Source: Pseudomonadota bacterium
GTDB lineage: Bacteria; Pseudomonadota; Gammaproteobacteria; Steroidobacterales; Steroidobacteraceae
Direction: 5' to 3'
NCBI GenBank assembly: GCA_021809525.1
Contig: JAKAYU010000001.1
Coordinates: 1 to 57,714 of the forward strand
Length of the DNA: 57,714 nucleotides
Shown here in pieces: positions 1 to 57,714 of this stretch. The position numbers and the translations under genes are program-made. Position 1 is the stretch's first letter. Every line of letters begins with the position of its first letter. The notes below the pieces were generated by a model. The model was given only the letters and a program-made list of their open reading frames with translations, made no database searches and was not told where the DNA came from.

Positions 1-96
1 GGTGAGGCGCAATTCGCGCGCAGCGCGGACTGGCGTGTCGAGGCCGACCGCATTCTCGAGCGCATTCGCGCGTCCCAAGGCGACTCTGGCGGATGA
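1..96 (+). CDS. C-terminal fragment of an upstream gene (unknown product), truncated by the window edge
   Basis: Frame 1 is open from base 1 to the TGA at 94-96 (GEAQFARSADWRVEADRILERIRASQGDSGG*). It has high GC3 and sits 4 nt before ligI. No family was recognised. Confidence 0.3.
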   Translation, partial: GEAQFARSADWRVEADRILERIRASQGDSGG

Positions 97-99
97 CCC

Positions 100-1035
100 A
101 TGACGAACACCCCGCGCGCTGAAGTCTTCACCAAGAGCCCGGGCTGGCTCGATTGGTACCCCAATCCCTCCAAGCCCCGCTTCGCCGTGCCGCCGGGCGC
201 GGTCGATGCCCATTGTCACGTGTTCGGGCCGGGGGCGGAGTTTCCGTACGCCCCGGAGCGCAAGTACACCCCGTGCGATGCGGGCAAGCGCCAGCTCTAC
301 GCATTGCGCGAGCACCTCGGCTTTGCCCGCAACGTGGTGGTGCAGGCCACCTGCCACGGGGCGGACAACCGGGCGATGCTCGACGCCCTGGTGCATTCGG
401 GCGGTCGTGCCCGGGGCGTGGCCACCGTGCGCCGCAATGTCTCCGATGGGGAGCTCGAGAGCCTGCATGCGGCGGGGGTGCGCGGTGTGCGCTTCAACTT
501 CCTCAAGCGGCTGGTCGAGTTCACTCCGCGCGAAGAGCTCCTGGAGATCGCCGGACGCATCGCGCCGCTCGGCTGGCACGTGGTGGTGTATTTCGAGGCG
601 GCCGACCTGCCGGAGCTGTGGGATTTCTTCACCGCCCTGCCCACTGCGGTGGTGGTCGATCACATGGGGCGGCCGGACGTGCGCGAAGCGGTGGACGGGC
701 CGCAGTTTCAGCGTTTCGTGCGCCTGATGCGTGAGCATCCAAACGTCTGGTCGAAGGTCTCCTGTCCCGAGCGGCTCAGCCTCAGCGGCCCGCCGGCGCT
801 GAACGGCGAGCGCAATGCCTACCGCGACGTCGTGCCCTTCGCGCGCTATCTGGTCGAGACGTTCCCGGACCGGGTGCTCTGGGGCACCGACTGGCCGCAT
901 CCGAACCTCAAGGACCACATGCCCGATGACGGGCTGCTGGTCGATTTCATCCCGCATATCGCGGTGAGTGCCGAGGCGCAGCGTAGGCTCCTCGTCAGCA
1001 ATCCCATGCGGCTGTACTGGCCGGAAGAAATCTGA
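100..1035 (+). CDS. ligI: 2-pyrone-4,6-dicarboxylate lactonase (amidohydrolase_2 family)
   Basis: 311-aa ORF with the amidohydrolase_2 metal-ligand motifs 'VDAHCHVFGP' and 'WGTDWPHP'. It lies immediately upstream of ligAB, as in protocatechuate 4,5-cleavage clusters. Confidence 0.85.
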   Translation: MTNTPRAEVFTKSPGWLDWYPNPSKPRFAVPPGAVDAHCHVFGPGAEFPYAPERKYTPCDAGKRQLYALREHLGFARNVVVQATCHGADNRAMLDALVHSGGRARGVATVRRNVSDGELESLHAAGVRGVRFNFLKRLVEFTPREELLEIAGRIAPLGWHVVVYFEAADLPELWDFFTALPTAVVVDHMGRPDVREAVDGPQFQRFVRLMREHPNVWSKVSCPERLSLSGPPALNGERNAYRDVVPFARYLVETFPDRVLWGTDWPHPNLKDHMPDDGLLVDFIPHIAVSAEAQRRLLVSNPMRLYWPEEI

Positions 1036-1049
1036 CCGAAGGGGAGAGT

Positions 1050-2284
<1,235 letters not shown>

Positions 2285-2315
2285 GCGCCGCCGAGGCAAT
2301 CCTGAAGGAGGACAC

Positions 2316-3278
2316 ATGGCCCAGACGATTCATCTTGCGCTCGCCGGTGCCGGCGCCTTCGGCATCAAGCATCTCGATGCGCTGAAGAACATCCCCGATG
2401 TGCGAGTCGTCTCGCTGGTCGGCCGCACTCTGGAGCCGACGAAGGAGGTGGCGGCCCGCTACGGGATTGAGCATGCGAGCACGGATCTGCATGATGCGCT
2501 CGCCCGCTCCGATGTCGATGCGGTGATCCTGTGTACCCCGACTCAGCTGCACGCCTCGCAGGCCATCGCGTCTCTGCAGGCCGGCAAGCACGTGCAGGTG
2601 GAGATTCCGCTCGCCGACAGTCTGGCGGACGCCGAGCAGGTCGTGCGGGCGCAGCAGGCGGCCGGCAAGGTGGCGATGGTCGGGCATACGCGCCGTTTCA
2701 ACCCCAGCCATCAATGGCTGCACCGGCGGATTGTTGCCGGAGAGCTCAACGTGCAGCAGCTGGACGTGCAGACCTATTTCTTCCGCCGCAAGAACATCAA
2801 CGCGCTCGGGCAGCCGCGCTCCTGGACCGATCACCTGCTGTGGCACCACGCGGCTCATACCGTCGATCTGTTCGCGTACCAGAGCGGGCAGATCGTGGCG
2901 GCGAACGCCCTGCAGGGTCCGATCCACCCCGAGCTCGGCATCGCCATGGACATGTCCATCCAGCTCAAGAGCCGCACGGGCGCGATCTGCACGCTCTCGC
3001 TGTCGTTCAACAACGACGGGCCGCTTGGCACCTTCTTCCGCTACATCTGCGACAACGGCACCTACATCGCCCGCTATGACGATCTCATCGACGGCAAGGA
3101 CAACAAGATCGACGTCTCGAAGGTGGATGTGTCGATGAACGGCATCGAGCTGCAGGATCGGGAGTTCCTCGCCGCAATCCGCGCCGGACGCGAACCGAAC
3201 GCGAGCGTTGCGCAGGTGCTGCCGTGCTACCGGGTGCTGGGCGCGCTCGAGCGGCAGCTCGCCGAGGCGCCGCTCTGA
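2316..3278 (+). CDS. ligC: 4-carboxy-2-hydroxymuconate-6-semialdehyde dehydrogenase (Gfo/Idh/MocA oxidoreductase)
   Basis: Rossmann N-terminus 'HLALAGAGAFGIKHL' and Gfo/Idh/MocA-type layout. The position after ligAB matches ligC. ATG 2316 is preceded by GAAGGAG; the ORF-track start at 2271 would overlap the end of ligB. Confidence 0.8.
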   Translation: MAQTIHLALAGAGAFGIKHLDALKNIPDVRVVSLVGRTLEPTKEVAARYGIEHASTDLHDALARSDVDAVILCTPTQLHASQAIASLQAGKHVQVEIPLADSLADAEQVVRAQQAAGKVAMVGHTRRFNPSHQWLHRRIVAGELNVQQLDVQTYFFRRKNINALGQPRSWTDHLLWHHAAHTVDLFAYQSGQIVAANALQGPIHPELGIAMDMSIQLKSRTGAICTLSLSFNNDGPLGTFFRYICDNGTYIARYDDLIDGKDNKIDVSKVDVSMNGIELQDREFLAAIRAGREPNASVAQVLPCYRVLGALERQLAEAPL

Positions 3279-3285
3279 GGGCGCC

Positions 3286-4206
<921 letters not shown>

Positions 4207-4326
4207 GCTGGATTCTCCCGCAGGCCTCTCGATGTGGCGATGCTAGCATCGGCGGCCCGGGGGCGCGCGCTGAGCGCCCCCGGCGGCCGTGCCAGCGGCC
4301 ATTCACCGTGAAAGACGGAGGTCGTC

Positions 4327-5196
4327 ATGAACATCGGATTCATCGGACTCGGCAATATGGGCAGCGCCATCGCCGCGCGGCTGCTTGCCGCGGGGCACAT
4401 GCTGCGGGTCTGGAACCGCAACCCGGAACCGGCGCGGCGGCTGGCCGCACAGGGCGCCGAGGCCGTGGCCACGGCGCGCGAAGCGTGCGCCGCCGAGGTG
4501 GTCTTTTCCATTCTGAGCGATGACCGCGCGGTGCGCGAGGTGCTGCTGGATGCGGCGCTGCCGGCAGCCCCCGGCACCGTGCACGTCAACATGGCAACCA
4601 TTTCGCCGCAGCTGAGCGATGAGCTCGCCGCGCGCCTGCGCGCCGCGGGCTGCGGGTACGTTGCCGCGCCGGTGCTCGGCCGGCCGGATGTCGCCGCGGC
4701 CGGCAAGCTCAACATCCTCGCGGCCGGTCCAGTCGCCGACATCGAGCGGGTGCAGGGGCTTTTGCAGGTCATCGGCCAGAAGACCTGGCGGTTCGGCGAG
4801 CGCGCCGCACAGGCCAACGTCGTCAAGCTCGCCGTGAACTTCATGCTCGCGGCCGCAATCGAGTCGATGGGCGAGGCAGCCGCGCTCGCCGGCGGCTACG
4901 GCATCGAGCCGGCGGCGCTGTTCGAGCTCGTCAGTCAGACGATTTTCCCCGGCCCGGTCTATCAGGGCTACGGCCGGGTGATCGCCGAGTCGCGCTTCGA
5001 GCCGGCCGGGTTCAAGGCGCGGCTCGGTCTGAAGGACGTGCGCCTCGCGCTCGGCGCTGCCGAGGCGGTCAACGCGCCGATGCCGTTTGGCAGCCTGGTG
5101 CGCGATTCGATGCTCGAGGCGCTCGCGCACGGGGAGGGCGAGAAGGAGTTCGGCGCGGTGCTCGGGCGCTCGGCGATGCGCCGCGCCGGGCGCTAA
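4327..5196 (+). CDS. NAD(P)-dependent beta-hydroxyacid dehydrogenase family oxidoreductase (3-hydroxyisobutyrate/6-phosphogluconate dehydrogenase-like)
   Basis: N-terminus 'MNIGFIGLGNMGSAIAARL' is the GxGxxG dinucleotide fold, and the ~290-aa length is typical. GGAGG lies 6 nt upstream of the ATG. Confidence 0.85.
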   Translation: MNIGFIGLGNMGSAIAARLLAAGHMLRVWNRNPEPARRLAAQGAEAVATAREACAAEVVFSILSDDRAVREVLLDAALPAAPGTVHVNMATISPQLSDELAARLRAAGCGYVAAPVLGRPDVAAAGKLNILAAGPVADIERVQGLLQVIGQKTWRFGERAAQANVVKLAVNFMLAAAIESMGEAAALAGGYGIEPAALFELVSQTIFPGPVYQGYGRVIAESRFEPAGFKARLGLKDVRLALGAAEAVNAPMPFGSLVRDSMLEALAHGEGEKEFGAVLGRSAMRRAGR

Positions 5197-5924
5197 AGGA
5201 GCCGTGCCGCCGCATCGAGCCAGGTGCGCTGCGCCCGCCGGTAGTGCGCCGGGGCGATGCGCGCCTGCTCGAGCAGCTCGCGGGCCACCTTGCGCGCCTC
5301 TTCGTGCTCGCCCTGCCGCTCGAGCAGCTGTGCGTAGCGCACGGAGCCCTCTGCGCCCGGATAGGCGGGCGCGAGCGCCCGGTACTCCTCGAGGGCCCGC
5401 GCGAGGTTGCCTTCCTGCTCGAGCGCGCGCGCGTAGAGCAGGTGCCGCTCGGGGGAGTTGAATCCCGGGTTGTGCTGCATCAGCGCCTCGAGTGTGACGC
5501 GCGCGCCAGCCGCATCGCCCTGGCCGAACTGCGCGCGGGCGAGCCCGAGCATGAGATTCGGATCGTGCTCGTACAGGCCCGTCAGGGTCTGGCGGTACTG
5601 GGCGATCGCCTCGCCGAAGCGGCCGTGGCGCGTGAGCTCCTCGGCATAGCGCTGCCGGCTCGCGACGTTGCCGGTGATCTGGGCCTCGCGCTCCAAGCGG
5701 CGCAGATCCCCGAATGGGTCCATGGCCTTCTTCAGCCCGCGCGCGGTGCGGTGGGCCGACTGGCTGCGGAACAGTTCCGGGAGGATCTCCACTGCCGTGT
5801 ACGCCAGCGCGCCGAGCAGCGGCAGGAACAACATCACCCAGACCCAGATCCAGTTCCGTCCGGTCTTGATGCAGTGGACGATCAGGGCAAGGGACAGGAT
5901 GTACGGCAGAATCAGGTACAGCAT
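5193..5924 (-). CDS. membrane-anchored TPR-repeat protein with PLDc_N-type N-terminal transmembrane domain
   Basis: Two N-terminal transmembrane helices ('LILPYILSLALIVHCIKTGRNWIWVWVMLFLPLLGALAY') are followed by TPR-like Ala/Leu/Tyr-rich repeats. Function unknown. Confidence 0.7.
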   Translation of the reverse strand: MLYLILPYILSLALIVHCIKTGRNWIWVWVMLFLPLLGALAYTAVEILPELFRSQSAHRTARGLKKAMDPFGDLRRLEREAQITGNVASRQRYAEELTRHGRFGEAIAQYRQTLTGLYEHDPNLMLGLARAQFGQGDAAGARVTLEALMQHNPGFNSPERHLLYARALEQEGNLARALEEYRALAPAYPGAEGSVRYAQLLERQGEHEEARKVARELLEQARIAPAHYRRAQRTWLDAAARLL

Positions 5925-6009
5925 GGGCGCGGTATCCTACCGCATCCGGCGTACCGCCCGCCCGGCCGGGAGATCGTTCCGCATTGCCGATGCTGATATT
6001 CTGCCGGCC

Positions 6010-8322
6010 ATGAAATCCCTCAGGGCGGCCGCTGTGCGCCTCGGCGTGTTCGGCCTCGCGGCACTGCTCGGCGTGCGTATCGGCGTTGCCACCGCAGCGC
6101 CTGCGGCTGCTGCCCCGCGCTTGCGACCGGGGGTATACGTCGCCAATCCGCACGCGCTGCGCCCGGGCGCAACGCATCGCCCGCGCATCGGACTGGTGCT
6201 CTCAGGAGGCGGGGCGCGCGGGCTGGCGCACATCGGTGTGCTCAAGGTGCTGCAGAAACTGCGCGTGCCGATCGACGCGATCGCCGGCACGAGCATGGGG
6301 GCGGTGGTGGGGGGGCTGTACGCCAGCGGACTTACCGCCGGGCAGATCGAGGCGGTGGTCCGCTCGCTCAACTGGCAGGAGGCGTTCCGCGATCAACCGC
6401 CGCGTCAGGATCTGTCGCTGCGGCGCAAGGAAGAAGATGAGAATTTCCTGGTCGACTTCCGCATCGGAGTGCGCGACGGCCACCTGGTGCTGCCCCAGGG
6501 GCTGATCGAGGGGCAGAGTCTCACCGAGATGCTGCGCCGCCTGACGCTCCCGGTCGCGCGCATCACCAATTTCAACGATCTGCCGACGCCCTTCCGCGCG
6601 GTCGCCACCGATCTGGCGACCGGCAAGGAAGTGGTGATGAGCTCCGGGGACCTCACCAGCGCGATGCGTGCGAGCATGTCGGCCCCGGGGGTGTTTGCGC
6701 CGGTTGCCCGCGACGGACGGCTGCTGATCGATGGCGGTGTCTCCGACAACGTGCCGATCGACGTCGCGCGCGAGATGGGCGTCGATGTGCTCATCGTCGT
6801 CGATGTGAGCTATCCGCTGCAGCCGCCGGCGCGCCTGAACGGCGTGGCGGGCATCAGCGCCCAGACGCTCGCGATCCTCATGCAGCGCAAGTCCGACGAG
6901 GAGCTGGCCACCCTGACCCCCCGGGACGTGCTCATCCGGCCGGACCTGCAGGGCATCTCCTCGTTCGATTTCGGCAACGTCAACCGCCTGCTCGCCATCG
7001 GCGAGGCGGCCGCCTGGAAGATGCGCAAGCGCCTGGAGGCGTTCTCGGTGAGTCCGGCCGCCTACCGCCGCTACGAGCAGCGGCGGGCAAGTCTGCGCAG
7101 GGTGCCCCCGCGGATCGCCTTCGTCGAGGTGCAGACCGGCTCGCGCTCCTTCTCCGCGCCGATCGAGAAGCTTTTCGGGGACATGGTCGGCAAGCGCCTC
7201 AATCCCGATGCCATCGCCCGGCGCATCACGACGCTGTACGGCCAGGGTGGTCTCGATACGCTCGATTACCAGCTGGTGCGCCGCGGCGGGCGCTACGGCC
7301 TGCTGATCGACGCGCGGCGCGCTTCGATCGGCCCGAATTACCTGCGCTTCGGGGTGAGCCTGCAGGATGACTTCTCCGGCGATGCGACGTACGAGGCGGC
7401 CGCCCGCTACGTCATGTCCGAGATCACCCGCTCGGGCGGGGAGTGGGTGACGGACGGGGAGATCGGGCAGACCTCACGGCTCGCCACCGAGGTGTATCTG
7501 CCGTTTTCGAAGTTCTCCGGTTGGTTTGTTCTGCCGCGGGTGTCGATCGGGGCGAGCGACCTGCCGTTTCTCATCGGGCAGAGCGTGCGCGCGCAGTACC
7601 GCGTGCACACGTTCAGATACGGCCTGGACATCGGCAAGCAGTTCAGCGACTGGGGCGAGATCCGCGCCGGGGTCTACCGCGAGGCGGGGCATTCGCGCCT
7701 GAGCATCGGCGATCCGAACGATCCGGCCCTGCCGTTTCCGCCGCTGCAGAACTTCGGCTCGCTCACCTACTTCCTGCGTTTCAGCTACGACACCCTCGAC
7801 AACATCAATTTCCCGCACTCCGGCGAGCAGGCGGCGCTGCAGTGGAGCAGCGCGCACCAGGCCATCGGCGCGGTGTCGAGCTACAACCGCGTGACGTTCC
7901 ATTTCATTGCGGCGCACACCTGGCATGACCGCAATACGGTGGCCTTCTCGCTCTCCGGCGGCAGCCTGCTCAACCGCGCCACCGACCTGCGCATGGAGTT
8001 TCCGCTCGGCGGGTTCCTGAACCTCTCGGGCCTGAAGCCTTACTCACTGTACGGACCGCACTACGGCATCGCGCGGCTGCTGGTGTACCGCGAGATCGAC
8101 CGCGGCGGCCCCGGCTATCTCGGAGTGCCGATCTACCTTGGCATGTCGCTCGAGGCGGGCAACGTGTGGCAGCACATGAGTCAGGCGAAGTTGAGCACCC
8201 TGCACAAGGACGCGAGCATCTTCCTCGGGCTCGACACGTTCCTCGGACCGGTTTATCTCGGCAGCGGGTTCGACGATCACGGCAACCAGGCCTACTACCT
8301 GTTCCTCGGCCGCACGTTTTGA
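6010..8322 (+). CDS. patatin-like phospholipase fused to an Omp85-type beta-barrel (PlpD-like type Vd autotransporter)
   Basis: Signal peptide '[31 protein letters not shown]'. Patatin motifs 'SGGGARG', 'GTSMGA' and 'DGGVSDN'. The long C-terminal region is rich in beta-strand patterns and ends in the outer-membrane-protein-type terminal 'LGRTF'. The start is moved to ATG 6010 because the 5668 extension overlaps the opposite-strand TPR gene. Confidence 0.85.
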
Positions 8323-8356
8323 GCCCGATCCGCGCTGGGGGAGGCGGTCCGCTCGG

Positions 8357-8623
8357 CTAGATGCGGCGGCTCTCGACCAGGTTCTCGACCTTCTGGAATA
8401 CCAGCGCCGGCTTGTCCCCGGAGCGCGAGTACAGGTGTCGACGGCTCATCTCGGCCAGCGCCGCATCGCGCTCGGCGGCGGTGGCGTACCAGTGCAGCCG
8501 GTGCCACTCGGGACCGACCAGCTTGCTGAACGGATCCCCGGGCATGAGGCTCACACGGACCCCGTAAGGCTGCGGACGCTGCGCGTAGGGTGCTTTGAGA
8601 TTTTGTGGCTGGCTGATTCCCAT
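8357..8623 (-). CDS. small conserved hypothetical protein
   Basis: 88-aa ORF with strong GC3 bias typical of real genes in this window ('[32 protein letters not shown]'). No named family recognised and no clear Shine-Dalgarno sequence. Confidence 0.5.
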
Positions 8624-8707
8624 GGGGCGCGAAGCTTACGGTGCCAGCCGCCGCAGGCGCAAGGGCACGCCCGGAACACGGTATCATATGCCCCGGAGGA
8701 GCCCATC

Positions 8708-9370
8708 ATGGCCTCATCGCACAAGAGAATGACCCTGCCGGAGGCGCCCGAGGCGCTGCCCGGGCGCAGCACCCCGCTTAAGGTGCCCGATCTGCATTTC
8801 GTCAGCGGCCATCGCATCGTGCCGCCGTTTCCGGCGGGCCTGCGCGAGGCGCTGTTCGCGATGGGCTGCTTCTGGGGCGCCGAGCGACTCTTCTGGGAGC
8901 TGCCCGGCGTGTACGCCACGGCGGTCGGTTATGCCGGGGGCCTGACGCCCAATCCGACCTATCGGGAAGTGTGCACGGGCCTGACCGCTCATGCCGAGGT
9001 GGTGCGCGTGATCTACGATCCGGCGCGCATCGGCTACGAGGCACTGCTGAAGGCGTTCTGGGAGTCGCACGATCCCACTCAGGGGATGCGCCAGGGCGGT
9101 GATGAGGGCACGCAGTACCGCTCGATGATTTTCACCGCGGATGCCGCGCAGCGTGAGGCGGCCGAGGCATCGCGCGACGCCTATCAGGCGCGGCTCACGC
9201 CTGCCGGCCTCGGGACGATTACGACGCAGATCGCACCCTGGCCGACCTTCTACTACGCCGAGGACTACCACCAGCAGTACCTCGCGAAGAATCCGGATGG
9301 CTACTGCGGGATAGGGGGATGCGGAGTTCCCTTCAAACTCGCGGAGTTGCAAGTGAGGGAGAAGGCGTAG
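8708..9370 (+). CDS. msrA: peptide-methionine (S)-S-oxide reductase
   Basis: Catalytic 'GCFWG' motif, '[17 protein letters not shown]', '[22 protein letters not shown]'. GGAGGAG lies upstream of ATG 8708. The last ~20 codons are lower in G+C and appear to be islet-derived (see findings). Confidence 0.93.
9263..9309 (+). repeat. left copy of an imperfect direct repeat (msrA tail); candidate attL, with an 11-bp identical core GGCTACTGCGG at 9299-9309
   Basis: By hand alignment, 40 of 47 nt are identical to 11114-11160. The protein-level similarity continues through GYCG(I/L)GGCGV. Confidence 0.7.
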
Positions 9371-9593
9371 TATTCGCTACGCTGTGGGTTTCAACAGGAA
9401 GTCGCGTGGTTAGCATCGGCTTGCCAGAATGCACCACGTATTTCGGCAGAAAAAGGCCGGTTGGTTTCGGCGCCGACGTCTACCGGAAGTCTACCGTCTC
9501 CCGAGATCTTGGATAATCCGCGGCGAACGGGATCGGACGGTCTGGCGAAATCTATGGGAGCGGAGCGATTCACAAGAGCCTGATGGGATAGCA

Positions 9594-10315
9594 ATGGCGG
9601 TGACAAAGGAAGGCATTCTCGCGGCGATTGAGCGTGCTGCAGCAGAGCGGGGCGGGAGAATCGGCTTGGCTGCCTCTCTGGAGGAAACCGGGATCCCCGA
9701 GAAACAGATTCTTGGCAAGCACAGGGCGACTTGGAATGAAGCCCTTTCCGAGGCGGGAGTCAAGACTGCAAGTTTCGCAAAGCCTCGAACTCCAGAGGAG
9801 ACCGTACTGGAGGCCCTTAGTCAGTTCGTTGTTCGCCTCGGCAAGTGGCCAACAGAGAACCAGCTCTCCTTCGAGCGTCGTCGCAACCGCGCGTTCCCAA
9901 GCCTTGGTGTATTCCGACGAATGCTTCGAGCGTGAAACGTCCAGGGAAGCTGCTCGCCCATTGTGCGGGCCGTGAGGAATTTGCTTCGGTACGGGACCTG
10001 GTGGGTCAGTTGCCTCAGCTCGACACTGGCAACGACTTGGGCAATCGTGCACCCGTTCAGGGCTTCGTGTGCAGGATGCGTTCCGGCAGGCGCTACAAAA
10101 TTGGCTTCACCAACTCCCCGAACCGGCGATTCCGCGAAGTTCGAATCGAACTCCCGGATCCAACGCACATAGTTCATACGATCGAGACGGACGGTCCTGC
10201 AGGCATAGAGGGTTATTGGCATCGCCGGTTCGCGTCGAAGCGCGTTCGGGATACGGAGTTTTTCGAGCTCGACTCTGGCGACGTCGCGGCCTTCAAGCGA
10301 CGCAAGTACCAGTAG
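9594..10315 (+). pseudogene. frameshifted free-standing endonuclease-like gene: two homing-endonuclease-associated (HNH_repeat-type) repeats plus a C-terminal T5orf172/GIY-YIG-like domain
   Basis: The N-terminal part is in frame 0 (9594-9935: 'KEGILAAIERAAAERGGRIGL...TWNEALSEAG', second repeat 'EETVLEALSQFVVRLGKWPTENQ...FPSLGVFRR') and stops at TGA 9933-9935. The C-terminal part is in frame 2 and open from 9845 ('KLLAHCAGREEF...GFVCRMRSGRRYKIGFTNSPNRRFREVRIELPD...IEGYWHRRFASKRVRDTEFFELDSGDVAAFKRRKYQ'). The two frames overlap over 9845-9935. Confidence 0.7.
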
Positions 10316-10337
10316 ATCCGCCGGCCATTTGCTTTTT

Positions 10338-10374
10338 AGTAACGCTTGACGTTACTAACGGAAAACGTTAATAT
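10338..10374 (+). promoter_or_regulatory. candidate higBA promoter with overlapping palindromic operators
   Basis: TTGACG (10346-10351), a 17-nt spacer, then TAATAT (10369-10374). Inverted repeats are AGTAACG-cttga-CGTTACT (10338-10356) and TAACG-gaaaa-CGTTA (10356-10370). This is the most AT-rich stretch of the islet. Confidence 0.45.
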
Positions 10375-10380
10375 TCAGGC

Positions 10381-10662
10381 GTGATCAAATCCTCTCGTGG
10401 CAAGGAAGCCGGCAAGGTGTGGAGCCGCGAGTACTCCAAGCGTATTCCGCGCGACATCCAAGAGCGGGAATTGATGAAGCTGCAGCAGCTGAATGCGGCC
10501 GGAGTCCTGAAAGACCTTTCGATTCCGAGCTCGAATCCGCTCGAGTCTCTGAAGGGTGATCGAAAGGGCGAGTACAGCATTCGGATCAACAAGCAGTGGC
10601 GGATCTGTTTCAAGTGGCGTGACGGGCATGCTTTCGACGTCGAGATCGTCGACTATCACTAG
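10381..10662 (+). CDS. higB: HigB-type toxin (plasmid maintenance system killer, RelE/ParE superfamily)
   Basis: 93 aa with a GTG start. The family-typical N-terminus is 'MIKS...' and the C-terminus is 'LKGDRKGEYSIRINKQWRICFKWRDGHAFDVEIVDYH'. Confidence 0.88.
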   Translation: MIKSSRGKEAGKVWSREYSKRIPRDIQERELMKLQQLNAAGVLKDLSIPSSNPLESLKGDRKGEYSIRINKQWRICFKWRDGHAFDVEIVDYH

Positions 10663-10676
10663 GCGGGAATAGGGTT

Positions 10677-11000
10677 ATGGCAGCGCGAAAGATCAAGCTT
10701 ACTCACCCGGGCAAGATCCTCCGGGAGGAGTTCATGGAGCCAGTAGGCCTAAGCGCGTATGCGCTGGCCAAGGCCCTGGACGTTCCGCTGCCTCGTGTAA
10801 ACGACATCGTGCGCGAGAAGCGCTCGATCTCGCCGGAAATGGCCGTGCTGCTCTCGGCGTATTTCGGCACGTCCGACGATTATTGGATCAATTTGCAGGG
10901 GCACTTCGACCTGGAAATGGCCAAGGACAAGGTCGGCAAGCAGGCCGCCCGGATCAGCCCTCATCCTCACGGCGCAAACGGCAGTTTGCAGCCCGTCTGA
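10677..11000 (+). CDS. higA: HigA-family antitoxin (XRE-type HTH)
   Basis: 'HPGKILREEFMEPVGLSAYALAKALDVPLPRVNDIVREKRSISPEMAVLLSAYFGTSDDYWINLQGHFDL' matches the HigA antidote family. It lies 14 nt downstream of higB. Confidence 0.9.
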   Translation: MAARKIKLTHPGKILREEFMEPVGLSAYALAKALDVPLPRVNDIVREKRSISPEMAVLLSAYFGTSDDYWINLQGHFDLEMAKDKVGKQAARISPHPHGANGSLQPV

Positions 11001-11113
11001 GGTCCACGCTGGTCTACCGGTACAACGGCGCTGAGCGCTACCGGAAGTCGACCTGGCAGTGCTGCGAGCAGATGTGACTGCCGGGCGTTTGTGGGATTTC
11101 CATGCTCAGCGCC

Positions 11114-11200
11114 GACTACCGCTAGCAGTACTTGGCGAAGAATTCCGACGGCTACTGCGGCCTCGGCGGCTGCGGCGTGGCGTACTCCAAGGCGGTCTGA
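11114..11200 (+). pseudogene. msrA: displaced 3' fragment of msrA (candidate attR plus the native msrA tail)
   Basis: Reads DYR*QYLAKNSDGYCGLGGCGVAYSKAV* in one frame and repeats the DNA of 9263-9309. The part to the right of the 11-bp core (11161-11200) is GC-rich like the host. Confidence 0.7.
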
Positions 11201-11358
11201 GCCCGCAGTGAATCCGGTGTCGCGCCGAGCCGCACCCCGGCATCAACTCATGCCGAGGGGTGCTTGATTTCCCGCCCGGTTCCCACCGAGAATCTCTCTC
11301 GAGCGCCCGCGACCCAGTGGGCGGGCTATTGGCAAGCGCGCCGGCTTCGAGGGGCCTC

Positions 11359-12687
11359 ATGTCACGTCGTCTTTCCACTGCCGCAGGCGCGGCGGGGTTC
11401 GTGTGCGTCGTTGCTCTTGCGCCCCCCGCGGCCCGCGCGGCGGGACTGGCATTGGCCGCGACGCACGCGGTCAATTCCGGCAATACCGCCTGGCTGCTGA
11501 CTTCCACCGCACTCGTGCTGTCGATGACGCTGCCCGGCCTGGTGGCGTTCTACTCCGGCCTCGTGCGCAGCAAGAACGTGCTGTCGGTGGCGATGCAGTG
11601 TTTCGCGATCGCCTGCCTGGTGAGCATTCTGTGGGTGGCGGGCGGCTATGGGCTGGCCTTTGGCCGCGGCGGCACGCTGCAGGAGCTCATCGGTTCGCCT
11701 GCGGCCGGGTGGCTGGGCAGCATCGGCCGCAACGCGCTGCACGGCACGACGCCCGTGGCCGCCTTCGCGATGTTTCAGCTGACCTTCGCGATCATCACCC
11801 CGGCGCTGGTGATCGGCGGGTTCGCCGAGCGGATCAAGTTCAGCGCGGTGCTGTGGTTCTCGGGGCTGTGGCTGCTGCTGGTCTATCTGCCGGTCTGTCA
11901 CTGGGTCTGGGGCGGGGGCTGGCTGGCGCGGCTCGGGGTGCTCGATTTTGCCGGCGGCATCGTCGTGCACGTCACCGCAGGCGTCGGTGCGCTGGTGAGC
12001 GCGCTCGTGCTGCGCGAGCGCAAGGGCTTCCCGCACCTCGCCATGCCGCCGCACAACATGACGCTCACCATTCTCGGCGCCGGCATGCTCTGGGTGGGCT
12101 GGTTCGGGTTCAACGGCGGCAGCGCGCTCGCGGCGAACGGAACGGCCGCCATGGCCATTCTGGTGACGCACCTCGGCGCCTCGGCCGGCGCTCTGGCGTG
12201 GATGAGCGCCGAGTGGCGCAAGTTCGGCAAGCCGAGCGTGCTCGGCCTGGTCACGGGCATGGTCGCGGGGCTCGGCACCATCACGCCGGCCTCCGGGTTC
12301 GTCGGGCCGCTCGGGGGGGTGATCATCGGCGCGACCGCCGGTCTGGTGTGTTTCTCCGCCACGCAGGTCCTCAAGCGCAAGCTGCTCATCGACGATTCGC
12401 TCGATGTCTCGCCGGTGCACGGCGTGGGCGGTGTGCTCGGCACGACCCTCACCGGCGTGTTCGTCGCGGCGCCCCTCGGCGGAGTGGGTTACGCGGCGGG
12501 GATGGACCTGCTCCGTCAGGTCGGCGTGCAGATCCTTGGGGTCGTGAGCGTCGGGCTGTGGTGCGCGGGCCTCACGTACGTGATCCTCAAAGTGCTGCAG
12601 GCCACCATCGGACTGCGCGTCACCGAGGATCAGGAGCGCGAGGGACTCGATCTCTCGCAGCACGGCGAACGCGCCTACAATGAGTGA
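11359..12687 (+). CDS. amtB: ammonium transporter (Amt family) with signal peptide
   Basis: 'NSGNTAWLLTSTALVLSMTLPGLVAFYSGLVRSKNVL', 'DFAGGIVVHVTAGVGALV', 'GWFGFNGGSA' and 'DVSPVHGVGGVLGT' are Amt signatures. The start is set at ATG 11359 (signal peptide MSRRLSTAAGAAGFVCVVALA). Confidence 0.93.
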   Translation: MSRRLSTAAGAAGFVCVVALAPPAARAAGLALAATHAVNSGNTAWLLTSTALVLSMTLPGLVAFYSGLVRSKNVLSVAMQCFAIACLVSILWVAGGYGLAFGRGGTLQELIGSPAAGWLGSIGRNALHGTTPVAAFAMFQLTFAIITPALVIGGFAERIKFSAVLWFSGLWLLLVYLPVCHWVWGGGWLARLGVLDFAGGIVVHVTAGVGALVSALVLRERKGFPHLAMPPHNMTLTILGAGMLWVGWFGFNGGSALAANGTAAMAILVTHLGASAGALAWMSAEWRKFGKPSVLGLVTGMVAGLGTITPASGFVGPLGGVIIGATAGLVCFSATQVLKRKLLIDDSLDVSPVHGVGGVLGTTLTGVFVAAPLGGVGYAAGMDLLRQVGVQILGVVSVGLWCAGLTYVILKVLQATIGLRVTEDQEREGLDLSQHGERAYNE

Positions 12688-12765
12688 GCGGGCCGCGGTG
12701 CCGCTGCGCTGATGCACGCGGGCCGGGACCAGGCCGGTCATGGGGTCAATTCGCACGGGAGGCTC

Positions 12766-13125
12766 ATGAGCATGCACATTGTGGTGATGATTCTGTTGTC
12801 GGTGCACGCGCTGGCGGGGGTGTTCTGGGCCGGCTCGACGCTCGCCCTGACGCATTCGCGTTTCGAGGTGACGCCGAAGTTGTTCCGCGCCCAGATGGGT
12901 GCGGCGGCGATCGCGGTCGTGGCGGGACTGGCGCTCTGGGGCATCGTTATCCGCGGGGCGCAGGATCCCATGGCCCATATGCTCGCGCTCGGGGCGGCAC
13001 TCGCGGTGATCGCTGCCGGAGTGCAGGGCGCGATGCGCCGCACGCCGGTGCGGGCTCAGCGCATCGCCGCGGTGCTCCTGTCCGGCACGGTGGTGTGTAT
13101 GGTGCTCGCGCCCTACGTGACCTGA
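12766..13125 (+). CDS. small integral membrane protein of unknown function
   Basis: 119 aa with about four hydrophobic helices ('MSMHIVVMILLSVHALAGVFWAG...'). GGGAGG lies upstream. It immediately follows amtB. Confidence 0.5.
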   Translation: MSMHIVVMILLSVHALAGVFWAGSTLALTHSRFEVTPKLFRAQMGAAAIAVVAGLALWGIVIRGAQDPMAHMLALGAALAVIAAGVQGAMRRTPVRAQRIAAVLLSGTVVCMVLAPYVT

Positions 13126-13204
13126 ACGCAGCGTCGAGGGGGCGGGAGGGGTTCTCGCCGCACCGGTGCAACAGCGGGCCCGGGGCGATCCTTGGAGCGG
13201 CTTG

Positions 13205-14434
13205 TTACTGCATCGCTTCGCGGCGCGGCCGCTCGACATCGGGCAGCAAGCCGGCGAGCAGACCGATCACCGGCAACCACGCGCACAAGCGGTAGACCAG
13301 GTCGATGCCGGCCGAGTCGGCGAGCCGACCGAGCACCGCCGCGCCGATGCCTCCCATGCCGAAGGCAAAGCCGAAGAACAATCCGGCCACGGTGCCGGTG
13401 CGCCCCGGAAGCAATTCCTGCGCATAGACGATGATCGCGGGGAAGGCCGAAGCGAGAATCATGCCGATCGGCACCGTCAGCACGCCGGTCCAGAAGAGGT
13501 TGGCATGCGGCAGCAGCAGCGTGAACGGCAACACCCCGACGATCGAGCCCCAGATCACGTACTTGCGGCCGATTCGGTCGCCGATCGGCCCGCCGATGAG
13601 GGTGCCGGCCGCGACCGAGCCGAGAAACACGAACAGATGAATCTGCGCGCTCTGGATCGAGACATGGAAGCGGCTGATCAGGTACAGCGTGTAGTAGCTG
13701 GTGAGACTGGCCAGATAGAAATACTTGGAGAAGATGAGCGCCAGCAGCACGCTGATGGCCATCGTGACGTGTTTGCGTGTCGGGGCCGCCTCGGGCGCGG
13801 GGGCGCCCACGCTGCGCGGCTTGAGCCGTTGCAACCCATGCGTGCGGTACCAGTGTCCGACCTGGAACAGCACGAACATTCCCACCAGCGCCGCGCCCGA
13901 AAACCAGACCACGCTCGATTGGCCGTACGGCAGGACGATGAACGCAGCGAGCAGCGGCCCGACCGAGGAGCCGAGGTTGCCGCCGACCTGAAACACCGAT
14001 TGCGCGAGCCCGTGCCGACCGCCGGAAGCCATGCGCGCCACGCGCGAGGATTCCGGGTGAAACACCGATGAGCCGGTGCCGATCAGGGCGGCTGCCCCGA
14101 GCAGCAGCGCATAGGTGTGCGCATAGGCGAGCAGGGCCAGGCCGCAGAGCGTGAAGCCCATCCCCATTGAGAGCGAGTAGGGGCGCGGACGTCCGTCCGT
14201 GTAGCGTCCGACGAGCGGCTGCAGGATCGAGGCGGTGATCTGATAGGTGAAGGTCAGCGCGCCGATCTGTCCGAACGACAGATCGTAGTGCGCCTTGAGC
14301 ATCGGATACAGCGCCGGCAGCAGCGACTGCATCATGTCGTTCAGCAGATGGCTGAAGCTGATGGCAGCGAGCACCGCGAAGGCGGTCTGGCTGGCGGCCT
14401 GCGCGGCGCGTGTGCGGGCGAGGGTGTCGTTCAA
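13205..14434 (-). CDS. fsr: MFS transporter, fosmidomycin-resistance (Fsr) type
   Basis: Collinear with remembered E. coli Fsr ('ISFSHLLNDMMQSLLPALYP', 'GTGSSVFHPESSRVARMASGGRHGLAQSVFQVGGNLGSS', 'IFSKYFY', 'VYAQELLPGR', 'FGFAFGMGG'). Confidence 0.9.
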   Translation of the reverse strand: MNDTLARTRAAQAASQTAFAVLAAISFSHLLNDMMQSLLPALYPMLKAHYDLSFGQIGALTFTYQITASILQPLVGRYTDGRPRPYSLSMGMGFTLCGLALLAYAHTYALLLGAAALIGTGSSVFHPESSRVARMASGGRHGLAQSVFQVGGNLGSSVGPLLAAFIVLPYGQSSVVWFSGAALVGMFVLFQVGHWYRTHGLQRLKPRSVGAPAPEAAPTRKHVTMAISVLLALIFSKYFYLASLTSYYTLYLISRFHVSIQSAQIHLFVFLGSVAAGTLIGGPIGDRIGRKYVIWGSIVGVLPFTLLLPHANLFWTGVLTVPIGMILASAFPAIIVYAQELLPGRTGTVAGLFFGFAFGMGGIGAAVLGRLADSAGIDLVYRLCAWLPVIGLLAGLLPDVERPRREAMQ

Positions 14435-14562
14435 GGGCGGCTCCGGCGGAGGCGGCTACTGTGCCGCATCCGCCCCAGGTGCGCCTCTCTCATTCGATGA
14501 ACGGAAGCTGCGCGAGCCAATGCCCCGGGGGCGCCTTGCCGGCGGCCTCCGGGGTGAACGGA

Positions 14563-15387
14563 TCAGTTCGGCGGAGTGCTCGACGGGGTGCTCGGGGGGC
14601 TTTGCTGCTCAAGCGGATACGCCTGGGCGGCCGAGGAAGACGGTGCCGCAGGCGTGGCGGCAGCCGCCGGCGCCGCCGCGGAGGATGATTCGCCGGGCAG
14701 CCCGGCGGCGGTATCGATCGCGTTCAGGAAGCGGCTCGCCGCGTAATTGCTGCTCACGACCGCCCCGGACATGATCTGCGAGGCGCGCACGTGCGGCTGG
14801 CGATAGAAATCCGCGTCCGCGCCGTTGTCGACAGTGAGTTCCGAGCCGTCGATCGCCACGCCCGCGAACAGCCCTTTGTTGTGCGAGTAGGAGTACACGG
14901 CGGCGTTGAAGGTCTGCACGGTGGCCGCGGAGGCCTGCCGGCCGACCGGCCCGGCCGCCACGGAGGCGGACGCACCGAGTGTCACCTTGCCACCGCTCAA
15001 GCCCGCGACGCCCTTGCGCGAGGTGAACACCAGCACCAGGTCGGTCTTCTGCACGCCCCACTGAAAGCCGAAACTGCCCCCAGTGATGGTGATGAACACG
15101 GGACTGGAGAAGCGCCCGTCGGGCTTGCGCACGACCAGCACGCCGTGCCCGCGGCGCGCGCCGAAGAAGAAAGCGACCTTGGTGAGCCCCGGAATCACCG
15201 CGATGCCGTAGGCGCGCTGCAGCAGCCACTGGGGGATGCCTTGATCGCGAGTGCCTTTCAGATCGTTCAGAACCTGGGTGGCGAGCAGCAGCCGGCCTTC
15301 CTCCAGGGCCTGCGCGTGTGCGGCGACCGTCGCCAATGCGAACAGCACGCCGGCCAGCGCCGAGAGCAAGCGGGAACGAATGCGCAT
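14563..15387 (-). CDS. secreted SYLF (Ysc84/DUF500) lipid-binding domain protein with an Ala/Ser/Pro-rich C-terminal tail
   Basis: Signal peptide 'MRIRSRLLSALAGVLFALATVAAHA'. SYLF-type core 'AYGIAVIPGLTKVAFFFGARRGHGVLV...GGSFGFQWG...LGASASVAAGPVGR'. The start is moved from the ORF-track 15882 to ATG 15387. Confidence 0.8.
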   Translation of the reverse strand: MRIRSRLLSALAGVLFALATVAAHAQALEEGRLLLATQVLNDLKGTRDQGIPQWLLQRAYGIAVIPGLTKVAFFFGARRGHGVLVVRKPDGRFSSPVFITITGGSFGFQWGVQKTDLVLVFTSRKGVAGLSGGKVTLGASASVAAGPVGRQASAATVQTFNAAVYSYSHNKGLFAGVAIDGSELTVDNGADADFYRQPHVRASQIMSGAVVSSNYAASRFLNAIDTAAGLPGESSSAAAPAAAATPAAPSSSAAQAYPLEQQSPPSTPSSTPPN

Positions 15388-15536
15388 GTCAGGTTTACTC
15401 CAGTGCTCGGGGCTCGGGCGGGGCGGGTGCGCCTGAAGCGGCGCGCTGCGCGCGCTCACCCTAACCCATCCCGCTGCGTGAAGCTTACCGCAGACCGGGT
15501 GGCGATGGGAGTTGGCTGTGCGGGCGGGGCAACGGT

Positions 15537-16058
15537 TCAGCGCTCGTTCAGCGATAGCGGTGCGGTTGCCTCTCGGGTGGCGAGTTGTTCGAGCGGCTCG
15601 CCGGTCAGCCGGAAGATCCGCCAGTCCTGCAGCGGCTGCGCGCCGAGGCTGCGGTAGAAGGCGATCGACGGGGCATTCCACTCGAGCACCGCCCACTCCA
15701 GCCGGGCGCAGCGCCGCTCGACGGCCAGCCGGGCCAGATGCCGTAGCAGCTGCCGGCCGATGCCCTGCCCGCGCATGTGCGGCTTGACGTACAGGTCCTC
15801 GAGGTAAATCCCCGGCTGGCCCTTGAACGTCGAGAAATTGTGAAAGAAGAGCGCAAAGCCCACCGGTTCGCCCTGCCGGCACGCGAACACCACTTCCGCG
15901 AAGGGGTGTGCGCCGAACAGCGACTCGCGCAGGTCCGCAGTGGTTGCGACCACCTCGTGCTCGAGGCGCTCGTAGCGGGCAAGTTCGCGGATGAACTGGA
16001 GGATCTGCTCGACATCGGCCGCGACCGCCGGACGAATCTCGATCATGGCGGTGCTCAT
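15537..16058 (-). CDS. GNAT family N-acetyltransferase (diamine acetyltransferase-like)
   Basis: 'IYLEDLYVKPHMRGQGIGRQLLRHLARLA' is the acetyl-CoA binding motif A (R/Q-x-x-G-x-G/A). Its ATG overlaps the ppc stop (ATGA). Confidence 0.85.
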   Translation of the reverse strand: MSTAMIEIRPAVAADVEQILQFIRELARYERLEHEVVATTADLRESLFGAHPFAEVVFACRQGEPVGFALFFHNFSTFKGQPGIYLEDLYVKPHMRGQGIGRQLLRHLARLAVERRCARLEWAVLEWNAPSIAFYRSLGAQPLQDWRIFRLTGEPLEQLATREATAPLSLNER

Positions 16059-18772
16059 CCGGTGCTCTGCAGGCCCTGAGCGATGCCGGTGGTGCTGACC
16101 AACAGCGCCTCGAACAGATCGCGGTCGGCGCGCCCCCCGGCGCGCCAGCGCGCCAGCAGGTCGACCTGCATGAGATTCATCGGGTCGATGTATGGATTGC
16201 GCAGACGGATGGCCCGCTGCAGCAGCGGGTCGCCATCGAGCAGCTCCCTGGCATCCTTCAGCATCAGCACCTGATCGCGCGTCAGCTCGTACTCGCAGCG
16301 GATCACCTCGGCAAAGTGACGCAACGGCTCGGGCACGAGCGAGTGATAGGCTGCGGCGATCTCGAGGTCGGCGCGCGCGAGCATCGACTCGATGTCGTCG
16401 ATCAGATTGCCCAGGAAATTCCACTCGGCGTACATCGCGCGCAGTGTCTGCGCGCCGTGCCGCTCGGCGGCGGCCTTCAGACCCGAGCCGGCGCCGAACC
16501 ATGCCGGCAGCATGTGGCGGGTCTGAGTCCAGGCGAACACCCACGGCACCGGCAGGAGCCCTTCGATACCCTGCCCGGCGTGCCGGTGCACAGAGCGGGA
16601 GCCGACCTGCATGCGCTCGATGACATCGATCGGGGTTGCCGCGCGGAAGAACTCGTTGAACTCGCGCGCCTCGTACACCAGCGCCCGATACGCATCGCGG
16701 CTGACCGCTGCGAGTGTCGCGGCGCAGTCGATATGTGCCGGCGGCGTCGCGCGCGGGGCGTGCTCGGCGGTCGCGAGGCTGAGGGCATTGAAGGCCCTCT
16801 CCAGCGTGCGCATCGCGATCGGGCGCAATCCGTAGCCCTGCTTGATCGTTTCACCCTGCTCGCGCAGGCGCAGCACGCCGTTCGCCGAGCCCGGCGGGGC
16901 GGATTTAACCAGCCGGTCGATGCGCGCTCCGCCGCGCGCCAGACTCGCGCCGCGCACGTGCATGATCGCGAGATTCTGCACGGCCGAGCGGAGGTCCGCC
17001 GTGAGCGTGCGCTCGGCCTGATGAATCGCGAAGCGCGAGGCGCACGGGCCTGCCTCCATGTTGCTGTCGGAATAGCCGAGCAGTACGTTCTGCCGCCCGC
17101 CGCGGCCCTCCAGGTGGCGCGCGTAGGCCGGCTCGGACAGCAGCTGCTGCATGATCGAGCCGCATTGCTCGAGCGCGGTGATCGACTCGAACTGCGGTGC
17201 GATGTCGAGAGTGACCTCACCAGTGCTCTTGTCGAACACCGACGCCCAGCGCGCGAGCAGCAGGGCGGCGAGCACATCATCCACGCCCTGCGCGCCGCTC
17301 ACCACGAACGAGCCGATCGCCTGCGGGCCGTAGCGGTGGCGGATCTGCGCAAAAGTCTCGAACACCGCGAGGTTGCGCCGCGCGAGCGCGTCAAGCTCCA
17401 CGCGCGGACCGGTGTCCTTCTCCAGCGCCTCGGCCAGCAGCCGAGCGCGCTCGCCGCTCGAGCGGTCCGGCCAGGCCGGATCGTTGCCGCCCTGGGCGAT
17501 GATCTGATGCAGCACGCTGGCGTGCTGGCGCACATCGAGGCTCGCCAGATGAAAGCCGAAGGTGTCGATGCGCCGCAGGAGGCGGCGGATCTGGAACAGC
17601 CCCGCGGTGGCGCCCTTGTTGGCCTGCAGGCTCTCGGCGATGAGCTGCACGTCGTCGCGGAAGTGCTGCGCATTGTCGTACCCCTTGCCCCGGCCGTCCT
17701 GCGTTTCGCGTAGGCGCAGCGCGAGCTGCGAGAGGAACAGCCGGTACGGCATGCGGTCGCGGCGGCCGAGCATCGCCGGGCGCGCCCCAGGGGTGAGCCG
17801 CGCGTACTCCTCGATACGCTGCGTGAGCTTGGCCGAGACATTGGTTCGCCGCTCGCCCTGCGAGAGCCGCTCGGCGAGCTTCTGACACTCGGCGATGTAG
17901 GCGCCGAGCAGGATGTGCTGGTGGCGCACCAGCGTTTCACGGATGGTGCGCGCATGCACCTCGGGATGACCGTCCATATCCCCGCCCACCCACGAGCCGA
18001 AGCGCAGGATGCACGGCAGCTCGATCGAATCGGCCGGCACGCCGAATACCTTGCCGAGTGCGAGCGCGATTTCCTCGTAGAACGCCGGCACCACACGGTA
18101 GAGGATCTCGACCAGGTAGAACACCGCCTGCTCGCGCTCATCGCCTACGGTCAACTGCTTGCGCGGCAGCTCCTCGGTCTGCCAGGCGGTGGTCAGCTCG
18201 AAACGGATGCCGTTCCATTGGCTGCGCACCTCCTGCGGGGTGAGCGTCGGGTCGAGGCTGGCGAGCAGCCGCTGCGCCACGCGCTGCTGCTTGCGCAGCA
18301 GCGTGCGCCGGGTCGCCTGCAGGGAGTGAGCCGAGAAGACCGGCTCGATGCGTAGCCGGCCGATCAGCTGCAAGACCTGCTCGAGCGACATGCCCTTGCC
18401 GGCGAGCTCGGCGATGGCGCTCTCGACGCCTCCGGGCTGCGGGTGATCGGTGCGGCGGAAGTATTCGCGCCGGCGGCGGATCCGGTGCACGTTCTCGGCG
18501 AGGTTCACGGTGCGGAACCACATCGAGAAGGCGCGCACCAGCTCGCGGGCGAGCGCCGGGGGGCGGTCATGGACCGAGGCGCCGAGCTCGGCGGCTGCCT
18601 CGGCACTGCCTTCGCGGCGGGCGATCGCCGCGCGCCGGTCGAGCTCGACGAGCTCGAACAACGGCTGCCCGCCCTGTTCGCGCAGGATCTGCCCAATCAG
18701 CTCCCCGAGCGCGTGCACGTCTTTGCGCAGCGCCTCGTGTTCGGGCGGGAATTGGATGTCGCTTCGGTTCAC
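16055..18772 (-). CDS. ppc: phosphoenolpyruvate carboxylase
   Basis: 905 aa with a GTG start. PEPC blocks are 'VFSAHSLQATRRT' (TAHPTE-region equivalent), 'GYSDSNMEAGP', 'FHGRGGS'-region equivalent 'MHVRGASLARGG', and C-terminal 'GIAQGLQSTG'. Confidence 0.92.
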   Translation of the reverse strand: MNRSDIQFPPEHEALRKDVHALGELIGQILREQGGQPLFELVELDRRAAIARREGSAEAAAELGASVHDRPPALARELVRAFSMWFRTVNLAENVHRIRRRREYFRRTDHPQPGGVESAIAELAGKGMSLEQVLQLIGRLRIEPVFSAHSLQATRRTLLRKQQRVAQRLLASLDPTLTPQEVRSQWNGIRFELTTAWQTEELPRKQLTVGDEREQAVFYLVEILYRVVPAFYEEIALALGKVFGVPADSIELPCILRFGSWVGGDMDGHPEVHARTIRETLVRHQHILLGAYIAECQKLAERLSQGERRTNVSAKLTQRIEEYARLTPGARPAMLGRRDRMPYRLFLSQLALRLRETQDGRGKGYDNAQHFRDDVQLIAESLQANKGATAGLFQIRRLLRRIDTFGFHLASLDVRQHASVLHQIIAQGGNDPAWPDRSSGERARLLAEALEKDTGPRVELDALARRNLAVFETFAQIRHRYGPQAIGSFVVSGAQGVDDVLAALLLARWASVFDKSTGEVTLDIAPQFESITALEQCGSIMQQLLSEPAYARHLEGRGGRQNVLLGYSDSNMEAGPCASRFAIHQAERTLTADLRSAVQNLAIMHVRGASLARGGARIDRLVKSAPPGSANGVLRLREQGETIKQGYGLRPIAMRTLERAFNALSLATAEHAPRATPPAHIDCAATLAAVSRDAYRALVYEAREFNEFFRAATPIDVIERMQVGSRSVHRHAGQGIEGLLPVPWVFAWTQTRHMLPAWFGAGSGLKAAAERHGAQTLRAMYAEWNFLGNLIDDIESMLARADLEIAAAYHSLVPEPLRHFAEVIRCEYELTRDQVLMLKDARELLDGDPLLQRAIRLRNPYIDPMNLMQVDLLARWRAGGRADRDLFEALLVSTTGIAQGLQSTG

Positions 18773-18801
18773 CGGCGCCCGATTGTAGCCTAGCGCGCCC
18801 C

Positions 18802-20781
18802 TCAGCCGGCGAGCAGGACCGCCTCGGCCCGTTCGAGCTCCTCGGGCGTCCCGTAGAGCACCACGACGTCACCATCGCGCAGGATCGTGCTCTCGGCTGG
18901 GTTGCGGCCGAGGATGCCGTGGCGGCGGACCCCCGTGACCGTGACCTGTACGCCGCGTGCCCGCAGGTCCCCCAGCATGCGTCCGACCGCCCAGGCCCCC
19001 GGCGGCACCACCACGGATTTGACCTCCTCGCGGAATTCGTGCGACTCATCGAGCGGCAGCGCACCGGTGCGCCGCACGATCGTGCGCAGCACGCTGTAGC
19101 GGTCACCGCGGATCTCGCCGATCAGCCGCACCACGCGCGAGACCGGCACCTGCAGCAGCATCAGCACGTGCGAGACCAGCATCAGGCTCGCCTCGAAGGT
19201 CTCCGGCACCACCTCGGTCGCGCCCGCCGCCTGCAGTTCGAGCAGGCGCGAGTCGTCCTGCGTGCGCACCAGAACTGGCACATCCGGCCGCTGGGCGCGC
19301 ACCGTGCGCAGGATGCCGAGCGCCGTGGCCGGATCGGCGAAGGTGATCACTACCGCCGTGGCAGTGGCGAGCCCTGCAAGCTCGAGAATCTGCTCGTCGG
19401 AGGAGTCACCGTAGATGACCGGATCGCCCGCCTGGCGCGCCGCACCAATGCGCGCCGGGTCCAGATCGAGCGCGATGTATTCGAATCCCTGTGCTTCAAG
19501 CACGCGTGCCACGTTCTGTCCGACGCGCCCGAAACCGCAGAGAATGACGTGCGCGCGCTGGCCGATGGCGCCGGTTGCCGCGCTCTCGCGCTCGTATGCG
19601 GTGTGCTGCGGCGGACCGCGCTCGCGCAGCAGCAGCCGGGCGATCCGCTTGTTGTGATTCAGCAGCAACGGGCTCAACACCATCGAGAGCACCAGCGCGA
19701 GCAGCAGCGGCTGACCGAAGCGCGCGGGCAGCACGCCATCGGCGAGCGCGACGCTGCCCAAAGCGACGCCGAACTCCCCGCCGCTCGCGATCACGATGCC
19801 CGTGCGCAGCGCCTTGAAGCGCGAGCCGGCGAACGGACGCGTCACCAGCGCGGCGATCGCCGCCTTCAGCAGCACGATGAGGGCGAGCAGGGCGAGTACG
19901 ACGCCGGCCTGGCCGGCCAGCCGATGAACATCGAGCAGCATGCCGACCGACACGAAGAACACGCCGAGCAGAATGTCGCGGAACGGCCGCAGCACCGACT
20001 CGAGCTGATGGCGGTACTCGGTCTCGGCGAGCATCATGCCGGCGAGAAACGCTCCGAGGCCCGCCGAGAGGTCGGCGAGGCGGGACACCCAGGCCGCGCC
20101 GATGACCACGAGCAGCGCCGCGAGGGTGAACAGTTCGCGCAGCCGGCTGTGGGCGATCTCGTGAAACAGCGGGCGCAGCAGCCAGCGGCCCGCGGCCAGC
20201 ACCGCGCCGATGGCGAGCGCGCCGCCGGCCGCGGCGAGCAACGCGGCACGCAGGTCGAAGTGGTGGTTCGTGCCCGGACCGAGCGCCGAAGCGAGCGCCA
20301 GCAGCGGCACGAACGCCAGGTCCTGGAACAGCAGCATGCTGAAGGCGAGCCGGCCGTGCGTGCGGTTCAGTTCGGCCCGTTCGGTCAGCTGGTGCAGCAG
20401 GATGGCGGTCGAGCTCATCGCGATGGCGCCGCCGGCGACCACCGCGGCCGGCCAGGCGAGGCCGGCGATGCGTCCGAGCAGGGCGAACACCAGGCTCGTG
20501 GCGCCGACCTGCGCCGCTCCGAGGCCGAACACCTCGCGCCGCATGGCGATCATGCGCGGCAGGGAGACGTCCAGTCCCAGCGTGAACAGCAGGAAGGCGA
20601 CACCCAGCTCGGCGAGCAGCGCCACCGTCGCCGAGCCGCTCACCACTCCGAGGGCATGCGGGCCGCAGGCCAGACCGACGGCCAGGTACGGGAGCGCAGT
20701 CGGCAGGGCGAGCCGGCGAGCGATGGTCACCAGCAGTACCGCTGCGGCCAGCAGAACCAGCATCTGGGTGAGCGGCTGCAT
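18802..20781 (-). CDS. CPA2 monovalent cation:proton antiporter with TrkA-N/TrkA-C regulatory domains (KefB/YbaL-like)
   Basis: About 12 N-terminal transmembrane segments, then the Rossmann 'HVILCGFGRVGQNVARVLEAQG' (TrkA-N) and a C-terminal TrkA-C-like domain. Confidence 0.88.
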   Translation of the reverse strand: MQPLTQMLVLLAAAVLLVTIARRLALPTALPYLAVGLACGPHALGVVSGSATVALLAELGVAFLLFTLGLDVSLPRMIAMRREVFGLGAAQVGATSLVFALLGRIAGLAWPAAVVAGGAIAMSSTAILLHQLTERAELNRTHGRLAFSMLLFQDLAFVPLLALASALGPGTNHHFDLRAALLAAAGGALAIGAVLAAGRWLLRPLFHEIAHSRLRELFTLAALLVVIGAAWVSRLADLSAGLGAFLAGMMLAETEYRHQLESVLRPFRDILLGVFFVSVGMLLDVHRLAGQAGVVLALLALIVLLKAAIAALVTRPFAGSRFKALRTGIVIASGGEFGVALGSVALADGVLPARFGQPLLLALVLSMVLSPLLLNHNKRIARLLLRERGPPQHTAYERESAATGAIGQRAHVILCGFGRVGQNVARVLEAQGFEYIALDLDPARIGAARQAGDPVIYGDSSDEQILELAGLATATAVVITFADPATALGILRTVRAQRPDVPVLVRTQDDSRLLELQAAGATEVVPETFEASLMLVSHVLMLLQVPVSRVVRLIGEIRGDRYSVLRTIVRRTGALPLDESHEFREEVKSVVVPPGAWAVGRMLGDLRARGVQVTVTGVRRHGILGRNPAESTILRDGDVVVLYGTPEELERAEAVLLAG

Positions 20782-20837
20782 CGGGTCTATTGTAGGGGCA
20801 GGGGCGGCACCGGCGCGTTACGCCGGGCCGAAACGAA

Positions 20838-20862
20838 AGAGCCCCGCTCGGGGCGGGGCTCT
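20838..20862 (-). terminator. intrinsic terminator of the Asr-like gene
   Basis: 10-bp stem AGAGCCCCGC / GCGGGGCTCT with a 5-nt loop. On the minus strand it is followed by TTTCGTTTC. Confidence 0.7.
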
Positions 20863-20883
20863 TCGGGCATCAGCCGGTCGGGC

Positions 20884-21162
20884 TCAGGCCTTCTTCTTGG
20901 CCATGTGCTTCATAGCCATGTGCTTCACGGGCTTCTTGTGCCACTTCTTGTGCATAGCCTTCTTGGTCCACTTCTTGTGCATGGCCTTCTTGGTCCACTT
21001 CTTGTGGGCGGCCTTGCGGGTCCACTTCTTGTGCACCATCTTCTTGTGCACGACATGGTGCGTGACGGCAGGGGCCGGGGCCGCGACGGCGGCAATGGGG
21101 GCGGCAGCCAGCGAGCCGGCAACCAGCAGCGCACCGAGTACAGGGACGAGCTTCTTGAACAT
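20884..21162 (-). CDS. secreted, extremely basic His/Lys-repeat mini-protein (Asr/acid-shock-protein-like)
   Basis: Signal peptide 'MFKKLVPVLGALLVAGSLAAAPIAAVAA'. The mature part is made of H-K-K-[WM]-x-[KR]-K-A-[AM] repeats. GGAG lies 6 nt upstream of ATG 21162, and a terminator follows. The resemblance to E. coli Asr is compositional only. Confidence 0.65.
   Translation of the reverse strand: MFKKLVPVLGALLVAGSLAAAPIAAVAAPAPAVTHHVVHKKMVHKKWTRKAAHKKWTKKAMHKKWTKKAMHKKWHKKPVKHMAMKHMAKKKA
20941..21048. repeat. four tandem 27-bp repeats inside the Asr-like gene
   Basis: Units at 20941-20967, 20968-20994, 20995-21021 and 21022-21048. The first two differ at a single base (cat[a/g]gcc). The repeats are in frame, 9 aa each. 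Confidence 0.9.
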
Positions 21163-21294
21163 CGACATCTCCACAAATAGAGAGTTTGAGCGGTTGAGAA
21201 TTGCCCCGAGCGCTCGGCGCCGGAACGGGCCGGATTATTGCAGGAAGATCCGCGCCCCAACCGTGGATGACCGGAACGTAATGTTGAAGAGAGC

Positions 21295-21840
21295 TCAGTG
21301 TCCCTGAAAAGCGACAAGGCTGTGGACCGGCACGCCGAGGGCCTCCAGACGGCGGGCGCCGCCGAGCTCGGGCAGGTCGATGACGAAGCAGGCCGCCTGG
21401 ATCTCGGCGCCCAGGGAACGCAATAGCCTGACCGCAGCCTCGGCCGTTCCGCCCGTGGCAATGAGGTCATCGACGAGCAGCACGCGCTCTCCCGGGTGCA
21501 GCGCGTCGCGGTGCATCTCGATCTCATCGATGCCGTACTCGAGCGAGTAGCTCACGCGCACCGTCTCGTGCGGGAGTTTGCCTTTCTTGCGGATCGGCAC
21601 GAAGCCCGCGCCGACGCGGTGCGCCACCGCTCCCCCGAGAATGAAGCCGCGCGCCTCGATGCCGGCTACGTGGCCGATGCTCGCCTCGCGCCATGGCCGC
21701 GCCAACTCCGCCACGGCCAGCTGGAACATCGGCGCATCGCGCAGGAGTGTGGTGATGTCCCGGAAGACGATTCCGGGCTTCGGATAATCAGGAATGCTGC
21801 GAATGGCGTCTTTGAGCGCCTCAAGGTCACGCGAGTCCAT
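21295..21840 (-). CDS. apt: adenine phosphoribosyltransferase
   Basis: '[18 protein letters not shown]', '[14 protein letters not shown]' and the PRPP motif '[14 protein letters not shown]'. The start is set at ATG 21840. Confidence 0.93.
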
Positions 21841-21888
21841 GATTGCGACTGTACACGGTTTGCGCCGCAGTTGTGCCAAGATTGCCCG

Positions 21889-22452
21889 ATGCAAGCCATC
21901 GATCTGTTGTTACAGCGACATTCGGCAAAAACCCTCGGCGAGCCCGGCCCCGATGCGGCGGCTGTGGAGCTGCTGCTCGCGAGTGGCGCGCGCGCGCCCG
22001 ATCACGGACGGCTGCGCCCCTGGCGATTCATCGTCATTCGCGGCGTGGCCCGCGCGCGCCTCGGGGATCTGCTCGCCGCGCAGCTGCGCCGCGCGCGCCC
22101 GGACTCCGGCCCCGAGGCGCTCGAGCGGGAGCGGCTCAAGGCATTTCGCGCGCCGCTCGTCATCGCGGTGGCGGCGGTGCAGGATCCGCGCGCGGCGGTG
22201 CCCATGATCGAGCAGGTGCTGAGCGCAGGCGCCGCGGCCGAGAACATCCTGCTCGCGGCGTGCGCGCTCGGGTTCAACGGCGTGTGGAAGACCGGCGGCG
22301 CCGCTTACGACGATGAGGTCAAACGCGCACTCGGACTCAAGAGCGCCGATGCGCTGGTGGGCTTTCTGTACATCGGCACCGAGCTGACCGGCGCGACGGA
22401 TCAGCCGGCGCGGGCCGATTGGCGTGATCGGGTGACCTACTGGGCCGAGTGA
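21889..22452 (+). CDS. ydjA: NAD(P)H nitroreductase, YdjA type
   Basis: Collinear with E. coli YdjA ('[14 protein letters not shown]', '[16 protein letters not shown]', 'FRAPLVIAV', 'GVWKTGGA', 'VGFLYIGT'). Confidence 0.88.
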
Positions 22453-22501
22453 AGCCGTGCGGGCGGGGCGGCATTGCGCCCCGCCCGCCGATCAAGGCGG
22501 C

Positions 22502-23116
22502 TCAATGTGCCGCCGGCACCGGGTAGTGGACGAAAATCTGGCTCACCGCCTCGTCGATGGACCTCCCGGGGTGGTAGAGCGTGTGCTGCGAGATGTCCGA
22601 GGAGGCCGTTCCGCTCCAGATGACCGAGCGGCTCGCGCGGTTGATGACCGAGATGGTTAGCGCCGCGGTCGTCACAGTGCGCACGTCACTGTAATAGCCG
22701 CCCCAGCCGTAGGGCCAGCCGCCCCAGCCGCCCCAGCCATACGGGCCCCAGCCGCCCCAGTAGCCGCCGACGAACGCCGGTCCCATGCCGCCCTCGACGC
22801 GTTCACGCGTGCGCATCCTGAAGTTCACCAGCAGATCCGGGTCGGCATCGGCCGCGACCAGCGTGTAGCCCCGCGCCTGCATCTGCTGCGTGACGTCGCG
22901 CTCCAGACGCTGCGTCGTGAGTGATTTGTACGGTCCGTGATCGGTGCTCGGATGGCGCACGAACGCGAAGGTATGCGCTCCCGCCAGGTTGGCGCCTGCG
23001 GCAATGCGCGTATGAATCACCGGTGCGGTGGCACATGCGGCGAGCAACAACGACGCCGCAGCGGCCGCCAGGATCCCGCCCGTCTTGAGTACCCGCCCGA
23101 AGGACATTGCGCCCAT
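22502..23116 (-). CDS. DUF4136-type lipoprotein with an internal Gly/Trp/Tyr-rich insert
   Basis: Lipobox 'LLLAAC' follows a signal sequence. GGAGGTG lies 6 nt upstream of ATG 23116. The insert reads 'GGYWGGWGPYGWGGWGGWPYGWGGYY'. Confidence 0.75.
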   Translation of the reverse strand: MGAMSFGRVLKTGGILAAAAASLLLAACATAPVIHTRIAAGANLAGAHTFAFVRHPSTDHGPYKSLTTQRLERDVTQQMQARGYTLVAADADPDLLVNFRMRTRERVEGGMGPAFVGGYWGGWGPYGWGGWGGWPYGWGGYYSDVRTVTTAALTISVINRASRSVIWSGTASSDISQHTLYHPGRSIDEAVSQIFVHYPVPAAH

Positions 23117-23200
23117 TGTCACCACCTCCACTATGTACTGACTCTTGAAACGCTCGGGAGTTCCCGCGGTTGACTCCGATCGCCGACACCCTGCGGGGCT

Positions 23201-23225
23201 GCCGGGGCACGAGCTCGTCCCCGGC
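23201..23225 (-). terminator. GC-rich hairpin downstream of the GH15 gene
   Basis: GCCGGGG...CCCCGGC 7-bp stem enclosing the palindrome ACGAGCTCGT. It is ~60 nt after the GH15 stop. There is no U-tract. Confidence 0.4.
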
Positions 23226-23284
23226 CGCTCAGCCGCAGCGTCACTATACGGCCGCGCCCGTGCCGCGAACAGCTCTGGCCCCGC

Positions 23285-25654
23285 TCAGGCGGCCGAACCT
23301 ACCGTGATGCAGTAGTCCTGTCCCGCCCACTGCCCATCGGACTGGCGGCGGTAGGTCAGGTCGATCCGGCGCCCGGCGCTGAAGCCGCGGGTGTCGATCT
23401 CGACGAGGTGCAGGCCGAGCGGGTTCGCTTCGGTCGCGCGCTCCTCGATGTCCTGCCAGCCGTCGTGCCCCCAGCGGAACATGCCCGGTTCGGTCAGGGC
23501 CAGCGTCAGCGCTGCCCCCTGCGGCAGCCGTCCCACCGGAGCATGCGGCGTCCAGATGACTCGCTTCAGCGCCGGACGCTTGCCGCCGTAGCGCTGCCAC
23601 AGTGGCTCGGGGCGGTCGAATGGCCGGCCGAGCGAACGCGAGACGACCAGCTTGATGAATTCCGCGTGCGCCCAGACGAGCGGCATCGCCCCGCCGGTCG
23701 GCCGGCCGGGCTCGAGAAACCGCTCGGGAACGGGTGCGCTGTCCCAGACCTGCTCGGGCAGCATGCCGCCCCCGGAAGCCATGCGCACCATGGTCTCGAG
23801 CAGCGGTAGAGGGTCGCGGCCCGCGGCGAGCTCGTAATGTCCGCGCTCCCCGGTGAGCAGCGGCCAAGCGCGTCCGCGCCCGGTGCCGTTGAACGCTGAG
23901 CCGTCATCGTGCTCCCCGTAGCCATCGTTGTTGTAGCGGTGCCAGCTCGGACCGTTCGGCGTATCGACCTTCAGCAGCGCATCGATGAGCCTGACCGTGC
24001 CGGCGATGAGCGGGTCATCGGGGGCGCGTAGGCCGAAGCGCACCAGCTGCAGGAAGTCGACCCCGACCTGCGCGGCAGCCGGTAGTCCCGGATCGATCAC
24101 TTGGTTGCGGATCGGCAGCATGTCTTGCAGCGCGCTGCGATCGTGCAGCGCATCGGCCGGCGCCACGCGCACATAATACCCGGGGATGCCGTGCTCGCGG
24201 GCGAGCGGGCTGTCGTACACCGCCGTCCAGTTCTCCAGGCTCGCGTTCCAGTAATCGGCGATCGCAAGCGCCAGGTCGCGCGCCTGCGGCGGCAGGTGCG
24301 ATGCGCCGCACACCAGCGCCGCGATGCACGCCGAGAGGGTGAAGGTGTTGATCCCGGCATCCTCTTCCCAGCGGTCCTGGTCCGAAGCCGGCCCGTTGCG
24401 CACGATGAACGAGAGCGCGCGGTGGATCATGTCCGTCACGTGCACCCCATCGAGCGCCCTGCGCTCGTGCAGTGCGCAGGCGAGCAGCACGGGGAAGGCG
24501 GTCTCATCGAGCTGCACGGCGGTCCAGTAGGGCGAACCGCCGAGCCACTGGTTCTGAGTCCAGTGGCCGTCGAGCAGCTGCGTGGCGCGCAGGTAGCGCA
24601 CCGTGTCAAGCGCCTCGCCCGTGGCGCCGAAGGCGAGCAGCGCGCCGGCGCACTCGCACAGGTCGCGCGGCCAGACCAGGTGATAGCCGGCGCGCTCGTC
24701 CTTGGTGTTGCCCCACGGGACGCTCAGACTGGCCACCATCGCCCCCGGAAAGGTCTTGTCCTTGTGCGTGCGCAGCACCATGGTCGAGAGGCTGAACTGG
24801 GTGCGGCAGGCCTGCGGCAGAGAAACGGTGAGCGGGGCGCGTGCGGCGCATCCTTTCTGCCAGGCCGTCCAGTCGGCGATCTGCCGCTGCCAGCTGTTCT
24901 CGAACGGCGCGAACAGCGCTGAGAGCGCCAAGGTCGCGGCCGATTCTGTGCCGCTGCTGATGCCGAGCCCGAGCACTGCCCGGCGGGGCAGCTCGCCCAT
25001 CAGCGCGACGTTGCCCGGCCCGGCGCGGTCGTATTCCCAACTCATCGCGCCGTTGCAGGCGAAATCCTGCCAGCCGTCGCTCGTGCCGACGTAGCCGCAG
25101 CTCGCGTGCCCCCACGCATCGCGCTGATCGGCGTCGACCGCCGCGAGGGCGAGCGCGAAGGGGCCCTGCTCGGCGAGCAGCAGCCGATGTCCGCGGTGCC
25201 CCGCTACGCTTGCGAGGTTGTCGTGTCCGGTGCCACCGACGTGCGGGGCGAGCAGCGCATACGGCCGCAGCGTCTCGTCGCCGACGAGTTCGACCTCGAC
25301 CAGCAGCACGTCGCGATCGGCCGCCGGCACGATGCGCAGCCGCAGCTCGAAGCGCTCGTGACGGTGCACCACGAGAACTGCCGGGATGCCCGGGCCGGCC
25401 AGCGTGACGGTCGGATTGCCGAGGCGCTTGACCTCGACCCAGAATCCCCGGCCGTCCGCCACAATGAAACCCAGGTCGCGGATCTGCGGAATGTCGACAC
25501 GCGGATAGTAGACTTCGTTGACGATGCCGCCGCCGATCGTGAACCACAGGCGTGAATTGCCGAGCGCACAGCCCACGACGTCTTTGGCGCTGCTGCACCA
25601 GGTGGGCGAGAGTCCCGGGGCGCCCGGGGCTTCTCCTAAGCCGGACTCGCTCAT
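23285..25654 (-). CDS. glycoside hydrolase family 15 glucoamylase/glucodextranase-like enzyme (cytoplasmic, no signal peptide)
   Basis: Bacterial GH15 layout: an N-terminal beta-sandwich, then an (alpha/alpha)6 domain with 'GYHLVWPRDL', 'DRWEEDAGINTFT' and 'LPEQVWD'. The start is set at ATG 25654 (GGAGGA upstream); the 26500 extension overlaps hemJ and yciH. Confidence 0.85.
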   Translation of the reverse strand: MSESGLGEAPGAPGLSPTWCSSAKDVVGCALGNSRLWFTIGGGIVNEVYYPRVDIPQIRDLGFIVADGRGFWVEVKRLGNPTVTLAGPGIPAVLVVHRHERFELRLRIVPAADRDVLLVEVELVGDETLRPYALLAPHVGGTGHDNLASVAGHRGHRLLLAEQGPFALALAAVDADQRDAWGHASCGYVGTSDGWQDFACNGAMSWEYDRAGPGNVALMGELPRRAVLGLGISSGTESAATLALSALFAPFENSWQRQIADWTAWQKGCAARAPLTVSLPQACRTQFSLSTMVLRTHKDKTFPGAMVASLSVPWGNTKDERAGYHLVWPRDLCECAGALLAFGATGEALDTVRYLRATQLLDGHWTQNQWLGGSPYWTAVQLDETAFPVLLACALHERRALDGVHVTDMIHRALSFIVRNGPASDQDRWEEDAGINTFTLSACIAALVCGASHLPPQARDLALAIADYWNASLENWTAVYDSPLAREHGIPGYYVRVAPADALHDRSALQDMLPIRNQVIDPGLPAAAQVGVDFLQLVRFGLRAPDDPLIAGTVRLIDALLKVDTPNGPSWHRYNNDGYGEHDDGSAFNGTGRGRAWPLLTGERGHYELAAGRDPLPLLETMVRMASGGGMLPEQVWDSAPVPERFLEPGRPTGGAMPLVWAHAEFIKLVVSRSLGRPFDRPEPLWQRYGGKRPALKRVIWTPHAPVGRLPQGAALTLALTEPGMFRWGHDGWQDIEERATEANPLGLHLVEIDTRGFSAGRRIDLTYRRQSDGQWAGQDYCITVGSAA

Positions 25655-25720
25655 GATGATCTTCCTCCATCTTGCCGCCCGCTTTTTGGTCAAGCGTGCC
25701 GAAGCCGAGTACGATACTGC

Positions 25721-26134
25721 ATGCTCTGGCTCAAGGCATTCCATATCGTCTTCGTGGTGACGTGGTTCGCGGGGCTGTTCTACCTGCCGCGCCTGTTCGT
25801 CTATCACTGTGAAACCACCGATGCGCCGGGGCTGGCGCGCTTTGCGGTGATGGAGCGGCGGCTGTTTGCGCTGATGAGTCTCGCCGGCGCGCTCGCGATC
25901 GCGTTCGGGTTGTCCATGGTGGCCGTCGCGCCGGCGTTTCTGCAGTTCACCTGGCTGCGCGTGAAGCTCGTGCTGGTGGCCGCGCTCATCGGCTACCACC
26001 TGTGGTGCTACGGGCTGATGCGCGCGCTGATCGAGGGGCGCAACCGCCGCTCGCAGCGCTGGTTTCGCATGTTCAACGAAGTGCCGGGGCTGTTGCTGAT
26101 TGCGATCGTGCTGCTCGCGGTGTTGAGGCCCTAG
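25721..26134 (+). CDS. hemJ: protoporphyrinogen IX oxidase, HemJ type
   Basis: 'MLWLKAFHIVFVVTWFAGLFYLPRLFVYH' is the HemJ/UPF0093 signature N-terminus. 137 aa with four transmembrane segments. Confidence 0.88.
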   Translation: MLWLKAFHIVFVVTWFAGLFYLPRLFVYHCETTDAPGLARFAVMERRLFALMSLAGALAIAFGLSMVAVAPAFLQFTWLRVKLVLVAALIGYHLWCYGLMRALIEGRNRRSQRWFRMFNEVPGLLLIAIVLLAVLRP

Positions 26135-26472
26135 CCGCCGGAGCGCTTGGCGTCGTAACCGCGTTGGCGCAGCGCCTCGACCAGCCGGTCGCGGTGCTCG
26201 CCCTGGATCTCGATGCGCCCGTCGCGGACCGCCCCGCCGGCCCCGCAGAGTCTCTTCAGGTCGCGGGCGAGGGTCTCGAGGTCCGCCGGCGCGAGCGGCA
26301 GCCCGAGGATGACCGAGACGGCCTTGCCGCCGCGCCCGGCGACTTCGCGCGCCACTCGCACGGGCGCGGCGCCGCCGGGGCGGGCGGGCGCAACCGCAGG
26401 GCGCTGCGAGGGGGCCGGCGCCTTGCGCAGTACGACGCCGCGGGCGGTGGGGTAGGATTTCACGGCGGGCAT
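26131..26472 (-). CDS. yciH: translation initiation factor SUI1/YciH family protein
   Basis: C-terminal 'GRGGKAVSVILGL...DLETLARDLKRLCGAGGAVRDGRIEIQGEHRDRLVEALRQRGY' is the SUI1 fold. The start is set at ATG 26472. Confidence 0.85.
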   Translation of the reverse strand: MPAVKSYPTARGVVLRKAPAPSQRPAVAPARPGGAAPVRVAREVAGRGGKAVSVILGLPLAPADLETLARDLKRLCGAGGAVRDGRIEIQGEHRDRLVEALRQRGYDAKRSGG

Positions 26473-26639
26473 TATGGCCGTCCGGGCCAGTCCCCGCCAA
26501 TGTGCTGCGCCGACGGCGATGAGATGTTCATTGCGTGCGTCGCTCGATTCACGAACGAATTGGAAGATGCATTGCACTTTTAGGGCGGTAAACTTTCCAT
26601 TCAGCCGACAGAAAACGGCGGTGACGAGGATCCGAATCG

Positions 26640-27917
26640 ATGACGCAGTCGCGCCTGCACGTCCCTCATCCTCCGGCCCGCCCGGGGGAAAAGCCGGACT
26701 TCAGCTATCTGGAGATCCCGCCCGCCGGGCATGAGCCGCGCCCGGACACGCTCACCCCGGCGCTCGAGATCGAGCGGCTCGGCACCGGCATGGTGCGCGT
26801 GCTCGATGAGCAGGGCCACGCCGTGGGGGCCTGGAACCCGCACCTCGAGCCCGAGGATCTGCAGGTGGCGCTGCGCCACATGCTGCTCACGCGGCACTTC
26901 GATGAGCGCATGCAGCGCATGCAGCGCCAGGGGCGCATCTCGTTCTACATGAAGTCGACGGGCGAGGAGGCCGTGGCGGTGGCCCAGGCGATGGCGCTCG
27001 AGCCCGGCGACATGCTCTTCCCCTCGTACCGCACGCAGGGGCTGTTCATCGTGCGGGGCAAGAGCCTCGTTGACCTCATGTGCCAGTGCCTTTCCAATAC
27101 GCGCGACATGTGCCGCGGGCGGCAGATGCCGATCATGTACCACTGGGCGGAAGGCAACATATTCTCGATTTCCGGCAATCTGGCCACCCAGTTCCCGCAG
27201 GCGGTCGGCTGGGCGATGGCCGCGGCCATCAAGGGTGAGGACCGGATCGCGGCGACCTGGATCGGCGAGGGCTCGAGCGCCGAGGCCGATTTCCATCACG
27301 CGATGACCTTCGCGGCGGTGTACCAGGCGCCGGTCATTTTGAACGTCGTCAACAATCAGTGGGCGATCTCGAGCTTTCAGGGGTTTGCCGGTGGCGAGCG
27401 GCGCACGTTCGCCCAGCGCGGGCCGGGCTACGGGATCCCGGGCGTGCGCGTCGACGGCAACGATTTTCTGGCCGTGTACGCGGTGACCCGCTGGGCCGCG
27501 GAGCGCGCGCGGGCGAGCGGCGGGCCGACGCTGATCGAGCACGTCACCTATCGGGCCGCCGCGCACTCGACGAGCGACGATCCGTCTCGCTACCGTCCCA
27601 AGGAGGAATGGCAGGCCTGGCCGCTCGGCGACCCGATCACGCGCCTGAAGAATCATCTGATCGCCCTCGGGGAGTGGTCCGAGGAGCGCCACGCCGCGCT
27701 CGAGAAAGAGCTCGAGGCGCACGTGACCGCCTGTTGGAAGGAAGCGGTTACCTACGGGACGCTCACCGAGGGACCGACGCTCGATCCGGTGAGCATGTTC
27801 GAGGACGTGTTCCACGATATGCCGCCGCATCTGAAGCGCCAGCGCGAGGAATTGCGCCGTCTGCTCGCCGCGCAGCATGCCGCTGCCGCAGCCCAGGTCC
27901 CGGACGCGGAGGGCTGA
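26640..27917 (+). CDS. bkdA1: branched-chain 2-oxoacid dehydrogenase E1 alpha subunit (TPP-dependent)
   Basis: Collinear with Pseudomonas BkdA1 ('RLHVPHPPARPGEKPDFSYL', 'VRVLDEQG', 'RQGRISFYMKSTGEEA', 'GEGSSAEADFH', 'TYRAAAHSTSDDPSRYR'). Confidence 0.9.
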   Translation: MTQSRLHVPHPPARPGEKPDFSYLEIPPAGHEPRPDTLTPALEIERLGTGMVRVLDEQGHAVGAWNPHLEPEDLQVALRHMLLTRHFDERMQRMQRQGRISFYMKSTGEEAVAVAQAMALEPGDMLFPSYRTQGLFIVRGKSLVDLMCQCLSNTRDMCRGRQMPIMYHWAEGNIFSISGNLATQFPQAVGWAMAAAIKGEDRIAATWIGEGSSAEADFHHAMTFAAVYQAPVILNVVNNQWAISSFQGFAGGERRTFAQRGPGYGIPGVRVDGNDFLAVYAVTRWAAERARASGGPTLIEHVTYRAAAHSTSDDPSRYRPKEEWQAWPLGDPITRLKNHLIALGEWSEERHAALEKELEAHVTACWKEAVTYGTLTEGPTLDPVSMFEDVFHDMPPHLKRQREELRRLLAAQHAAAAAQVPDAEG

Positions 27918-27920
27918 GCG

Positions 27921-28937
27921 ATGGCGCAGATGAACATGGTGCAGGCGATCAACTCCGCGCTCGATGTCATGCTCGGGCGCGATCCGCGCGTGGTGGTGTT
28001 CGGCGAGGACGTCGGCTATTTCGGCGGTGTGTTCCGCTGCACCGACGGCCTGCAGCGCAAGTACGGCGAGCACCGTGTGCTCGACACGCCGATTGCCGAA
28101 GGCGGCATCGTCGCCACGGCGATCGGCATGGGCGTCAACGGACTGCGTCCGGTGGCCGAGATCCAGTTCGCCGATTACATCTATCCGGCGTTCGACCAGA
28201 TCGTCAGTGAGCTGGCGCGCTTGCGTTACCGCACGGCCGGCGACTACAGCGCGCCCGTCACCATCCGCACTCCCTGCGGCGGGGGTATCCGCGGCGGGCA
28301 GACCCATTCGCAGAGCCCCGAGGGTGTCTTCACGCACGTCTGCGGCATCAAGGTCGTCATGCCCTCCAATCCGTACGATGCCAAGGGGTTGCTGATCAGC
28401 TCCATCGAGGATGAGGACCCGGTGGTGTTCTTCGAGCCGAAGCGCATCTACAACGGCCCGTTTGACGGCGACCCGCACAAGCCGGCCGTGCCCTGGAGCA
28501 CTCATCCGAAGGGCGAGGTTCCCGAGGGCCACTACGCCATTCCCATCGGCAAGGCGGAAATCGTCCGCCCCGGCAAGGACGTCACCATCCTCACGTACGG
28601 CACGATGGTGCACGTGGCCGAGGCGGCCGTGCAGCTTGCCGGCGTCGATGCGGAGATCGTCGACGTGCGCACCATGGTACCGCTCGACGTCGATACGCTG
28701 TGCACGTCGGTGTGCAAGACCGGCCGGTGCGTCATCGTTCACGAAGCGACGCGCTTCAGCGGCTTCGGCGCGGAGTTGTCGGCGACCGTGCAGGAGGAGT
28801 GCTTCTGGCACCTGGAGGCGCCGATCCAGCGCGTAACCGGCTGGGATACCCCGTACCCGCATGCGTTCGAATGGGATTATTTCCCGGGACCGGCGCGCAT
28901 CGTCGCGGCGTTGCGCGGTGTGATGGAGGCGCGATGA
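27921..28937 (+). CDS. bkdA2: branched-chain 2-oxoacid dehydrogenase E1 beta subunit
   Basis: 'MNMVQAINSALDVML', 'VVFGEDVGYFGGVFRCT', 'RVLDTPIAEGGIV' and 'AEIQFADYIYPAFDQI'. It starts 4 nt after E1 alpha. Confidence 0.92.
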   Translation: MAQMNMVQAINSALDVMLGRDPRVVVFGEDVGYFGGVFRCTDGLQRKYGEHRVLDTPIAEGGIVATAIGMGVNGLRPVAEIQFADYIYPAFDQIVSELARLRYRTAGDYSAPVTIRTPCGGGIRGGQTHSQSPEGVFTHVCGIKVVMPSNPYDAKGLLISSIEDEDPVVFFEPKRIYNGPFDGDPHKPAVPWSTHPKGEVPEGHYAIPIGKAEIVRPGKDVTILTYGTMVHVAEAAVQLAGVDAEIVDVRTMVPLDVDTLCTSVCKTGRCVIVHEATRFSGFGAELSATVQEECFWHLEAPIQRVTGWDTPYPHAFEWDYFPGPARIVAALRGVMEAR

Positions 28938-30181
28938 GCCGCTACGTCTTCAAGCTCCCCGATCTGGGCGAAGGGACGGTCTCGGCCGAGATCGTCGGCT
29001 GGCACGTCAAGCCCGGCGATACGGTCGAGGAAGAGCAAGTGCTGGTCGAGGTCATGACCGAGAAGGCCGCGGTCGAGGTTCCCTCGCCGGTGGGCGGAAC
29101 GGTGCTCTCCACCACCGGAGAGCCGGGCGACATGGTGGCCGTCGGCGCCGAGCTGATCGTGTTCGAGACCGGCTCCGGCAAGGCCCACGAGGCAGCCGAG
29201 GCGCCACAGGCCGGCAAGACCCCGCGCCCGCCCGCCGAATCGCCCCGCGGCGACGCGGCTGAAGCGCCGCCCGTCGCTGCGCGTGGCCGGGTGATGACTT
29301 CGCCCGCGAACCGCCGCCGCGCCCACGAGGCCGGAGTTGACCTCGCACAGGTGCACGGCAGCGGTCCCCAGGGGCGGATCCTGCGCGAGGATCTGGAGGC
29401 GTATCTGCGCGGCGAGCGGCGGGGCGCAGCGGCTGCGTCCCGCGCTCGTCCCGCCGCTGCTGCGCCGCAGGGGCCGCAGCGTGAGGAGATCAAGGTCATC
29501 GGCCTGCGCCGGCTGATCGCGCAGCGCTTGAGCGAGAGCAAGCGCAACATCCCGCACTTCTCCTACGTCGAGGAGGTGGATGTCACGGAGCTCGAGGCGC
29601 TGCGCCGGCACCTGAACAGCCGCCTCGGCGCCGGTGAACCGGCCCTGACCTATCTGCCGTTTCTGGTGCTCGCGCTGGTGCGCGTGCTCGAGGATTTCCC
29701 CCAGTGCAACGCGCACTACGACGCCGAGCGCGGCGTGATCATCCGCCACCGCTCGGTGCACGTGGGCGTCGCAACGCAGACGCCCGATGGCCTGAAGGTG
29801 CCGGTGGTGCGCGAGGCGCAGCAGCTCTCGCTGTGGGAGATCGCCGCCGAGATGCGCCGCGTGACCGAAGCGGCGCGGCTCAACAAGGCGACCCGCGAGG
29901 AGCTCTCCGGCTCGACCATCACTCTGACCAGTCTCGGCAAGCTCGGCGGCATCGTCAGCACGCCGATCATCAATGCCCCCGAGGTGGCCATCATCGGAGT
30001 CAACCGCGCGCTCGAGCGGCCAGTCGTGGTGGAAGGAGCGGTGATGGTGCGGCGCATGATGAACCTGTCCTCATCGTTCGATCACCGCTTCGTCGACGGT
30101 TACGATGCGGCCGCGATGATCCAGGCCATGAAGGAGCGCATCGAGCATCCGGCCATGATCTTCCTGCGCGAGCCAGACTGA
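28934..30181 (+). CDS. bkdB: dihydrolipoyl (branched-chain) transacylase E2
   Basis: Lipoyl domain 'FKLPDLGEGTVSAEIVGWHVKPGD...VMTEKAAVEV', a peripheral subunit-binding domain, and the catalytic 'SSSFDHRFVDGYDAA'. Its ATG overlaps the E1 beta stop (ATGA). Confidence 0.92.
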   Translation: MSRYVFKLPDLGEGTVSAEIVGWHVKPGDTVEEEQVLVEVMTEKAAVEVPSPVGGTVLSTTGEPGDMVAVGAELIVFETGSGKAHEAAEAPQAGKTPRPPAESPRGDAAEAPPVAARGRVMTSPANRRRAHEAGVDLAQVHGSGPQGRILREDLEAYLRGERRGAAAASRARPAAAAPQGPQREEIKVIGLRRLIAQRLSESKRNIPHFSYVEEVDVTELEALRRHLNSRLGAGEPALTYLPFLVLALVRVLEDFPQCNAHYDAERGVIIRHRSVHVGVATQTPDGLKVPVVREAQQLSLWEIAAEMRRVTEAARLNKATREELSGSTITLTSLGKLGGIVSTPIINAPEVAIIGVNRALERPVVVEGAVMVRRMMNLSSSFDHRFVDGYDAAAMIQAMKERIEHPAMIFLREPD

Positions 30182-31732
30182 TCAGCGCGCCGTCCCGAGG
30201 ATCTCGGACCGCACCTCGTCGATCTCCCGAGCCCGCGAAGGGCGGGCCTTGGCGCCCGCGCAGCGCTCGGGCCGCGGACAGCGCGAGCTGCGCGGGCAGA
30301 TGATGCGCGCCGGCCGCTCGAGCGCCGAATCGATCCACGCGATATTCAGTACGTTGGCGATGGCCTGCAGGGCCGCCTTTGCGGCCTTCGGCGGTCGCGC
30401 CTCGCCGCCGCCGCGCACGCATTCGGCCAGAATCGCGGCGCTGAGCGCGCCGCTCGATGCCCCGTTCGCATCGAGCGCCGGTGCAAGATCGACGCCCACC
30501 GACAGCACGTGCGGATTGCCCGCCATGTCGCGCACCCGGCGCGAGTGGCAGCAATACAGCAGCGAGCGCTCGCCATCGCGCAGCACCGAGATCTGCGAGC
30601 CGCTGTCGCGGTCGCTGCCCAGCATGCGAAACACCGCCCAGTTCGGGCACGGGTCGCTCACCTGCGCGAGGTTGCCCCAGGGCAGCGGAATCCCGTTGCC
30701 GCGGTACACGGCGCGCAGATAGCCGGGCGGATAGGCATCGAAGAAGTGCCAGTACGGGTACGGGGACACCTTGGTCATGCGGCGCATGATCACCGCCGGG
30801 GTGAGCTCGAGCCGGGCGCCGGACTCGACCCGGTAGCGCTCGCGTGCCAGGAAGCGGCGAAACGGCACTCTGGGTGCGAGCAGCGCGCCGGCGAAGAAGC
30901 TGCACTCGAAATCCCGCCACGCGTGCAGCACGTCCTCGGCGTTCATGCCCGCCGCCGAGACGCCCTCGGGGCTGCCGCCCATCTCCCCGCCGGTGGCGTG
31001 CGCGGACTTCAGGCCATCACCGCCGTGCAGCACCTTGTGGGCGATGTGCGCGGCGAGATCGAACTTCAGACGCGCCGGGTCCGACTGCAGCGCGCGGTTG
31101 GCGTAGATGTGGCGCGGGGGCTCGAAAAACGAGCGCACCATGCTGCGTACTTCGCGGTCCTTGTCGTGTGCTAGCAGCGGCTTGCGCTCGAACCAGCGGA
31201 TCTCCAGGCCGTGCCGCCGCGTCAGGCGCAGCAGATCCTCCACCCCGAGCGGAAACTTCCGTTCGCCCACCTCTTCGGCGGCGCGCTCGAGGTCGGGAAA
31301 GTCGTTGCGCGAGAATTCCTGGTGCGTGCGGATCAGCAGGTGCGCGAACTGCCGGCCGCTGGTGCCGGTCTGCTGCAGCAGCTCGGGGATCGCCGCCTGC
31401 AGCACTTCCTTGGAGAAGAGAAACGCCGGTTCGAGCGGCACCTTCGCTGCGCCTCCGGCGGGCGCCGACACCGCGCCGAGCTCGGTGCCGCCGCTTTCGT
31501 CCAGAAACCAACTCGGGTCGCGCTGAAAGACCTGCGCCAGCAGCTCGAGCAGCTCGCTCGATGGGACGCGCTTGCCGCTCTCGATCATGCTCAGATAGGA
31601 CACCGAGGGCGCCCGCGCCGCGTCGCGCTGGATGCAGCGCGTGGAAAGCTCCTCGAGCGTCAGACCGTTGCGCTTGCGCAGCTCGCGCAGCTTTGCTCCG
31701 AGGAAATGGCCTTTGCGCAGAAGTGGCGGCAT
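30182..31732 (-). CDS. RamB/PrpR (ScfR, short-chain fatty acyl-CoA regulator) family transcriptional regulator: XRE HTH plus DUF955-like plus DUF2083-like regions
   Basis: N-terminal HTH 'LGAKLRELRKRNGLTLEELSTRC...SYLSMIESGKRVPSSELL', a long C-terminal domain, and a C-terminal Cys cluster 'CPRSSRCPRPERC'. It is divergent from aceB-aceA. Confidence 0.75.
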   Translation of the reverse strand: MPPLLRKGHFLGAKLRELRKRNGLTLEELSTRCIQRDAARAPSVSYLSMIESGKRVPSSELLELLAQVFQRDPSWFLDESGGTELGAVSAPAGGAAKVPLEPAFLFSKEVLQAAIPELLQQTGTSGRQFAHLLIRTHQEFSRNDFPDLERAAEEVGERKFPLGVEDLLRLTRRHGLEIRWFERKPLLAHDKDREVRSMVRSFFEPPRHIYANRALQSDPARLKFDLAAHIAHKVLHGGDGLKSAHATGGEMGGSPEGVSAAGMNAEDVLHAWRDFECSFFAGALLAPRVPFRRFLARERYRVESGARLELTPAVIMRRMTKVSPYPYWHFFDAYPPGYLRAVYRGNGIPLPWGNLAQVSDPCPNWAVFRMLGSDRDSGSQISVLRDGERSLLYCCHSRRVRDMAGNPHVLSVGVDLAPALDANGASSGALSAAILAECVRGGGEARPPKAAKAALQAIANVLNIAWIDSALERPARIICPRSSRCPRPERCAGAKARPSRAREIDEVRSEILGTAR

Positions 31733-31824
31733 GGGGGCACCTTGGCACGATGGGACGGTTCCGGCTCGCTGTGAAATTAACAATGTGAAGTTTCCATAGT
31801 CAAATTATTCACGCGACCGGGTTT

Positions 31825-33474
31825 ATGCTCGGTCCCATGAACACCAACAGCGCAACCCTCGCCCCGTCCGCCGCGCGTGCGGCCACCCCCACGGTCACGC
31901 CCGCGGTCCTCCTCGCCCCCGCCGCCATCGAACGCTCCGCCGAGGTGCTCACGCCGAGCGCTCTGGAGCTGCTCGCGCGGCTGCACCGGCGGTTCAATCC
32001 GCGGCGGCTCGAGCTGCTCGCCGCGCGGGCGCGGCGCCAACGGGAGTTCGACAGCGGCGTGCTGCCGGACTTCCTGCCGCAGACCGCCGAGGTGCGCCGC
32101 GGGGACTGGCGCGTCGCGCCGGTGCCCGCGGATCTCCTTGACCGGCGTGTCGAGATCACCGGTCCTGTCGACCGCAAGATGATCATCAATGCGCTGAACG
32201 CGCCGGTGTGCGCATTCATGGCCGACTTCGAGGACTCCTGCAGCCCCACTTGGCAGAACCTGGTGCAGGGGCAGATCAACCTGGCCGATGCGATCGACGG
32301 CACCATCACCCATGTCGATCCGGCGAGCGGGAAGCTCTATCGCCTCGGGCCCCGGCGCGCGACCCTGATCGTGCGGCCGCGCGGCTGGCATCTGCCGGAG
32401 AAGCACGTGCGCGTGGACGGGGAGCCGGTTTCGGGGGCGTTGTTCGACGTCGCGCTGTACCTGGCACGCAACCACGAGGCGCTCGCGCGCGCCGGCACCG
32501 GACCGTACTTCTATCTGCCGAAGCTCGAGAGCCATCTGGAGGCGCGGCTGTGGAGCGAGGTGTTCGCCGCCGCCGAGGACGCGCTCGGGCTGAAGCGCGG
32601 CACCGTCCGGGTGACGGTGCTCATCGAGACGCTCCCGGCGGCGTTCGAGATGGACGAGATCCTCTTCGAGCTGCGCCCCTACGTCACGGGCCTGAACTGC
32701 GGCCGCTGGGATTACATCTTCAGCTTCATCAAGAAGCTGCGCAACCGCAGCGAGTTCGTGCTGCCGGACCGCGCCCAGGTGACCATGGAGCGGCACTTCC
32801 TGAAGTCCTACGTGGACCTGCTCATCCAGACCTGCCACCGCCGCGGCGCGTACGCCATGGGTGGCATGGCCGCACAGATTCCGGTGCGTGACAGCGCCGC
32901 CAATGCCGTGGCGATGGAGCGGGTGCGCGCCGACAAGCTGCGTGAGGCCCGCGCGGGCCACGATGGCACCTGGATCGCGCACCCGGCCCTGGCGCCGGTG
33001 GCGCGCGCAGCGTTCGATTCGGTGATGAGCGGTCCGAATCAGCTGCACGTGCAGCGCGCCGACGTCGCAGTGCGGCGCGAGGATCTGTTGCGCGTTCCCG
33101 GCGGAGGCATCACCGAGGAGGGGATCCGCAGCAATATCCGCGTGGGCGTGCAGTACCTCGAGGCATGGCTGCGCGGCAGTGGCTGCGTGCCGCTCTACAA
33201 CCTGATGGAGGACGCGGCCACCGCCGAGATCTGCCGGGCGCAGCTGTGGCAATGGCTGCATCACGGAGCCTGCAGCAGCGACGGCGAACAGGTGACGCCC
33301 GCTCGCATCGACCGCCTCTTCACCGAGGAGCTCGACCGTATCCACGATGAGGTCGGCTCCACGCGCCTGCTCGGTGGCGTGTTCCCGAGCGCCGCGCGAC
33401 TGATGGAGAGAATGATCAAACAGGACGTGTTCGACGAGTTTCTGACCTTACCCGCCTATGAACTGATCGACTGA
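31825..33474 (+). CDS. aceB: malate synthase A
   Basis: 'DRRVEITGPVDRKMIINALNAPVCAFMADFEDSCSPTW', 'GLNCGRWDYIFS', 'HDGTWIAHP'. An alternative start is ATG 31837. Confidence 0.93.
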   Translation: MLGPMNTNSATLAPSAARAATPTVTPAVLLAPAAIERSAEVLTPSALELLARLHRRFNPRRLELLAARARRQREFDSGVLPDFLPQTAEVRRGDWRVAPVPADLLDRRVEITGPVDRKMIINALNAPVCAFMADFEDSCSPTWQNLVQGQINLADAIDGTITHVDPASGKLYRLGPRRATLIVRPRGWHLPEKHVRVDGEPVSGALFDVALYLARNHEALARAGTGPYFYLPKLESHLEARLWSEVFAAAEDALGLKRGTVRVTVLIETLPAAFEMDEILFELRPYVTGLNCGRWDYIFSFIKKLRNRSEFVLPDRAQVTMERHFLKSYVDLLIQTCHRRGAYAMGGMAAQIPVRDSAANAVAMERVRADKLREARAGHDGTWIAHPALAPVARAAFDSVMSGPNQLHVQRADVAVRREDLLRVPGGGITEEGIRSNIRVGVQYLEAWLRGSGCVPLYNLMEDAATAEICRAQLWQWLHHGACSSDGEQVTPARIDRLFTEELDRIHDEVGSTRLLGGVFPSAARLMERMIKQDVFDEFLTLPAYELID

Positions 33475-33492
33475 CGGCTGGAGAACTCCACC

Positions 33493-34791
33493 ATGAAACC
33501 GAATGAACTGTTACCGAGCGCGCAAGAGCTGCGCCGGTCGTGGCAAGACTCTCCTCGCTGGCGAGGCATCGAGCGTGCCTACCAGCCTGAGGAGGTTGTG
33601 CGGCTGCGCGGCACCATCGCCGTCGAGCACTCGCTGGCGCGCCTGACCGCCACGAAGCTTTGGCGCATGCTCAACGAGCGGCCGTTCGTCAACGCCCTCG
33701 GGGCGCTCACCGGCAACCAGGCCATGCAGCAGGTGAAGGCCGGGCTCGAGGCGATCTACCTGTCCGGCTGGCAGGTGGCGGCCGATGCGAATCTCTCCGG
33801 GCAGATGTATCCGGACCAGTCGCTCTATCCGGCCGATTCCGTGCCGGCGGTGGTGCGGCGGATCAACGCGACTCTGCGCCGAGCCGATCAGATCCACCAT
33901 GCCGAGGGGGACGACAGCATCGACTGGCTCAAACCCATCGTCGCGGACGCCGAGGCGGGTTTCGGCGGGGTGCTCAACGCCTTCGAGCTGATGAAGCAGC
34001 TGATCGAGGCGGGCGCAGCCGGGGCGCATTTCGAGGACCAGCTCTCCTCGGCCAAGAAATGCGGCCACATGGGCGGCAAGGTGCTCGTGCCGACGCAGGA
34101 GGCGATCAACAAGCTTCTGGCCGCACGTCTGGCGGCCGACGTGTGCAACGTTCCGACGGTGATCATCGCGCGCACCGATGCGGAAGCCTCGAGTCTGCTC
34201 ACTTCGGACGTCGATGAGCGCGACCGGCCGTTCATAGACGCCGAGCGCGGGCGCACCGCCGAGGGCTTCTTTCACGTGCACGCCGGGTTGGCGCAGGCGA
34301 TTGCGCGCGCCTGCGCGTACGCGCCGTACGCCGACCTGCTGTGGTGCGAGACCGCCAAGCCCGATCTTGAGGAAGCGCGCCAGTTCGCCGAGGCTGTGCA
34401 CCGGCGCTATCCGGACAAGCTGCTCGCGTACAACTGCTCGCCGTCGTTCAATTGGCGGCGCAAGCTCGACGATGCGACCATCGAGCGTTTCCAGCGCGAG
34501 CTCGGGGCCATGGGCTATCGCTTCCAGTTCATTACCCTGGCAGGCTTCCACGCGCTGAACTTCTCGATGTTCCAGCTGGCCCGCGGCTACCGGGAGCGGC
34601 AGATGGCCGCCTACGTCGAGCTGCAGCAGGCCGAGTTCGATGCCGAGCAGTACGGCTACAGCGCCACGCGTCATCAGCGCGAAGTGGGCGCGGGGTACTT
34701 CGATGAGCTGACGCAGGCGATCACCGGCGGTACGTCCTCGCTCGGAGCGCTGGAGGGCAGCACGGAGGTGCAGCAGTTCGCGACGGCGTGA
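33493..34791 (+). CDS. aceA: isocitrate lyase
   Basis: Signature '[14 protein letters not shown]', plus '[11 protein letters not shown]' and 'ARTDAEAS'. 432 aa. Confidence 0.95.
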
Positions 34792-34815
34792 GCGGCGTGC
34801 CGATATACTTCCGCA

Positions 34816-35424
34816 ATGAGTGTTGAGCGGCTGTTTCCGACGCTGATCTATTCACGGCGGCCAGCAGCCGCGGCCCGGCTCGGGCCGCGGCTGCTGCGTG
34901 AGTGCCGCCAGTTGCGCCTCGATGATGCCGCCGGACGGCGCTGGTCGGCGAAGAACTATCCGGGCGGGTACACCTCGTACGGCTCGGCGTGCCGCATGCA
35001 CCGGCTGTCCCCGACCTTCGCGGCGCTCGAGCGCGCAATCGATCCGCACGTGGCCGCGTTCGCCCGCGCGCTCGAGCTTGACCTCACCGGACGTGCGCTC
35101 GCCATGACCGATTGCTGGGTGAACATCATGCCGCGGGGCACGGTGCACGGTCTGCATCTGCATCCGCTCGCCACGATCAGCGGCACCTTTTATCTGAAGA
35201 CGCCGCGCGGCTGCGCGGCACTGAAACTGGAGGACCCGCGGCTCGATCGCATGATGGCCTCACCGCCGCGCCGGCGCGGGGCGAGCCGCGCCAACCGGCC
35301 GTGGGTCGAGATTCGCGCCACTGCCGGCAGCATCGTGCTGTTCGAGAGCTGGCTGCGCCACGAGGTCCCCGCGAACCCCGCCGGGGAGCGCATCAGCATC
35401 AGCTTCAACTACGGCTGGTTTTGA
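34816..35424 (+). CDS. TIGR02466-type putative 2OG-Fe(II) oxygenase (2OG-FeII_Oxy_5)
   Basis: 'WVNIMPRGTVHGLHLHPLATISGTFYL...LKLEDPR...GSIVLFESWLRHEV' fits the N-x-H-x-H-P...SG..Y / F.S...H pattern of this family. It lies 25 nt after aceA. Confidence 0.7.
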   Translation: MSVERLFPTLIYSRRPAAAARLGPRLLRECRQLRLDDAAGRRWSAKNYPGGYTSYGSACRMHRLSPTFAALERAIDPHVAAFARALELDLTGRALAMTDCWVNIMPRGTVHGLHLHPLATISGTFYLKTPRGCAALKLEDPRLDRMMASPPRRRGASRANRPWVEIRATAGSIVLFESWLRHEVPANPAGERISISFNYGWF

Positions 35425-35431
35425 GTAGCGC

Positions 35432-35454
35432 GGGGCGCGACCTGCGAGCGCCCC
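35432..35454. terminator. bidirectional hairpin between the convergent 2OG-oxygenase gene and slyD
   Basis: GGGGCGC / GCGCCCC 7-bp stem with a 9-nt loop, in a 36-nt convergent gap. No U-tract. Confidence 0.45.
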
Positions 35455-35460
35455 TGCGCG

Positions 35461-35946
35461 TCAGTGATGGTGATGTCCGTCGGGCCCGTGCACGTGCCCG
35501 TGCGCCAGCTCCTCTTCGGTCGCCGGCCGCACCTCCTCGATACGCACGTCGAAGTGCAGGCTCTTGCCGGCCAGCGGATGGTTCCCGTCCAAGGTCACCA
35601 TGTCGCCGATGACCTTGGTCACCGTGACCGCACGGGTGCCCTGCGGGGTCTGCGCATGCAGGCGCATTCCCGTCTTGATGTCCTTGATGCCGCGCAGGGC
35701 GCGCCGCGGCACGCTCTGCAGAAGCTGCTCTTCGTACTCGCCGTAGGCCTCGGCCGGCGGCACCGTGACGCTGAGCGTCTCCCCGGCGCTCTTGCCGGTG
35801 AGCTCCTTCTCGAGTCCCGGGATGATGTTGCCGTGGCCGTGCAGGTAGGCGAGCGGCTCACCCGGCTCGGAGCGATCGAGCACCGTGCCGGCGTCGTCCG
35901 TGAGCGTGTAGTGGATCGTGACGACGGAATCTGTGCCAATGGCCAT
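35461..35946 (-). CDS. slyD: FKBP-type peptidyl-prolyl isomerase/metallochaperone SlyD with a His-rich tail
   Basis: 'VVTIHYTLTDDAGTVLD', 'YLHGHGNIIPGLEKEL', 'GNHPLAGKSLHFDVRIEEVR', C-terminal 'HGHVHGPDGHHHH'. GGAG lies 6 nt before ATG 35946. Confidence 0.92.
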   Translation of the reverse strand: MAIGTDSVVTIHYTLTDDAGTVLDRSEPGEPLAYLHGHGNIIPGLEKELTGKSAGETLSVTVPPAEAYGEYEEQLLQSVPRRALRGIKDIKTGMRLHAQTPQGTRAVTVTKVIGDMVTLDGNHPLAGKSLHFDVRIEEVRPATEEELAHGHVHGPDGHHHH

Positions 35947-36273
35947 CAAGGGCTCCAGGGGGTCGGGTGGGGGCTGAGGGAGGGCATCTGCGCCGATGCG
36001 GCCGGGATTGTACCCGGGCCTGTGATGCCCGTCACGCCGCGCCGGGGCGCTCTCCCGAAAGGAATACCCGCGCTGCCCCCGCGCAGGTTATGTGTCGTCA
36101 CCTCGCCATGGACATGTCGCAGCACCAGCACATCCCTAGACTTGCGCGCGTTGGTTGACCCAAAGGAAGAACATCATGGTTATCGCCGTTTCCCAGCTCG
36201 TCCTCGCCCTCGCACTGCTCGTTGGCTTCTCGATCGAGACCATCCTCTCGCGGCGGGGCTGATCGGAACCACT

Positions 36274-36291
36274 GCGCGCGCGGGCGCGCGC
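36274..36291. terminator. GC hairpin just downstream of the prpB stop
   Basis: GCGCGCG / CGCGCGC 7-bp stem with a 4-nt loop, 9 nt from the prpB stop codon. No U-tract. Confidence 0.4.
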
Positions 36292-36299
36292 TCACCCGT

Positions 36300-37223
36300 T
36301 CACTGCTGCGGGACCACGCTCTTGACGATCGAGGCATCGAGCGCCTCGTACTCCCCGTACGCGATCGTCTCGTAGAGCTCCTGGCGAGTCTGCATCTCGC
36401 CGATGAGGCTGCGCGGCCCGCCCTCGCGCGCGATTGCGGCGTACAGCCGCTCGTGCGCCTGGGCGGCGATGCGCAGGGCGCTCACCGGCCAGATCACCAT
36501 CCGATAGCCGAGCGCGCGGAATTCCTCGGCCGTGAAGTAGGGCGTGCGGCCGAATTCGGTCATGTTCGCGAGCAGCGGCGCCTCGATGCGCCGGGCAAAC
36601 TCACGGAACATGTCCGCAGTGGTGAGCGCCTCGGGGAATATGGCGTCGGCTCCGGCATCCAGATAGCGCCGCGCGCGCTCCACCGCCCCGTCGAGTCCCT
36701 CGCTCGCCGCCGCATCCGTGCGCGCGATGATGTACAGGTGCCGCCGGGCGCGCGCCGCCGCGGCGATCTTGGCCGCCATGTCCCCGACCGGGATCAGCTT
36801 CTTGTCGTTCAGATGGCCGCATTTTTTCGGCAGCACCTGATCTTCGATGTGCACAGCCGCGGCGCCCGCATCCTCGAACGCGCGCACCATGTGCATCACG
36901 TTCAGCGCCTCTCCGTAGCCGGTATCGCCATCGACGAGCACCGGCAGCCCCGAGGCGCGGCTCACCTGGCGGATGAACACGCACACGTCCTCCACGGTGA
37001 GAATGCCGAGGTCGGGCAGTCCCATCGAGGCGCTCATCGCCGCACCGGACAGGTACAGCGCCTCGAAGCCGGCGCGCTTGGCCTGTAGCGCCGCGAGTCC
37101 GTTGTACGCTCCGGGGATGGGCAGGATCGGCCCGCGGCGCACCAGTTGTGCGAAGCGCGCGCCGGCCGGTTCAACAGGCAGATCCGCGCCAATCAGATAC
37201 GTGCTCACGGGCTTGCCCCTCAA
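36300..37223 (-). CDS. prpB: 2-methylisocitrate lyase
   Basis: '[25 protein letters not shown]', 'VDGDTGYG', '[19 protein letters not shown]', 'ARTDA'. An alternative GTG start at 37208 has GAGGGG upstream. Confidence 0.92.
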
Positions 37224-38674
37224 ATCGCGAACAGGTCGAGGTACTCGTTCACCGGCGTGCGCTCGAGCCGCGCCTGATCGAGCGACAGCTCGGCGATCGC
37301 GCGCTGCTGCTTCTCGGGGAAGCGGCGCGCGAGATTGCGGCGGAACTTCTCGATGAGCAGCGGGATCCCCTCAGCGCGGCGGCGCTTGTGACCGATCGGG
37401 TACTCCACCACCACCTCCGGCAGCGTGCGGCCGTCCTTCAGGCGCACGGTCACGGCGTTGGCGATGGAGCGCTTCTCCGGGTCGTGGTAATCGCGCGTGA
37501 ACTGCGGATCCTCCACGCAGCGGATCCGCTCGCGTAGCGCATCGATGCGCGGATCGGCTGCAATCCCGTCCTCGTAATCGGCGGCCGTGAGGCGGCCGAA
37601 GATGAGCGGCACGGCCATCATGTACTGGATGCAATGGTCGCGGTCGGCCGGATTGGCGAGCGGGCCGCGCTTGTCGATGATGCGCACGCACGCCTCGTGC
37701 GTGCGCACGGTGATCGCATCGATCGCCTCGGCAGTAAGCCCGAGCTCATCGAGGCGCCGGTGGATCTGCATCGCCGCCTCCACCGCGGTCTGCGCGTGAA
37801 ATTCCGCCGGGTAGGAGATCTTGAACAGCACGTTCTCCATCACGTACGAGCCATAGCTGCGCTGGAACTTCAGCGGTTGCCCCTTGAAGAGCACGTCGTA
37901 GAACCCCCAGGTCTTCGCGGTAAGCGCCGTCGGGTAGCCCATCTCCCCGGTGCGCACCATCAGCGCCAGGCGTACCGCGCGGCTGGTGGCATCGCCGGCC
38001 GCCCAGCTCTTGCGCGAGCCGGTGTTGGGCGCGTGCCGGTAGGTGCGCAGGCTCTGCCCGTCGATCCAGGCGAGCGAGACGGCGTTGATGATTTCCTCGC
38101 GGGTCAGCCCGAGCAGCCGGCCCACCACGGCAGTCGAGGCCACCTTCACCAGCACCACGTGATCGAGTCCGACGCGGTTGAAGCTGTTCTCGAGTGCGAT
38201 CACTCCCTGGATCTCGTGCGCGCGGATCATGGCGGTGAGCACCTCGCGCATGGTGAGCGGCGAGCGTCCGCGGGCGAGCGCCTCGCGCGAGAGCCAATCT
38301 GCCGTCGCGAGGATGCCGCCGAGGTTGTCCGACGGATGCCCCCACTCGGCGGCGAGCCAGGTGTCGTTGAAGTCCAGCCAGCGGATCATCGCGCCGATGT
38401 TGAAGGCGGCCTGGACCGGGTCGAGCTGCAACTGCGTGCCCGGAACGCGCGCGCCGTTCGGCACCCAGGTGCCGGGCACGATCGGGCCGAGCAGCTTCGT
38501 GCAGGCCGGGTACTCGAGCGCCTCGAGCCCGCAGCCGAGCGTATCGAGCAGGCAGTAGTGGGCGGTTTGATATGCGAGCTCGCCGCCCGGATCGGCCCCG
38601 AGTACGTAATCGGCGATGTCGGTGAGGACTTGATCCGGCGCGGGCCGGGCGGTGGAGGGGAGGTGGCTGGACAT
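37220..38674 (-). CDS. prpD: 2-methylcitrate dehydratase
   Basis: MmgE/PrpD family: '[10 protein letters not shown]', '[14 protein letters not shown]', '[12 protein letters not shown]', '[20 protein letters not shown]'. The start is set at ATG 38674 (484 aa). Confidence 0.92.
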
Positions 38675-38696
38675 GGTGCGGATATCCGTCGCGGTC

Positions 38697-39857
38697 TCAG
38701 GTGCGCTGCTCGATGGGCTCGAAGCGCCGCGGTTCAGGACCGACGTAATTGGCGGTGGGGCGGATGATTTTGCCGTCGGCGCGCTGCTCGAGCACATGTG
38801 CGGCCCAGCCGGCGGTGCGCGCGATGACGAACAGCGGCGTGAACATCTCGGTCGGGACCCCCATCAGGTGATAGGAGACGGCCGAGAACCAGTCGAGATT
38901 GGGGAACATGCGCTTCTCGCGCATCATCACCGCCTCGATCCGATCGGCGATCGCCCACATGTTGAGGTCCCCGGTCTGCTCGGCGAGCTCGCGCGCGAGG
39001 CGCTTGATCACCTGGTGGCGCGGATCGGCCACGGTGTAGACCGGATGGCCGAAGCCGATGATCACTTCCTTGTTGGCGAGGCGCGTAAGGATGTCGGCTT
39101 CGGCGCTGCCGGGATCGGCGTAGCGTTGCTGGATCTCGCATGCCACCTCGTTCGCCCCGCCGTGCTTCGGGCCGCGCAGCGCGCCGATTGCCCCGGCAAT
39201 GCACGAGTACAGGTCAGAGCCGGTGCCGGCGATGACCCGCGCGGTGAAGGTCGAGGCATTGAACTCGTGCTCTGCGTACAGAATGAGCGAGGTGTGCATG
39301 GCGCGCACCCAGGACGGCGGCGGCGGCCGTCGGTGCAGCAAATGCAGGAAGTGCCCGCCGATCGACTCGTCCTCGGTCTCGACGACCAGCCGGTGCCCGC
39401 CGTGGCTCGCGTGATACCAATAGGCGAGCATCGAGCCGAGCGAGGCAATGAGCCGGTCGGCGATCTCGCGCGCGCCGGCGGCGCCATGGTCGTCTTTTTC
39501 CGGCAATGCGCAGCCGAGCGCCGAGACACCGGTGCGCAGCACATCCATGGGATGGGCCGCTGCGGGCAGGCTATCGAGCACCGCGCGCACCGCCGCCGGC
39601 AGGCTGCGCAGTGAGCGCAGCTTGGCCTTGTAGGCGGCAAGCTCCGTACGGTTCGGCAGCTTGCCGTGAATCAGCAGGTAGGCGATTTCCTCGTATTCGC
39701 ACGCCTCGGCGATCTCGAGGATGTCGTAGCCCCGGTAGTGCAGATCGTTGCCGCTGCGCCCGACGGTGCACAGCGCGGTGTTGCCCGCCGGCACGCCCGA
39801 GAGCGCGACGGACTTCTTTGGCTTCGGCGCGGAGGCCGGCTGTTCGCTCTGGTTCAT
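38697..39857 (-). CDS. prpC: 2-methylcitrate synthase
   Basis: Citrate synthase family: '[28 protein letters not shown]', '[13 protein letters not shown]', '[13 protein letters not shown]', 'GFGHPVY'. Confidence 0.92.
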
Positions 39858-39913
39858 GAGCGCACTCTAGCCCCGTCGAAGATGAGACGAAAATATATTG
39901 AAAATGCAGACTT

Positions 39914-39930
39914 GATATGTAAAAAGTATC
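39914..39930. promoter_or_regulatory. candidate LysR-type (T-N11-A) box in the prpC/LysR divergent region
   Basis: GATA-tgtaaaaag-TATC dyad in the only AT-rich stretch between prpC and the LysR gene. Confidence 0.35.
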
Positions 39931-39933
39931 GTC

Positions 39934-40842
39934 ATGGAACTGCGCCATCTACGGTATTTCCTGGCGGTTGCCGAGGAGCTCAATATCACCCGTGCGGCGC
40001 GCCGGCTGAACATGTCGCAGCCACCGCTCACGCAGCAGATCAAGGCGCTCGAGGCCGAGCTCGGCGTCGCGCTCATCGACCGGGCCGGCTACCGCATTCG
40101 TCTCACCGACGCCGGACGGCTGTTCGCGCTCGAGGCCGGACGCATCCTGGAAGAGGTGCGGCGCGCCGCGCAGATGGCGCGCGCAGCCGCAAGCGGTGCT
40201 TCCGGTCGAGTGCGGGTGGGATTCACTGAATCGGCGTCGTTCAATCCGCTGCTCACCTCGGCACTGCGGGTCTTCCGAGCCGCGTACCCGGGCGTCGAGG
40301 TCTCGCTCGAGGAGCATCCCTCGATCGAGCTTGCCGCGGAACTGCGCGAGGGGCGGATCGACGTCGCGTTCGTGCGTCCGCCGCTGCGTGAGGGTCGCGG
40401 CTTGGTGTTCGATCTGCTCGAGCGCGAGCCGCTGGTGGCCGCCTTGCCGCTCGGACATCCTTTGGCACGGCGCCGGCGGATCGCGCTGCGCGAGCTGGCG
40501 CGGGACACCTTCGTTCTCTACCCCCGCGCGGTGCGCCCGGGGCTGGCTGATGAGGTGGTGAGCGGCTGCGAAGCGGCAGGCTTCACCCCCCGGGTCGGTC
40601 AGTACGCCCCGCAGCTCTCCTCGACCATCAATCTGGTGGCCGCCTCACTCGGCATTTCCATCGTGCCGGCGAGCATGCGCTCGCTGCAGCCCAGACTGGT
40701 CGTCTACCTGCCGCTCGAGGGCGAGCCCCTGCATGCGCTGCTCGGTATTGCCTATCGTGACGAGGAGCGCTCGAGCGCGGTGCGCAATTTCGTCGCCGCC
40801 ACCGGCGAGGCCGCTGCGCGGCCGGCGCGGCGCGGACAGTAG
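39934..40842 (+). CDS. LysR family transcriptional regulator
   Basis: 'MELRHLRYFLAVAEELNITRAARRLNMSQPPLTQQIKALEAELG' is the canonical LysR wHTH. 302 aa, divergent from prpCDB. Confidence 0.93.
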   Translation: MELRHLRYFLAVAEELNITRAARRLNMSQPPLTQQIKALEAELGVALIDRAGYRIRLTDAGRLFALEAGRILEEVRRAAQMARAAASGASGRVRVGFTESASFNPLLTSALRVFRAAYPGVEVSLEEHPSIELAAELREGRIDVAFVRPPLREGRGLVFDLLEREPLVAALPLGHPLARRRRIALRELARDTFVLYPRAVRPGLADEVVSGCEAAGFTPRVGQYAPQLSSTINLVAASLGISIVPASMRSLQPRLVVYLPLEGEPLHALLGIAYRDEERSSAVRNFVAATGEAAARPARRGQ

Positions 40843-40900
40843 CCCGCAGCGTGTTCGAGTATGATCGTGCGATCTGCGCTGCGCGCCCCCGGGGCCACTC

Positions 40901-42346
40901 ATGAGCCACTGCACCGTGACCGCCGCACCGGCCACGCTCGATGCCGAACTTGCCGCCCGGATCCGCCGCGTGTTCGATGCGCAGCGAGCGGTTGCGCTGC
41001 GGCTGCGCGAGTCGACGCTGGCTGAGCGCCTTGCCAAGCTCGAACGGCTCCGGGCCGCAATCCTCGCGCATCGGGCGACGATCATCGCAGCGGTTACCGC
41101 TGATCTGAGCCGCCCGCCGGTGGAGACCGAACTGGCGGAGCTGCTGCCCGTGTTGAGCGATCTGGCGGATTACCGCCGGCACCTGGCCCGCTGGTGGCGG
41201 CCACGGCGCGTGCGTCCCACCGTCCCGACGCTCGGCACGCGCGCCTGGATCCAGCGCGAGCCGCGCGGACGGACTCTCATCCAATCGCCGTGGAACTACC
41301 CGATAGTGCTCACCTTGGGCCCGCTCATCCCGGCGGTGGCCTGCGGCAATACCGCGATGATCAAGACCTCCGAGCTCGCCCCGCACAGCTCGCGCGTGCT
41401 CGCGACCATCATCCGCGACGCGTTTGATGAAAGCGAAGTGGCGGTGTTCGAGGGCGATGCAGCGGTCGGTGGTGCGTTGCTCGAGTTGCCGTTCGATCAC
41501 ATTTTCTTTACGGGCGCCCCGGCCGTGGGGCAGATCGTGATGGCTGCCGCCGCACGGCATCTGGCGAGCGTCACGCTCGAACTCGGCGGCAAGTCGCCCG
41601 TGATCATCGATGCGAGTGCGGATCTCGACCGCGCGGTCGATACCATCGCGTGGGCCAAGTGCCTGAACGCCGGACAGACCTGCGTCGCGCCCGATCACGT
41701 CTATGTGCATGCCGCAGTCTACGAGCAGGTCGTGGAGCGCTTCAGACGGCGCCTGACGCGCTGGTACGGGGAGGATGCGGCCCGCACGCCGGATCTGGGT
41801 CGCATCGTCAATGAGCGCCATGCGCGACGTCTGGCCGGACTGCTGGCGGACGCCCGCGCGCGCGGGGCGGCGGTACTGCACGGGGGCGATGTCGATCTCG
41901 AACAGCGTTTCGTCGCACCGACGCTCCTCGGGGAGATTCCCGAGGATGCGCACATCATGCAGGAGGAGATCTTCGGGCCGCTGCTGCCGCTCATCGTGTA
42001 CCAGAGCGAGCAGGACGTGATCGAGCGCATCAACGCGGCGCCGAAGCCGCTCGCGCTGTACATCTGGAGCCGCGAGCGGCAGGTTGCCCGCCGCATCATT
42101 CAACACACCAGCGCCGGCGGCACCTGCATCAATCAAGTGGCCCTGCAGTTCCTGCACCACAATCTGCCCTTCGGTGGCGTCAACCACTCGGGCATCGGCA
42201 GTTATCACGGCGAGTGGGGCATCCGAGCGTTCTCGCACGAGCGCGCGGTCCTCGAGGCCAAAGTGCAGCTGGCGGGCGCGTTCTTCCCGCCGTACGGCGC
42301 GCGCGTGCGGCGCATGCTGGCGCTGCTGATGAAGTGGTCCACGTAG
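40901..42346 (+). CDS. NAD(P)+-dependent aldehyde dehydrogenase (class 3 / coniferyl-aldehyde dehydrogenase-like)
   Basis: 'SPWNYPIVLTLGPLIPAVACGNTAMIKTSE', 'ELGGKSPVII', 'GQTCVAPDHVYV', 'EEIFGPLLP'. Confidence 0.9.
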   Translation: MSHCTVTAAPATLDAELAARIRRVFDAQRAVALRLRESTLAERLAKLERLRAAILAHRATIIAAVTADLSRPPVETELAELLPVLSDLADYRRHLARWWRPRRVRPTVPTLGTRAWIQREPRGRTLIQSPWNYPIVLTLGPLIPAVACGNTAMIKTSELAPHSSRVLATIIRDAFDESEVAVFEGDAAVGGALLELPFDHIFFTGAPAVGQIVMAAAARHLASVTLELGGKSPVIIDASADLDRAVDTIAWAKCLNAGQTCVAPDHVYVHAAVYEQVVERFRRRLTRWYGEDAARTPDLGRIVNERHARRLAGLLADARARGAAVLHGGDVDLEQRFVAPTLLGEIPEDAHIMQEEIFGPLLPLIVYQSEQDVIERINAAPKPLALYIWSRERQVARRIIQHTSAGGTCINQVALQFLHHNLPFGGVNHSGIGSYHGEWGIRAFSHERAVLEAKVQLAGAFFPPYGARVRRMLALLMKWST

Positions 42347-42365
42347 CGCACGGCCGCCACGCGCT

Positions 42366-43090
42366 TCAGCGCACAGGCTCTCCAGGCTGTGGGCCGCCGC
42401 ATGCCGCGGTTTGATCGGTTGGGGTCTGAGGCGTCTGCACGGCGCCGACCGACTGGGCGCCGAACTGCGGTGCGCGCCCATAGGCGCGCACCGTCGCCGG
42501 CCGCGCCCCAATCTGTGTGAGCCAGCGCTTCAAGTGCGGGAAGTCCTCGAGGTTCTGGCGCAGCCGTTCGTGGGGCGCGATCCAGGGATAGCAGGTGATG
42601 TCGGCCACCGTGTGGCGCTCTGCGGCGACGTACGGCTGCTCGGCGAGACGCTGCTCGGGCACCGCATAGAGAGCGATGAGTCTCCTTGCTGTAGCGCTCG
42701 ATCGCGTACGGTAGCCTCTCCGGCGCATACTGCGCGCAATGCTGATTGCGGCCGGCCATCGGCCCGCGCCCGGCCACCTGCCAGAACAGCCACTGCAGGG
42801 TCTGCGTCTGCCCGCGCAGGTCGGCGGGAGCGAACTGACTCGTCTTCTTGCCGAGATACCAGAGAATCGCGCCGGATTCGAACCCCCGGCAGGGGCGCAC
42901 CGCCGTCGGCCGGCTCGTGATCGACGATCGCACCCATGCGATTGCTCGGCGAGATGGCGCCGAACTCCTGCCGGAACTGCTCGCCCGCGGTGAGGTTCAT
43001 CGCCACGATGCGGTAGGGTAGTCCAATCTCCCCGAGGAATATCGTGATCTTGCGTCCGTTCGGCGTCGGCCAGTAATGCCGATCGATCAT
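42366..43090 (-). pseudogene. yfcG: yfcG-like glutathione S-transferase disrupted by two frameshifts
   Basis: Collinear YfcG-like pieces lie in three minus-strand frames. Piece 1: 'MIDRHYWPTPNGRKITIFLGEIGLPYRIV...AIVDHEPADGGAP'. Piece 2: 'FESGAILWYLGKKT...LQWLFWQVAGRGPMAGRNQH...PYAIERYSKETHR'. Piece 3: 'RLIALYAVPEQRLAEQPYVAAERHTVADITCYPWI...'. The first shift is at the C5 run 42893-42897 and the second is within about 42671-42690. Confidence 0.75.
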
Positions 43091-43256
43091 GCCGTGCCTG
43101 CATCGATGAGCAGCGCCGCTGCACGATCCGGCACGCGCTCAGCCGCGCACAGATGACCTCCCGGGTGAGGTTGCGGCGCTGCGAGGTGCTTCACTCGCGC
43201 GCGCATCGTGCGTACGATCGGCGTGCCCCACGCTGCGTCCCCGAGGAACCAACATC

Positions 43257-43853
43257 GTGAGCACCGAACTGCCGATCATCTGTCTCGTCCGGCACGGCGA
43301 GACCGCCTGGAGTCTTACCGGACAGCACACCGGATTGACCGACCTGCCGCTCACCGAGCGTGGCGAGCGGGCTGCGCGCGCGCTGGTGCCGCGGCTGCGC
43401 GAGCCGCAGTTCACGCTGGTGCTGACCAGCCCGCTGCAGCGCGCCCGACGCACATGCGAGCTCGCGGGATTTGCCGATCTGGCGCAGGTGGACACCGACC
43501 TGTGCGAGTGGAACTACGGGGCGTACGAGGGGCGGCGCACGGTGGAAATCCGCGCCGAGCGGCCGCAGTGGGAACTGTTCCGCGACGGCTGTCCGGGCGG
43601 AGAGTCGGCCGACGAGGTTGCTCGGCGGGCCGACCGGATCATCGCGCGCGCGCGGGCGGCCGGCGGCAACGTGCTGCTGTTCTCCAGTGGACACGTGCTG
43701 CGCGTGTTGACAGCGCGCTGGCTCGGGCTGCCGCCGGAGGCGGGCCGGCTGCTGCTGCTCGGTACCACCAGCGTCAGTGCGCTCGGCTACGAGCACAACG
43801 CGCTCGAGCCGGTCGTGCGGCTCTGGAACGATACGCGCCATCTCGCCGAATGA
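43257..43853 (+). CDS. histidine phosphatase (phosphoglycerate mutase-like) family protein
   Basis: 'ICLVRHGETAWSLTGQHTGLTDLPLTERGE' contains the RHGE motif, and 'SSGHVLR' is the second His motif. GTG start with GAGGAA upstream. Confidence 0.85.
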   Translation: MSTELPIICLVRHGETAWSLTGQHTGLTDLPLTERGERAARALVPRLREPQFTLVLTSPLQRARRTCELAGFADLAQVDTDLCEWNYGAYEGRRTVEIRAERPQWELFRDGCPGGESADEVARRADRIIARARAAGGNVLLFSSGHVLRVLTARWLGLPPEAGRLLLLGTTSVSALGYEHNALEPVVRLWNDTRHLAE

Positions 43854-44079
43854 GCGTGCCTCGCGCCGCGTCGTGCTGACGCACGCGGCGCGGGTGTGGT
43901 AAGCTAAATGACATACGGAGCAGCGCCCGATGACGTTCGCTCACTGCCGCCACAGCGGCAGAGCGGGACCTGCGCGGTTCCGCGCGGCGATCGTCCCGAT
44001 CGAGCGAATCGATTCCCAGCGCCAGTACGCTTCGCCCGCTGCGATGGCGCTCGATCCGGTTTGCGATGGAGGTTAGATC

Positions 44080-45165
44080 ATGAAGGCGACTCAGCTTTTG
44101 CACGAGTTCGGACAGAGTATCTGGCTCGACAACATCACACGCGACCTGCTCGACAGCGGAACACTCCGGCAGTACATCGCCGAGCTGGCGGTTACCGGCC
44201 TTACCTCGAATCCCACGATCTTCGATCAGGCGCTGAAGAAAAGCGCCGCCTACGATGCCTCCATCCGCACCGGCCTTAAGCAGGGGCGCGGCGGTGAGAC
44301 GCTGTTCTTCGATCTGGCGCTCGAGGACATCACCCGCGCTGCGGATGAATTCCTTGCGACGTTCGATCGCACCAACGGCGTCGACGGCTGGGTGTCTCTT
44401 GAGGTCTCCCCGCAGCTTGCCTATGACCCCGAGCGCACGCTCGCGGCCGCGAAGGAGCTGCATGAGCGGGCGAAGCGGCCGAATCTGTTCATCAAGATCC
44501 CCGGCACGCGCGCGGGCCTGCCGGCGATCGAAGAGGCGATCTTCGCGGGCATCCCGGTCAACGTGACTCTGCTGTTCTCCCGCGAGCAGTACATGGCGGC
44601 CGCCGAGGCGTATCTGCGCGGCATCGAGCGACGCATCGCCGCCGGTCTGAATCCCGATGTCGGCTCGGTGGCCTCCGTGTTCATCAGCCGCTGGGACGTC
44701 GCCATCGCCGGCAAGGTGCCGGCTGAGCTCACCAATCGTCTCGGCATCGCCATTGCCGGGCGTACCTACCGCGCAGCGCAGCAGCTGCTCCTTTCCCCGC
44801 GCTGGCAGCGCATTTACAACGCCGGCGCCCGTCCGCAGCGGCTGCTCTGGGCGAGCACCGGCACGAAGGATCCGAAGGCCGACGAGGTGCTGTACGTCAA
44901 GGCTCTCGCCGCGCCGTTCACGGTCAACACCATGCCAGAGGCAACGCTCAAGGCTCTGGCCCAGCGCAGCGAGATCGGTGCCGGGATGCCCGCCGATGGC
45001 GGTGACTGCGAGCGGGTGCTCGCGCACTTCGCCAAGGCGGGCGTCGACGTCGATGCGCTTGCCGCGCAACTGCAGGATGAGGGCGCCAAGTCGTTCGTGA
45101 AGTCCTGGCAGGAACTGCTCGGAGTGATCGGCGCAAAAAGCTCGGCACTCGGCGCGGCGGCCTGA
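44080..45165 (+). CDS. tal: transaldolase (long, ~360-aa type)
   Basis: 'GQSIWLDNITRDLLDSGTL', 'GLTSNPTIF', 'VSLEVSP', 'FIKIPGT', 'NVTLLFS'. GGAGG upstream. Confidence 0.92.
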   Translation: MKATQLLHEFGQSIWLDNITRDLLDSGTLRQYIAELAVTGLTSNPTIFDQALKKSAAYDASIRTGLKQGRGGETLFFDLALEDITRAADEFLATFDRTNGVDGWVSLEVSPQLAYDPERTLAAAKELHERAKRPNLFIKIPGTRAGLPAIEEAIFAGIPVNVTLLFSREQYMAAAEAYLRGIERRIAAGLNPDVGSVASVFISRWDVAIAGKVPAELTNRLGIAIAGRTYRAAQQLLLSPRWQRIYNAGARPQRLLWASTGTKDPKADEVLYVKALAAPFTVNTMPEATLKALAQRSEIGAGMPADGGDCERVLAHFAKAGVDVDALAAQLQDEGAKSFVKSWQELLGVIGAKSSALGAAA

Positions 45166-45168
45166 GGC

Positions 45169-45881
45169 ATGGACGTACTCGTCGTCGATGTCGGCGGGAC
45201 CCATGTGAAGATCCTCGCCACGGGGCAGACCGAGAAGCGCGAGTTCGCCTCCGGTCCGACGCTCACCGCACGCCAGATGGTCGCGAAGGTCAAACGTCTG
45301 GCGCGCGGCTGGCGTTACGATGTGGTCGCCATCGGCTATCCGGGCCCTGTGATGCACGATCGGGTGGTCGCCGAGCCGCACAATCTCGGCTCCGGCTGGG
45401 TCGGGTTCGATTTCAGGCGCGCCTTTGGCTGTCCGGTGCGCGTCATCAATGACGCGGCCATGCAGGCGCTGGGGAGCTACAAGGGCGGCAAGATGCTCTT
45501 CCTCGGCCTCGGCACGGGGCTCGGCACCGCGCTCATCGTCGACGGGCTCGTCGAGCCGATGGAGATCGGACATCTGCCGTACCTGAAGCACACGTACGAG
45601 GACTACGTCAGCGATCAGGCGCTCAAGCGCATGGGCAAGAAGAAGTGGCGCAAGCACGTTGCCGACGTCGTCAAACGGCTGATGAGCGCGCTCGAGCCAG
45701 ATGACGTGGTGATCGGCGGCGGCAACGTCAGGCACCTGAAGGAGTTGCCGCCGCGCTGCCGCGCCGGCGAGAACGCCAACGCCTTCGCTGGCGGCTTCAA
45801 GCTCTGGGAGAAGGCCGGCGCGGCCGGCAGGCGGCGCGCGCCGCCGGCACGAGCTCGCCGGAAGAAGAGGGGATCTGGCGC

Positions 45882-45885
<4 letters not shown>
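45169..45885 (+). CDS. ROK-family sugar kinase, polyphosphate/ATP-glucokinase-like
   Basis: '[10 protein letters not shown]', 'GYPGPV', '[11 protein letters not shown]', '[12 protein letters not shown]', 'EIGHL' and 'VIGGGN' are collinear with remembered actinobacterial PpgK. It has a basic C-terminal tail, and its stop overlaps the pgi ATG. Confidence 0.75.
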
Positions 45886-47525
<1,640 letters not shown>

Positions 47526-47607
47526 GCGTACGCGCCCGCGCCGGCGTTCCGCCCCGCAGGAGCTGGCGGCGCCGGCAATCCGTCGGCAACAGACAAAGGA
47601 GCGATTC

Positions 47608-48624
47608 ATGCAACTCGGAATGATCGGCCTAGGGCGCATGGGAGCCAACATGGTGCGCCGGCTCCTGCGGGGCGGCCACGATTGCGTAGTGTTCGATCGA
47701 TCGGCGGCGGCAGTCGCCGAGCTGGTCAAGGAAAAGGCCACCGGAGCGGCATCCCTGGCCGAGTTCGTGCGGAAGCTGCAGACGCCGCGCGCCGTGTGGC
47801 TGATGGTTCCGGCTGCCGCGGTCGACGATACGCTCGCGGCTCTGGTTCCGCTGCTCGGCAAGGGGGACATCGTCATCGACGGCGGAAACTCCTACTATGT
47901 CGATGACATTCGTCGCGCACAGCAGCTCTCCGGCAAAGGTCTCCATTACGTCGATGTCGGCACCAGCGGGGGTGTGTGGGGTCTCGAGCGCGGCTACTGC
48001 ATGATGATCGGCGGAGACGTCGCTGCGGTGCAGCGCCTCGATCCGATTTTCGCGCAACTTGCGCCCGGTATCGGCGCCATCCCGCGCACCCCGGGCCGCG
48101 AGAATACCTCGGGCACCGCCGAGCACGGATATCTGCATTGCGGGCCGAACGGCGCCGGGCATTTCGTCAAGATGGTTCACAATGGAATCGAATACGGCAT
48201 CATGGCCGCTTACGCCGAAGGGCTTGGGATCCTGCGCGCGGCGAACGTCGGTAAGCGGGCCGGCGAAGTCGACGCCGAGACCACCCCGCTGCGCGATCCA
48301 CAGAACTACCAGTACGACCTGAATCTCCCGGACATCGCCGAGGTGTGGCGGCGCGGCAGCGTGATCGCCTCCTGGCTGCTAGACCTCACCGCCGCGGCGC
48401 TGTGTGGTGACCCCGGACTCGCCAAATTCGCCGGCCACGTGTCCGACTCCGGCGAGGGGCGTTGGACCATCAAGGCGGCGATCGACGAAGGCCAGCCGGC
48501 TCCGGTGCTCACCACCGCGCTCTACGAGCGTTTCAGTTCCCGCGGCGAGGCGGACTTCCAGGCGAAGCTCCTCTCGGCGATGCGCTACGGGTTCGGCGGG
48601 CACCTCGAAAAGCCGGCGAAATGA
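47608..48624 (+). CDS. gnd: 6-phosphogluconate dehydrogenase (decarboxylating), short GntZ/YqeC type
   Basis: '[19 protein letters not shown]', '[10 protein letters not shown]', '[12 protein letters not shown]', '[16 protein letters not shown]'. 338 aa. Confidence 0.9.
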
Positions 48625-48646
48625 GTCCCAGCCAGACGAGGTTCAC

Positions 48647-50026
48647 ATGAACGATACCCACAGTGACGCGCTGGTGTTCTTCGGGGCAACCGGCGATCTG
48701 GCGCACAAGAAGATCTTTCCCGCGCTGCAGGCGATGATCAAGCGCGGCACGCTCGCGGTGCCGGTGATCGGCGTCGCCAAGGCCGGCTGGGGCATCGAGC
48801 AGTTGAGGGAGCGTGCGCGCGACAGTCTGGAGAAGCACGGCGGCGGCGTCGATCCGGAGGCGTTTGCCAAGCTGACTTCGCTGCTGTCATACGTGGACGG
48901 CGACTATGCGGATCCGGCCACGTTCCGCACGCTGCGCAAGCTGCTCGGCGAGTCGCGCCGTCCGGCGCATTATCTGGCCATTCCGCCGTCGCTGTTCGGC
49001 AAGGTGGTCGAGCAGCTCGCGCAGGCCGGCTGTACCCAGGAGGGCACCCGCGTGGTGGTGGAGAAGCCCTTCGGCCGCGATCTGCAGTCCGCGCGCGCGC
49101 TCAATCAGATCCTGCTGCACTCCTTCGACGAGGAGCACATTTTCCGCATCGACCATTACCTCGGTAAACGGCCGGTGCACAACCTGGTGTTCTTCCGCTT
49201 CACCAATGCGCTGCTGGAGGCGTTCTGGAACCGGGATTACATCAAGAACGTGCAGATCACGATGGCCGAGAACTTCGGGATCCAGGGTCGCGGCGCGTTC
49301 TACGACCCGATCGGCACGGTGCGCGACGTCGTGCAAAACCATCTGTTCCAGGTCATGGCCACTCTCGCCATGGAGCCGCCCGCGCGCACCGACAGCGAGT
49401 CGATCCGCGACGAGAAGGTCAAAGTGCTGAAAGCGATCCCCGCGATCACGCCGGCCGATCTGGTGCGCGGGCAGTTCCGCGGCTATCTCGATGAGAAAGG
49501 CGTCGCACCGGGTTCTAAGACCGAGACCTTCGCGGCCCTGCGGCTCGCGATCGACAACTGGCGCTGGCAGGGCGTGCCGTTCTACATCCGAGCGGGGAAA
49601 TCGTTGCCCGTGACCTGCACCGAGGTGATCGCGCATCTGCGCCGGCCGCCAGCGATGTATCCGGGGTGCACGCCGCAGCACGACTACTTCCGTTTCCGCA
49701 TCAGTCCGCAGAACGAGATGGCCATCGGACTGAACGTCATGGACGAAGCGGAACTCGGCATCGGCCAGACCAACGAGCTGCTGGCGAGCCGGCATGCCGG
49801 CTGCAACGAAATGGACGCCTACGAGCGGGTGCTCACCGACGCGATGGCGGGCGACCGGACGCTGTTCGCCCGCGAGGACTACGTGGAGGAGGCCTGGCGC
49901 ATCGTCGACCCGGTCCTGAAGGCGAGTACGCCCGTATATCCCTACGAGCCCGGCACCTGGGGTCCACAGGAAGCTGCGCGCGTGGCTCCGCCGGAGGGTT
50001 GGTATAACCCGGACGTGTCGGTTTAG
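48647..50026 (+). CDS. zwf: glucose-6-phosphate 1-dehydrogenase
   Basis: '[19 protein letters not shown]', 'EKPFGRDL', 'RIDHYLGK' and '[11 protein letters not shown]'. The start is set at ATG 48647; the 48404 extension overlaps gnd. Confidence 0.95.
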
Positions 50027-50316
50027 GAACATCGGGTCCACTCGGCGATCCGAGCGTCGAATGCAGCGGACTCATTTGCGCGGCGGTGACGTGCGCCGCA
50101 CCGCTCGGGCGCCAAAATGGCTCCGGTGCGAGCCATAACACTCAAGTTCGGTTGCGACATGACGTCGCACAGTCCATCTCGGGCATACGCTTGCGAGGCG
50201 TTCGGTGCTGGAGGAGCTCCGATTCGCCGCTGGTGCGTCGATCACCCCCCGTCAACAACCGAGCCGTGACGACAAGGGAGAGCGGGCCCGGAACACTGTG
50301 GAGAGGGAGATTTCGT

Positions 50317-51423
50317 CTAGGCGAGATCGAACAGACCGCGCAGCCGTGCGGGCTCGCAGCGAAGATACTGCTTCGGCGCGCGTACCTGTCCACCGAGCTC
50401 CGCGGCCGCGTGCCAGGGCCAGCGCGCGTCGTACAGCACCGTGCGGGCGAGCGCGACGAGATCCGCATCCCCGGTGGCGACGATGGCTTCCGCCTGCTCG
50501 AAGCCGGTGATCAATCCGACCGCTATGACGGGAATGCGCACGGCAGCCCGTACGGCGCGCGCGAGCGGCACCTGATAGCCGGGTCCTACCGGAATCTTCT
50601 GTCCCGGGTGCAGCCCGCCGCTCGAGACGTGTATGGCGTCGCAGCCGTGCTCCTGCAGCTTGCGTGCGAATGCGATCGTCTGCTCCACGTCCCAGCCGCC
50701 ATCGCACCAATCCATCGCCGACACGCGCACCGAGACGGCTCTGCCGGCTGGAAACGCGGCACGCACCGCATCGAACACCTCAAGCGGGAAGCGCAGACGG
50801 TTCTCGAGCGAGCCGCCGTACTCGTCGGTGCGCTGATTGGCGAGCGGAGAGAGAAACTGGTGCAGCAGATACCCGTGCGCGGCGTGGACCTGCACGGCGT
50901 CCAGGCCGATGCGGGCCGCGCGGACCGCCGCCGCAGCGAACGCATCGCGCACCGCGCGCATGCCGCTGCGATCGAGCGCCGCCGGGGTGCTCTGCCCATC
51001 GGCGAAGGGAATCGGTGACGGTGCGACCGTCTGCCAGCCGTGCGGAACGTCGGGCACAAGCTGCTGTCCGCCCTTCCAGGGCACTTCGGTCGAGGCCTTG
51101 CGGCCGGCGTGGGCCAGCTGCACCGCAATGGGCATGGCCGACCAGCGGCGGATACGCTCCACCGTGTTTCCCATGGCCGCTTCCGTCGCATCGTCCCAGA
51201 GGCCGACGTCCCCGTAGGTGATGCGGCCCTCGGGCAGCACGGCAGTCGCCTCGATCGTGAGCAGGGCGGCCCCGGAGAGCGCCAGATGGCCGAGGTGAAT
51301 GAGATGCCAGTCGCTCATGCGGCCATTGTCCGCAGAATACTGGCACATCGGTGCGATCACGATGCGGTTGACGAGATCGAGATTGCGAATGCGAAGCGGC
51401 GTGAAGAGAGCGGGCTTGTTCAT
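50317..51423 (-). CDS. NADH:flavin oxidoreductase, Old Yellow Enzyme family
   Basis: 'LFTPLRIRNLDLVNRIVIAPMCQYSA', 'QLAHAGRKAS' and 'GLDAVQVHAAHGYLLHQFLSPLANQRTDEYGGS'. Confidence 0.92.
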   Translation of the reverse strand: MNKPALFTPLRIRNLDLVNRIVIAPMCQYSADNGRMSDWHLIHLGHLALSGAALLTIEATAVLPEGRITYGDVGLWDDATEAAMGNTVERIRRWSAMPIAVQLAHAGRKASTEVPWKGGQQLVPDVPHGWQTVAPSPIPFADGQSTPAALDRSGMRAVRDAFAAAAVRAARIGLDAVQVHAAHGYLLHQFLSPLANQRTDEYGGSLENRLRFPLEVFDAVRAAFPAGRAVSVRVSAMDWCDGGWDVEQTIAFARKLQEHGCDAIHVSSGGLHPGQKIPVGPGYQVPLARAVRAAVRIPVIAVGLITGFEQAEAIVATGDADLVALARTVLYDARWPWHAAAELGGQVRAPKQYLRCEPARLRGLFDLA

Positions 51424-51499
51424 TGCGGCCGGAATTCTTCAGTGTCGGACTGAGCTCTGGATGGCACGAATTTTAGCAGCGAGAGCGCCTCCTGACGAC

Positions 51500-51520
51500 C
51501 GGGCGAGGTAGCCTCGCCCG
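51500..51520 (-). terminator. strong hairpin downstream of the distal CBS gene (probable end of the ppsA operon)
   Basis: Perfect 9-bp stem CGGGCGAGG / CCTCGCCCG with a 3-nt loop, 31 nt past the CBS stop codon. No U-tract. Confidence 0.5.
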
Positions 51521-51550
51521 TCTGCCGCGGTGCCGAGCGTTGCCGGCCGT

Positions 51551-52000
51551 TCAGCGACGCATGCGGTGCTCGCGATCCTGCTCCCGGACGATGATGTCGG
51601 CGAGCGCCGCCGCGTCGCCGGCCAGCCGCCGGACCAGGTCGTCCAGGGACAAAATGCCCGCCAGCTTGCCGGCATCGTCGAGCACCGGGACGCGGCGTAC
51701 ACCGTGCGCTCGCATGCGCTCGATCGCCTCTTCGGCTTCTTCGCAGGTGCGCGCGATCACGAGCGGCACACGCATGATTTCCCGTACGGTCACCTTGGCC
51801 GGATCCAGATCCTTCGCCAGCACTTCGACCACGATGTCGCGGTCGGTGACGATCCCGATCGGCGCTCGGTCTTCCTTACTGTCGTCGATCACGACCAGAT
51901 CCCCTACGTGCAGCTCGCGCATGAGACGGGCCGCATGCAGCGCGGTGATATCGGCGGCGCAGTAGATGACATCCGGTGTGCACAGCTCTTCCAATTTCAT
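51551..52000 (-). CDS. CBS-pair domain protein
   Basis: Two CBS motifs ('HVGDLVVIDD...PIGIVTDRDIV', 'HGVRRVPVLDDAGKLAGILSLDDLV'). 149 aa, stand-alone. Confidence 0.88.
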   Translation of the reverse strand: MKLEELCTPDVIYCAADITALHAARLMRELHVGDLVVIDDSKEDRAPIGIVTDRDIVVEVLAKDLDPAKVTVREIMRVPLVIARTCEEAEEAIERMRAHGVRRVPVLDDAGKLAGILSLDDLVRRLAGDAAALADIIVREQDREHRMRR

Positions 52001-52063
52001 GATCTGGGCTCCTCAGTATCGATGCGAACACTTCCGTCCACGCGCCGCGGCACGGCCCGCTCC

Positions 52064-53038
52064 TCAACGCGCGAGCACATGCGCCAGATGGAGCCATTGC
52101 GGTTCGAGGGGCTTGTTGGCGCGTACCGCATCGCCGAGCGCGCTCGTGGTAATCTGTCCGCCGGCAAGGCCGAGCAGGATTCCGTGCTCGCCTCCGCACA
52201 GCCGCTCGACGGCCGTGGCGCCGAGCAGCGTCGCGCTCAGGCGGTCAAAGGCCCCCGGGCTGCCGCCGCGCTGCACGTGGCCGAGTTTCGTGACGCGCAA
52301 TTCGAAGTTCAGCCGCGCGGCATGCTCGGTGAAATGGCGCGCGAGGGCGTCCACATTGTGCCGGGCACCTTCGGCCACGACTACGATCGCGTGACTCTTG
52401 CCGCGCTGGTAGGCCTCCTGGATCGCAATCGCGACGTCCTCGGGGGACTCCTCGGCCTCCGGTATGACGATCGCCTCGGCGCCGCCGCCAATACCTGCCA
52501 TCAGCGCCAAGTAGCCGCAGGCGCGCCCCATCACTTCAACCAGGAAGACACGTCCGTGCGCGGATGCCGTCACCCGCAGCCGGCTGATGGCCTCAAGCGC
52601 CACATCGAGCGCCGTGGTCGCGCCCAGCGTGACCTCGGAGCCGGCCAGATCATTGTCGATGGTCGAGGCGATGCCGACCACCGCGACGCCGCGCTCGGAA
52701 AGCGCGAGCGATCCATGCTGCGAGCCGTTGCCCCCGATTACGATCAGTCCTGTTATTCCGCGCCCGGCAAGCTGCCGCACGGCGCTGTGCTGGCCCTCGT
52801 CGGTGAGAAAGGCGGGACAGCGGCTGGTACCGAGCATGGTGCCGCCGCGGTCGATGATGCCTCCGACCTCGCGGGCTCCGAGGTGGATGAAATCCCCGGC
52901 GATGAGTCCCGTAAAGCCGTGGCGCACGCCGAATATCTCGAGATCGCGCGCGAGGCCGGTCCGCGCGACGGCGCGGATCGCCGGATTCATGCCCGGCGCA
53001 TCGCCGCCGCTGGTCAGAACCGCAATTCTGCGCTTCAT
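52064..53038 (-). CDS. pfkA: 6-phosphofructokinase (PfkA family; phosphoryl donor uncertain)
   Basis: Collinear with E. coli PfkA ('IAVLTSGGDAPGMN', 'RGGTMLGTSR', 'STIDND', 'VEVMGR', 'LGHVQRGG'). The motif reads 'GGNGS' where E. coli has 'GGDGS'. Confidence 0.88.
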   Translation of the reverse strand: MKRRIAVLTSGGDAPGMNPAIRAVARTGLARDLEIFGVRHGFTGLIAGDFIHLGAREVGGIIDRGGTMLGTSRCPAFLTDEGQHSAVRQLAGRGITGLIVIGGNGSQHGSLALSERGVAVVGIASTIDNDLAGSEVTLGATTALDVALEAISRLRVTASAHGRVFLVEVMGRACGYLALMAGIGGGAEAIVIPEAEESPEDVAIAIQEAYQRGKSHAIVVVAEGARHNVDALARHFTEHAARLNFELRVTKLGHVQRGGSPGAFDRLSATLLGATAVERLCGGEHGILLGLAGGQITTSALGDAVRANKPLEPQWLHLAHVLAR

Positions 53039-53541
53039 GCCTCAGGATCCCTTGAGGCGCCCGCGCCAGCTGCCGGCGCGCCGTCCGGCGACCGCAGCCG
53101 GCTTTCGATGCGCTGCTCATTGCGCACTGTGCTGGAGACGTCGCTGATCTCGCCGGACAGTACGTCGATCACATCGTCGAGCGCGAGAATGCCCGTCAGC
53201 ATGCCGGCCGCCCCGACCACCGGGAGTCGCCGCACACCCATGCGCCGCATGGTGTGCAGCGCCTGATCGAGCGGATCGGTCTCATCGACCATGGCCGGGT
53301 ACTGCTTCATGAGATCAGCGACGGTGAGCGACATGGGGTCCGCCGCGCGCGCCACGACGGAGATGACGATGTCCCGGTCGGTCAGAACCCCGACCGGCCG
53401 CCCATACGTCGTGTTCGGTTCCGGTTCGACGACCACAAGAAACCCGACATGCTGCTCGCGCATCAACTGCGCGGCGGTGACCAGATCGGTGCCCGGATTG
53501 ACGGTAACGACCTGATGCCTGCAAATGCTTCCGACGTTCAT
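53035..53541 (-). CDS. CBS-pair domain protein
   Basis: Two CBS motifs ('HVGFLVVVE...PVGVLTDRDIV', 'MGVRRLPVVGAAGMLTGILALDDVI'). Its stop overlaps the pfkA ATG (ATGA). The start is set at ATG 53541. Confidence 0.88.
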   Translation of the reverse strand: MNVGSICRHQVVTVNPGTDLVTAAQLMREQHVGFLVVVEPEPNTTYGRPVGVLTDRDIVISVVARAADPMSLTVADLMKQYPAMVDETDPLDQALHTMRRMGVRRLPVVGAAGMLTGILALDDVIDVLSGEISDVSSTVRNEQRIESRLRSPDGAPAAGAGASRDPEA

Positions 53542-53587
53542 GACCGTGCCATCCCGGTGGAGTGACGTGTTGAGTTCTTGGCCGGCG

Positions 53588-56026
53588 CTATGCGGCTGAT
53601 TGCGTGCCGGCCGCGGACAGCTCTTTCTCCAGCTGCAGCACGCGCAGCGTCGTCGGCAGCAGCGCATCGGGGTTGAGCCCGATCGAATCGATGCCGAGGC
53701 GCACCAGATCCGCCGTGATCTGCGGATAGTCCGATGGCGCCTGGCCGCAGATCCCGGAGTGTCGGCCATTGCGCCGGCAGCCTTCGACCGCCAGCTTCAA
53801 CAGCTTGCGTACCCCGGGGTCCCTCTCGTCGAACTCGAACGCGACGGTTGAGGAGTCCCGATCCACCCCGAGCGTGAGCTGCGTGAGGTCGTTGGAGCCG
53901 ATTGAAAACCCGTCGAAGATCCGGCTGAACTCGTCTATCAGCAGGACGTTGTTCGGGATCTCACACATGACATAGATCTCGAGGCCATTCTGACCCCGCT
54001 CGAGCCCGAGCTCGCGCATGCGCTTCACCACTGCGGCGCCTTCCTCGAGCCGCCTGCAGAACGGAATCATCGGCGTGATGTTCACGAGCCCCATGAGATC
54101 CCGCGCCCGCTTCAGCGCGGCGCATTCGAGCGCGAACCCCTCGGCATAGGCTGGGTGGGTGTAGCGGGCGGCGCCCCGGAAGCCGAGCATCGGGTTCTCC
54201 TCCTTCGGCTCGAACCAGCGGCCGCCGAGCAGACCGGCATACTCGTTCGTCTTGAAGTCGGACATCCGCACGATGACTGGCTTCGGATAGAACGCCGCGG
54301 CGATCGTGCCGAGACCTTCGGCCAGATGTTGGATGAAGAACTCACTCGGTGCGGCATAGCCACGCGTCAGCTCGCTAAGCGTGCGGCGCTCGGCTTCATC
54401 GGCGACGCGCTCCGGATGCAGCAGCGCCATCGGGTGCGCCTTGATGTACTCGGTGATGATGAACTCCATGCGCGCCAGCGCCACCCCGTCATTCGGCAGG
54501 AAGCTCATCTGGAATGCGATCTCCGGGTTGGCCATGATGAGCATCATCTTGGTGCGCGGCCGCTCGAGCGTCGTGAGGTCGGTACGCCGCACCTCGAACG
54601 GAATCCTGCCGGCATACACTTTGCCGATATCGCCCTCGGCGCAGGAGACGGTCAGCTGCTGCCCGCTCGAGAGCCGCTCAGTGGCGTTCGCGGCCCCGAC
54701 TACCGCGGGTATGCCGAACTCGCGGGCGATGATCGCCGCATGGCAGGTGCGCCCGCCGCGATTGGTCACGATCGCCGCCGCGCGCCGCATGATCGGCTCC
54801 CAGTCCGGAGTGGTGCTGTCGGTGACCAGCACCTCGCCCGAACGGAACGAGGCGATTTCACCGACGTTGTTGATCACGCGTGCCGGTCCGCCGGCGATCT
54901 TCGCTCCGACGGCGTGCCCGGTCACGAGCGGCTCGGGCGCTGCGCCCAGCCGATACTCCTCGAGCATCGTCGGGTGGCGGCGCGACGCGCTTGTCTCCGG
55001 TCGGGCCTGCACCACGTAGAGGCGCCCGTCGAGGCCGTCCTTCGCCCACTCAATGTCCATGGGCACCTCGTGCCCGGCCTGCTTGCTGTAGTGGCGTTCG
55101 ATTTTGAGCGCGTAATCGGCGAGCACGAGCACGTCTTCGTCGCTGATGCAGTAGCCTGCCCGCTCCTCGGCCGTGGTCGGCACGTTGCGCGTCGGCTCGT
55201 GCGCCGGTTCATCAGCGTAGATCATCTTGATCTGCTTGCTGCCGAGAGTATGGCGAAGTACTGCCCGATGGCCGGCGGTGAAGGTCGGCTTGAACACCAT
55301 GAATTCATCCGGCTCGACCGCGCCCTGCACGATGTTCTCCCCGAGACCGTAGCTGCCTGTGATGAGCACCACGTCGCGAAAGCCGCTTTCCGTGTCGAGC
55401 GTAAACAGCACCCCGCTCGCGCCGCGGTCGGCGCGGACCATTTTCTGCACAGCGATCGACAGGGCAACCTTGAAATGATCGAAGCCGTTGTCGGCGCGGT
55501 AGTGGATGGCGCGATCGGTAAAGAGGCTCGCGAAACAGCGCCGGCACGCCTCCAGCAGCCGCGCCTCACCCTGGATGTTGAGGAACGAGTCCTGCTGTCC
55601 GGCGAAGCTCATCGTCGGCAGATCCTCCGCGGTGGCGGAACTGCGTACGGCCACGCTCATTTGCGCCCCGGACTCCTCGCGCAGGCTGCGGTAGGCGGTG
55701 AGAATCTCCTGCTGCAACTCGGGGGGCAGACCCGCGCCATAAACCATCTCCCGCGCCTTTTGCCCGCAGCGGGCGAGCTCGCGAGGGTCATCGACGCGCA
55801 GATCCGCGAGCAGCTGGTGCAACGGCTGCCAGACCTGAGCGTGCTCGAGTACGTAGTGGTAGGCATCGGTGGTGATCGCAAAGCCGTTGGGAATCAGCAC
55901 CCCCTGCGGGCGCAGTGCTCCGTACATTTCCCCGAGAGAGGCCGTCTTGCCGCCGACGAGCTTCAAGTCGGCGGCCGAGATCTGGTCGAAGAACCGGATA
56001 TAGCGTGGCGCAGGAGACATGCTCAC
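53588..56026 (-). CDS. ppsA: phosphoenolpyruvate synthase (pyruvate, water dikinase)
   Basis: 'VGGKTASLGEM', 'VAVRSSATAEDLP', the phospho-His region 'GGRTCHAAIIAREFGIPAVVG', and the PEP-utilising C-terminal domain 'SIGSNDLTQL'. 812 aa with AGAGGTG upstream. Confidence 0.95.
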   Translation of the reverse strand: MSMSPAPRYIRFFDQISAADLKLVGGKTASLGEMYGALRPQGVLIPNGFAITTDAYHYVLEHAQVWQPLHQLLADLRVDDPRELARCGQKAREMVYGAGLPPELQQEILTAYRSLREESGAQMSVAVRSSATAEDLPTMSFAGQQDSFLNIQGEARLLEACRRCFASLFTDRAIHYRADNGFDHFKVALSIAVQKMVRADRGASGVLFTLDTESGFRDVVLITGSYGLGENIVQGAVEPDEFMVFKPTFTAGHRAVLRHTLGSKQIKMIYADEPAHEPTRNVPTTAEERAGYCISDEDVLVLADYALKIERHYSKQAGHEVPMDIEWAKDGLDGRLYVVQARPETSASRRHPTMLEEYRLGAAPEPLVTGHAVGAKIAGGPARVINNVGEIASFRSGEVLVTDSTTPDWEPIMRRAAAIVTNRGGRTCHAAIIAREFGIPAVVGAANATERLSSGQQLTVSCAEGDIGKVYAGRIPFEVRRTDLTTLERPRTKMMLIMANPEIAFQMSFLPNDGVALARMEFIITEYIKAHPMALLHPERVADEAERRTLSELTRGYAAPSEFFIQHLAEGLGTIAAAFYPKPVIVRMSDFKTNEYAGLLGGRWFEPKEENPMLGFRGAARYTHPAYAEGFALECAALKRARDLMGLVNITPMIPFCRRLEEGAAVVKRMRELGLERGQNGLEIYVMCEIPNNVLLIDEFSRIFDGFSIGSNDLTQLTLGVDRDSSTVAFEFDERDPGVRKLLKLAVEGCRRNGRHSGICGQAPSDYPQITADLVRLGIDSIGLNPDALLPTTLRVLQLEKELSAAGTQSAA

Positions 56027-56277
56027 CTCTCTGGCTGCAAGCCGCAGGCAATAATGGCGCGGCCGAATCGACCCGCCGCGTTACCGCTCTTTCCTCTACA
56101 ACGCTACGCGCCTGCGGGAGGCAGTGAATCCGCAGTTGTGCCTATCGGCCGCGCGGGGATCCGCCGGGCGCTGCGGAAAATGCGGATCGTGCGCGGGGGA
56201 GGCGCCGTCTGAGAATTTGACCCCGGCGTGGGGCGGCAGGGTCTCGGCAGCCCGAGCGGCGCCTGGAGGCTGCGTGA

Positions 56278-57333
56278 ATGAAACGCAATGCGTCGCGGAC
56301 TCGCGCTGCGGGCGTCGAGTTGGACGAGAAAGTCGCCTTTCTCGCCGATGCGCGCCATTATCCCCACCGCCCGGGCTCAGTGCAGACTATCGAGACGCAC
56401 TTCGCGTGGATATTCATCGCCGGGGAGCGCGCCTACAAACTGAAGAAGCCGCTGCACCAAGCGTCGATGGATTACCGCACCGTTGCGCTGCGTGAGCGGG
56501 CTTGCCGTGCGGAGCTCGTCCTCAACAGGCGACTTGCGCCACATGTCTACCGCCGCTTGGTGCCGCTGCGCCGCGCCAGCGATGGACACTTGATGATTCG
56601 TGCCGGCGCAGGTGGCGTAGTGGACTGGTTGGTGCAGATGCGCCGGCTCCCGCAGGAACGCATGCTCGACCGGGCCATCTGTGCGCACCACGTGGCTGCG
56701 GGGGACCGCGAGCGGGTGGTGCGATGTCTTGTGAGCTTCTTCCGCCGCGCAAGGGCGTTGCCGATGCCCGATCGCGCTTACCGGACCTACACGCGCGAAC
56801 AGATCCACGCCAGCGCGCGGACGCTCCATGCCCGCGATCTTGGGCTTGCGGCGGAACGTGTGGATCGTGTGATTCGACTGCAGCTCGGCTGGATGGTGCG
56901 GCATGGGGAATTGTTGCGGGGACGTGGTGCATTGCTGCGCGACGGGCATGGTGACCTGCGCCCCGAGCATGTGTTTCTCGGTACCGCGCGCCAGAGCGCC
57001 TGTGTGATTGATTGTCTCGAATTCGACTCGCGTCTGCGCCGGATGGATCCGGCGGAGGAAATGGCGTTCCTGGCATTGGAGTGCACGAGGCTCGGCGCGG
57101 CGCGGTTGGCTCGCGATCTGCTCGAGCGGTATGCCCATGCGATGCACGATCCACTGCCTCGGGCGCTGACGGCCTTTTATATGAGCCGCCGAGCCGTGGT
57201 CCGCGCGCAGATCGCCGCTTGGCACCTGCGCGACCCGGCGTTCGCGCGCCGTGCACGACAGTGGCGGGCGAGAGCGTATTCCTATCTTGACGATGCGTTG
57301 CTGCACCTTCGGCGGGCCGACCGGGGGGCGTAA
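56278..57333 (+). CDS. protein-kinase-like (aminoglycoside phosphotransferase/APH fold) protein of unknown substrate
   Basis: 'ETHFAWIFIAGERAYKLKKPL' (the N-terminal block seen in 'bifunctional APH/ATP-binding' proteins), catalytic loop 'HGDLRPEHVF', and 'IDCLEFD' (metal-binding Asp). There is no fused P-loop domain. GGAGG upstream. Confidence 0.7.
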   Translation: MKRNASRTRAAGVELDEKVAFLADARHYPHRPGSVQTIETHFAWIFIAGERAYKLKKPLHQASMDYRTVALRERACRAELVLNRRLAPHVYRRLVPLRRASDGHLMIRAGAGGVVDWLVQMRRLPQERMLDRAICAHHVAAGDRERVVRCLVSFFRRARALPMPDRAYRTYTREQIHASARTLHARDLGLAAERVDRVIRLQLGWMVRHGELLRGRGALLRDGHGDLRPEHVFLGTARQSACVIDCLEFDSRLRRMDPAEEMAFLALECTRLGAARLARDLLERYAHAMHDPLPRALTAFYMSRRAVVRAQIAAWHLRDPAFARRARQWRARAYSYLDDALLHLRRADRGA

Positions 57334-57384
57334 GTCGCCGGTGTGCGCAAATGCCGGATGGCTCGTGGTCCGGTGCGCCCGCGC

Positions 57385-57714
57385 TCAGCCCGGCCAATGC
57401 TCGAGCAACGGCGCCACCGGCTCGCCGGCGAGCATGCGGCGCAGCGCTGCTGCGAACAACGGTGCGACCGGCAGGGTGACGAGTCGGTCCGTTGCGCCGG
57501 GGGCGTGCGCGGCGGGCAGGGCGAACCCGACACTATCGGTGGTCGTGATGCTGTCGATCGGCTCAGCCGCGATGAGCGCGGCGAGGCCGGCGTCGAGCGG
57601 CGTGTGCGTCACGGCGACGTGCACCGCGGCGGCCCCGCCTTCGCGGCACGCGGAGGCGGCGCGGATGAGCGTGCCGCCGGTGGCGCACAGGTCATCGAGC
57701 ACGACTGCGCTGTG
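57385..57714 (-). CDS. ribose-phosphate pyrophosphokinase family protein, C-terminal part (5' end outside the window)
   Basis: PRPP-binding loop 'VLDDLCATGGTL', then '...VAVTHTPL...ITTTDSV...', collinear with the Prs C-terminus. The ORF runs off the window end. Confidence 0.75.
   Translation of the reverse strand, partial: HSAVVLDDLCATGGTLIRAASACREGGAAAVHVAVTHTPLDAGLAALIAAEPIDSITTTDSVGFALPAAHAPGATDRLVTLPVAPLFAAALRRMLAGEPVAPLLEHWPG

Follow-up and report, generated by a model that had tools for sequence, protein, structure and literature searches.

In the window, the whole stretch of 57,714 nucleotides of DNA analysed here, the 3' end of msrA is occupied by a small islet that supplies the gene end in use, the native end having been displaced downstream. 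This arrangement had been proposed in an earlier sequence-only reading of the locus and is supported by comparison with a relative in which the site is empty (L006). The genes upstream of msrA in the window are a patatin-like one and an ORF of 88 aa; there is no recombinase among them, and the same upstream gene is present in 15 of the array contigs described below. The features of the islet and its junctions are as follows:

8708–9265, + strand: host-derived part of msrA, codons 1–186 (Pfam PMSR, E = 3e-62)
9266–9294, + strand: left junction, attL-like core TACCACCAGCAGTACCTCGCGAAGAATCC (differs at one position from the 29-nt consensus built on 92 site copies)
9266–9370, + strand: replacement MsrA tail, cassette-borne (a 35-codon tail type found after every cassette junction)
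9371–9530, + strand: right-hand arm of the site, forming the left end of the cassette (about 70–85% conserved between unrelated cassettes)
9600–10315, + strand: pseudogene for an HNH_repeat plus T5orf172/MUG113 (GIY-YIG-like) protein of 238–240 aa (Pfam; intact homologue P0001)
10346–10375, + strand: putative higBA promoter, overlapping the palindrome TAGTAACG..CGTTACTA (consensus scan; sequence read directly)
10381–10662, + strand: higB toxin gene, 93 aa (Pfam HigB-like_toxin PF05015, E = 2e-17)
10677–11000, + strand: higA antitoxin gene, 107 aa (Pfam HTH_3 PF01381, E = 6e-9)
11007–11113, + strand: left-hand arm of the site, forming the right end of the cassette (GTCTACC at 11012–11018; GCTACCGGAAGTCGACC at 11037–11053)
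11114–11200, + strand: right junction, attR-like, with a degenerate core at 11117–11145 and then the native tail of msrA, displaced (consensus; L004/L006 comparison)

Pfam searches with all ORFs of the islet agreed with the coding content assigned to it earlier, namely higBA and an endonuclease-like pseudogene, and no recombinase was detected either in the islet or elsewhere in the 57-kb window. The toxin-first order, the 14 bp gap between the genes and the promoter-like site with a palindrome upstream predict a type II HigBA system; the higB and higA orthologues in the cassettes of L013 and L084 have the same lengths. The nuclease pseudogene is 87–92% identical to its intact homologue and is interrupted by an in-frame TGA (9933–9935) and a frameshift (9945–9946). 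Pfam assigns 9845–10315 to MUG113/T5orf172, with a weak HNH_repeat match upstream, and PADLOC yielded a weak match to the candidate family PDC-S57 and nothing else. The arm at 9371–9530 contains GGTTAG, TTTCGGCAGAAAAAG and the double heptamer GTCTACCGGAAGTCTACC (9478–9495), and a direct repeat (9468–9495) has its match within the arm at 11007–11113. An Rfam scan of 9000–11500 returned only a chance snoRNA match (E = 2), and for the arm at 9371–9530 there was neither an Rfam match nor a conserved RNA fold. The left-hand arm of the site might be a remnant of coding sequence ('LVYRWIDVNVYRKSTG..*'), since it shares the reading frame of the tail in 57 of the 92 copies.

The two junctions are linked by a repeat of the msrA tail. 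The 40 of 47 identities reported between 9263–9309 and 11114–11160 were reproduced, and the repeat extends without gaps to 65 nt (9263–9327 and 11114–11178; 80% identity). This similarity is beyond chance: when the msrA tail was searched against the rest of the window, blastn returned the downstream copy at E = 1.2e-11 and the next-best match at E = 0.25, and the 11-mer GGCTACTGCGG occurs at 9299 and 11150 only, where shuffles predict 0.03 copies. The earlier translations were also correct, including the in-frame TAG (11123–11125) in the downstream copy. GC content falls from about 0.66–0.71 in msrA to 0.53–0.61 between about 9300 and 11000, and returns to 0.64–0.72 thereafter. Thus, the lower GC between the repeats stands; however, the change is gradual at 200-nt resolution, so an exact switch at the 11-mer cannot be claimed.

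Relatives of the window show both empty and occupied sites. The host-derived part of msrA is about 94.6% identical to that of the sister genome L004 and about 81% to that of L006, with conserved synteny. In L006, the closest relative with an empty site, msrA runs straight into a ...GVAYSHAV* tail, which is of the same type as the displaced downstream copy in the window and shorter than the tail in use; the terminal copies in other arrays likewise have short AYS-type tails. L004 (94% MsrA identity) has a BrnT/BrnA cargo between the same two tail types. A more distant locus, L013, has the same higBA cargo at 87% nucleotide identity in a host with only 71% MsrA identity. L013 carries this cassette as a deletion derivative without 9410–10216, and its whole tail is duplicated perfectly as a direct repeat of 110 bp. 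Cassette-free msrA genes with a GEKA-type tail, which the sequence-only reading regarded as evidence against an insertion, do occur without arms in L008 and L012, but both are distant (72–75% MsrA identity) and the closest empty site carries the other tail, so that this objection applies only in part. In some lineages, the GEKA tail type is therefore native.

The downstream copy is orthologous to L004 from 11165 on, and its tail matches the functional one in L006 at 85% identity; its stop at 11123–11125 precedes the native TGA at 11198–11200. Its core has 5 mismatches in 29 positions, which places it among the worst 3 of the 92 copies. Given this degenerate right site and the nuclease pseudogene, the copy in the window is probably fossilised and no longer mobile.

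The same anatomy recurs widely. A scan with the arm motif recovered at least 120 soil and peat metagenome contigs with a composite site of about 370 bp, in which the msrA tail lies between two heptamer arms. As these contigs were picked by the exact arm motif, the apparent conservation of the motif among them is inflated; nevertheless, loci identified in other ways have it conserved as well. The structure of attL/attR type, with a direct repeat and conserved inner arms, is found in L004, L013 and L084 as well as in these contigs, and an arm of the 11007–11113 type stands before the tails in L013 and L084 and in over 50 of the metagenome copies. Most of the contigs have tail copies, and many have 2–5 cassettes in a row behind msrA; L084 has two in tandem. 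The cargo is mostly toxin–antitoxin genes, with TIR and ORF6N among the others, and dozens of different cargos of 0.8–3 kb are found with both arms intact. The higBA cassette is present in at least 10 contigs, where its neighbours differ, and one cassette is shared by L142 and L170 at 96% identity between flanks that differ on both sides, which speaks for movement of single cassettes. Between L142 and L170 the tails diverge by 10–14% and the cargo and arms by 3%. Among the tail copies that are not first in their array, 68 of 92 keep the 35-codon frame and its stop, and the variation after codon 10 is mostly at wobble positions, which together suggest that the carried MsrA tail is under selection. 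Searches of a plasmid collection gave no match to the site and only generic similarity to higBA, and viral contigs gave none to the core and a single chance match to the arm motif, inside a phage structural gene. The islet belongs, in decayed form, to this large and apparently undescribed family of cassettes without a recombinase.

We then located the junction from the base profiles of 29 msrA-proximal copies and 92 internal or terminal copies. The two profiles differ only through the third base of GAC (to 9265) and are alike from TATCACC on. This, together with an integrase island inserted exactly there (see below), moves the junction about 35 nt upstream of the 11-mer, to the start of the repeat, and the proposal of the 11-mer as the crossover had to be abandoned. 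The junction most likely lies within TAYCACC, at 9266–9272 (TACCACC) and 11117–11123. The homology of cassette copies to the window always starts from 9263 and runs to about 9496–9527; that between the cassettes of L142 and L170 begins exactly at GACTATCACC. Within the core (9266–9294), several wobble positions are lower in entropy than those of later codons. In a lambda-type attP, the substrate of a tyrosine integrase, arm-type repeats flank a short core that holds the crossover; the candidate core TAYCACC(AGCAGTACCTSGCGAAGAA) has three heptamers about 70–100 bp to its left and two at about 210 bp to its right.

Across 120 array contigs, no recurrent recombinase was found by ORF clustering, box-motif regular expressions or Pfam on 129 ORFs, the last summarised by the 25 commonest families, so that single occurrences could be hidden. 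Islands with a PF00589 tyrosine integrase are nevertheless present in L200, L211/L213 and L220, where they join a cassette arm exactly at TATCACC; in L200, a normal tail resumes at this TATCACC on the right-hand side of the island. At the right end of the island, nothing to the left of TATCACC resembles the site. The island lacks msrA or arm homology to the left of TATCACC, has only a decayed msrA-like stretch, about 70% identical, to its right, and has no functional tail. It repeats a motif of its own, TTGTCAATT, about 80–100 bp on either side of the core and lacks the GTCTACC arms. The presence of an integrase island at the exact junction favours site-specific recombination supplied in trans, although the integrase found there may not act on the cassettes. 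Searches of the window, the array contigs and integrase homologues did not recover the cognate integrase of the cassettes; one homologue (P0133) was set aside, as it is not located at msrA and is accompanied only by a sequence distantly similar to the core. Neither an excised circle nor a restored junction was observed.

We consider it probable that 9266–11116 (1851 bp) is a single integrase-less cassette of a family that inserts in codons 187–189 of msrA, with a tyrosine integrase acting in trans as the most likely agent. Movement of the cassettes by an integrase, and the identity of that integrase, we infer; their anatomy, the family, its arrays, the lack of a recombinase in cis, the position of the junction and the presence of an integrase island at that junction are shown by the data. 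Each cassette brings at its left end a complete substitute for the last 34 codons of msrA, so that the host MsrA stays full-length with both C-terminal cysteines. It is bounded by conserved non-coding arms (about 160 bp on the left and 105 bp on the right), both with direct GTCTACC heptamers, and its cargo in this case is higBA and the dead T5orf172 nuclease gene. Insertion would displace the native tail of the host downstream, where it would decay (as by the stop at 11123), and repeated insertion at one core would generate arrays that read msrA-(tail-cargo)n-native tail, such as are found in many related soil bacteria. The recombination would be conservative and site-specific, with the tyrosine integrase provided in trans from an island using the same core, and the cassette would thereby be cis-mobilizable in the manner of a CIME.

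CIMEs, ICEs and IMEs accrete in tandem at the fda locus of Streptococcus thermophilus. The earlier contention that no described class of element resembles the islet cannot be maintained, because CIMEs, which are integrase-less elements flanked by attL and attR, and their tandem accretion have already been described (PMC6323972). The islet is like them in lacking integration and transfer genes, in its attL/attR flanks, in its location at the 3' end of a housekeeping gene and in the tandem stacking of its kind, and, as with CIMEs, it is presumed to be moved by the integrase of another element. In contrast to CIMEs, the msrA att site is a composite of about 370 bp that includes 34 functional codons, and the cassettes are 1–3 kb long, toxin–antitoxin-rich and organised in long arrays, with no ICE or IME found to have matching arms. 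With respect to the integrase, the islands share the TATCACC junction inside arrays, but their arm motif is TTGTCAATT as against the GTCTACC of the cassettes.

Integron arrays include chromosomal ones that are rich in toxin–antitoxin cassettes. More tentatively, msrA in soil Steroidobacteraceae-like bacteria might constitute an integron-like capture platform with a recombinase encoded elsewhere in the genome, and with sites of about 370 bp that would serve at the same time as a spare MsrA C-terminus maintained by selection; it would then be a new cassette system and not a set of scattered, decayed islands. As in integrons, small recombinase-less cassettes, frequently with toxin–antitoxin cargo, are arrayed at a fixed chromosomal anchor, each bounded by a copy of the site; however, there is no intI, attI or Pc beside the msrA array, the site includes the coding end of a gene, and the cargo is served by a putative promoter of its own. 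A reading of the sites as attC was rejected on three counts. First, their arms are direct repeats and not imperfect palindromes. Second, GTAAC and GGTTAC do not fit the attC core RYYYAAC / GTTRRRY and are about 190 bp apart. Third, the single-strand DNA fold of an internal site reached a z of only −2.6. Folding 16 right arms jointly as RNA gave a consensus of −3.35 kcal/mol without conserved pairs or covariation, so they do not form a structured RNA.

Alternatively, RecA-dependent homologous recombination alone could move the cassettes with no dedicated recombinase, either by a Campbell-type single crossover of a circle via the tail or by double crossover after uptake, with the sites of about 370 bp as anchors. 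We regard this as unlikely, though several observations are in its favour beyond the absence of a recombinase in cis anywhere. Signs of gene conversion are seen between tail copies in the window, L004 and L142/L170, and at about 9283–9318 the copies within one genome have variants in common, both in the window and in L004. An attempt to map the crossover by comparing the window with L004, and L142 with L170, gave no clear point as the tails look mosaic; the boundaries between the window and L004, at about 9283–9292 in attL and at 11164/11165 in attR, do not coincide. These mosaic tails, the shared variants and the perfect repeat of the whole tail in L013 show that RecA-type gene conversion acts on these repeats, and homologous recombination could therefore matter more than we suppose. 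Against it, the sites of different cassettes are only about 70–80% identical, with the longest invariant stretches about 20–30 bp, making them a poor substrate, and all copies have a single sharp left boundary in common, exactly at which an integrase island without msrA or arm homology to the left of TATCACC has been inserted. Moreover, the heptamer arms, while noncoding and unfolded, are conserved in placement and sequence to the left and right of each copy, which points to a bound protein.

That the islet is instead a deletion remnant of a single larger integrase-bearing island at msrA, and not a member of a cassette family, appears improbable. CIMEs are thought to originate in this way (PMC6323972), the copy in the window is decaying (the pseudogene and the degenerate right site) and L013 has a deletion derivative lacking 9410–10216. 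Yet, the small unit recurs with intact arms and dozens of cargos in at least 120 contigs, and the integrase island at the site has other arms and no functional tail, indicating that the cassettes did not arise by trimming of that island. In fungal mitochondria there are mobile endonuclease ORFs that bring along a substitute 3' end for a gene. A comparable homing process, whereby the T5orf172/GIY-YIG-like nuclease would cut a cassette-free msrA and double-strand break repair would copy in the cassette with a cleavage-resistant tail, would account for the carried tail, the missing recombinase and the homing-endonuclease-type gene with HNH_repeat DNA-binding repeats in the islet, but is highly improbable, since most cassettes, most of the higBA type included, lack the nuclease (typical higBA cassettes begin at window position 10337), it is absent from the gene clusters common to at least 3 contigs, its homologues are not at msrA but adjoin a large serine recombinase element (L085–87) or lie in unrelated DNA (L088), it is a pseudogene in the window, and tandem arrays with conserved arms are not a homing product.

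Other elements share parts of this organisation. In staphylococci, SCC and pseudo-SCC elements sit in tandem at the 3' end of rlmH. Similarly, SGI1 integrates at the 3' end of trmE (PMC8409611). Both parallel the cassettes in targeting the 3' end of a conserved gene and carrying a substitute end, and pseudo-SCC elements also in being recombinase-less tandem members; however, these systems are defined by their own integrase (the SGI1 Int and the Ccr serine recombinases), whereas the msrA cassettes are commonly without a recombinase. In the tycheposons of Prochlorococcus, successive integrations push older elements outward (bioRxiv 10.1101/2020.12.28.424599), leaving degenerate elements and incomplete copies of the target gene in arrays, as at msrA, but their target is a tRNA gene, their intact elements have a tyrosine recombinase, and their partial copies are scars rather than selected ends. 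The prophage PhiM247 of Lactobacillus crispatus uses msrA itself, with an att site overlapping the coding sequence (PMC10763512); it differs in using 96 nt at the 5' end of the gene, in being a complete prophage that encodes an integrase of its own, and in coming from an unrelated phylum. As for IMEX, which exploit XerCD at dif, the junctions, inspected by eye, are unlike the consensus of the 28-bp XerC/XerD site.

If the family behaves as its anatomy suggests, it would represent a second route, besides integrons, by which recombinase-less cassettes pile up at one address. Since every cassette must carry a working msrA end, selection on MsrA would keep the attachment site intact. The family would also offer a natural system for studying trans-mobilisation, the overlap of att and coding sequence, and the spread of toxin–antitoxin and defence genes in uncultured soil bacteria. 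For the window alone, the implication is more modest, namely a single fixed and decaying cassette. In these genomes, the MsrA C-termini are chimeric, and the displaced native ends will be missed by gene callers.

The last 36 codons of msrA recur in the window 1851 bp further downstream. The two copies are identical at 40 of 47 nt (9263–9309 and 11114–11160), and a longer ungapped match covers 52 of 65 nt (9263–9327 and 11114–11178). In a blastn comparison of the msrA tail with the rest of the window, the downstream copy is matched at E=1.2e-11 and everything else at E≥0.25. The 11-mer GGCTACTGCGG is restricted to the two copies, with 0.03 copies expected from shuffles, and GC content falls from 0.66–0.71 to 0.53–0.61 in the interval between them. 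The downstream copy translates as DYR*QYLAKNSDGYCGLGGCGVAYSKAV*, exactly as the sequence-only reading had given it, and the anatomy proposed there, an islet without a recombinase set between two msrA tails, proved right: no recombinase was found in the interval or elsewhere in the 57-kb window, which outside the islet otherwise carries central metabolism genes. Three coding features lie between the tails, flanked by two arms:

8708–9370: msrA, coding for a 220-aa MsrA (Pfam PMSR, E=3e-62)
9371–9530: right-hand arm, ~160 bp after the stop codon, with GTCTACCGGAAGTCTACC at 9478–9495; conserved among unrelated cassettes
9933–9935 and 9945–9946: in-frame TGA and frameshift that break a T5orf172/MUG113 gene (weak HNH_repeat match), relative to its intact 238-aa homolog P0001
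10381–10662: higB, 93 aa, full length, with the same length in L013 and L084
10677–11000: higA, 107 aa, full length, with the same length in L013 and L084
11007–11113: left-hand arm, ~105 bp before each non-first tail, with GTCTACC and GCTACCGGAAGTCGACC

Both the tail now in use (GEKA-type) and the short, displaced one (AYSxAV* type) retain GYCG(I/L)GGCGV, which we take to be the region of the recycling cysteines by comparison with Cys198 and Cys206 of E. coli MsrA; this makes it plausible that MsrA function is preserved despite the swap. Upstream of msrA lies a divergent 88-aa ORF (8357–8623, minus strand) without a Pfam match, which is called as a gene in L001–L003. Its DNA is conserved in relatives whether or not they have cassettes, which makes it an unlikely component of the cassette system.

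The locus is identical in three further assemblies (L001–L003), and we recovered the msrA loci of other related genomes by a protein-guided scan. L006 (81% MsrA identity) is an empty site: the upstream synteny is conserved and msrA runs directly into ...GLGGCGVAYSHAV*, a tail with 85% DNA identity to the downstream copy of the window and no insertion, as the sequence-only reading had expected of relatives. L004 (94% MsrA identity) has the architecture of the window with other cargo, namely an msrA ending in ...PFKFAQLQPGEKA*, ~1 kb with BrnT and BrnA (PF04365, PF14384), a second tail ...GLGGCGVAYSKA and then amt, a region 94% identical to the window in DNA. In L013, with only 71% MsrA identity, the higBA segment is 87% identical to that of the window at the nucleotide level. 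Thus, the cargo moves among distant hosts and is swapped between sister genomes, always between two msrA tails. On both sides of the L013 cassette (6518–7700), which has no equivalent of window 9410–10216, the whole msrA tail of that host is present as a perfect ~110-bp direct repeat; this suggests that gene conversion recently homogenized the copies or that the cassette recently moved inside a single population.

Cassette arms lie behind msrA in at least 6 of the 11 closest genomic relatives that could be judged (L004, L009, L010, L013, L014, L016) and are absent behind msrA in L006, L008 and L012. Since L008 and L012 have GEKA-type tails despite the absence of arms, this tail is native in some lineages, presumably those in which the cassette family originated. 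In L007 (6600–7100), another relative with 81% identity, msrA ends in GVPYRFADLPGG*, and of amt only the final ~90 bp remain behind it; a deletion seems to have started within a cassette-type tail and reached into amt, removing the cassette along with the native tail.

The contig L084, which encodes P0001 (the intact T5orf172 homolog closest to that of the window, 87% identity), carries T5orf172–higB–higA at 88% identity to window 9513–11178, followed by a tail copy and ~130 bp resembling window 9371–9496. Next is a second cassette with an unknown ORF and a Gp49/HTH pair, and behind it another tail copy, the third, has this region downstream too, which shows that the msrA tail is only part of the repeated unit. 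A more distant T5orf172 homolog (62% identity) lies in an element (L085:1-6723; also L086 and L087) that encodes a large serine recombinase (Resolvase, Recombinase and Zn_ribbon_recom) and DUF2924 and adjoins a tRNA-synt_1c gene. The arms matched no known RNA family and showed no conserved structure; they are most likely conserved because a protein binds them. Left arms (window 11007–11113 and its equivalents in L089–L208) read '..LVYRWIDVNVYRKSTGR..*' in frame with the following tail in 57 of 92 copies, and a TAA inside GTAAC is conserved. The right arm likewise reads ..DVYRKST..; such reading frames could be what is left of a decayed coding sequence or a by-product of a heptamer that binds protein.

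The wider family to which these cassettes belong is a more interesting result than the islet itself. A scan for the motif GTCTACCGGAAGTCKACC in public metagenome data gave matches in at least 120 contigs, with all those listed coming from soils, peat and sediments. Most feature msrA-tail copies next to the motif, with homology to the window always starting at 9263 and ending at 9496–9527; many of them form arrays:

L114: five tails in 13.7 kb
L140: msrA and four tails
L165, L170 and L183/L187: three tails each
L196: msrA and two tails

The recurrent cargo comprises HigBA (14–16 contigs) and BrnTA (7–9 contigs), along with ParE, MazF/PemK, ORF6N and TIR-domain proteins. Frame and stop of the 35-codon tail are intact in 68 of the 92 non-first copies, consistent with selection on the MsrA function of the carried tail. 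Several terminal copies (window, L004, L108, L180, L185) are of the short AYSxAV* type and would be displaced native ends.

When base profiles were compared between 29 msrA-proximal copies and 92 copies in internal or terminal positions, a clear difference ended at the third base of GAC; from TATCACC on the two sets could not be told apart, and both use the T-ending codons TAT and AAT, which are unusual. Within codons 1–10 of the repeat (GAC TAT CAC CAG CAG TAC CTS GCG AAG AAT), wobble entropy at several positions (codons 2–4 and 8–10) is lower than in later codons, where variation is mainly at the wobble base; this suggests, not conclusively, DNA-level constraint on the left of the tail and protein-level constraint on the right. 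Further, islands coding for an integrase join arrays at the start of the repeat (TATCACC). On these three grounds the crossover likely falls within TAYCACC (9266–9272 and 11117–11123), and MsrA residues 187–220 would therefore be cassette-derived. The same evidence speaks against the 11-mer GGCTACTGCGG, where the sequence-only reading had placed the crossover, as first and internal profiles are already alike from TATCACC. Finer mapping failed on two counts: differences between the window and L004 are dense at the left (9283–9356) and right (11092–11164) copies, with variants common to both copies of each genome, and the L142 and L170 cassettes, 96% identical, are 10–14% diverged in their tails and 3% elsewhere. 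Both patterns suggest to us that tail copies undergo gene conversion.

No recurrent recombinase emerged from the array contigs by ORF clustering or catalytic-motif screens, or by Pfam among the 25 commonest families listed for 129 ORFs of 240–470 aa. A tyrosine-integrase island does sit inside one cassette array (L200:5380-11830), with an IS3-family element (orfA/orfB, ~6089–7266) interrupting the integrase gene, which is followed by Mrr-like and NERD/helicase genes; intact homologs of this integrase (PF00589) are 82–92% identical. On the left side in L200, L211/L213 and L220, a cassette-type left arm, followed in turn by the signature TTCAGCGCCGAC and TATCACC (TATCATC in L220, TATCGTA in L211), precedes the integrase gene, and a decayed, stop-containing msrA-like stretch then leads into its promoter region. 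At the right end of the L200 island, the junction ...GGGT|TATCACCGGCAGTACC... separates low-GC, unrelated island DNA from a normal tail. Homology at this end stops at TATCACC, and the island is therefore a site-specific insertion at the position bounding every cassette. Given this shared position, the best explanation for the cassettes is an integrase supplied in trans, which would insert and move them at TAYCACC. The core of the island has a different repeated motif, TTGTCAATT, ~80–100 bp away on either side, and GTCTACC heptamers are missing from the island, so the cognate enzyme of the cassettes, which was not found in the array contigs or islands examined, is probably a different integrase. 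The main rival is movement by homologous recombination, which clearly also acts on the tail repeats. Homing by the nuclease fails as an explanation, since its gene is missing from most cassettes and its homologs sit elsewhere.

The window cassette itself appears to be a degenerate member of the family. Its left core is near consensus (1 mismatch in 29), and its right core, with 5 in 29, ranks in the bottom three of 92 copies; two of these mismatches lie within TACCGCT (versus TACCACC), and a CAG-to-TAG change is one of the five. The nuclease gene is dead as well, and the cassette is probably fixed and no longer able to excise. We infer that its retention is due at least partly to its addiction module. 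The higBA genes are preceded, at 10334–10375, by the only promoter-like site of the islet, whose −35 element is overlapped by the palindrome TAGTAACGCTTGACGTTACTA, probably the HigA operator.

The sequence-only reading knew of no described class for the islet; that claim did not hold, and among described concepts the cis-mobilizable element comes closest. Integron arrays are functionally similar, and membership among them is ruled out by the structure of the sites, which is not that of attC, and the lack of an adjacent integrase. The pseudo-SCC elements at rlmH offer a parallel. The SGI1 island likewise targets the 3' end of a protein-coding gene, trmE, and restores it (PMC8409611), and Tycheposon islands carry arrays of partial tRNAs that parallel the msrA-tail arrays (bioRxiv 10.1101/2020.12.28.424599). 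A limited literature search yielded no report of such arrays or of the msrA 3' end as an attachment site; the msrA 5' end has been reported as a phage attachment site (PMC10763512). In an actinobacterial Pseudonocardiaceae MAG (L083:6832-6894), a second msrA tail with a stop, YHQ*YLHHNKNGYCGLGGTGV, lies ~200 bp downstream of msrA, and the msrA 3' end may thus serve as an attachment site outside the cassette family too.
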